31,581 nt of DNA from a virus (Duplodnaviria > Caudoviricetes): positions 1 to 31,581 of the IMG/VR virus record IMGVR_UViG_3300028025_002032; one strand, written 5' to 3'. The position numbers and the translations under genes were made by a program. Shown in pieces: positions 1-31,581 of the stretch. Within the stretch, counting starts at the first letter, position 1; every line of letters starts with the position of its first letter. Under the pieces are notes generated by a model. That model was not told where the DNA came from and made no database searches. It saw only the letters and a program-made list of their open reading frames with translations.

Positions 1-25
1 CTTAGCAACTGCGTAGGGCATCATG
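1..25 (-). CDS. 5' fragment of a gene running off the window edge (MMPYAVAK...)
   Basis: GAAAGG RBS-like sequence upstream of ATGATG on minus strand. Confidence 0.35.
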
Positions 26-84
26 CTTTACCTTTCTTAACCACACCCTCAACTGTCCCATTCCCATACGGACATTTGGGTTTG

Positions 85-813
85 TTACAAGCCTTTATCT
101 GCAAGGATGTGTACCGTTAGTGCTAGTACATCCTCTGGTTTCCGTAGGCCTTCGCTGACTATCATTCTGAACTGGGCATCCAGCTGATCCGTGTATTGTT
201 GCCATGCAACATTGCTGCGTTGCACCAACATTACAGCATCTTTATCATTTTCACTTATTACCTTTTCTTCTTTAAACCACCTTACATACATATCCTGTAT
301 GTCCTTCGTCTTGTTATCGTTGATAGCATCCTTAACCTTATAGCTTTTCTCTATAGGCTTTACAGTACGCATAGTTTTCTTTAATGGCTTTATATTCATA
401 CGGTCTAGCTCCTCTTTTAACATCGTTGGTGATTTCAATTCATCCTGATTGCCGAGTATTGCAAGGGCATCAGTCGCTGATATATCTGGGTCATAGATGA
501 TTCGTAGGGTATCTGTCCTCTGTCCCATGTAGCCACGCTTGATGACCTCCACATAACCCTTTTGTTTGAGCTGTCGCATCTGCTGACTGATGGCTGACTT
601 AGATACTCCCAGCTCTTTGGCTAGTGTTGTGCCAGCAACCCAGGTAATTCCAGCTCTGTTGGCGTATGAACACAGTAAACCCAGTACTCTAATTGACTGA
701 TTATATAAAGTCTTGTCTCTTAAAGCTCGTAGTGGTAAGACCGCTATCTTTCTCTGGTCTGGTGGTTTAGCTTTTAACTTAATCTTTGGTTGTTTAGGAA
801 TCGTAAACGTCAT
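85..813 (-). CDS. HTH-domain protein, probable phage replication initiator/replisome organiser
   Basis: N-terminal wHTH-like segment (TLAKELGVSKSAISQQMRQLKQKGYVEV); context of replication/recombination genes. Confidence 0.65.
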   Translation of the reverse strand: MTFTIPKQPKIKLKAKPPDQRKIAVLPLRALRDKTLYNQSIRVLGLLCSYANRAGITWVAGTTLAKELGVSKSAISQQMRQLKQKGYVEVIKRGYMGQRTDTLRIIYDPDISATDALAILGNQDELKSPTMLKEELDRMNIKPLKKTMRTVKPIEKSYKVKDAINDNKTKDIQDMYVRWFKEEKVISENDKDAVMLVQRSNVAWQQYTDQLDAQFRMIVSEGLRKPEDVLALTVHILADKGL

Positions 814-1018
814 GAGAACCTAACCCCATAAAAAAAGGGTTAAATCACTTTCGTGATGTGCTGGTCGTTTATCTAAGGTTGGATAGTAATGTCTCACTAT
901 CTCCAGTACTGTGGGTCCGATTGATTGAACAATGGTCATCCCTACTGATTCACCTACGTTTATCCAGGTCTGGTAGCACTCCATTCCTGAGAGCTGGGTC
1001 ATGGCTCCGTCAGTCATC

Positions 1019-1047
1019 TTTCTAGCAGAGTTTGTAATAATTCTCAA
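1019..1047 (-). promoter_or_regulatory. Putative sigma70-type promoter TTGAGA-N17-TAGAAA with extended TG
   Basis: 17-bp spacing; TCTGCTAGAAA core is shared with the promoter upstream of the capsid gene. Confidence 0.5.
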
Positions 1048-1070
1048 TGAATAATTCCTATCGTTTATAC

Positions 1071-1250
1071 CTACTTGATAGGCGTATTCAATAACGCTAT
1101 CTCTGCCTTGAGTTCTGCTCTCTCGTTGGCAAGGTTCTCCAGAGCCGTGGCAGCCTTATCAATGAAGTACTGCTCCATTGGATATTCCACAGCCAATTGA
1201 TGTCTCAGGTAGTCTGCCAAAGCAAACACCTCATTGTTATTCAACTTCAT
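1071..1250 (-). CDS. Hypothetical protein, 59 aa (MKLNNNEVFALADYLRHQ...)
   Basis: Hand-translated; ATGA overlap with upstream gene; GGAGG upstream; C-terminal coiled-coil. Confidence 0.7.
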   Translation of the reverse strand: MKLNNNEVFALADYLRHQLAVEYPMEQYFIDKAATALENLANERAELKAEIALLNTPIK

Positions 1251-1411
1251 TCATCTACCTCCACAGTTAATTCAGCCTCAGATATCTCATAGGTATTCCA
1301 ACGATGCTCACAGTTGTGGCACTCTCTCCTACGCTTGATCCAGTTGTACTCCTTATGGTCTCTGGAATCCTTGACCACAATCTCATGGTTTCCACAGTTA
1401 GGGCAATTCAT
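1247..1411 (-). CDS. NrdR N-terminal-like zinc-ribbon protein, 54 aa
   Basis: Hand-translated MNCPNCGNHEIVVKDSRDHKEYNWIKRRRECHNCEHRWNTYE; CxxC..DSR..RRRECxxC..TxE pattern of NrdR zinc ribbon; not in ORF track. Confidence 0.8.
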   Translation of the reverse strand: MNCPNCGNHEIVVKDSRDHKEYNWIKRRRECHNCEHRWNTYEISEAELTVEVDE

Positions 1412-1739
1412 TCTCTAGTCTCCATATCTCTGTCATTGCATCTCTGAGTCTGTCATAAGCAGCTTTGCCACGCAGATTTGCCACTTCCGCAAGGTACAGC
1501 TGCCTAGTTCGTTTTGTTCTGAATCGCTTGAACACCCACTTGGCCTCTGTGTACATCCTAAATTCCTCTGAGTAGCTTGAGACAAGTTTCCCAGTTGGCA
1601 GACGAAGTAGCCTGGGGGATCCGTGAACTCTACGACAAGCGAGACAGCTCTCATCTACTTGCTCTCCCTCGCCAACTTCCTCTCGTAACACTCTCTGCAC
1701 ATCCATCTTCTTTGCTGGCCGTTTAGGCTTAGTATCCAT
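1398..1739 (-). CDS. Hypothetical phage protein (true start uncertain, probably downstream of 1739)
   Basis: Fills operon gap, CxxC and SYSEEFR..EAKWV segment; overlaps next gene start. Confidence 0.6.
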   Translation of the reverse strand: MDTKPKRPAKKMDVQRVLREEVGEGEQVDESCLACRRVHGSPRLLRLPTGKLVSSYSEEFRMYTEAKWVFKRFRTKRTRQLYLAEVANLRGKAAYDRLRDAMTEIWRLENELP

Positions 1740-1849
1740 TGACCACCCTTAGCTAACTTTCCAAATTGGCATTGAGAACACCAACGCTTGCCTGTTACAT
1801 TCTCCTCAGCCTTAATGGCCTTGGTGTACACATCCTTCTCATGGCTCAT
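1655..1849 (-). CDS. Small zinc-finger protein
   Basis: CSQC...CREC; ATGA overlap with methyltransferase stop. Confidence 0.75.
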   Translation of the reverse strand: MSHEKDVYTKAIKAEENVTGKRWCSQCQFGKLAKGGQWILSLNGQQRRWMCRECYERKLARESK

Positions 1850-3009
1850 TGAGATTCCTCAACCATCTTGATTCTTTCTCCAATCCATCGCATCACAGGG
1901 ACTGCCATTGAATTACCCATTGCCTTGTATCGCGGGCCATCAGGGCAGTTCTCTTTGATGTTTGTGTAGTTATCAGGGAAACCTTGTAACCTCTCACACT
2001 CAACTGGGGTTAGTCTGCGGACTGCCATGTTTGAAAACACTTGCTGGTCTTGCTGAACACTCAATGTAAAAGCTAGCTCATCTGAACCAAGATATCCCTT
2101 GCCACCACCTTCTTTGCCATATCTCATTTTCCAAGCATGAGCAACTCCATGCACATCAGTACGGTTCAAGGTAAAGGATTGCTCCTCTTTGTAGCCTGAG
2201 CCATTAGCGTTCTGACTTGTAGAGCCAGAACCTTGTAAAGCATAAGCAACATAAGTTTCATGTTCAGTTACGCCATTACCAACTCTACTGTAGTCACTTG
2301 CAGATGATGTAATCGTAGGACATTTATTGGCAGCATGAATAATTACCTTACCCTCTCCAGCATCTGAGGCTATTCCCTTGTAGTCTCTAGTGAGCAATGC
2401 TCCAACGATATTCGGAGTGCCGTAGGCAGTTGCTTGCCTCGGTTTTCTGCTCGCCTTAGTATCCCTTGACAGGCTTTCGGACTCAAAAAGAACCTTCGCG
2501 GTAGGTCGCCAGTCTCCAAGATGTCCGACAACAAAGACTCTACGCCTTCTTTGGGGGACTCCAAAGTGTTGAGCATCAAGCACTCTGTAGCTCCACCCAT
2601 AGCCGAGTTCTGCCAACGCTCCGAGGAAGGAACCAAAATCCCTTCCTTTGCCACTACTGAGGACACCTGGCACGTTTTCCCAAACGAACCACTTGGGTCT
2701 AAACTTGTCAAGAATCCCACAATAGACGAGAGCGAGGTTGCCTCTTGGATCCTCAAGCCCTTTTCTGAGTCCAGCGACTGAGAATGATTGACATGGGGTT
2801 CCTCCAACGAGTAAATCCAATCCGCTTGTACCAAAATTCCACTCCTTATACTTAGTCATGTCTCCAAGGTTAGGCACATCAGGATAATGATGAGCCAATA
2901 CCTGACTTGGAAACTTCTCTATTTCACTAAATGCCACAGGTTGCCAGCCTAATCCATGCCATGCAACTGTCGCAGCCTCTACTCCACTACAAACCGATAA
3001 ATATCTCAT
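1846..3009 (-). CDS. dcm: DNA (cytosine-5)-methyltransferase
   Basis: Motif I (CSGVEA), IV (GGTPCQSFS), VI (WENVPG), VIII (QRRRRVF), IX (RRLTPVECERLQGFP), X (GNSMAVPV). Confidence 0.95.
   Translation of the reverse strand: MRYLSVCSGVEAATVAWHGLGWQPVAFSEIEKFPSQVLAHHYPDVPNLGDMTKYKEWNFGTSGLDLLVGGTPCQSFSVAGLRKGLEDPRGNLALVYCGILDKFRPKWFVWENVPGVLSSGKGRDFGSFLGALAELGYGWSYRVLDAQHFGVPQRRRRVFVVGHLGDWRPTAKVLFESESLSRDTKASRKPRQATAYGTPNIVGALLTRDYKGIASDAGEGKVIIHAANKCPTITSSASDYSRVGNGVTEHETYVAYALQGSGSTSQNANGSGYKEEQSFTLNRTDVHGVAHAWKMRYGKEGGGKGYLGSDELAFTLSVQQDQQVFSNMAVRRLTPVECERLQGFPDNYTNIKENCPDGPRYKAMGNSMAVPVMRWIGERIKMVEESQ
2370..2834 (-). CDS. Nested out-of-frame gene resembling the M.EcoHK31I beta polypeptide
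   Basis: 154-codon alternative frame inside the MTase; AAGGAG 7 nt upstream of TTG start; WQNS..NTLE.P....LSDILET....FFLSPKAC.GILRRA..RGK.LP motif. Confidence 0.65.
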   Translation of the reverse strand: MVQADWIYSLEEPHVNHSQSLDSEKGLRIQEATSLSSIVGFLTSLDPSGSFGKTCQVSSVVAKEGILVPSSERWQNSAMGGATECLMLNTLESPKEGVESLLSDILETGDLPRRFFLSPKACQGILRRAENRGKQLPTALRISLEHCSLETTRE

Positions 3010-3356
3010 TCCATGACCTCTATCGTTACAACAATACGGCCATTCTTGATAGCCTCTCCACGGATAATGTGCAACTCATCCACCTGGGAATCATCGTCAT
3101 ACACGCCAGCCTCACAGAGCGAGTCCAGCACCGACTTAGCAAGGTTATCAATATCAAAGATACGCTTGCTCCTCGGTCTAATAATTAACGTCATCTTCAA
3201 TCTTGCATCTCCTAGCTTTGGCACATTGTTGGCAATCACATACTCAGCCACGGCTACCTTATATTCCCTACCTTTTGGAGATAAGTAAGTACTGAATTTG
3301 CCACGTCTCCAGTACGTATTAACTGATGGTGCATACGGTAGGTTCAATAGAATCAT
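3006..3356 (-). CDS. rusA: RusA-family Holliday junction resolvase
   Basis: PSVNTYWR N-terminus, DIDNLAKSVLDSL and DDSQV catalytic motifs. Confidence 0.9.
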   Translation of the reverse strand: MILLNLPYAPSVNTYWRRGKFSTYLSPKGREYKVAVAEYVIANNVPKLGDARLKMTLIIRPRSKRIFDIDNLAKSVLDSLCEAGVYDDDSQVDELHIIRGEAIKNGRIVVTIEVME

Positions 3357-3526
3357 CCTAAAAGCCTGTTGATCCTGTTGTCTAGGTCGCTATGCTTTGA
3401 CAGTCCATCCTGTAATAGCTGATTGATGATGGCTGCTTGAGGCTTTTTCTGCTCCTGTGCTGCCTTGATGAGCAGTTGCACCACGTCTGGTCTAAGTCTT
3501 ACTAGGAATGGCTTTAACTCTGACAT
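3353..3526 (-). CDS. Ribbon-helix-helix (Arc-like) DNA-binding protein
   Basis: MSELKPFLVRLRPDVVQLLIKAAQEQKKPQAAIINQLL strand-helix-helix pattern; GAGGAGG RBS before ATG at 3526. Confidence 0.7.
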   Translation of the reverse strand: MSELKPFLVRLRPDVVQLLIKAAQEQKKPQAAIINQLLQDGLSKHSDLDNRINRLLG

Positions 3527-3885
3527 ACATCCTCCTCTATTGGGTTTAACATCCACGCAGCTGCGATATCACATCTAGGAATCTTAGGCGTTACGGTCTC
3601 GTAACCACCTCTCTGGGCCTTTGGCACGTAGCCAGACCTACGGATCAACTCAACATCCTCTGCAAAACCAAACTTGTAGAGAGCTATCGGTCTATTGCAT
3701 CCCTCGGATCTACGCCAGCCACAGATGTGGACTAGCTTTTTATCACGCATATACGCCAGATAGTTCTTAAACGTACTCATTGCGATATCACATTCAATAC
3801 AAATCTGTGCGCCAGTCTTACCTTCATGCACGATTGTGGCCAGAATGTCCTGGCACAACGCTCTAAACTTGATACCTTTTTCCAT
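3514..3885 (-). CDS. Winged-helix-like DNA-binding protein
   Basis: TGAQICIECDIAMSTFKNYLAYMRDKKLVHICGW; AGAGGA RBS; first gene of leftward operon. Confidence 0.65.
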   Translation of the reverse strand: MEKGIKFRALCQDILATIVHEGKTGAQICIECDIAMSTFKNYLAYMRDKKLVHICGWRRSEGCNRPIALYKFGFAEDVELIRRSGYVPKAQRGGYETVTPKIPRCDIAAAWMLNPIEEDVCQS

Positions 3886-3905
3886 AAATCCTCTTATTTT
3901 TGTTA

Positions 3906-3987
3906 GGGTTGGGCTACTCGCTACGTCTGAAAACCAGCAGATTTCTACCTGGACATTTTTACGTCAGCATCCGCTTTCGCCCAGTCC
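3906..3987 (-). ncRNA. Candidate structured leader RNA with loop-E-like internal loop
   Basis: UGGGC-GAAA-GC...CUGA..[inner hairpin]..UCAG...GC-GAGUA-GCCCA nested pairing immediately after a promoter. Confidence 0.5.
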
Positions 3988-3989
3988 AA

Positions 3990-4018
3990 ACGATAAACGA
4001 ACACAACATATTGTGCAA
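3990..4018 (-). promoter_or_regulatory. Leftward sigma70 promoter TTGCAC-N17-TATCGT
   Basis: Near-consensus hexamers, 17-bp spacer, in divergent intergenic region. Confidence 0.6.
4002..4015. promoter_or_regulatory. Operator-like inverted repeat CACAA-N4-TTGTG (copy 1)
   Basis: CACAACATATTGTG overlapping the leftward promoter. Confidence 0.55.
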
Positions 4019-4061
4019 GCCCTGTAAATTATTTTACTAAAACTAGGGTTTACACCTATAC

Positions 4062-4081
4062 AAACACAACCTATTGTGTTT
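4062..4081. promoter_or_regulatory. Operator-like inverted repeat AAACACAA-N4-TTGTGTTT (copy 2)
   Basis: Perfect 8-4-8 palindrome abutting a rightward TATACT -10 hexamer (4081-4086). Confidence 0.6.
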
Positions 4082-4093
4082 ATACTCCATCTC

Positions 4094-4107
4094 AAGCGAT
4101 ATCGCTT
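4094..4107. promoter_or_regulatory. Perfect 14-bp palindrome AAGCGATATCGCTT
   Basis: Just downstream of rightward -10 element; possible repressor or recombinase site. Confidence 0.45.
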
Positions 4108-4133
4108 ACTACCCAGAAAGAGGAGTAATTAAG

Positions 4134-4367
4134 ATGAGTAACCAAGTAAATCAGATGTTAGGTTGTACAGAAGAATCAGTAGATTCATTATTCGTAACTG
4201 CATACAACATCAATATGCGTTTAGCTGGTATGTTGTCAGATGCTCAAGAGCTAATGGCAATGGGCAAGACAGAGCAAGCTACGCAAGTTATCAACCAAGT
4301 TAAGTATTACTTTTTTGAATACACAGATACACGCAATCAAGTATCAGTTCAGAAAGTAGAGGCTTAA
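4134..4367 (+). CDS. Hypothetical protein, 77 aa
   Basis: AGAGGAG RBS before ATG at 4134 (ORF-track start 4074 lies in the promoter). Confidence 0.8.
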   Translation: MSNQVNQMLGCTEESVDSLFVTAYNINMRLAGMLSDAQELMAMGKTEQATQVINQVKYYFFEYTDTRNQVSVQKVEA

Positions 4368-4368
4368 T

Positions 4369-5010
4369 ATGTTTGTAGCTTACTACCGTGTAAGCACTCA
4401 ACGTCAGGGCCAGTCAGGCCTTGGCCTTGAGGCTCAACAATCAGCCGTTAAGGCTTTCATCAAAGACCAGGTACTTGTCGCTGAGTTTACAGAGATAGAG
4501 TCTGGTCGCAAAAACAACCGCCCACAGCTGGCACAGGCCCTGGCTCTTGCTAAAAAGCATAAAGCCACATTGGTTATTGCCAAGCTGGATCGTCTTGCTC
4601 GTAACGTTCACTTCATCTCAGGTTTATTAGAGTCAAACGTGCAATTCGTGGCTGCCGATATGCCTGAGGCTGACCGTACATTCCTACAGATGGCAGCAGT
4701 ATTCGCTGAGTGGGAGGCAAAGAAGATATCAGAACGCACTAAATCAGCCCTACAGATGGCTAAAGCTCGTGGCACTAAGTTAGGTAGTCCAGCTCCACAG
4801 AACGGCTCTAAGGCTGGTTTAAACGCTATCCAAAGCCGTGTTGATAGTTATGTGATGCAGATGGCTCCAGTAATCAAGGAGTTTATCGGCATGGACTTGC
4901 GTTCAGTAGCTCAGGTATTGAGCCAGAGAGGGTTTAAAACGCCAAGAGGTAACACTCAATGGCATCCATCCCAGGTTGGGACATTAATGAGAAAGGTGCA
5001 GTATGCGTGA
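4369..5010 (+). CDS. Serine recombinase (resolvase/invertase family) with short C-terminal recombinase-like DNA-binding domain
   Basis: YYRVST catalytic Ser motif, AKLDRLARN, ISERTK; C-terminal LRSVA..L...G..TPRG..WH. Confidence 0.93.
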   Translation: MFVAYYRVSTQRQGQSGLGLEAQQSAVKAFIKDQVLVAEFTEIESGRKNNRPQLAQALALAKKHKATLVIAKLDRLARNVHFISGLLESNVQFVAADMPEADRTFLQMAAVFAEWEAKKISERTKSALQMAKARGTKLGSPAPQNGSKAGLNAIQSRVDSYVMQMAPVIKEFIGMDLRSVAQVLSQRGFKTPRGNTQWHPSQVGTLMRKVQYA

Positions 5011-5200
5011 ACTTATTTTGTACACATTGGCAGTTGCTTACCTAGTCGTTGGAGGGTTTGCAATCCTAATGATTATTGCTTTAGCTGGTTTGTGGATCCG
5101 TCATTGGTTTATTAAGTTATTTCCCAATACCTACAAAGGCATGGTCAGACGTAAGCGTGAGAAGTTAGTTGATAAATATTTAAGGAGTTTTGATAAATGA
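5003..5200 (+). CDS. Small membrane protein
   Basis: Long N-terminal hydrophobic helix, basic tail; AAAGG RBS. Confidence 0.7.
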   Translation: MRELILYTLAVAYLVVGGFAILMIIALAGLWIRHWFIKLFPNTYKGMVRRKREKLVDKYLRSFDK

Positions 5201-5319
5201 ATAAGTACGATTACACAGCAAAAGATTTGTGCGTTGCACCAAAAGAATCAACAAGCGATAAGGTTATTGCAACGGTTAGCCTTGTCGTTTTCTTAATCAT
5301 CGTTGCGATAGGGGTTTAA
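5197..5319 (+). CDS. Small membrane protein, 40 aa
   Basis: Hand-translated MNKYDYTAKDLCVAPKESTSDKVIATVSLVVFLIIVAIGV; AAGGAG RBS; ATGA overlap. Confidence 0.7.
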   Translation: MNKYDYTAKDLCVAPKESTSDKVIATVSLVVFLIIVAIGV

Positions 5320-5321
5320 AA

Positions 5322-5462
5322 ATGAAAAAAGTATTAATTGCATTAACAGTATTGATGATTTCAACAAGCTCATTTGCAGCTATCAGATGCGTACCTAGTG
5401 GTGGTGGTACTTGTTGCTGGGATACGGTTCGTGATGGCCCATTCAAACCATTGGGGTGCTAA
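5322..5462 (+). CDS. Secreted Cys-rich micro-protein, 46 aa
   Basis: Hand-translated MKKVLIALTVLMISTSSFA-AIRCVPSGGGTCCWDTVRDGPFKPLGC; classic Sec signal peptide. Confidence 0.75.
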   Translation: MKKVLIALTVLMISTSSFAAIRCVPSGGGTCCWDTVRDGPFKPLGC

Positions 5463-5464
5463 TC

Positions 5465-5635
5465 ATGGGAGTTCTAGATAACATCAATAAGCAATATGTC
5501 CCAGCTGCTAAGACAAATGTTTTGGAAACTTTCAAACGTTTGGGCTGGATTCCACCATCCGAGAGTCCAAAGATTCAAAAGAAATGGGCTAACTATCGTC
5601 ACCTTGCTGCTAGAAATGAGGGAAAAAATGTCTAA
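5465..5635 (+). CDS. Hypothetical protein, 56 aa
   Basis: Hand-translated MGVLDNINKQYVPAAKTNVLETFKRLGWIPPSE...; tightly packed in operon. Confidence 0.7.
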   Translation: MGVLDNINKQYVPAAKTNVLETFKRLGWIPPSESPKIQKKWANYRHLAARNEGKNV

Positions 5636-5837
5636 AACACGTACACAAAAAGAACAAGTCCTTGCTCACTTGCAAAAGCGTAAGAGCATTACATCTTGGG
5701 ATGCCATTCAGAAGTACGGCATCACACGCCTGGCGCATTACATCTACGTACTCAAAGATAGTTACAACATTCAGACTATCAATGAGAAAAGCGATGAATC
5801 ACGCTATGCACGATACGTCTATTTAGGGGAAAGATGA
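5628..5837 (+). CDS. Small winged-HTH domain protein
   Basis: TQKEQVLAHLQKRKSITSWDAIQKYGITRLAHYIYVLK; GAGGG RBS before ATG at 5628. Confidence 0.8.
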   Translation: MSKTRTQKEQVLAHLQKRKSITSWDAIQKYGITRLAHYIYVLKDSYNIQTINEKSDESRYARYVYLGER

Positions 5838-6007
5838 TGGATTATTCAGAATTGATTTTGGAATCAAACCGTTTGATAAGAGAGATCCACAAAGCCACTA
5901 CAGTTAGAAACTTTGAGATTGCAGAACAATACTCAGAGAACTTTGTTAGAGTGGCCAACTCTTTACAGCACACACTCACACTTATAAACGCAGAAGAAAG
6001 AGAATAA
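5837..6007 (+). CDS. Hypothetical protein, 56 aa
   Basis: Hand-translated MDYSELILESNRLIREIHKA...; overlaps with both neighbours. Confidence 0.7.
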   Translation: MDYSELILESNRLIREIHKATTVRNFEIAEQYSENFVRVANSLQHTLTLINAEERE

Positions 6008-6963
6008 TGGTCGGTAAACTCACACCAAACACGATGCTATCAGCATCACGGCTCCCAGCAATTATGGGAATGAGCAAGTATCGCTCTGCCAATGATGAGT
6101 TGCTTATGTCAATTGAGGCCATCAAGGGCAATCAACCACCAGACATCAGTAACGAGTCAATGGAATGGGGTAACAGGCTAGAGCCAACCATTCTCATGGA
6201 GGCAGCCAACCGTCTGGGATGCAGTCAGCTAGATTACAACCACGAGGAGGCTTACTTTCACGATGACTGGCCTATCAGTTGTAGCTTAGACGGTACAGCT
6301 ACTGGCAATGGAGAGGAGTTGTTTTCTGATCCTGAGCGTGGCATCTTTGTAGTCGGTCAGGACTCTATCAGACTGGATGGCACAGGCGTATTAGAGGCAA
6401 AGCTCACAGCGATGGATGCTGAGGATATGCCTCCATTGTGGCGTGGACCATTGCAACTACAGGCTCAGATGGCTATTTATAAAGCTCAATGGGGTGCGAT
6501 TGCTACGCTATACAAGGGTACAGAGTTGCGTATCTTTGTCTTTGCTTTGCATCAGCAGACTCTGGAGACGATTGAGAAAGTATCTAAAGACTTTCAAGAC
6601 CGTCTTGATAGGTTCAAAAATACTGGAGAGATTGATTACTACCCAGTACAGAACCCTAAGGATGCAGCTCGCACCTACTCAGATGCTATAGACGATGAGC
6701 CAATGAAACTGGATGACTACGCAGAGGAGTTGGCAAAGCTAATCCAAGAGAACAAAGCCAAGGCAGCAAAGCTAGAGGCAGAGAATGAGCAAGCTCAGAC
6801 TCAACTCATGGAGATCCTTAGAAATCATAAATACGGTATTGCTGGCAAGTATCAAATCTCATGGCCAACTCGTACCTACAAAGCAACTTTATCTAGGATT
6901 GTCCCAGCCAAAGAGGCGTACACAGTACGTCAAAGCACATTAACCATTAAGGAATTGAAATGA
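6007..6963 (+). CDS. YqaJ-like viral recombinase exonuclease
   Basis: LSASRLPAIMGMSKY, WGNRLEP, SLDG, LEAK, QLQAQM motifs of lambda-Exo/YqaJ family. Confidence 0.9.
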   Translation: MVGKLTPNTMLSASRLPAIMGMSKYRSANDELLMSIEAIKGNQPPDISNESMEWGNRLEPTILMEAANRLGCSQLDYNHEEAYFHDDWPISCSLDGTATGNGEELFSDPERGIFVVGQDSIRLDGTGVLEAKLTAMDAEDMPPLWRGPLQLQAQMAIYKAQWGAIATLYKGTELRIFVFALHQQTLETIEKVSKDFQDRLDRFKNTGEIDYYPVQNPKDAARTYSDAIDDEPMKLDDYAEELAKLIQENKAKAAKLEAENEQAQTQLMEILRNHKYGIAGKYQISWPTRTYKATLSRIVPAKEAYTVRQSTLTIKELK

Positions 6964-7712
6964 AAAACATAGCAACAGCATTGGTCAAAGCTCAGAAAGA
7001 CTTTGCACCAGCACTCAAGGACTCTAACAATCCTTTTTTTAAGACTAAGTACGCTGACCTATCAGCTTGCGTTAAGGCCGTCATTGATGCGCTGAATAAC
7101 AACGGCATTGCATTGGTACAGAAGTGCCACCCATGCGATGATGGGGTATCAGTAGAGACCATCTTTATCCACGAATCTGGAGAGCTACTGGACTGTGGCA
7201 TCCTCCACGTACCAGCTGCGAAGAACGATCCACAGGGTTACGGCTCTGCTCTTACATACGCTAGACGTTACTCACTCATGGCAGCCTGTGGCATCGCTCC
7301 AGAGGATGACGATGGCAACGCAGCAAGCAGAGGCAGACCAGCACCGATGGCTAATCCGTTGAACTTTGCCAAGACAGATGCAAGTGTTTTGGAAAATAAG
7401 GCAAAAAATATTATAGAGAGTAGCGTAAATACAACACTTCCTGAGAACATAGAACCAGTCTTGAGATTAGCTCTGCGTATCCCAGGAAAGGATGATACCT
7501 TGTTTGATAGCATGACTGACTGGGTTGAGGCTTACAATGCAATGGCTGATAAGGTAGCCATGTCTAAATCAATGGGTAAGGATACCAAGCGAATGAAGTT
7601 AGAGGAGTTGCACGGATCTAACAAGCACATCATTGACAAGATGAACCCTGTACAAATCTCAGGCATGAACGCCTTTACTGCTAAACGCAGAGCCTTGATT
7701 GATGCAAGTTAG
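6960..7712 (+). CDS. erf: ERF-family single-strand annealing protein
   Basis: NPFFKTKYADL, PQGYGSALTYARRYSL, EDDDGN. Confidence 0.93.
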   Translation: MKNIATALVKAQKDFAPALKDSNNPFFKTKYADLSACVKAVIDALNNNGIALVQKCHPCDDGVSVETIFIHESGELLDCGILHVPAAKNDPQGYGSALTYARRYSLMAACGIAPEDDDGNAASRGRPAPMANPLNFAKTDASVLENKAKNIIESSVNTTLPENIEPVLRLALRIPGKDDTLFDSMTDWVEAYNAMADKVAMSKSMGKDTKRMKLEELHGSNKHIIDKMNPVQISGMNAFTAKRRALIDAS

Positions 7713-7720
7713 GAGGAGCC

Positions 7721-7948
7721 ATGTGGAACCATAGGATTGTTAATTTAGTTGATGACTTTGGATCAGAGCAGCTGGAGTTGGTTGAGGTTTTCTATGATAC
7801 CGATGGCACACCCTACGCTTATGGCGTGGCCACCATTGTTGCTGATAGCATGGAGGATATTGCATTGCAACTAGAGATGTTTTGCTCTGCGATGGGTAAG
7901 CCAACCTTAGATTACCCAGAGGACTTCATTGGGAATGTAAATAAATGA
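7721..7948 (+). CDS. Hypothetical acidic phage protein
   Basis: AGGAGG RBS; WNHRI..EVFYD..G.P pattern. Confidence 0.8.
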   Translation: MWNHRIVNLVDDFGSEQLELVEVFYDTDGTPYAYGVATIVADSMEDIALQLEMFCSAMGKPTLDYPEDFIGNVNK

Positions 7949-8148
7949 TTAGATGGTCAGGGACTGTACTGTGTTTGATAGGTATAGCCTTGACCAGTCT
8001 AAATATATACCCTTTAAACCTCGTATTTGGGCTTGTAGGGAGCTTTCTTTGGACAGTCCAAGGCTACCTATACCGAGACAATGCCTTGCTCATAGTGGAG
8101 CTTGTAGCGACTATCATATACATCGCTGGTTTAATAGCTATCCTTTAG
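7945..8148 (+). CDS. Small multi-pass membrane protein
   Basis: About three hydrophobic segments; ATGA overlap. Confidence 0.75.
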   Translation: MIRWSGTVLCLIGIALTSLNIYPLNLVFGLVGSFLWTVQGYLYRDNALLIVELVATIIYIAGLIAIL

Positions 8149-9161
8149 ACTCCCCAAATCTTTCCACGGAAAGTAACTTCACCCTTCTCCTCATCCCAAA
8201 CTTGCACTAGCTCTGGGGGTAGCAGCTGCCCTCTCTCGTAGGTCAACATAGCAAAGCCACTCCTGTGATCCCTTGCTGAGTCCTCCATGTAACTGAACTG
8301 CTGGCCATAAGGATTAGCCAGGCATCCAGTTTGTACGCCATAGATGGTACCCATTCTGAAAGCTGGATTCAATGTCGTGAATGGATGCACAGTCAATACG
8401 TGGGTATGTCCTGTCACCGTATGTACTGAGCTTGCCTGTACGTTGGATCTGCCAGCGTTGTAGCCACCCTTATGACGATGCTTAATCTGAGTATCATCAT
8501 TCACCCAGAACGACCAGCAAGATTGCCACAATGGAAAGTGGTCTTTAAGGGTAAACCCTTTGATGCCTTCATAGTTATGTGCGGAGCTGTTAGCAAGCAT
8601 GGATTCAAAGCGAGCATCGTGATTACCCAATGTCCATATCAGGTTCTGCTTAATCCTTGATGCGTTCTCAACCTCAGTCAAATACTCAACGCAAGCATCT
8701 AGCTCTTGCTTAACTGTGAACGTCTGATCCCATCCAAACTTTGGGAATCTGCTGAGTCGTTGGCCATCAAAAGCATCTCCATTACAGACAATCACATCAG
8801 GCTTAAACTCTTTAATCATCTCAATCAAAGCTCTGGAGGCAGTCGTATCGTAGCCAGGTATGATGTGGGCATCAGAGAATACTATGACTCTGCCCTTCTC
8901 CATTGCTATGCCACGCCTGACGTTATGCTCCGCTTGCTGGATGCGCTTTTCTACTCTCTGTTTTAAACCTTCTTTGTCATACTTAACTGTATTCCCACTA
9001 TGGTTTGTTGTCTCCAAGACAATACCTTTACTGGCTAACTCACCTCTCCTACGGTAAACATTCCTAACGCTAATTCCTAAGTAGTCAGCGACTGCTTGGG
9101 GGGATCCTAATTCTTTGAATAGTCTTATGAACTCTACTTCATTGCATGATGCTTGAACCAT
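8145..9161 (-). CDS. Calcineurin-like metallophosphoesterase with N-terminal HTH
   Basis: DAH, GDAFD, GNHD, GHTH motifs; N-terminal SPQAVADYLGISVRNVYRR. Confidence 0.9.
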   Translation of the reverse strand: MVQASCNEVEFIRLFKELGSPQAVADYLGISVRNVYRRRGELASKGIVLETTNHSGNTVKYDKEGLKQRVEKRIQQAEHNVRRGIAMEKGRVIVFSDAHIIPGYDTTASRALIEMIKEFKPDVIVCNGDAFDGQRLSRFPKFGWDQTFTVKQELDACVEYLTEVENASRIKQNLIWTLGNHDARFESMLANSSAHNYEGIKGFTLKDHFPLWQSCWSFWVNDDTQIKHRHKGGYNAGRSNVQASSVHTVTGHTHVLTVHPFTTLNPAFRMGTIYGVQTGCLANPYGQQFSYMEDSARDHRSGFAMLTYERGQLLPPELVQVWDEEKGEVTFRGKIWGV

Positions 9162-9502
9162 TAAAGCTCCTTGGGGTCATAGCCTAATTGCGTGGCTACC
9201 CTGTGTGATAGGGTTTTAAATACCTTATCGTGTTTGTCCCAGCTCTTGCTGTTTTTAATATACAGTCTCATGTGGATTAATTCGTGTGCAGTTGTGCGAA
9301 TAATATGGTCTATAAACGATAGCCTAGCGGATGAGATTCTGATGGTATGAGGGTCAGGCTCGTACTCTCCATAGCAACTTGGATCATTATTAACCTCAAA
9401 GTTCACATCTTTAGATGGAGGTAAATCCCACCGATTAAATGGAGGTACTTGTATTAGCATCTCGTATATTGCTTGTACAGTTTGCGGAGTAACTAATTTC
9501 AT
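9161..9502 (-). CDS. HExxH zincin-like (SprT-like) protein
   Basis: AHELIH plus downstream H (KHDKVF). Confidence 0.75.
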   Translation of the reverse strand: MKLVTPQTVQAIYEMLIQVPPFNRWDLPPSKDVNFEVNNDPSCYGEYEPDPHTIRISSARLSFIDHIIRTTAHELIHMRLYIKNSKSWDKHDKVFKTLSHRVATQLGYDPKEL

Positions 9503-9533
9503 CTTCTTAGTATCCTAAATATTTGTTACAGCT

Positions 9534-10010
9534 TTAAGACTCAAACATCTCTTTCTCGTGAGTCCTTCTTTTAACTAAGCCAGGTAACACTTTGCCACCA
9601 GCCTTAGTCCATACCAAAAACTGCTCTGCTGCACCATCGTATTCACCTCGGTTTACCTTCATCCTGAGGGTAGAGTTCTGTAAGTTACCCAGTCCAACGT
9701 TGAACGAAAATGATACTAGAGCATCAAATTGCCCTTGTGTCAATGGGACTTTTATTAATCTTAAAACTCCAGCCTCAAACCTTGCTAGATCCTTACGTAG
9801 GATTTCATCAATCTCATCGGCACTTAGAACTCTATCCCAACCTGGAGGTATAGGTAATGCCTTTCTATCAGCCATCGGTACTCTAGCATGGTTAGGGTCA
9901 ATAACATGGCCTACTCCTACAGTCCAAAGCAAGGCTGGGCATTGGTACGGCTTACTCTTAACGCCCTCATCTTGCTTTATTTGTTGAATACACTTTGGGC
10001 TTACTCTCAC
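9534..10010 (-). CDS. Endolysin, GH24 lysozyme
   Basis: E-G...C....WTVGVGH catalytic region, FDALVSFSFNVG, LPGLVKRR. Confidence 0.95.
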   Translation of the reverse strand: MRVSPKCIQQIKQDEGVKSKPYQCPALLWTVGVGHVIDPNHARVPMADRKALPIPPGWDRVLSADEIDEILRKDLARFEAGVLRLIKVPLTQGQFDALVSFSFNVGLGNLQNSTLRMKVNRGEYDGAAEQFLVWTKAGGKVLPGLVKRRTHEKEMFES

Positions 10011-10510
10011 TTCTTGCTCCAGCCTCTTGATCCAAACCAGTAGCCGATGATTGCACCTAGCATAGCCATCTCATCTTCGCTGAATATCATGTCAGTTGCT
10101 TTGAGAAAGTCATCAACGTTAGTAATCAATGTGCCGTGGTTAAACAAGTAAACACCAATACCGATATTGATAATGAACAACTCAGCAACAAACAAGTAGG
10201 TAACGACAGGTCTAACTGTAGCTACAAAGGTTGATGCCCACGGAGCAGCCTTCTCAAGTACCTTAGCATCGTGAGCGTAGGCAGCCTTAGTCATCTCAGC
10301 ATCAGTCTCCATCATCACTTGGTCTGTGCGAATCTCCTCTACCTTAGCTTGAGCAATAAAGCCACGCTCCATCATCTGTAGCTCTCTGTCAGTCTGCATC
10401 TGAGCTAACTCTAGCTCATGCTTTTTGTCAGATTTATCTTGAAAAAATCCTAGCAGACTAGGTAGGCCAGAGACCAGTAGGCCTCCAAGGGTTGATATCA
10501 ATGAAAACAT
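10007..10510 (-). CDS. Holin-like membrane protein (3TM/GTA-type holin resemblance)
   Basis: DKKHELEL, VRPVVTY, IIGYWFGSR; directly upstream of endolysin. Confidence 0.7.
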   Translation of the reverse strand: MFSLISTLGGLLVSGLPSLLGFFQDKSDKKHELELAQMQTDRELQMMERGFIAQAKVEEIRTDQVMMETDAEMTKAAYAHDAKVLEKAAPWASTFVATVRPVVTYLFVAELFIINIGIGVYLFNHGTLITNVDDFLKATDMIFSEDEMAMLGAIIGYWFGSRGWSKK

Positions 10511-10512
10511 AC

Positions 10513-10938
10513 TTACTCCTTATTAACTAATGGGTTATCTAAAGCTCTACGGATCTTGTTGTCAGTCTCCTTACGCATCTCACGCAAGTCCTTATCTACC
10601 TCACGAGCTAACACCTTGCCGTCTCGCTCAACCTGTTCAACAACCTTCTCCAATCTGCGTACATCATTCTTGATGTCGTTCTTGATGTCTCTTGTATAGT
10701 CATTGACCTTGGCTGTGGACTCCTCCATCAGAGCCAACTTCTTATCGTACTCAGTAAAGTCTGGGCTGACATAGTTCTTGATGGCAGAACGCATACTCAT
10801 GTAGTCGTTGTAAACCTCAAAGGCTCCCCAGAAAGCACCACCAACTACAGGCGCAATAGCGACTACCATCACCATCAACTTGTTGGTTAGCTTAAAGCTA
10901 AAGCCAGCTACACTAATTTCTTTCTCTATATTGCTCAT
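10513..10938 (-). CDS. Single-pass membrane protein with C-terminal coiled coil
   Basis: TM LMVMVVAIAPVVGGAFWGAF then heptad-rich domain ending ALDNPL. Confidence 0.8.
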   Translation of the reverse strand: MSNIEKEISVAGFSFKLTNKLMVMVVAIAPVVGGAFWGAFEVYNDYMSMRSAIKNYVSPDFTEYDKKLALMEESTAKVNDYTRDIKNDIKNDVRRLEKVVEQVERDGKVLAREVDKDLREMRKETDNKIRRALDNPLVNKE

Positions 10939-12130
10939 CTATCATATCCTCATGGCTACGTTGTCCACCAATGGTCATCAAGTAATAGGCTCTCGCATTG
11001 GTACTCAAGGGTTTATTAATCATCTTTCTGCTCAGTAAATCAATGAGTTGCACTTGCTCAATCTTAACAGGGGTAGCAACTATATTGGGCATCTCAATGG
11101 ACTTAGCCTCAGCAGTTTTTGTTTGAGGTTTGCTAGTGGGTTTAGGCTCAGGCTTGCTGTCTTTTTTCTCTGGCTGACTAGATGGCTGACTAGATGGCTC
11201 AGGATTCCTAGCATTGGATACAGGGTTACTAGCAGTTGGAGCTGGTCTAGTTACCACCTCGTTTACTACAGAGTCTGCAATGATAGGGGTCTCCATAGAT
11301 ACCGTACCAGTTGTACTTATTTGCAAAACAGGAGCAGAGATAGCAATGGCTCTAGGAGCCACGATATTAGCTAAGGCATAGGCTTCGTTGTATCCTGGGC
11401 AATCACGGTCATACAGAGCGTTTAAAGTACATTGCTGGGCAAAGTATGCTTGCTGATAGCCAGGACAACTAGGACTGTATATGGGATTGATAGAGCATTG
11501 CTGCGCTAGGTAGGCATCTGCATAGCCTGGGCATGATGGGTCTGATAGAGGATTGGATAAACAGAGATTACCTGTAGAGCCAACTATATGACTAGGTGCT
11601 ATAGTTGAGCTGTAGCCTGGGCCGTGATAGAACTGAGTGTATTCACCTTGAGTTGTATCTCCTGTGATACCCATTGTGATAGGTCTCCACGGACTGATGT
11701 TAATCTTCTCGTAATGGATACCGATATATCCTGATGGCCTAATCTCTAGGCCAAAGGTATTGAGGTTGCCTGGTACGCCATACTCTGAGATGTTCTCCCA
11801 CATATATCTTTGAAACTGTGGGGTGCCTTCAGTTAGGAATCTGCCTTGACCATAGTTAATGAGGTCTGTCTGTAGAGGCATGATAGAGAAGTTAAACTCA
11901 TATCCTCTGGCATTACGTAGGTCGTGGCCTGAGCAGCACCAATGATTGTTTACTGATCCAAAGCCCACAACACCGTTACTGTACATAAAGCTATCAGTAA
12001 ATGTACGGCCATACAAAGGAAAAGGAAACTGTAGAGGGATACGGACATGACCATCATCCGATATCTGATGTTGAATGACTTGAGCCTGAGCTATACCAAT
12101 ACAGGCTAGTAAGGCTACCAGCCATTTCAT
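10913..12130 (-). CDS. Exported protein with NIDO-like domain, Cys repeats and Pro/Ser-rich linker
   Basis: Signal peptide (..AQA/Q); DDG..IPLQFPFPLYG.TF....MYSNGVVGF; three C-x9-CPGY repeats. Confidence 0.8.
   Translation of the reverse strand: MKWLVALLACIGIAQAQVIQHQISDDGHVRIPLQFPFPLYGRTFTDSFMYSNGVVGFGSVNNHWCCSGHDLRNARGYEFNFSIMPLQTDLINYGQGRFLTEGTPQFQRYMWENISEYGVPGNLNTFGLEIRPSGYIGIHYEKINISPWRPITMGITGDTTQGEYTQFYHGPGYSSTIAPSHIVGSTGNLCLSNPLSDPSCPGYADAYLAQQCSINPIYSPSCPGYQQAYFAQQCTLNALYDRDCPGYNEAYALANIVAPRAIAISAPVLQISTTGTVSMETPIIADSVVNEVVTRPAPTASNPVSNARNPEPSSQPSSQPEKKDSKPEPKPTSKPQTKTAEAKSIEMPNIVATPVKIEQVQLIDLLSRKMINKPLSTNARAYYLMTIGGQRSHEDMIDEQYRERN
11366..11563 (-). repeat. Three tandem 22-aa Cys repeats (C..NP.Y.P.CPGY..AY.AQQ)
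   Basis: Cys at aa 190, 212, 234 of the 405-aa protein; 66-nt period. Confidence 0.9.
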
Positions 12131-12579
12131 TTTATCTTAGGTCTAGTAGGGATTAGTTGAGGGTTAGCAAGCCAATGGTTCTTAGCCTCTACGTTTATCT
12201 TGCCTTCAATCGGACAAGGTACGCCACCATCCCACATGGACCACCAGACTCTAGCATCTTGGCAGAGTAGAGCAGCTGCTGGAGCCTTCATCTGTAGAGA
12301 GGATAGCTCTCTTGAGAGGATCACTAGCTCACAATTAAGGTCTGTAAAGGTAGAGCCAGCAGAGAATCCAAGAATCTGAGTTTGAATAGCAGCTGATACG
12401 CCACCCTTACACATCACGTTATTAATCGTGGTTACGTTAGGAGAGATAGCAGATGGAGGAGGAGACTTGACTGTGGTCTCAGCCTTGCTGGTTGATTCGG
12501 TTACGATTGGTTGAGCCATAGCTACTGCTATTGATCCACCAATGAGCAGTCCAATTAGTAAGTAACTAATGGATTTCAT
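12127..12579 (-). CDS. Exported Cys-containing protein of unknown function
   Basis: Signal peptide (..AMA/Q); PPPSAISP, four Cys. Confidence 0.8.
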   Translation of the reverse strand: MKSISYLLIGLLIGGSIAVAMAQPIVTESTSKAETTVKSPPPSAISPNVTTINNVMCKGGVSAAIQTQILGFSAGSTFTDLNCELVILSRELSSLQMKAPAAALLCQDARVWWSMWDGGVPCPIEGKINVEAKNHWLANPQLIPTRPKIK

Positions 12580-12740
12580 ATCTTCAGAGATATAGTCAAA
12601 AGAGTAACAATGACAAAGGCTGCTGTACCCATGAGAATCTGCTCTAATCTTTTAAGACGAGCATTGATGGACTCATATCTAAATGCACAGACTTCTTCGT
12701 GAGTGCTTAGTCTTGCATCAGTTTCATTGATAGTAGCCAT
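12576..12740 (-). CDS. Small coiled-coil + C-terminal TM protein (XhlA/holin-like), 54 aa
   Basis: Hand-translated MATINETDARLSTHEEVCAFRYESINARLKRLEQILMGTAAFVIVTLLTISLKI; AGGAG RBS; ATGA overlap. Confidence 0.8.
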   Translation of the reverse strand: MATINETDARLSTHEEVCAFRYESINARLKRLEQILMGTAAFVIVTLLTISLKI

Positions 12741-12743
12741 CTA

Positions 12744-13277
12744 TTACTCCTGAGGAAAAGATAAATCTAAACTTGCCAACTCCTCTACAGAAGTTACAGC
12801 AGAGATACTAGCCTCTAGCTCTGTAGCCTTAGCCACTACAGATGCTCTGTATGCCGCCACAGAAGTAGGGATAGCAACATCTCTTTCAGCCTTACGAATA
12901 ACCATCCAATCGGTTTGAGCTAGGATAGAGCCAGCAGTCTGTTTAACTTGAGCAATGAAGTTAGACTTTAAGCCTTTAGTTACTAATCTTTCTGTTGTAT
13001 CAACCATTGATTCTGTAGTTGGGTCGTAAGCTTTAACAAACAAAGGATTGCCGTCTTGGTCTACTTCTTCTTTATCTTCCAATGCTTTAGGATTAGCTAA
13101 GTTACCATCCCAATAAAATCTGTCATCAGCACGAACAGCATCAGCTTCCCAGACTAGACCGATAGCAGACTTATCTGCCTCAGATGCTAGACGAATCCAG
13201 TTAGCAGGGTATTGAATGTCATTGTGTGTAAAAGGTGTATCCAGTTGGATAGTCTTAGTTCCGAGTTTAAAAGGCAT
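12744..13277 (-). CDS. Tail fibre assembly chaperone-like protein
   Basis: Follows RBP; C-terminal LAQTDWMVIR...YRA motif. Confidence 0.7.
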   Translation of the reverse strand: MPFKLGTKTIQLDTPFTHNDIQYPANWIRLASEADKSAIGLVWEADAVRADDRFYWDGNLANPKALEDKEEVDQDGNPLFVKAYDPTTESMVDTTERLVTKGLKSNFIAQVKQTAGSILAQTDWMVIRKAERDVAIPTSVAAYRASVVAKATELEASISAVTSVEELASLDLSFPQE

Positions 13278-13285
13278 ATTAGTTC

Positions 13286-15721
13286 CTATCTTGCGTTAGC
13301 GTATTTAAAGGGGTTTTCGGCAAATGCCATGTATATGTAAGTTCCACCACTCAAATTAATAAATGAAGTTCCAGTACCTCGCATCTTAAAGCCATTTGAT
13401 AGAGTGTCTAACTGAGTTGCTGAGTTTTGAGTTTCTGCATCTGAAAGGTTAGCTCTAGTTGTTAAATCCATTACATTAAATGTATTTCTTGCTGTATCAA
13501 ACATCCACCAATCACCAGTGCTGTCTGTGCGTTTAAACATTACAAACCTAGGTCTAAAACCTGTGAACACAAATACACCATCTGCACTACCATTACCTGT
13601 GTATGAGCCAAATGCAGAGTAACCTGCGATAGCTGAGAAGCAATAAGCTACAAAGTTTTCACCACTAGCATTGCAATCTCCATCAGTACCTAAACTAAAT
13701 ACTGTGCTTGTTGGAGTTGTATTGTTCCAATAAATAGAACTTGTACCTGTTTGTGCTGCAGTTGAATTTAATAATAATTTTCTATTGTTTCCAACACTTA
13801 CATGGTATGTAATCCATCCCCTTGTATTGCTTCTTGATTTAGCAATTACCATACTAGGAGCAACACCCAATCCATGACCTACTGTTGCATTAGCACCCGT
13901 GCCTGTATAAGTCACTACAGAGAATCCAGCACTTGTATTAGCACTTACTGTTGAAGTAATAGAACCAGCAGTATTGGTTACTCCTGTGCCATTGGCTTTC
14001 CAGTTCCATGCTACATAGGTTGCACCACTTAAATTTACTGCTGAACCACTACCCATCTGAAAGCCGTCAGAGTTAAATGCTAACAAACCAAAGTTACCGC
14101 CAAAAGTGGTTTCTGCACCTGTGGTATTTGATTGAAGCCATTGATTTGTTCCTCTAACCACATCAAATAAACCATGACCATCTGATGCACTTCTTCTCTT
14201 AGCCCAAACAAAGTCAGGCTGGAAACCAACTCCAGTTACATCAATAGTGGATGCACCATTTCCTGTCCACAAGACTGTGTTCATATACTTACCAGCCTGT
14301 GTTGTTGCTGTTGCACCAATAGTAGGAGTAGGTAGGTTAAAAGTATTTAATGCTACAAAGCCTGTAGGTGGTGTGTATGCGAATGGTCTTTGACCAAAAT
14401 TAAAGTTACCAGCAGTAGTATCATTAGAGGCATTACTAATCATAAATGGCATATATGTGCCAGATATTCCTGTAAATGCTTGTCCTTGACTAGTATTGTT
14501 TTTATAAAAAGTAATAGTTCCAGCATCCATATCCAAAGCTACTCCAATTACATCGTTTGTTGTATATGTTGCCCCATAAGCCGTAGCTCCAGCGCCATTA
14601 TCTTTATTGCCAGTTGATCCAATATAAACATAAATATTTCCTGCGCCAGAACCAAAAGGATTTGAACTCATTGATTGGGTAGTTTTTGCTATTCCAAACA
14701 CAGTACCGCTTGCTCCGCTAGTTGTTGGTATTGCTTCCCAGTACCACTTTCCTGATGAAACTCCAAATGTAGCTGTAATTAGAGATTGGAAAACAGAACC
14801 TGCCGCACTTGTAGAGGTAAAGTTTAAATTTGCGCTATTAAGACTAGATGCACTACCAATATTTAATGGATTTAACGTGCAATAGTTAGCCGCAGTCGCA
14901 CTTGTCAATGTTGGCACATCTGTCATTGAATCGTATGTAACACCGCTTGTAATGCTGATATTGTTAGTAGCAAAGTAGTTGCCATTACCTGAGAAGTCTT
15001 TACCCAAGCCCACATTAGAGCTAGTTGTTAGGGCAGAGTTATCTGTAAATGGGAAATACAATCCATTAGTGCCATAAGAACCTGTGTATTTTTTAGGTTG
15101 CCATACACCTGTTTTGGTATTTGTTTCACCAAAGGATGATGGGGTTAATTGCTGACCGTCAATCCAATTAACTTCTGCTAAGTAACCATCAAAGTAACCT
15201 GAAGGTCTTAAACCACTCCAAGTGCCAATTACAGTTGGAGATGTATTATTATTCCATTTTAAATCAGCATTTTGGCTTGGGTATGTAGCTGTGCTAAAAG
15301 CAGTTATTTGTGTACCATTTACATATATTTTTACTCTATTTGCCGCAGTTGCTTGTGTAGTATCTACTGCAATAACAAGGTGATACCAAGAACTAGGGTC
15401 ACGAAATACCTGAGTTGTAACTAATTCAGCTTGTGTAGAGCCTGTACCACTATAAAATATTAAATTGTCAGTAGAATTAAATTGAACAAATCCATAATCA
15501 AATGAAGCATTAGCATCATTACCAGCTAAATAAAGTGAAGTGCTTAATGTTCCTCTTTTTACCCAATAACTTTGAGTAAATGTTTTCCGATTTCCTGCTG
15601 AAGAAAATGTTTTATTGAGGTAAGCACTAGCACTACTGCGGAATCTTAGTGACCTAGCAATAGTGTAATCACCACCTTGACCACTAGCACCAGCTAATAT
15701 GTTTGAGCCAATAACTGACAT
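13286..15721 (-). CDS. Receptor-binding/tail spike protein with ConA/LamG-like, SPRY-like and repeated YTGNG domains
   Basis: FRDPSSWYHLVIAVDT (LamG-like), SGKWYWE..DVIGVALDMDAGTITFYKN (SPRY-like), three [YW]TG[NT]G repeats. Confidence 0.85.
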   Translation of the reverse strand: MSVIGSNILAGASGQGGDYTIARSLRFRSSASAYLNKTFSSAGNRKTFTQSYWVKRGTLSTSLYLAGNDANASFDYGFVQFNSTDNLIFYSGTGSTQAELVTTQVFRDPSSWYHLVIAVDTTQATAANRVKIYVNGTQITAFSTATYPSQNADLKWNNNTSPTVIGTWSGLRPSGYFDGYLAEVNWIDGQQLTPSSFGETNTKTGVWQPKKYTGSYGTNGLYFPFTDNSALTTSSNVGLGKDFSGNGNYFATNNISITSGVTYDSMTDVPTLTSATAANYCTLNPLNIGSASSLNSANLNFTSTSAAGSVFQSLITATFGVSSGKWYWEAIPTTSGASGTVFGIAKTTQSMSSNPFGSGAGNIYVYIGSTGNKDNGAGATAYGATYTTNDVIGVALDMDAGTITFYKNNTSQGQAFTGISGTYMPFMISNASNDTTAGNFNFGQRPFAYTPPTGFVALNTFNLPTPTIGATATTQAGKYMNTVLWTGNGASTIDVTGVGFQPDFVWAKRRSASDGHGLFDVVRGTNQWLQSNTTGAETTFGGNFGLLAFNSDGFQMGSGSAVNLSGATYVAWNWKANGTGVTNTAGSITSTVSANTSAGFSVVTYTGTGANATVGHGLGVAPSMVIAKSRSNTRGWITYHVSVGNNRKLLLNSTAAQTGTSSIYWNNTTPTSTVFSLGTDGDCNASGENFVAYCFSAIAGYSAFGSYTGNGSADGVFVFTGFRPRFVMFKRTDSTGDWWMFDTARNTFNVMDLTTRANLSDAETQNSATQLDTLSNGFKMRGTGTSFINLSGGTYIYMAFAENPFKYANAR

Positions 15722-15729
15722 AGTTATCC

Positions 15730-17352
15730 TTAACTGTAGTTAGCTGTGAACACGCAATGAATAGAACCAGTAGTACGAACTATATAATCTATTCTATCTA
15801 CAGATGACGCTGCCGTTGAAAGTGTAGGAGCTGTGCCACCAATGAAGTCATACTGAGAACCATAAGCAAGAGTCCTAGATCCTGTGCCATCTTGAACCAC
15901 AAAGATAGAACCTGACTGACCAGCAGTTAAGTTGCTAGGGTTAGCCAATGTACGATTGCCACCTAGAGTTACTGAGAAGTTATTAGCTACTGCAAAGTCT
16001 GGAGTGATTGTTGCACCATCAGTAAGGGCAGTAATAGCACCTCTTTGTGCAGCAGTAAATGACTGTGCCACATCAGTCTTAGCTGTATCAGCATCATAAG
16101 CCTGTACATCAGTACCAATTGCAAGGCCTAGGAATGAGCGAGCAGATGAACCGCCAGCACCCAATGTTGTCAAGTCAGCATCATAAGCCTGTACGTTTGT
16201 GCCAATAGCAACACCAAGGTTAGTACGAGCAGTTGCTGTGTTTGCTAAGTCTGATAGGTTATTTGCTGAGGCTAAATATGATGCTCCTGATACATAGGCA
16301 GCTACCCAGGCAGATCCAGTATATAAACGCATCTCTGGTACTGTAGTGTTGTAATACAAAGCACCAGCTAGTAAAGCGTTGCCATCATTATCTAATGTTG
16401 GATTGCTAGACTTAGCACCAAGGTATCTATCATCAAAAGAATCATACGCTGCTAGAGTTGCATCTCTGGCAGCCTCAGCAGCAGTCTGAGCGTTACCAGC
16501 CGAAGTTGCTGAGTTGCTTGCGTTTGTCGCTGAAGTTGATGCGTTGCCAGCAGATGTATTAGCGTTAGATGCTGAAGTGCTTGCCGCTTGAGCGTGATAC
16601 TTAGCAGAGTATTCTCCACCAGCTACAGGGCCACTTGTCTTTGTAGCCCAGTCATTCGCTAGAATTGCAGATGCGGCAGCATTATCAGCTTGTTCAGCCG
16701 CATAACTAGCATCAATCACTAAGTCCCATTTAGCAGAGTCAGCGTTAGAGCTAATAGGAGTTGTGCCTGTAGAGGTATGAGCCGTATTACAACGGTATAC
16801 GTTATAGTTAGAGGCATCCTTAACTAAGTCACGAACTGTGTAAGATGTACCAGATGCCCAGTTACCACGCCAGTTACCAATATCCTCACCCACTACTGGG
16901 TTACCGTTAGCATCAAACGCTAGAGTCTTACCAGCACGAGAGGCCTTGGCTGGCAATGTCATAGCGATATCTGTAGGATCCGTTACTGGAGCCTTAAGGC
17001 CACGCTCTGCTGTCTCAGCTACTTGCTGAATAAAGATGGTCTGGTTATCTAGTTCATCGTTCAACGTGTTAGCGAACAAGTCACCACCAGTTGTAAAGTC
17101 TGAGGTACGCTGGATATTCTTAGCACCAACAATAGTGATGTTGCCTGTACCAGCCGTTACCAAAGTAACTGATCCTGTACCATTGGCATTGATTATGACA
17201 GAATAATCAGTCGTTAATGTGAGCAATGTAGAGCCACGATATACAGAGATATCGGTTTGGGATAGAATCTCAAACGTGAACGCATAAGGGCCTACGCCTG
17301 AGTTAGCGTAAACTACTCTACGAGGTACGTTACTGATTGCGTAATCTGCCAT
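15730..17352 (-). CDS. Tail fibre protein
   Basis: Podovirus-type N-terminal anchor (DFTTGGDLFANTLNDELD), CBM5/12-like segment, Ala/Ser-rich shaft, NNLSDL..ARTNLG and AIGTxVQAYDAD repeats. Confidence 0.85.
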   Translation of the reverse strand: MADYAISNVPRRVVYANSGVGPYAFTFEILSQTDISVYRGSTLLTLTTDYSVIINANGTGSVTLVTAGTGNITIVGAKNIQRTSDFTTGGDLFANTLNDELDNQTIFIQQVAETAERGLKAPVTDPTDIAMTLPAKASRAGKTLAFDANGNPVVGEDIGNWRGNWASGTSYTVRDLVKDASNYNVYRCNTAHTSTGTTPISSNADSAKWDLVIDASYAAEQADNAAASAILANDWATKTSGPVAGGEYSAKYHAQAASTSASNANTSAGNASTSATNASNSATSAGNAQTAAEAARDATLAAYDSFDDRYLGAKSSNPTLDNDGNALLAGALYYNTTVPEMRLYTGSAWVAAYVSGASYLASANNLSDLANTATARTNLGVAIGTNVQAYDADLTTLGAGGSSARSFLGLAIGTDVQAYDADTAKTDVAQSFTAAQRGAITALTDGATITPDFAVANNFSVTLGGNRTLANPSNLTAGQSGSIFVVQDGTGSRTLAYGSQYDFIGGTAPTLSTAASSVDRIDYIVRTTGSIHCVFTANYS

Positions 17353-17401
17353 AATAATTCCTTACTGTTTGTCCGAATCTAATTGATTTTCACTAAAAAA
17401 T

Positions 17402-20335
17402 CTAGCGTTTATATTTACCTTCTTCACGTTGCAATTCCTCAATGTCTCTAAACTGCATACGTAAATCAGGATCACTCATAATTAACATCTTCTTAGCATC
17501 TGAGTAGGCAGAGCTAATAACCTTATTCAATAGCTCTTGCGCACCTTTTAGGTCTTTATTTGCATAATCCCTAAACTCCTTGCTTTCATGGTACATCTTA
17601 AGACCATTAGAAATCTTGTTGTTAGCAGTCGCTAACTCAATCCATTGCGTGTACTGAACATCGTTTAGCTCTACACCATCCATGTTCTTAGGCACTTTGT
17701 ACATAGGGATACCGTACTGAGCCAGGATTAAATGGGGTTCGCTAAACTTACCGTCAGACATTTTGAATGGGCTAAATGTCTCATAAAAGTTACCCTTGCC
17801 AGCAGTCTTAACATAGCCAGTTAATGAGTCTAGGGCTGGAGGTAAACTGTCAGAACACAATGGATTTCTAGAGCAAGCGTAGCTGACTGCTTCCCAGTAA
17901 CCCTTACTTGCACCTGACAAGATATCTTGCTCCATTGGGCTAACAGCCTCTTTAACCAAAGACTTCTCAGGGTTCATAGTTCTTTCAACCATAGCCACAA
18001 AAGAGCTGTGGATGCCAGCTGGAGAACCACCAATAGCAAAGCTAGTCGCTTGCTTAGATAAACGAGTCATCGTGTTATATAGGAATGTAGGAGCATCTTT
18101 AGATCCAGAATTAAATATCTTATTAATTTCTCCAAAGCCTTGTAGCATTGGCTGGTCTGATAGATACTGGTACATGGCTAAACCGCCACCCAAAAACATC
18201 TTGCCCAAATCCTCGTTATTAGGATCTTGCTGAGAATACTCACCCATTGTTGCGCCAATAGATAGCAAAGTAGCTAATGGCTCTAAACCAGCGTAGCTAA
18301 TGTAAACCTTATCAGAGCTTACGTTTACCTTGGTTAGCTTTTCAAACTTAGCAATCATCTCAGGATCAACATCTGCCTTGTTAAATACAAAGGAAAACTG
18401 CTGCCATCCAGCACCTTCAAATACTTGCTTATCTTCGCTACGCATTGGGCCATAACCTGTTAGCTTACCCTCTAATGGACCAGATGCTACAGCATAAATT
18501 AAAGATGAGCCTAGAGTTACACGAGCTAAGGCTTGGTCTCTACGAATACCGCCAGCTTTGAAGTCGTTATAAAAGCGTGGGTTTCCAGTAATAACTGATA
18601 ATGGAGTTCTAGCCATTGTCTCCATTAAGATATTAGTAGGAGTCTTAATAAACGGCACAAACATCTTAATCAATGGACTCTGGGTAAACTCAGCCATTTT
18701 CTGCAAACTTGGTTCTAGCTCACGAGTAAATGTTACGGTACGAGATTGAGACTTAGCTGCCTCGTCTAGCTCTGCCGTAGGGTTAGCTAACAAATCTGCT
18801 AACAATTGCTCAGATTGCTTAGATGCTGAATCTGCATCAATACCCTTAGATACCAATGTATCAAACATCTTATTGCTCTCACGAACTGCTAAGGCATTTA
18901 ATTCCATGCGATATCCAACGGCTTTAAAGAACTCATCTTCAGCCATCAATGCACGACCTGGAGCAGTTACCGCTACGCCATAATACTTAACAGCATTAGT
19001 CAATGCTTGACCAAAATCGCTATCACCAAAGTCAGCATCAAACGGATTAGCGTTTACCCTACCTGATTCAATCTTAGAAAAAGCATCTGTAGGAGCATTG
19101 TTCTTAAATGCCTTAAGACCAATCTCACCACCCTCACGGATACCTTGCAATAATCCAATGGCTTGAGCTTGAATTTCATTTAACTGGATAGCCTTTTCAC
19201 CACCATTAAAAAAGAAGTTACGAGCCTTACCAATGCCTGATGCAACTAAACGCTCAGGGATCTGATACGCACCAAAGAACGTGTTACCAGAGATATTCTT
19301 AGCATGGGTTACTGGGCTAGACAATAGACCGTTAATCCATGTGGAGAACCACATATCTTTAAATCTCTCGTACATACCGCTAAAGCCATTAGCGTAACCA
19401 GATGCAGACATCTCTGCTCTTGCGCCACGAGAATCCAATGCTGTGTACTTAGATGCAAAGTCGTGTACAGAATCAATACCACCAGTCTCAGCCATAATGG
19501 CATCTAGCATCTGACCTCTAGCAGTCGTTGATTGACGAGCTTGAGAGAAGATACCTAGCGTTCTAGCGATATCTGCCTGACGGCCACGAGCAGCTTTAAG
19601 CAATGAACCCTCTAGGGCTACGGCTTGCTGAAACTCAGATGCCAACTCAGACGTTAAGTTACCAGCTAACTTAGCCTCCTTAACCTTTTCACCTAAGTCA
19701 AAGGCACGTTTACCAGCATCAGTAATAGCCAATAGCATCTTGTAAGCATCACCAGCATTAGCCTCTGTTACACGGCTAGGATCTAGCAATCGTGCAATAA
19801 ATTTCTCGTCATATCCTTCTTCAGCTGCTTTGGCTGCAATCTCTGTATAGCTAACTTTCTCTAGCTTATCTGCACCATATTGTCTAGCAGTCGCATCAAT
19901 GAATTGCTTAACGCCATTCTCATCTTGAATTAAATCTAGGTTAAATGGTCGCTCAACTACGCCAGCTGCAACTTGCTCAGTTGATGGAGATGGCTTACCA
20001 GTAATAGCAACCTCTGGAGGCATCTCAGTCATCTTCTCAGTAATAGCCTCAACTGTCTTAGGCTCTGCATCTTTGATAACTGTGTATGGCCCTACTTGAC
20101 CAGTCTCTGTACCTTCTTTAAGAATCTTTCTTTCAGTACGCTTAGGAGCCTTTAGGATTTCTTTAACAACATCTAAACGACCAGCGACTTGAGTTTCCTC
20201 GTAAGCTGGAGGCTCAGACTGCAATTGAACCATGTCAGATAACTTTGGCTCACCATCTGCAACTGGCAATACATCAAGGTTTTTATCTGCGCTAGATAAA
20301 TCATCTAGTCTTTCATTTAACGGTTTCATTGCCAT
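17402..20335 (-). CDS. Large internal virion (ejection) protein
   Basis: 977 aa helical protein before tail fibre; PFIKTPTNI and ISYAGLEPLA segments typical of such proteins. Confidence 0.7.
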   Translation of the reverse strand: MAMKPLNERLDDLSSADKNLDVLPVADGEPKLSDMVQLQSEPPAYEETQVAGRLDVVKEILKAPKRTERKILKEGTETGQVGPYTVIKDAEPKTVEAITEKMTEMPPEVAITGKPSPSTEQVAAGVVERPFNLDLIQDENGVKQFIDATARQYGADKLEKVSYTEIAAKAAEEGYDEKFIARLLDPSRVTEANAGDAYKMLLAITDAGKRAFDLGEKVKEAKLAGNLTSELASEFQQAVALEGSLLKAARGRQADIARTLGIFSQARQSTTARGQMLDAIMAETGGIDSVHDFASKYTALDSRGARAEMSASGYANGFSGMYERFKDMWFSTWINGLLSSPVTHAKNISGNTFFGAYQIPERLVASGIGKARNFFFNGGEKAIQLNEIQAQAIGLLQGIREGGEIGLKAFKNNAPTDAFSKIESGRVNANPFDADFGDSDFGQALTNAVKYYGVAVTAPGRALMAEDEFFKAVGYRMELNALAVRESNKMFDTLVSKGIDADSASKQSEQLLADLLANPTAELDEAAKSQSRTVTFTRELEPSLQKMAEFTQSPLIKMFVPFIKTPTNILMETMARTPLSVITGNPRFYNDFKAGGIRRDQALARVTLGSSLIYAVASGPLEGKLTGYGPMRSEDKQVFEGAGWQQFSFVFNKADVDPEMIAKFEKLTKVNVSSDKVYISYAGLEPLATLLSIGATMGEYSQQDPNNEDLGKMFLGGGLAMYQYLSDQPMLQGFGEINKIFNSGSKDAPTFLYNTMTRLSKQATSFAIGGSPAGIHSSFVAMVERTMNPEKSLVKEAVSPMEQDILSGASKGYWEAVSYACSRNPLCSDSLPPALDSLTGYVKTAGKGNFYETFSPFKMSDGKFSEPHLILAQYGIPMYKVPKNMDGVELNDVQYTQWIELATANNKISNGLKMYHESKEFRDYANKDLKGAQELLNKVISSAYSDAKKMLIMSDPDLRMQFRDIEELQREEGKYKR

Positions 20336-21492
20336 TATTTATTTTCCTCTTGAGACATTGCCGCACTAGTACCGCCAACACCTACACCTTTTAAAACACT
20401 TGGATTGGCTGGGTCAAAAGTAACGTTTCCTGTAGCTGATTTTAATTGCTTAGGGTCATACACAGCCAAATTCTTTATGCCACCCTCTTGAATGTAAAAT
20501 GAATCAAATCCAAGAGCCTTAATAGCTTTTTGCACATCTCTATCTTCAATCTTATCCCACTTACCCTCATCAAACCATGCTGGTTTAATACCTTTAAGTT
20601 GGCTATTTTTTTGCATATATTCAATAACTTTTGATACGTCATCAGAATTTTCATAATCAAAAGGATTAGATGCTTTTACATAAAGAGGCATTATATTTGG
20701 AGTGCCAGCTTGGTCTGCAATATATGTCTTGCCACCACCGCCAACATCTTCAACTAGCCCTGTAAACTGCTCTGCAAAAGATGGGTCTGGAGTTACAAAT
20801 ATTGCGCCTCTAGTACTGCGATTAAATTGGTCAAAATTACCACCAGTTCCGTGATACATAACTATGGGCTTACCAGTATCATCAACCGCTTTGGAATCAC
20901 CAAACCAATTCTTAAATGCTTTGCTTTCAACCTTTGGAGCTTTTTGTAATACCTGTTCTGTACCATCAAGCATTTTGATAGTAGCCTTAATCACAGGCTT
21001 TGCAAGCGCACTAATTGCCTTTATTTGCCCACCTGGAGCAACAATTTCACCACCTAGCTCACCACCTTCAGCAGCTCTTACACGCTCCTCTGTAGGTACG
21101 CCAGTCGTTTGACCTTGAGGCACTACTGGACCTAATAAAGACTCTAGCTTTTTACCAATGTCCTCAGAGGTAGGCAACGCAGTATTCTCATCAACGTTAT
21201 AACCAAGGTAGTTCAATGCCATACGGCCAATAGATTCTAAATCACCAGGCAATCCAGGGAAAGCCTGTATCATTCCTTTGCCAGCACCAGCCATCGTATC
21301 TGCAATCAATACAGACTGCTTGGCTTGATTCTCACGAGTGTTCAAACCCTTAGGCATATTCAAGCGATAGCCAACAAAAGCACCGCCATCCGTAGTAACG
21401 CCAGTATTAGCAGATGCTAACTGCATCTCCTGAGGATCAGGCTCCTCAACCAACTCTTGAGCTTTTAAGTCTATAAAGCGTTGGTCAATCAT
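20335..21492 (-). CDS. Internal virion protein with ADP-ribosyltransferase-like (ART-PolyVal) C-terminal domain
   Basis: FKNWFGDSK.VD..GKP.VMYHGT, IFVT, IMPLYVK..NPFD, GFDS, VYDPKQLKSATGN. Confidence 0.75.
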   Translation of the reverse strand: MIDQRFIDLKAQELVEEPDPQEMQLASANTGVTTDGGAFVGYRLNMPKGLNTRENQAKQSVLIADTMAGAGKGMIQAFPGLPGDLESIGRMALNYLGYNVDENTALPTSEDIGKKLESLLGPVVPQGQTTGVPTEERVRAAEGGELGGEIVAPGGQIKAISALAKPVIKATIKMLDGTEQVLQKAPKVESKAFKNWFGDSKAVDDTGKPIVMYHGTGGNFDQFNRSTRGAIFVTPDPSFAEQFTGLVEDVGGGGKTYIADQAGTPNIMPLYVKASNPFDYENSDDVSKVIEYMQKNSQLKGIKPAWFDEGKWDKIEDRDVQKAIKALGFDSFYIQEGGIKNLAVYDPKQLKSATGNVTFDPANPSVLKGVGVGGTSAAMSQEENK

Positions 21493-23120
21493 TGAGGTTC
21501 CTTCCTAACTTTATCCTGTTGTTTTAAAATCTGACCACGTTCATACTTGCCAACACCAGCAGCTTTCAAATCTTCATCTGTATAAATTCTAAGAGGGTCA
21601 TAGGTAATACCGCTATTCTTAAGACGTGTCTTAAATGTATCAACTTCGCTTTCATGTTGCACAAACTCTGAACCTTGACGTACACCTTTGATGTACTCTC
21701 TAGCAGTTTCCATTGCATTAAACGGCAAACCTTGGCTACGAGTAACTTCTCTAGCACTATATAAATGAGCCTTAACTTCAGCTGCCATTCTGCGCTCACG
21801 ACCAAAGCCAGGAGTCAATGGATCAGGTACACCCAAATCTGCGTTTACAAAAGAAATAGCGGCAGACATAGCTGGGTCATTGTTACGAGCTTTCTTCTTT
21901 AGGTCATTAACTTGTTTCCAAGACATCTCACCTCTAACGCCCATATTGTCTAAATCTTCTTCACCCAATCTGCCATTCTCAACCATGCTTTCGTAGCGAC
22001 CAAATAACTGAGGAGTAGCACCAGCCAAATCACCATTTAACATAGATTGACGTTCTGACTCAGGCAAAGTAATGCCCAATGCTTGAATACGCTTGTAGCC
22101 TACTGAGCCACTAATCTTGCCAGAGTAGATGTCATCTTTAATGTTAGCAACTTTATCAACGTTAATAGATGCGTTTACCTTAGATGCGTTAGTAAATGAT
22201 TTCTCAATATCACCAGAACGCTCAATGTATTGCTTTTTGAGCTTATCTATATCAACGGTTTTCATTACTTCAGATAACTTACCGTAATCTTTGTTAGTAA
22301 TCTTTCTAAAGCCTTCAACTGGATTGGCAGCAAAGTCAGGGCTAATTACATAATCAATAATGGCGTTAAGGCGTTTTGATTCAAAAGCCTTCATCTGGTC
22401 ATCAACAAAAGCTGGATCCATTGTTGCAGATGCCACATCAAAAGCACGTTGATATTGAATATTAAACTTTTCATTTAACAACGTTGGATTAGCCTCATAC
22501 CTTAATGAGTCAGACAATAATGTTGGCGTATCAGCAATCAATCTTTCAGCATTACTTCGTAAACCAGCTTGATATATTTTGTTTTGTTTTTCGTTGGCTT
22601 TGTTATAAGTATCGTTAGCAGCTACGTTAATAGATGCTCTAAAGCGCAAGCCATCCTCAGGAGATAATTGAGCCAAAGTACGACCATAACCATCAGTCAT
22701 ACCTTTAATTCTTAATTGAGCCTCTTTTAAATCAATTTGACCAACATCTAAGGCAGAGGATATATTTCTCAATTCCTCACGACCTTTAGCCTCTAGCTCA
22801 AGTCTTAATTGTGCGCCTTGAATCTTACGAGCTGCATCACCAAAATAAGTGCCTGGCTTTGGAAATAAAGAATTGATGTCTTGCCCTTGTTCTTTAGCCA
22901 ACAATACTTGATCCACAGTAGGTTGGTTCTCAGCACCGTATTGCTCACCTTCTCTGACCGCTTTATTAGCTGCCTCTTTAAAAGCAAAATCAGACATACG
23001 GTCTAAAGAACTTGTAATAGTTTTGGTTAGATTTAAACCTTCCTTGACGTTAGCAAGGTCTAATCTTTGTATATCAGCTGGCATTAAGCCAGAGGATTGA
23101 TAACGTGGTAAGTCTGCCAT
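21489..23120 (-). CDS. Internal virion (ejection) protein
   Basis: 543 aa helical protein in ejectosome position. Confidence 0.65.
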   Translation of the reverse strand: MADLPRYQSSGLMPADIQRLDLANVKEGLNLTKTITSSLDRMSDFAFKEAANKAVREGEQYGAENQPTVDQVLLAKEQGQDINSLFPKPGTYFGDAARKIQGAQLRLELEAKGREELRNISSALDVGQIDLKEAQLRIKGMTDGYGRTLAQLSPEDGLRFRASINVAANDTYNKANEKQNKIYQAGLRSNAERLIADTPTLLSDSLRYEANPTLLNEKFNIQYQRAFDVASATMDPAFVDDQMKAFESKRLNAIIDYVISPDFAANPVEGFRKITNKDYGKLSEVMKTVDIDKLKKQYIERSGDIEKSFTNASKVNASINVDKVANIKDDIYSGKISGSVGYKRIQALGITLPESERQSMLNGDLAGATPQLFGRYESMVENGRLGEEDLDNMGVRGEMSWKQVNDLKKKARNNDPAMSAAISFVNADLGVPDPLTPGFGRERRMAAEVKAHLYSAREVTRSQGLPFNAMETAREYIKGVRQGSEFVQHESEVDTFKTRLKNSGITYDPLRIYTDEDLKAAGVGKYERGQILKQQDKVRKEPQ

Positions 23121-23122
23121 AA

Positions 23123-23581
23123 TTAAGCCTCAGTTTTAGGTGCGCTACCAGTTTTTGAGTATTGACCAGCTGCCATACTCAACTTACCAGCTGCATCAAA
23201 ATAGCCAGCTTTCTCAGCCATATCACCAGCGTTTTCGTATAAAGTTGCTTGAATCAATCCACTTCTACGAACACCATCAGAATTACCTAAGGCAAAAGCA
23301 AACTCTTTACCACCCTTGGTATTATTAACTGCCTGTATCAGAGCAGCAGACCCCTCAAATCCTTGGGTTCCACCAGCAAAAGCACGAGAGATTGCAGAGG
23401 CATTATTAGCATTTACACGCTCTAATACTTGGTTAGCTTGGAATTGGTATTGGATAGCCTTGCGCTCTGACTCCACACGAGTCTGAGCTGCTTGAACTTT
23501 GTAGTAATCCTTCTTAGCTTTGCCCTCTTGAATAGAGCCAAAAGCCGATACTACCGCCATTGCTACTGCGACTTCTGCCAT
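23123..23581 (-). CDS. Small internal virion protein (T7 gp14-like position)
   Basis: Ala/Gly-rich, hydrophobic N-terminus, follows nozzle gene. Confidence 0.65.
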   Translation of the reverse strand: MAEVAVAMAVVSAFGSIQEGKAKKDYYKVQAAQTRVESERKAIQYQFQANQVLERVNANNASAISRAFAGGTQGFEGSAALIQAVNNTKGGKEFAFALGNSDGVRRSGLIQATLYENAGDMAEKAGYFDAAGKLSMAAGQYSKTGSAPKTEA

Positions 23582-23582
23582 A

Positions 23583-25580
23583 TTATGTCCCCTGATGAGT
23601 TGCTACTTTGTACTCCAAACCTAACAATGTTAGTTTCAAAGGTACGTCTTGTTCAATCGTAATCTTGGCATCTTGCGAATATCCTAAGATTCCATGTACA
23701 GTTTTTACTCCTGTGTATTCAGCAACTGGCTCATCTAGGATAGAACCAAACTGTCTGAATGGTATTTGAATACCGTTAATCTTCATGTGCTGAGTTTCAG
23801 TCACAATCGCATTAACTTCAACAATACGCTTTTTAAATCCAATTCTTGTACCAGTTTGTAACTTCAAATCTACTGGCATTGTTACCGCTTTAACAGAGAT
23901 AGGTAAGCCCAGCTCATAGCTAGTAGCTGATGCTCTAGGTAGGGTTACAGTACCGCCACCTGGCACGGTTTGATTAGCCTGTACTGCGCCATCTAAAATC
24001 ACATTGACTGACTCAGATACAAGATGACTCATAGCTACAGTTGATGCTACGCCACCAGACTTACTACTATCAGTCAAAGAGCTTTCAGTAAAGTACTCAA
24101 CGTAGTAAACGTTAGCACCATTGACGTTACGCTTAACAACTGCGTAAATCGTATCAATGTCTACACCCACGTCAACATATTGACCATCTACCGTAGTCCA
24201 CTCAGACGGAGCAATCACATTCTGCGCTCTTAGCAAAGAGAACACGGCCATAGAGCCATCATCTGCATTGGTCATTAATAGCAAGTCGTTCTCATCTGTA
24301 GCCACGGATCTACGTAAAGCCAAGCGAGTAGGGTTCTTTAATAGATGTCCAGCCAAAAGAGATATCTTAGCTGTAACATACGTAGCTTGCGTATCCGTGT
24401 AAGCAAACTCGTTCAATGACTTACCTTGTCTTTGGACAAATAGAGTGCCAGACTCCAACTGCTGAATACGGATACCTTCTTTGATGCCGTTACGACTAGC
24501 AGTTTTAACAAAGAAATTTGTAGGGGTAATCGGATCTAATCCGTTTTGAGGTACGTAAAACTCACCACCAGTTGTAAAGATTTGTAAGTCTCTGCCTGAG
24601 ATGATATCCACTACAGCGTTATAGGTATTGGTGTCTAACGTAGCCTCAACCGCATCATCATCAAGACCTTCAGTAGCCTCAAAGTCAAAGAACAAGCCAA
24701 CCTTAGAACCCCATAAAGTACTAGGGCGAGACTTAGAGCCACCAAAATACAAGCGACCTTCATGGAAAGTAACAGAGCGTGGCCACCCACGACCAGAACT
24801 CCAAACATCTTCGTAACCACTTTCAATCTCCCATGAGGCTGTAGCAATAGCAGTTGTATTAAAGAACGGAAACTCTGTAATCGCATCTACTACAGTACTT
24901 GATGTGAACTTAACAATCTTGGCACGACCCTGAGGTGTAGCATTGATGTACTGTCCAACGCTACCAGCAGAGAATGGAGTGCCTGTAGAGGCAGTCAAAG
25001 TTACCTTGCCTGATACGGCAGATGGGGTTAACGTTCCAGCTGGGCTAGAGGTTGACAAGGTAAACGCATACTTTGGCTTTGAGTCAAAAGTAATAGCACC
25101 AGCAGTCCAAGTCGCATCAGTTCCACCACGGACAATCTTAATTGGAGCGATATCAGGATGCACCACAATCAGCGTATCAGCCGATTGAGTCCAACAAATT
25201 CTAGCTAATCTAGCACCAGTTAGCCCTACAGCGGATGTATCTAGGTACGGATTGCCTGAGCCATTAATGTTAGTTACCAATGCCTCATTCTTAAAAACAT
25301 ACATACGGTTATGCGTAAAGCACAACATATAACTGTCATCAGTTGAAAACTCAAACTCAACTAAACGCACACCGTTGGCAGCTGACTCTGAGCCACTATT
25401 GGGCAAAGCAGAGATGTATTTAGTGCCAGGCCTACGTCTAATACCGCCCTGAGGTTGGCAGACTACGTTAGTTGCCTCCTCTAAAGCGTTGGCATAAGCA
25501 CCTAAATCAACCCTTGCACGGAGCAACGGATCAAGTTCACCTGTAGAGAAGTTAGTTTGGATGCTTACAAAGCGAGCCAT
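23583..25580 (-). CDS. Tail tubular protein B / nozzle
   Basis: QTNFSTGELDP, GGIRRRPGT, TQSADTL, GWPRSVTFHEGRLYFGG. Confidence 0.9.
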   Translation of the reverse strand: MARFVSIQTNFSTGELDPLLRARVDLGAYANALEEATNVVCQPQGGIRRRPGTKYISALPNSGSESAANGVRLVEFEFSTDDSYMLCFTHNRMYVFKNEALVTNINGSGNPYLDTSAVGLTGARLARICWTQSADTLIVVHPDIAPIKIVRGGTDATWTAGAITFDSKPKYAFTLSTSSPAGTLTPSAVSGKVTLTASTGTPFSAGSVGQYINATPQGRAKIVKFTSSTVVDAITEFPFFNTTAIATASWEIESGYEDVWSSGRGWPRSVTFHEGRLYFGGSKSRPSTLWGSKVGLFFDFEATEGLDDDAVEATLDTNTYNAVVDIISGRDLQIFTTGGEFYVPQNGLDPITPTNFFVKTASRNGIKEGIRIQQLESGTLFVQRQGKSLNEFAYTDTQATYVTAKISLLAGHLLKNPTRLALRRSVATDENDLLLMTNADDGSMAVFSLLRAQNVIAPSEWTTVDGQYVDVGVDIDTIYAVVKRNVNGANVYYVEYFTESSLTDSSKSGGVASTVAMSHLVSESVNVILDGAVQANQTVPGGGTVTLPRASATSYELGLPISVKAVTMPVDLKLQTGTRIGFKKRIVEVNAIVTETQHMKINGIQIPFRQFGSILDEPVAEYTGVKTVHGILGYSQDAKITIEQDVPLKLTLLGLEYKVATHQGT

Positions 25581-26194
25581 TAATATCTCACCGCAATCAA
25601 AGAGAAGTCGTTAATTGCGTTAGTTGGCTGTCCAGCACCGTCAATATTCATAGCAGTTCTAAACGCACCACCACGACCATTCTCTGCTGGGCTACCGATT
25701 GCAACGCTCTGCCAATACTGAGCTTTCTCAGTTTGGTCTGTAATAGGCAAGGCTAAATGCCACGCCATTGAATACTTAAGGAATTGTATAAAGTAAACAG
25801 GCATCAAGAACTCAGGTACTGAGTACTGATAATCAACCCATACTTCTTCATAATCTGTTAATAATTTGTCACCCATGATACGGTACTCCTTACGAGGAGG
25901 CATACCAGTAGCGGATGAGTCATAAACTGCTCTAGGACTCGTTAAACGGTCTCCAGGCAATTGATATTCGTATCTGTACTCATTGGTAGGGGTAGTAATC
26001 AAACGAGCTAATTTGACCTTTTTAAAGCTAAAAGACCAAGGGTAGCAAACGAGGGTTTGGTCCCTCATATCTGAATACAAACGGTTAGCTACAGATGCCT
26101 CGTCTGTCCCTTCATCAAAAGATGAAATAGGTTTTGCGCCTAGCATTAGTAGGGCATCAGAACATATTGAAAGGGCTGTATCTCCAGCTGCCAT
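25580..26194 (-). CDS. Tail tubular protein A / head-tail adaptor
   Basis: ICSDALLMLGAKPISSF, YPWSF, YEYQLPGD. Confidence 0.9.
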   Translation of the reverse strand: MAAGDTALSICSDALLMLGAKPISSFDEGTDEASVANRLYSDMRDQTLVCYPWSFSFKKVKLARLITTPTNEYRYEYQLPGDRLTSPRAVYDSSATGMPPRKEYRIMGDKLLTDYEEVWVDYQYSVPEFLMPVYFIQFLKYSMAWHLALPITDQTEKAQYWQSVAIGSPAENGRGGAFRTAMNIDGAGQPTNAINDFSLIAVRY

Positions 26195-26212
26195 TTAATT
26201 CTCCAATGTAAG

Positions 26213-26249
26213 AATGGGCTACCCCTGTTTTAACAGAAAGTAGCCCATT
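26213..26249 (-). terminator. Long hairpin after capsid/decoration genes (terminator or attenuator)
   Basis: AATGGGCTAC...GTAGCCCATT 10-bp arms with further inner pairing; weak U tract. Confidence 0.65.
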
Positions 26250-26271
26250 TGACTAGCAAATTAATTAAATA

Positions 26272-26550
26272 TTAATCGCCATCAGTTGCGGCCAAAGTTG
26301 TACCGTCAGTCACGTCAACAACACCAGAGGCGTTAGAAAGAACATAAACCAAAGTAGCAACGGCTGTAGTACCAGTTGATGTTACGCAATAAATCAAATC
26401 ACCAACGCTTAATACAGTTGATAAATCATTGAAGTAACCTTCAGTATTTACCGCTGCAATAGCATCAGTTGTTTTGTATGCGTAGATTGATGGAGCGTTA
26501 CCAGCCTTAGAGGCTGCAACAGTTGTAAAACCAGTTGATGAATAAGCCAT
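26272..26550 (-). CDS. Putative capsid decoration/cement protein
   Basis: 92 aa beta-rich, directly after capsid, AGGAG RBS, before hairpin. Confidence 0.65.
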   Translation of the reverse strand: MAYSSTGFTTVAASKAGNAPSIYAYKTTDAIAAVNTEGYFNDLSTVLSVGDLIYCVTSTGTTAVATLVYVLSNASGVVDVTDGTTLAATDGD

Positions 26551-26562
26551 GTCAATCTCCTA

Positions 26563-27408
26563 TTAAGCTGTTTCACGAGCTGTGATTTTAACAATACCCT
26601 CAGCATCAATAGCAATTGCACCAGCAGAGAATACTGAATTCACTAGGAATGAAGTCTTTTCTGGGATGTAATTGATTTCTGTGCGAGGAGCGATACCTTC
26701 TGCGTAACCGATAGCATCTTTATGGAAAGCAAAGCAAGTACGGTCTAAAGAACCGTCAATTGCCAAACCACCTTCAGAACGGTCACCAAGGATGTGGAAT
26801 GTGAAACCTAAGAATGTGTTGATTTCACCAGCAACCAAAGCCTTAACAGTATTGAAGTCTGAGCTAGTTACAGCTGTTTCAGACAACAATGATGCCAAAC
26901 CTGATGCGTGAAGAATAATGTGACGGCCTTCTGGCGGCACGTTGTTCTTGTCAAGCAAACGCTTTGCATCACGTAGTTTAGCTACGTTCATGTTTGTGTC
27001 AGAGCCACCGATATCGTTAGATACTGTGCCTGTGCCACTAGCAGCTGTCAAAGCATCAAGGATCAACTGGTCTTGTCTACGACCAATTGCGTTACCTAAT
27101 ACTTGTACTAGCTCTGAACGCTCGTCAAAGTTTACTTTAGCTTGGCTGAAGATATCGCTGTATTCAGCAGCGTTCCAGTCAGACAATGTGCAAGTAACGT
27201 TTGAGAAACCAACGTTCAATGGGGTTACGTCAGATTGGCTGATACGTGGAGTAGCTACGCCTTTACCGACTTTTGGGAATTTAACAGTTGAACCTTCAAC
27301 ACCTTTACGCTGACGAACAGCACCTACCAACATAGCCTTGCCCTGGTAAGCCTGTTTTACCTCAGCATCAAAGAGTGTTACAAAGGCGTTTGATAATGAT
27401 ACGCTCAT
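26563..27408 (-). CDS. Major capsid protein
   Basis: FVTLFDAEVKQAYQ, AIGRRQDQLI, ALVAGEINTFLGFTF; position after scaffold; AGGAG RBS. Confidence 0.92.
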   Translation of the reverse strand: MSVSLSNAFVTLFDAEVKQAYQGKAMLVGAVRQRKGVEGSTVKFPKVGKGVATPRISQSDVTPLNVGFSNVTCTLSDWNAAEYSDIFSQAKVNFDERSELVQVLGNAIGRRQDQLILDALTAASGTGTVSNDIGGSDTNMNVAKLRDAKRLLDKNNVPPEGRHIILHASGLASLLSETAVTSSDFNTVKALVAGEINTFLGFTFHILGDRSEGGLAIDGSLDRTCFAFHKDAIGYAEGIAPRTEINYIPEKTSFLVNSVFSAGAIAIDAEGIVKITARETA

Positions 27409-27459
27409 GTGAATCTCCTAAATGGATAGTAAAAAAATAAAATTAAGGGTTTTCGCTTT

Positions 27460-27554
27460 TGGTTAGCCTATTTCTAGGGCCATGTGCTTGCTATTTACGA
27501 TAGCCACTCGCCAACTATGTTGAGTTAAGGGCCAATTGCTTGGTATGCCTTAAC
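27460..27554 (-). ncRNA. Candidate structured 5' leader of capsid mRNA
   Basis: Four hairpins, two with GNRA loops (GCAA, GAAA). Confidence 0.5.
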
Positions 27555-27557
27555 CGT

Positions 27558-27586
27558 TTTCTAGCAGATGTGTTTTAAAAATACAA
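27558..27586 (-). promoter_or_regulatory. Putative capsid promoter TTGTAT-N17-TAGAAA with extended TG
   Basis: 17-bp spacing, AT-rich UP region, follows terminator. Confidence 0.55.
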
Positions 27587-27615
27587 CACTTTTTTAAAAT
27601 ATTTTTAAATAAGCC

Positions 27616-27641
27616 AAAAAAAAACCTCCCCTAAGGGAGGC
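27616..27641 (-). terminator. Intrinsic terminator after scaffold gene
   Basis: CCTCCC-TTAG-GGGAGG stem followed by 9 T on minus strand. Confidence 0.9.
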
Positions 27642-27671
27642 GTAAATCACTTGTGAAGTGAGGAGGTTATC

Positions 27672-28454
27672 TTAATTAAAGGTTTGAGCAAACATCTTCT
27701 CAACCTTAGAACGGTACGCTGGATCATTCTTATACTTAGGATCCGCAACCATTTGGTACAACTCATCCTTAGATGGCTGACCTTCTACTGGCATTGATTG
27801 GGTAGGAATACGAGAACCCTCATAAGACTCACGCAACTTCATCAGAGCTTTAATGCCATTGGCTGTACCGCCCATGTACTTAAACTCCTCAAAGTCATCC
27901 TTACCCCAGATACCCTTGTTTACTAAGCCTCTTGCCCAATCTGTCATGCCTTTAATTACGGCATCAGCGTTAGGGCCTAAGGCTGCTTTCTCTTGCTGGA
28001 TAGAGCGTTGAGCAGTTTCCACCTTCTCTCCACCCATCTTAACTACATCTCCGACTAGCTTATCTAAGGCTGCCTGAGAGATACCATTCTCTTGCGCCCA
28101 TGACATAACATGGCTACGAACTGGGTCATCCTCAGGGGTATCGCCAAAGGCAGAGGCATCGTATTTTCCGTCTGCTGGAGCTTTATGCTTGCCAGTAGAG
28201 ACCATCTTACGCATATCCATCCATGATTTAGCAATGCCCTCTAGGTCAGGCTCTGAGCTATCTTTTTTCCAAAAGTTCTCAGGCCACCAATCAGGTCGGT
28301 CTAACGGTTCATCATCTTCACTTTTTGCAATATGGCTAATCTCAGTTTTATTTGGATCAGCGTTTTGTGTACCTTGGCTGTCCTCTACGCTAATAGAGTC
28401 CAGTAGGCCACCTTCATTACTGCTAGTGGGCTGGGTTGCTTCGGTAGTTTCCAT
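27672..28454 (-). CDS. Capsid assembly scaffolding protein
   Basis: Acidic; RPDWWPENFW, C-terminal DPKY..DPAYR..VE; between portal and capsid. Confidence 0.85.
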   Translation of the reverse strand: METTEATQPTSSNEGGLLDSISVEDSQGTQNADPNKTEISHIAKSEDDEPLDRPDWWPENFWKKDSSEPDLEGIAKSWMDMRKMVSTGKHKAPADGKYDASAFGDTPEDDPVRSHVMSWAQENGISQAALDKLVGDVVKMGGEKVETAQRSIQQEKAALGPNADAVIKGMTDWARGLVNKGIWGKDDFEEFKYMGGTANGIKALMKLRESYEGSRIPTQSMPVEGQPSKDELYQMVADPKYKNDPAYRSKVEKMFAQTFN

Positions 28455-28455
28455 T

Positions 28456-28746
28456 TTACATATTCCTTGCTTTTAAAATCCGTGACTCTAAATCCCTGAT
28501 TACGCTATTCTGACCTTCACGGTAGTAGGCATAACTAGAGTCGCTCCCTGGCACGGCTACAGGTTGCTCTAACAAAGTAGTTCTTAACCACTTCATTAAT
28601 TTCTCTCCATCCTCAGAGGCAAGAACTCTAAGGCAGAGCTTATTCAAATCTTCTACTGCTTGTTCGGCTGACCTTATATCTGTCATTTGCTCTTGTAAGC
28701 CAGCCCATCCCTCACTAATTACTTCATCAAGTTTTTTATTAGCCAT
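28456..28746 (-). CDS. Conserved small protein downstream of portal (Bbp19-like)
   Basis: SEDGEKLMKWL...AYYREGQNSVI motif. Confidence 0.75.
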   Translation of the reverse strand: MANKKLDEVISEGWAGLQEQMTDIRSAEQAVEDLNKLCLRVLASEDGEKLMKWLRTTLLEQPVAVPGSDSSYAYYREGQNSVIRDLESRILKARNM

Positions 28747-28749
28747 TCA

Positions 28750-30318
28750 TCATCCCATTGTTTTAACTACCTCTGATGCAACCTCAGGGTTCTCCTGAGC
28801 CATTTGTTGAGCTTGAGCCATTGCTTGCTCCATATTGAACTGTCGCTCCTCAGGGGAAACCCTTAGTGCTGCTGGGATACCTAGCTTATCACCAATGTAG
28901 TCCACAATCGCACCAAACTTAGGAGTTGCTTGACCCTCAGGTCCCATCTGTGTAGCCATCTGTACGAATTGTGTAATATTCCCTATATCTTCCATGTTTT
29001 GAGCCATAGCCAATGGAGCTACTGGGGATACCTTAACCTCTAATCCGTTTACCTTGAGAGGCATATCAATGATGCCACGGTCATCCATCACCATCAAAGT
29101 TTTGGATACTAGCGGAACCATCGTCTCGTTAATCAAGCGACCAAAGGCAGAGCCTAAGTTCTGAGACAATTCTTTCATACGCTCTACTACCTCAGTAGCG
29201 GAGCGAGCAGACATATTATCAGGAGGCAATGACTCATCTAGCAGAATCTTTTTAATATTCAGCACTAGGTCATTAATGATAATTTGTGAAACGTTGAAAT
29301 CCCCAGCACGAGGTAGTGGTTTCAATGATTCGCCTTGTGGGCCACCATTCCGAGCTACTGGGATAATCGCACCAGGGATAATTTTCACAGTTGCTGGGTT
29401 CAATACACCATCATCCGCAGCTGTGTAAACGCCTGAGATAGCTAGAGAGGCGTTCTTTAATACGAGTTCTTTGACCTTGTTCAAGGTCTTGATGTCTGGC
29501 AATGCAGTAATTACTGGGCCACGACCATAAATCTCACCAGCTACCTTCATGTAGCGAGCCACGATCCACGGACTAAACTTCATTCTGCGATAAACAATCT
29601 CAGACTTAGACTCTTTATGGATTACATGGTAGCAATAGTCACCACGTTTGTAGTCATAGACTGTGGCCTCAATAAACTCTAAATCCTCTGTAGGCTTGTT
29701 ATCAATCTTTTTCTGCAACTCCTCAGGCACTACGGCATCTTTCCATTGTTGCTGGATAGCCTCACCCTTTAAACGCATACGTCTGTACACGTTATCTACC
29801 TGACCATTAGCACCTTCTTCAAAGGTTACAAGGTACTGAGGTACTGGAATGTAGTTAATAGGTACTACGTCATCGCCTGGTTGAACCATCATTACAGCCG
29901 TACCGACTGATAAATCAAGTAAAAACTCACCGATAGCAATGTCAAAGTTAGATTGCTTGATAGTTGCAAACATCTTCTCTGTGTAAACATCTAATGCGGC
30001 ATTGGCTTCAGCCTTGCGATCCTCTGGAATATCAGGGCCTGACTCTAGTCTGCACCACTTACGTTGGGGAGGGAATACGCCTGACTGAATACGGTTAGCA
30101 AAACGCTGAGTAGAGCTGATAGCTGTCGCATCAAAGATACGGTTCATCTTCTTAGCACCACCACGCTTGCCGTCATAGTAGCCGTCATAGAGATTACGTT
30201 GAGGTAGAGCGAACTCATAAGCCTCATCGTATAGGTCTCTGAAATCCTCTTTCTTAGTCAGAGCAATGTCGTGACGTTTGAGAACATCCTCAGGTTTTAA
30301 TCTCATCATTTCAGCCAT
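28750..30318 (-). CDS. Portal (head-tail connector) protein, T7/BPP-1-type
   Basis: IFDATAI, GEIYGRGP...ALPDIKTLN, SATEVVER; likely start at 30318. Confidence 0.95.
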   Translation of the reverse strand: MAEMMRLKPEDVLKRHDIALTKKEDFRDLYDEAYEFALPQRNLYDGYYDGKRGGAKKMNRIFDATAISSTQRFANRIQSGVFPPQRKWCRLESGPDIPEDRKAEANAALDVYTEKMFATIKQSNFDIAIGEFLLDLSVGTAVMMVQPGDDVVPINYIPVPQYLVTFEEGANGQVDNVYRRMRLKGEAIQQQWKDAVVPEELQKKIDNKPTEDLEFIEATVYDYKRGDYCYHVIHKESKSEIVYRRMKFSPWIVARYMKVAGEIYGRGPVITALPDIKTLNKVKELVLKNASLAISGVYTAADDGVLNPATVKIIPGAIIPVARNGGPQGESLKPLPRAGDFNVSQIIINDLVLNIKKILLDESLPPDNMSARSATEVVERMKELSQNLGSAFGRLINETMVPLVSKTLMVMDDRGIIDMPLKVNGLEVKVSPVAPLAMAQNMEDIGNITQFVQMATQMGPEGQATPKFGAIVDYIGDKLGIPAALRVSPEERQFNMEQAMAQAQQMAQENPEVASEVVKTMG

Positions 30319-30319
30319 A

Positions 30320-30589
30320 TCAATCTTTCTTATGTCTATTTGCAAAGTTGCGAGCTGCCTCTTTGCTACCAAAACCCCATGCTTTAAGGGCTAATTTCAA
30401 ACGAGTTGGCTTACCATTTTCATCTACTAATGGCCCAGCCATACCACCAAATCTTGCAGCAAAAGATACACGTCTAGGGTTTGTGCCTTCTTTAACTGGA
30501 GCTTTTAGATTAGATCCTTCAGTACGCTTGAAGTACTTACGACCAGCCTCAGTCAATCCACCCTTAGGGTTTTTATGCTCTTTTTTCAT
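30320..30589 (-). CDS. Small basic conserved phage protein (DUF6321-like)
   Basis: KNPKGGLTEAGR..F....GSNLKAPV....RR.SF.ARF...G.PTR...AL.AW. Confidence 0.8.
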   Translation of the reverse strand: MKKEHKNPKGGLTEAGRKYFKRTEGSNLKAPVKEGTNPRRVSFAARFGGMAGPLVDENGKPTRLKLALKAWGFGSKEAARNFANRHKKD

Positions 30590-31164
30590 TCGTACCAATG
30601 AACCATTAAGTGTGCTGCGTGTGGTTGAGCATTTGCATTGGTCAATCTAAACAAATAAGTTGTCAATGGTTTCAATACAAATTCAAAAGTAGCTAGTTGC
30701 GCTCCACCACCTTGCTTGTTTGCTGGTACAAAGTCCGACAGTATCTCTGTACCAACTGCACTTACTGTTGGATTTAAAACAGCTACGGCAGCACTAGCAG
30801 TTGTCAATATACGATGCCGTCTGTTAATTGTTAATGAAGTACCGCCACTTGTAGTTGGAGACTCATATACATAAAACTCAGATTCTCCAGCACAACCATA
30901 GCTAAACTGTGCGTGAGGTGCATATCCAGCTGGCCAAGCAATCGCTATATCAATACTTGCGCCAGCTGCAAGACCAGCGGCATATGGAAATAGCTTATAT
31001 ACGTAATATGCTCTGCCTTCGTGCATCCTTAAATGGTTTACATCAATAGTAGGAAATGGCTTATCAGAACTCGTTAAGTAGTGAACCCCATCCTTATCTA
31101 CATAAGCTGGGGATACGTGCTGACTCTTTGTATCTAGCGACTCACGTTTGACTTCAATAGCCAT
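30586..31164 (-). CDS. Hypothetical beta-rich protein, possibly structural
   Basis: 192 aa, coupled to neighbours by overlaps. Confidence 0.75.
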   Translation of the reverse strand: MAIEVKRESLDTKSQHVSPAYVDKDGVHYLTSSDKPFPTIDVNHLRMHEGRAYYVYKLFPYAAGLAAGASIDIAIAWPAGYAPHAQFSYGCAGESEFYVYESPTTSGGTSLTINRRHRILTTASAAVAVLNPTVSAVGTEILSDFVPANKQGGGAQLATFEFVLKPLTTYLFRLTNANAQPHAAHLMVHWYE

Positions 31165-31340
31165 TAGCTGTCATCTTCCTCATCTAAATCCATAGCTTTC
31201 TCAAGATCCATCTCGTTTGCTTTTGAGCGACCTTTTTGCTTGGCTAACATTAGAGCTACTTTCTTATGGAAAGCAGTAGGCTTACGAGACATATCTTCTT
31301 CGTCATGCTCGCCTTTTTCAATTGAAATCTCAATCTTCAT
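31164..31340 (-). CDS. Small charged protein, 58 aa
   Basis: Hand-translated MKIEISIEKGEHDEEDMSRKP...DLDEEDDS; TAATG overlaps on both sides. Confidence 0.7.
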   Translation of the reverse strand: MKIEISIEKGEHDEEDMSRKPTAFHKKVALMLAKQKGRSKANEMDLEKAMDLDEEDDS

Positions 31341-31495
31341 TATTTAGCCTTAGGTTTCATTGCAGTTTTAGCTGCTTTCTTAAACGCATCAGCCGTTGGC
31401 GCACCTTCAGCACCAGGCTTACGCATCTTTTCACCAGAGCCTTCGCTAATACGTTCACGCTTTTTATGGATATTGGCATAAAGTCCAGCTTTCAT
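31340..31495 (-). CDS. Small basic protein, 51 aa
   Basis: Hand-translated MKAGLYANIHKKRERISEGSGEKMRKPGAEGAPTADAFKKAAKTAMKPKAK; AAGGAG RBS. Confidence 0.8.
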   Translation of the reverse strand: MKAGLYANIHKKRERISEGSGEKMRKPGAEGAPTADAFKKAAKTAMKPKAK

Positions 31496-31581
31496 TTTTT
31501 CTCCTTTTGCTTGTAACCAGCCTCAGACATAGCAATCGCTACGGCTTGTTTTTGAGACTTGACTACTGGGCCACCTTTGCC
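31492..31581 (-). CDS. 3' part of small basic protein (DUF6496-like)
   Basis: GKGGPVVKSQKQAVAIAMSEAGY; runs off window edge. Confidence 0.75.
   Translation of the reverse strand, partial: GKGGPVVKSQKQAVAIAMSEAGYKQKEKK

What the first reader, a model, noticed from the sequence alone, without database searches (positions are those of the whole stretch)
10513..12740. Uncharacterised envelope-targeted cassette between tail and lysis genes (NIDO-like/Cys-repeat protein, Cys exported protein, two membrane coiled coils)
Seen: four overlapping, translationally coupled genes that all enter the envelope: 54-aa coiled-coil+TM, 150-aa signal-peptide protein with 4 Cys, 405-aa signal-peptide protein with nidogen-like N-domain, three 22-aa CPGY repeats and a Pro/Ser stalk, and a 141-aa TM+coiled-coil protein. 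Virion proteins normally lack signal peptides, and no canonical Rz/Rz1 spanin pair is visible. Inference: best candidate for an undescribed system here, either an alternative outer-membrane disruption/release apparatus or a surface adhesin/exclusion complex displayed by infected cells.
Basis: partly seen in the sequence, partly recalled or inferred. Interest (0 to 1): 0.72.

Follow-up and report, generated by a model that had tools for sequence, protein, structure and literature searches.

The report
Phage pore-adhesin-tether envelope trio
Three overlapping genes beside this phage's cell-bursting genes travel together as one cassette in many phages, including cultured marine SAR11 phages, and likely build an outer-membrane pore, a swappable surface adhesin and an inner-membrane tether on the infected cell, probably not as a stand-in for the usual outer-membrane-bursting proteins.

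Summary
The four ORFs are real and overlap, but only three form a unit: A (150 aa), B (405 aa) and C (141 aa). All 70 viral A loci with enough flank carry B next door and C downstream, as do five cultured pelagiphages whose loci were read. The 54-aa gene is independent. A has an uncharged, disulfide-closed beta-hairpin, no PDB match, and bacterial homologues beside secreted Gly/Ser-rich proteins or fused to an OmpA peptidoglycan-binding domain. B has swappable heads on 0-12 Cys repeats; NIDO support is weak. 23 loci add a pilin/adhesin-like Ig protein. Against spanin replacement: 9 of 50 records carry the trio plus a canonical spanin pair, and 44 relatives with the same holin and lysozyme lack both. 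For it: in phage Mosig the trio fills the slot where two relatives have spanins. Best reading (0.5, inferred): a new trans-envelope display system working like phage curli secretion. Rivals: spanin-like (0.2), lysis-timing sensor (0.12). No complex model was obtainable. This scan noted the trio on other DNA three times; my literature searches found no description.

The parts
12127..12579 (-). A, 150 aa: signal-peptide-like N-terminus, conserved PPxAxxP motif, disulfide-closed beta-hairpin and four helices; likely subunit of an oligomeric outer-membrane pore or anchor
   Evidence: 2769 homologues; PHROG 20531, unknown function
12331..12411 (-). A residues Cys57-Cys83: beta-hairpin with one hydrophobic face and one small-polar face, uncharged over residues 59-78 except position 76
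   Evidence: AF2 strands at model residues 35-43 and 48-56, pLDDT blocks 52-73; column statistics over 80 sequences
10913..12130 (-). B, 405 aa: signal-peptide-like N-terminus, head domain, three Cys repeats, Pro/Ser/Lys linker and C-terminal domain ending in a conserved H-x-x-M-x-D-x-Q-Y-like motif; likely displayed adhesin or passenger
11573..12082 (-). B head, residues 17-186; one of at least three head types found on B homologues; NIDO-like by resemblance only
11366..11563 (-). three 22-aa two-Cys repeats (0-12 copies in homologues)
10513..10938 (-). C, 141 aa: single N-proximal TM segment, coiled-coil-like helix and C-terminal NPL motif; likely type II inner-membrane tether
   Evidence: NP[LI] in the last 14 residues of 80 of 82 homologues, TM segment in 65 of 82; homologue HTVC115P gp49
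12576..12740 (-). X, 54 aa: helix plus C-terminal TM; neighbour, not a member of the trio
10007..10510 (-). holin-like membrane protein directly downstream (context)
   Evidence: PHROG 6637 (unknown function) E 2e-17; PHROG 3427 holin E 0.0036
9534..10010 (-). phage lysozyme (context)
   Evidence: PF00959 E 3e-41

Best explanation
A, B and C are a conserved three-gene cassette that likely builds a trans-envelope display apparatus on the infected cell: A would oligomerise through its beta-hairpins into an outer-membrane pore or anchor, B would be exported and held there by its C-terminal domain with its swappable head displayed on a variable-length disulfide stalk, and C would tether the assembly to the inner membrane. 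Shown: gene order, co-occurrence, motif conservation, head swapping, co-existence with spanins, and dispensability beside the same holin and lysozyme. Predicted: export, the hairpin, and an Ig fold for accessory protein D. Inferred: the pore, the A-B-C contacts, the outside location of B's head, late expression, and the purpose, most likely sticking the infected cell to other cells or particles so that progeny are released near new hosts, or masking its surface.
For: (1) B follows A and C lies downstream in 70 of 70 A loci with at least 4 kb of flank. The loci include small podoviruses and contigs of 100-200 kb, and the same order is seen in HTVC115P, HTVC023P, HTVC202P, HTVC033P and the T4-like Mosig. 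(2) A's hairpin is 20 residues, alternating and uncharged, a pattern typical of outer-membrane strands (established knowledge). (3) Bacterial A homologues are genuine (hhalign probability 99.4, E 1e-21). In 6 of 7 positive bacterial genomes, plus Burkholderia and Variovorax records, A lies in a cluster with a signal-peptide protein of low complexity; the 8 measured are 67-80% G/S/A/T/N and 1-4% charged, recalling a curli-type pore plus subunit. In Novosphingobium the A core is fused to an OmpA peptidoglycan-binding domain (E 1e-17), a partner that normally goes with an outer-membrane barrel. (4) 13 of 89 phage A proteins carry 129-376 residues before the core, 62-85% N/T/S. (5) B has adhesin architecture: head clusters of 79, 40 and 5 plus singletons, 0-12 repeats, 281-946 aa. 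In 27 close relatives median identity is 61% for A, 68% for the B head and 35% for the B C-terminus, against 90% for C, 95% for the holin and 87% for the lysozyme. (6) 23 loci insert D and E (19 also F) between B and C. D's model (pLDDT 88) has chaperone-usher pilins (CfaB, FimF, PapG pilin domain) as top Foldseek hits at E 2e-3 to 3e-3, and ESM features point to SCPU and Fimbrial_CS1 clusters at 0.91-0.93. (7) Precedent: marine phages encode CsgG/CsgF/CsgA-B secretion, with 'sibling capture' proposed (PMC9599517, PMC7029224, passages).
Against: No oligomer or complex model exists, and the hairpin is the less confident part of the monomer model (pLDDT 52-73). A has no detectable homology to CsgG (hhalign probability at most 0.2). 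Curli and chaperone-usher systems need no inner-membrane tether, so C is unexplained by the analogy, and C tracks the holin (90% versus 95% identity), as a lysis protein would. 34 of 96 A homologues end in a hydrophobic tail, which may anchor them in the inner membrane instead. D's fold match is below Foldseek significance, and VIA gives only generic beta-sandwiches (best Z 7.9). E's chaperone-like reading is by eye (no Pfam or PDB hit). The trio often sits in lysis clusters. Buchholz et al. saw no clumping with curli-bearing Melnitz and favour a lysis-control role for phage CsgGF (PMC9004378, passages). A occurs without B and C in RSP15 and bacteria, and B's C-terminus was not detected in 4 of 43 A-bearing holin loci or in MW202481.
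Confidence: 0.5

Rival explanations
1. Non-canonical spanin or outer-membrane disruption helper: C acts as the i-spanin, A replaces the o-spanin lipoprotein with a membrane-inserting hairpin, B is a linker or regulator, and the complex fuses or tears the membranes after the wall is digested.
For: C has i-spanin topology (TM, helical periplasmic domain, conserved C-terminus; definition from PMC6139136 passages) and is coupled to the holin gene. The window, 4 near-complete small phages and 4 cultured pelagiphages show no convincing lipobox ORF. In Mosig the trio lies just before a conserved gene and the primase, where HTVC008M and Melnitz have spanin-family genes; Mosig has no match to that family. 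In small phages the trio alternates with an unrelated 150-aa membrane protein Y (Y in 42 of 44 trio-less loci, 0 of 43 trio loci; at least 4 switches on the holin tree), which could mean one job with two solutions.
Against: 9 of 50 records carry A, B, C and an adjacent i-spanin/o-spanin pair. None of 44 trio-less relatives has an o-spanin of the tested family, and one has a lipobox ORF. Only 10 of 35 loci had a PHROG lysis gene among the 1-6 neighbours scanned. Swappable heads, repeat-number variation, N/T-rich extensions and a pilin-like partner have no role in membrane fusion. Bacteria keep A chromosomally. Y co-occurs with A in 22 other loci. Mosig has three lipobox ORFs elsewhere, one of 67 aa.
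Confidence: 0.2
2. Lysis-timing sensor: B's head senses something outside (host cells, particles, superinfecting phage), and the signal passes through A and C to the holin, in the manner of T4 lysis inhibition (recalled).
For: C is translationally coupled to the holin and co-varies with it, while A and B vary fast. All parts needed for a trans-envelope relay are present. A similar lysis-control role was proposed for phage CsgGF (PMC9004378, passages).
Against: The trio sits next to unrelated holins and endolysins and often next to none. There is no evidence of C-holin contact. Pilin-like D and the bacterial operons are unexplained.
Confidence: 0.12
3. Periplasmic envelope brace or superinfection block: all three parts stay inside the envelope, stabilising it during a long infection or blocking entry of competing phage DNA.
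For: OmpA-domain fusion of A; hydrophobic C-terminal tails in 34 of 96 A; long acidic linkers in pelagiphage B.
Against: Rapid head swapping and pilin-like D suggest exposure; position among late genes suits exclusion poorly (inference).
Confidence: 0.12
4. Ordinary virion components (fibre or decoration proteins).
For: Lies directly after tail-fibre genes in the window; B has fibre-like repeats.
Against: Conserved signal-peptide-like N-termini and paired cysteines; shared by podoviruses and T4-like myoviruses; chromosomal bacterial homologues. One search found no pelagiphage virion proteome to test this.
Confidence: 0.04

Closest known systems
Phage-encoded type VIII (curli) secretion, CsgG/CsgF/CsgA-B, of pelagiphages and Melnitz (PMC9599517, PMC7029224, PMC9004378; passages read)
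   Same: Multigene envelope cassette moved between podoviruses and myoviruses of streamlined aquatic bacteria; Sec-exported parts; likely an oligomeric beta-hairpin pore with a low-complexity or adhesive passenger. A's hairpin resembles the CsgG hairpin by eye.
   Different: No homology between A and CsgG; no CsgG in 50 of 50 A-bearing records; no curlin family hit; includes an inner-membrane coiled coil; the passenger is a folded, disulfide-rich protein.
Two-component spanins (lambda Rz/Rz1, T4 PseT.3/PseT.2; PMC6139136, passages read)
   Same: C has i-spanin-like topology and a conserved C-terminus, and often lies in the lysis cluster.
   Different: No lipoprotein partner; C has no Cys and no spanin family hit; three to six genes instead of two; co-exists with true spanin pairs in 9 of 50 records.
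Chaperone-usher pili (alternate CfaB/CS1 and archaic Csu/SCPU types)
   Same: Accessory protein D of 23 related loci is predicted to have a pilin/adhesin-like Ig fold and is followed by a small exported protein E.
   Different: No usher over cut-off in 11 records (mostly fragments); no PapD-family hit for E; D and E are absent from the window's version.
Lambda Lom/Bor-type envelope accessory genes in tail and lysis regions (recalled, not from a call)
   Same: Non-essential envelope proteins carried beside lysis genes.
   Different: Those are single genes of temperate phages; this is a multi-protein unit that also occurs in lytic T4-like phages.

Membership tests
Two-component spanin | Type II inner-membrane protein with helical periplasmic domain | tested here: met
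   C: TM 21-39; TM in 65 of 82 homologues, more positive before the TM in 57 of 82
Two-component spanin | Outer-membrane lipoprotein partner (lipobox Cys) encoded with it | tested here: not met
   A and B have no lipobox; no lipobox ORF in the window (6 of 8 control o-spanins found)
Two-component spanin | Sequence match to known spanin families | tested here: not met
   No spanin hit for C, A or B in PHROGs, Pfam or NCBIfam, whereas spanins in related loci are detected
Two-component spanin | Complements Rz/Rz1 loss by membrane fusion | not testable with these tools
   bench test
Type VIII (curli) secretion | CsgG-family pore | tested here: not met
   PF03783 in 0 of 50 records (found in HTVC008M and Melnitz); hhalign of A against phage CsgG, probability at most 0.2
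Type VIII (curli) secretion | Curlin-repeat subunit and CsgF | tested here: not met
   No such Pfam hit for window genes, long A proteins or bacterial partner proteins
Type VIII (curli) secretion | Oligomeric outer-membrane beta-barrel built from hairpins | tested here: inconclusive
   Hairpin predicted and amphipathic; no oligomer model could be obtained
Chaperone-usher pilus (related D/E/F loci) | Ig-fold pilin subunit | tested here: inconclusive
   Foldseek top hits are pilins at E 2e-3, TM 0.42-0.54; VIA best Z 7.9 to unrelated beta-sandwiches
Chaperone-usher pilus (related D/E/F loci) | Usher (PF00577) | tested here: inconclusive
   0 of 11 records over cut-off, but the 10 D-bearing records are only 12-52% complete; none in the window, 93% complete
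Chaperone-usher pilus (related D/E/F loci) | PapD-like periplasmic chaperone | tested here: inconclusive
   E has no Pfam or PDB sequence hit; its fold was not modelled
NIDO domain (PF06119) for the B head | Pfam NIDO match | tested here: inconclusive
   Window B: none; 1 of 37 heads at E 0.012; no PDB sequence match; fold not modelled

The most novel reading that the evidence does not exclude
The A family is the pore of an undescribed two-step secretion system, built from two-stranded hairpin subunits, that bacteria use to export Gly/Ser-rich fibre subunits and that phages have captured and spread across families to coat infected cells with interchangeable adhesins and, in the D/E/F variant, an usher-free pilus, anchored across the periplasm by C.
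Probability: 0.3. Interest if true: 0.9.

Novelty: categorically new. Interest (0 to 1): 0.72.

Why it matters
The cassette is common: about 5,100 stored stretches of IMG/VR are estimated to hold an A-type pattern. It is present in cultured SAR11 phages (A in 6 Pelagibacter phage records), so it can be tested now. If the display reading holds, it adds a new outer-membrane export or anchoring machine with a chromosomal bacterial counterpart, and makes the 'sibling capture' idea testable in a second, unrelated system. If the spanin-like reading holds, it helps explain how phages without recognisable spanins cross the outer membrane. None of its three proteins has a significant Pfam or NCBIfam match, and A and the B head have no PDB match. 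The novelty class refers to that distance; the function itself is inferred.

Tried and rejected
Four-gene unit: rejected, X is independent. TonB reading of B (GenBank label in MW202481; NCBIfam E 0.054): only the Pro-rich linker matches. 'Chemotaxis protein CheA' names on Burkholderia A homologues: no support seen. A as a CsgG or TolC relative: no hhalign support for CsgG; no PDB fold match (Foldseek best E 0.93; VIA best Z 3.1), which does not prove a new fold; BFVD hits were uncharacterised or unnamed viral proteins. A and F as paralogues: hhalign probability 8.6, unresolved. The C-termini of the two B types: probability 32, unresolved. Mutual exclusion with curli: CsgG in 0 of 50 A records and A in 0 of 15 CsgG records (a 16th record, without CsgG, also lacked A), but only 3 of the 15 are near-complete and the curli genes are not in the trio's slot, so not used as evidence. 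Weak phrog_739 hits (5 of 14 records, E above 1e-8) were not counted, since the profile also rang in 8 of 14 control genomes. The single-protein scan of bacterial genomes gave 6 loci in MAGs, and the 3 inspected looked phage-like. ESM Atlas for A gave only unnamed viral clusters. Literature searches listed nothing that describes the trio. Supplements were not opened, and gene tables of the pelagiphage papers may bear on expression timing. PMC12753301 (abstract and one section) concerns phages that were not among my hits.
Full report
Setting. The window is a 31,581-base virus record, 93% complete by CheckV. It is a podovirus by gene content: major head protein, head-tail adaptor, nozzle-like tail protein, internal virion proteins and tail fibres, plus a serine recombinase and RecE/Erf genes. 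The finding lies on the minus strand between a tail-fibre assembly gene (12744-13277) and a holin-like gene (10007-10510) followed by a lysozyme (9534-10010).

Observation. All four ORFs exist as described and overlap by 4, 4 and 26 bases. I call them X (54 aa), A (150), B (405) and C (141). A has four Cys. B has three 22-residue two-Cys repeats, which shuffles never reproduce (0 of 10,000 with two or more). None of the four has a significant Pfam or NCBIfam hit; A and C match PHROG families of unknown function. The NIDO label is weak: none for the window, 1 of 37 heads at E 0.012.

The unit is A-B-C. A has 2,769 homologues in one protein search. Among A loci with at least 4 kb downstream, 70 of 70 have a B-type gene adjacent and a C-type gene further on. 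The B and C profiles were built from these loci, and several loci are near-copies. The same order occurs in five cultured pelagiphages whose loci I read; a sixth, Baldr, has A but was not opened. Exceptions: RSP15 has A alone; MW202481 and 4 of 43 A-bearing holin loci have A without a detectable B C-terminus. X occurs in 10 of 43 trio loci and 19 of 44 trio-less loci, so it is a neighbour. My own heuristic finds signal-peptide-like starts in 88 of 98 A and 62 of 79 B sequences, against 27 of 229 control ORFs.

A. The AF2 model of mature A (80 sequences, mean pLDDT 73.5) shows a two-stranded hairpin closed by Cys57-Cys83 and a confident four-helix domain; the hairpin itself is less confident. 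Across 80 homologues, residues 59-78 are uncharged except position 76, with alternating hydrophobic and Gly/Ser/Ala/Gln/Thr positions. This pattern fits an outer-membrane hairpin that needs partners to close a barrel (inference). No solved fold matches, and there is no homology to phage CsgG. In 13 of 89 phage A proteins, 129-376 residues that are 62-85% Asn/Thr/Ser precede the core; 34 of 96 end in a hydrophobic tail.

A in bacteria. Homologues were found in Burkholderia, Variovorax, Comamonas and Novosphingobium records (hhalign probability 99.4) and in 7 of 400 sampled genomes of one phylum besides the centre genome. In 6 of those 7, and in the Burkholderia and Variovorax records, A is clustered with an almost uncharged Gly/Ser/Ala-rich signal-peptide protein. 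In Novosphingobium humi the core is fused to an OmpA peptidoglycan-binding domain. Both contexts point to the outer envelope and to export or anchoring, not to lysis.

B and C. B homologues range from 281 to 946 aa (one 186-aa fragment aside) with 0-12 repeats, and their heads fall into clusters of 79, 40 and 5 sequences plus 6 singletons among 130. They share a C-terminal motif; a subgroup including four of the cultured pelagiphages has a different helical end. In 27 relatives with at least 85% holin identity, A and B have drifted (A 61%, B head 68%, linker 42%, C-terminus 35%) while C (90%), the holin (95%) and the lysozyme (87%) have not. C keeps a TM segment and an NPL end (80 of 82). A swappable head on a variable stalk with a conserved anchor is adhesin architecture (established knowledge). 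C has the shape of a periplasm-spanning tether, and equally of an i-spanin.

A larger variant. 23 loci insert D and E, and 19 also F, between B and C. D folds confidently in the best model (pLDDT 88; the five models range 56-88). Its top Foldseek hits are CfaB, FimF and the PapG pilin domain at E 2e-3 to 3e-3, none at or below 1e-3. ESM features agree, but VIA returns generic beta-sandwiches (best Z 7.9), so 'pilin or adhesin-like Ig fold' is all that is supported. F is a second signal-peptide protein with a Cys-flanked hairpin and a coiled coil (2,325 homologues). No usher was found in these fragmentary records.

Spanin test. Of 50 A-bearing records, 9 have a strong Rz-like match (E at most 1e-8), and the same 9 have an adjacent o-spanin (profile built from three of them; two records are near-identical). 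All 9 carry A, B and C, and the i-spanin is homologous to annotated i-spanins. As a control I took loci with the window's holin or lysozyme and at least 3.5 kb upstream: 43 have the module, 44 do not, and neither set has an o-spanin of this family. The module needs at least 4 gains or losses on a tree of 71 holins. So it is an exchangeable accessory and not a general spanin substitute. Two results cut the other way. Mosig has the trio where HTVC008M and Melnitz have spanin-family genes, and lacks that family, though it has three lipobox ORFs elsewhere. And trio-less small phages carry an unrelated membrane protein Y nearby (42 of 44 versus 0 of 43; the Y profile was seeded mainly from those loci), although Y and A co-occur in 22 other loci. 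Lysis linkage is partial: 10 of 35 loci had a PHROG lysis gene among the neighbours I scanned (148 of 302 candidate neighbours were submitted).

Mechanism. Most likely (0.5), late in infection A and B are exported by Sec and oxidised; A assembles an outer-membrane ring; B docks by its C-terminal domain and displays its head; C ties the ring to the inner membrane through its NPL end. The infected cell would gain a phage-chosen adhesin, helping progeny reach new hosts or masking the surface. Rivals are a non-lipoprotein spanin (0.2), a lysis-timing sensor (0.12), a periplasmic brace or exclusion system (0.12) and virion parts (0.04).

Relation to what is known. It works most like the phage-borne curli secretion described for pelagiphages (PMC9599517, PMC7029224; passages read), whose role is itself disputed (PMC9004378, passages: no clumping seen, lysis control proposed). 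It fails membership of curli secretion and of spanins (definition from PMC6139136, passages) on tested features; chaperone-usher membership of the D/E/F variant is inconclusive. Eight searches of the held library listed no description of the trio; subscription papers and supplements were not seen. Three earlier notes of this scan describe the same trio on other DNA and are not independent evidence.

Verdict. Real, widespread and uncharacterised; three genes, not four; probably a new envelope display machine. Interest 0.72.

Noticed in passing
e.g. L246:5051-5491, L253:4938-5390, L012:9815-10261: Protein Y (about 150 aa; N-terminal amphipathic helix, coiled coil, C-terminal TM; some members match phrog_32327) lies near the holin in 42 of 44 trio-less loci and 0 of 43 trio loci of this small-phage group. 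It may be an unrecognised lysis protein.
   Followed up: partly
L038:6989-10644, L053, L067, L107 and others (23 loci): Six-gene variant A-B-D-E-F-C with a pilin/adhesin-like Ig protein D, exported E and a second hairpin protein F: a candidate usher-free phage pilus.
   Followed up: partly
L297:456-2267, L298, L299, L300, L301, L302, L118, L119: Chromosomal bacterial cluster: a Gly/Ser/Ala-rich secreted protein, an A homologue and often a small exported protein; a candidate undescribed fibre or amyloid secretion operon.
   Followed up: partly
L120:6563-7687: Novosphingobium humi protein fusing a Ser/Asn/Thr-rich N-terminus, the A core and an OmpA peptidoglycan-binding domain.
   Followed up: partly
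window 20335-21492 (-): Internal-virion-region protein with an ART-PolyVal ADP-ribosyltransferase domain (PF18760, E 5e-18), probably injected with the DNA.
   Followed up: no
window 8145-9502 (-): An SprT-like metalloprotease (113 aa) and an HTH-metallophosphoesterase (338 aa) follow the lysozyme here and in many relatives.
   Followed up: no
window 4369-5010 (+) and 6007-7712 (+): Serine recombinase plus RecE-like exonuclease and Erf-like annealing protein in a podovirus-type genome, suggesting a temperate or recombinogenic lifestyle.
   Followed up: no
L038:9718-10080, L013:9045-9386, L090:10637-10975: Recurrent EF-hand-like plus transmembrane protein, a 120-aa lipoprotein and a lipase cluster with the trio in larger phages, possibly an unannotated lysis cluster.
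   Followed up: no
L306:8254-8787 (HTVC008M): Spanin-family genes appear split in the deposited record: a short i-spanin-like ORF and an o-spanin match in another frame, perhaps a sequencing frameshift.
   Followed up: no
L039:9589-10675, L047:9640-10726: Two tandem copies of C.
   Followed up: no
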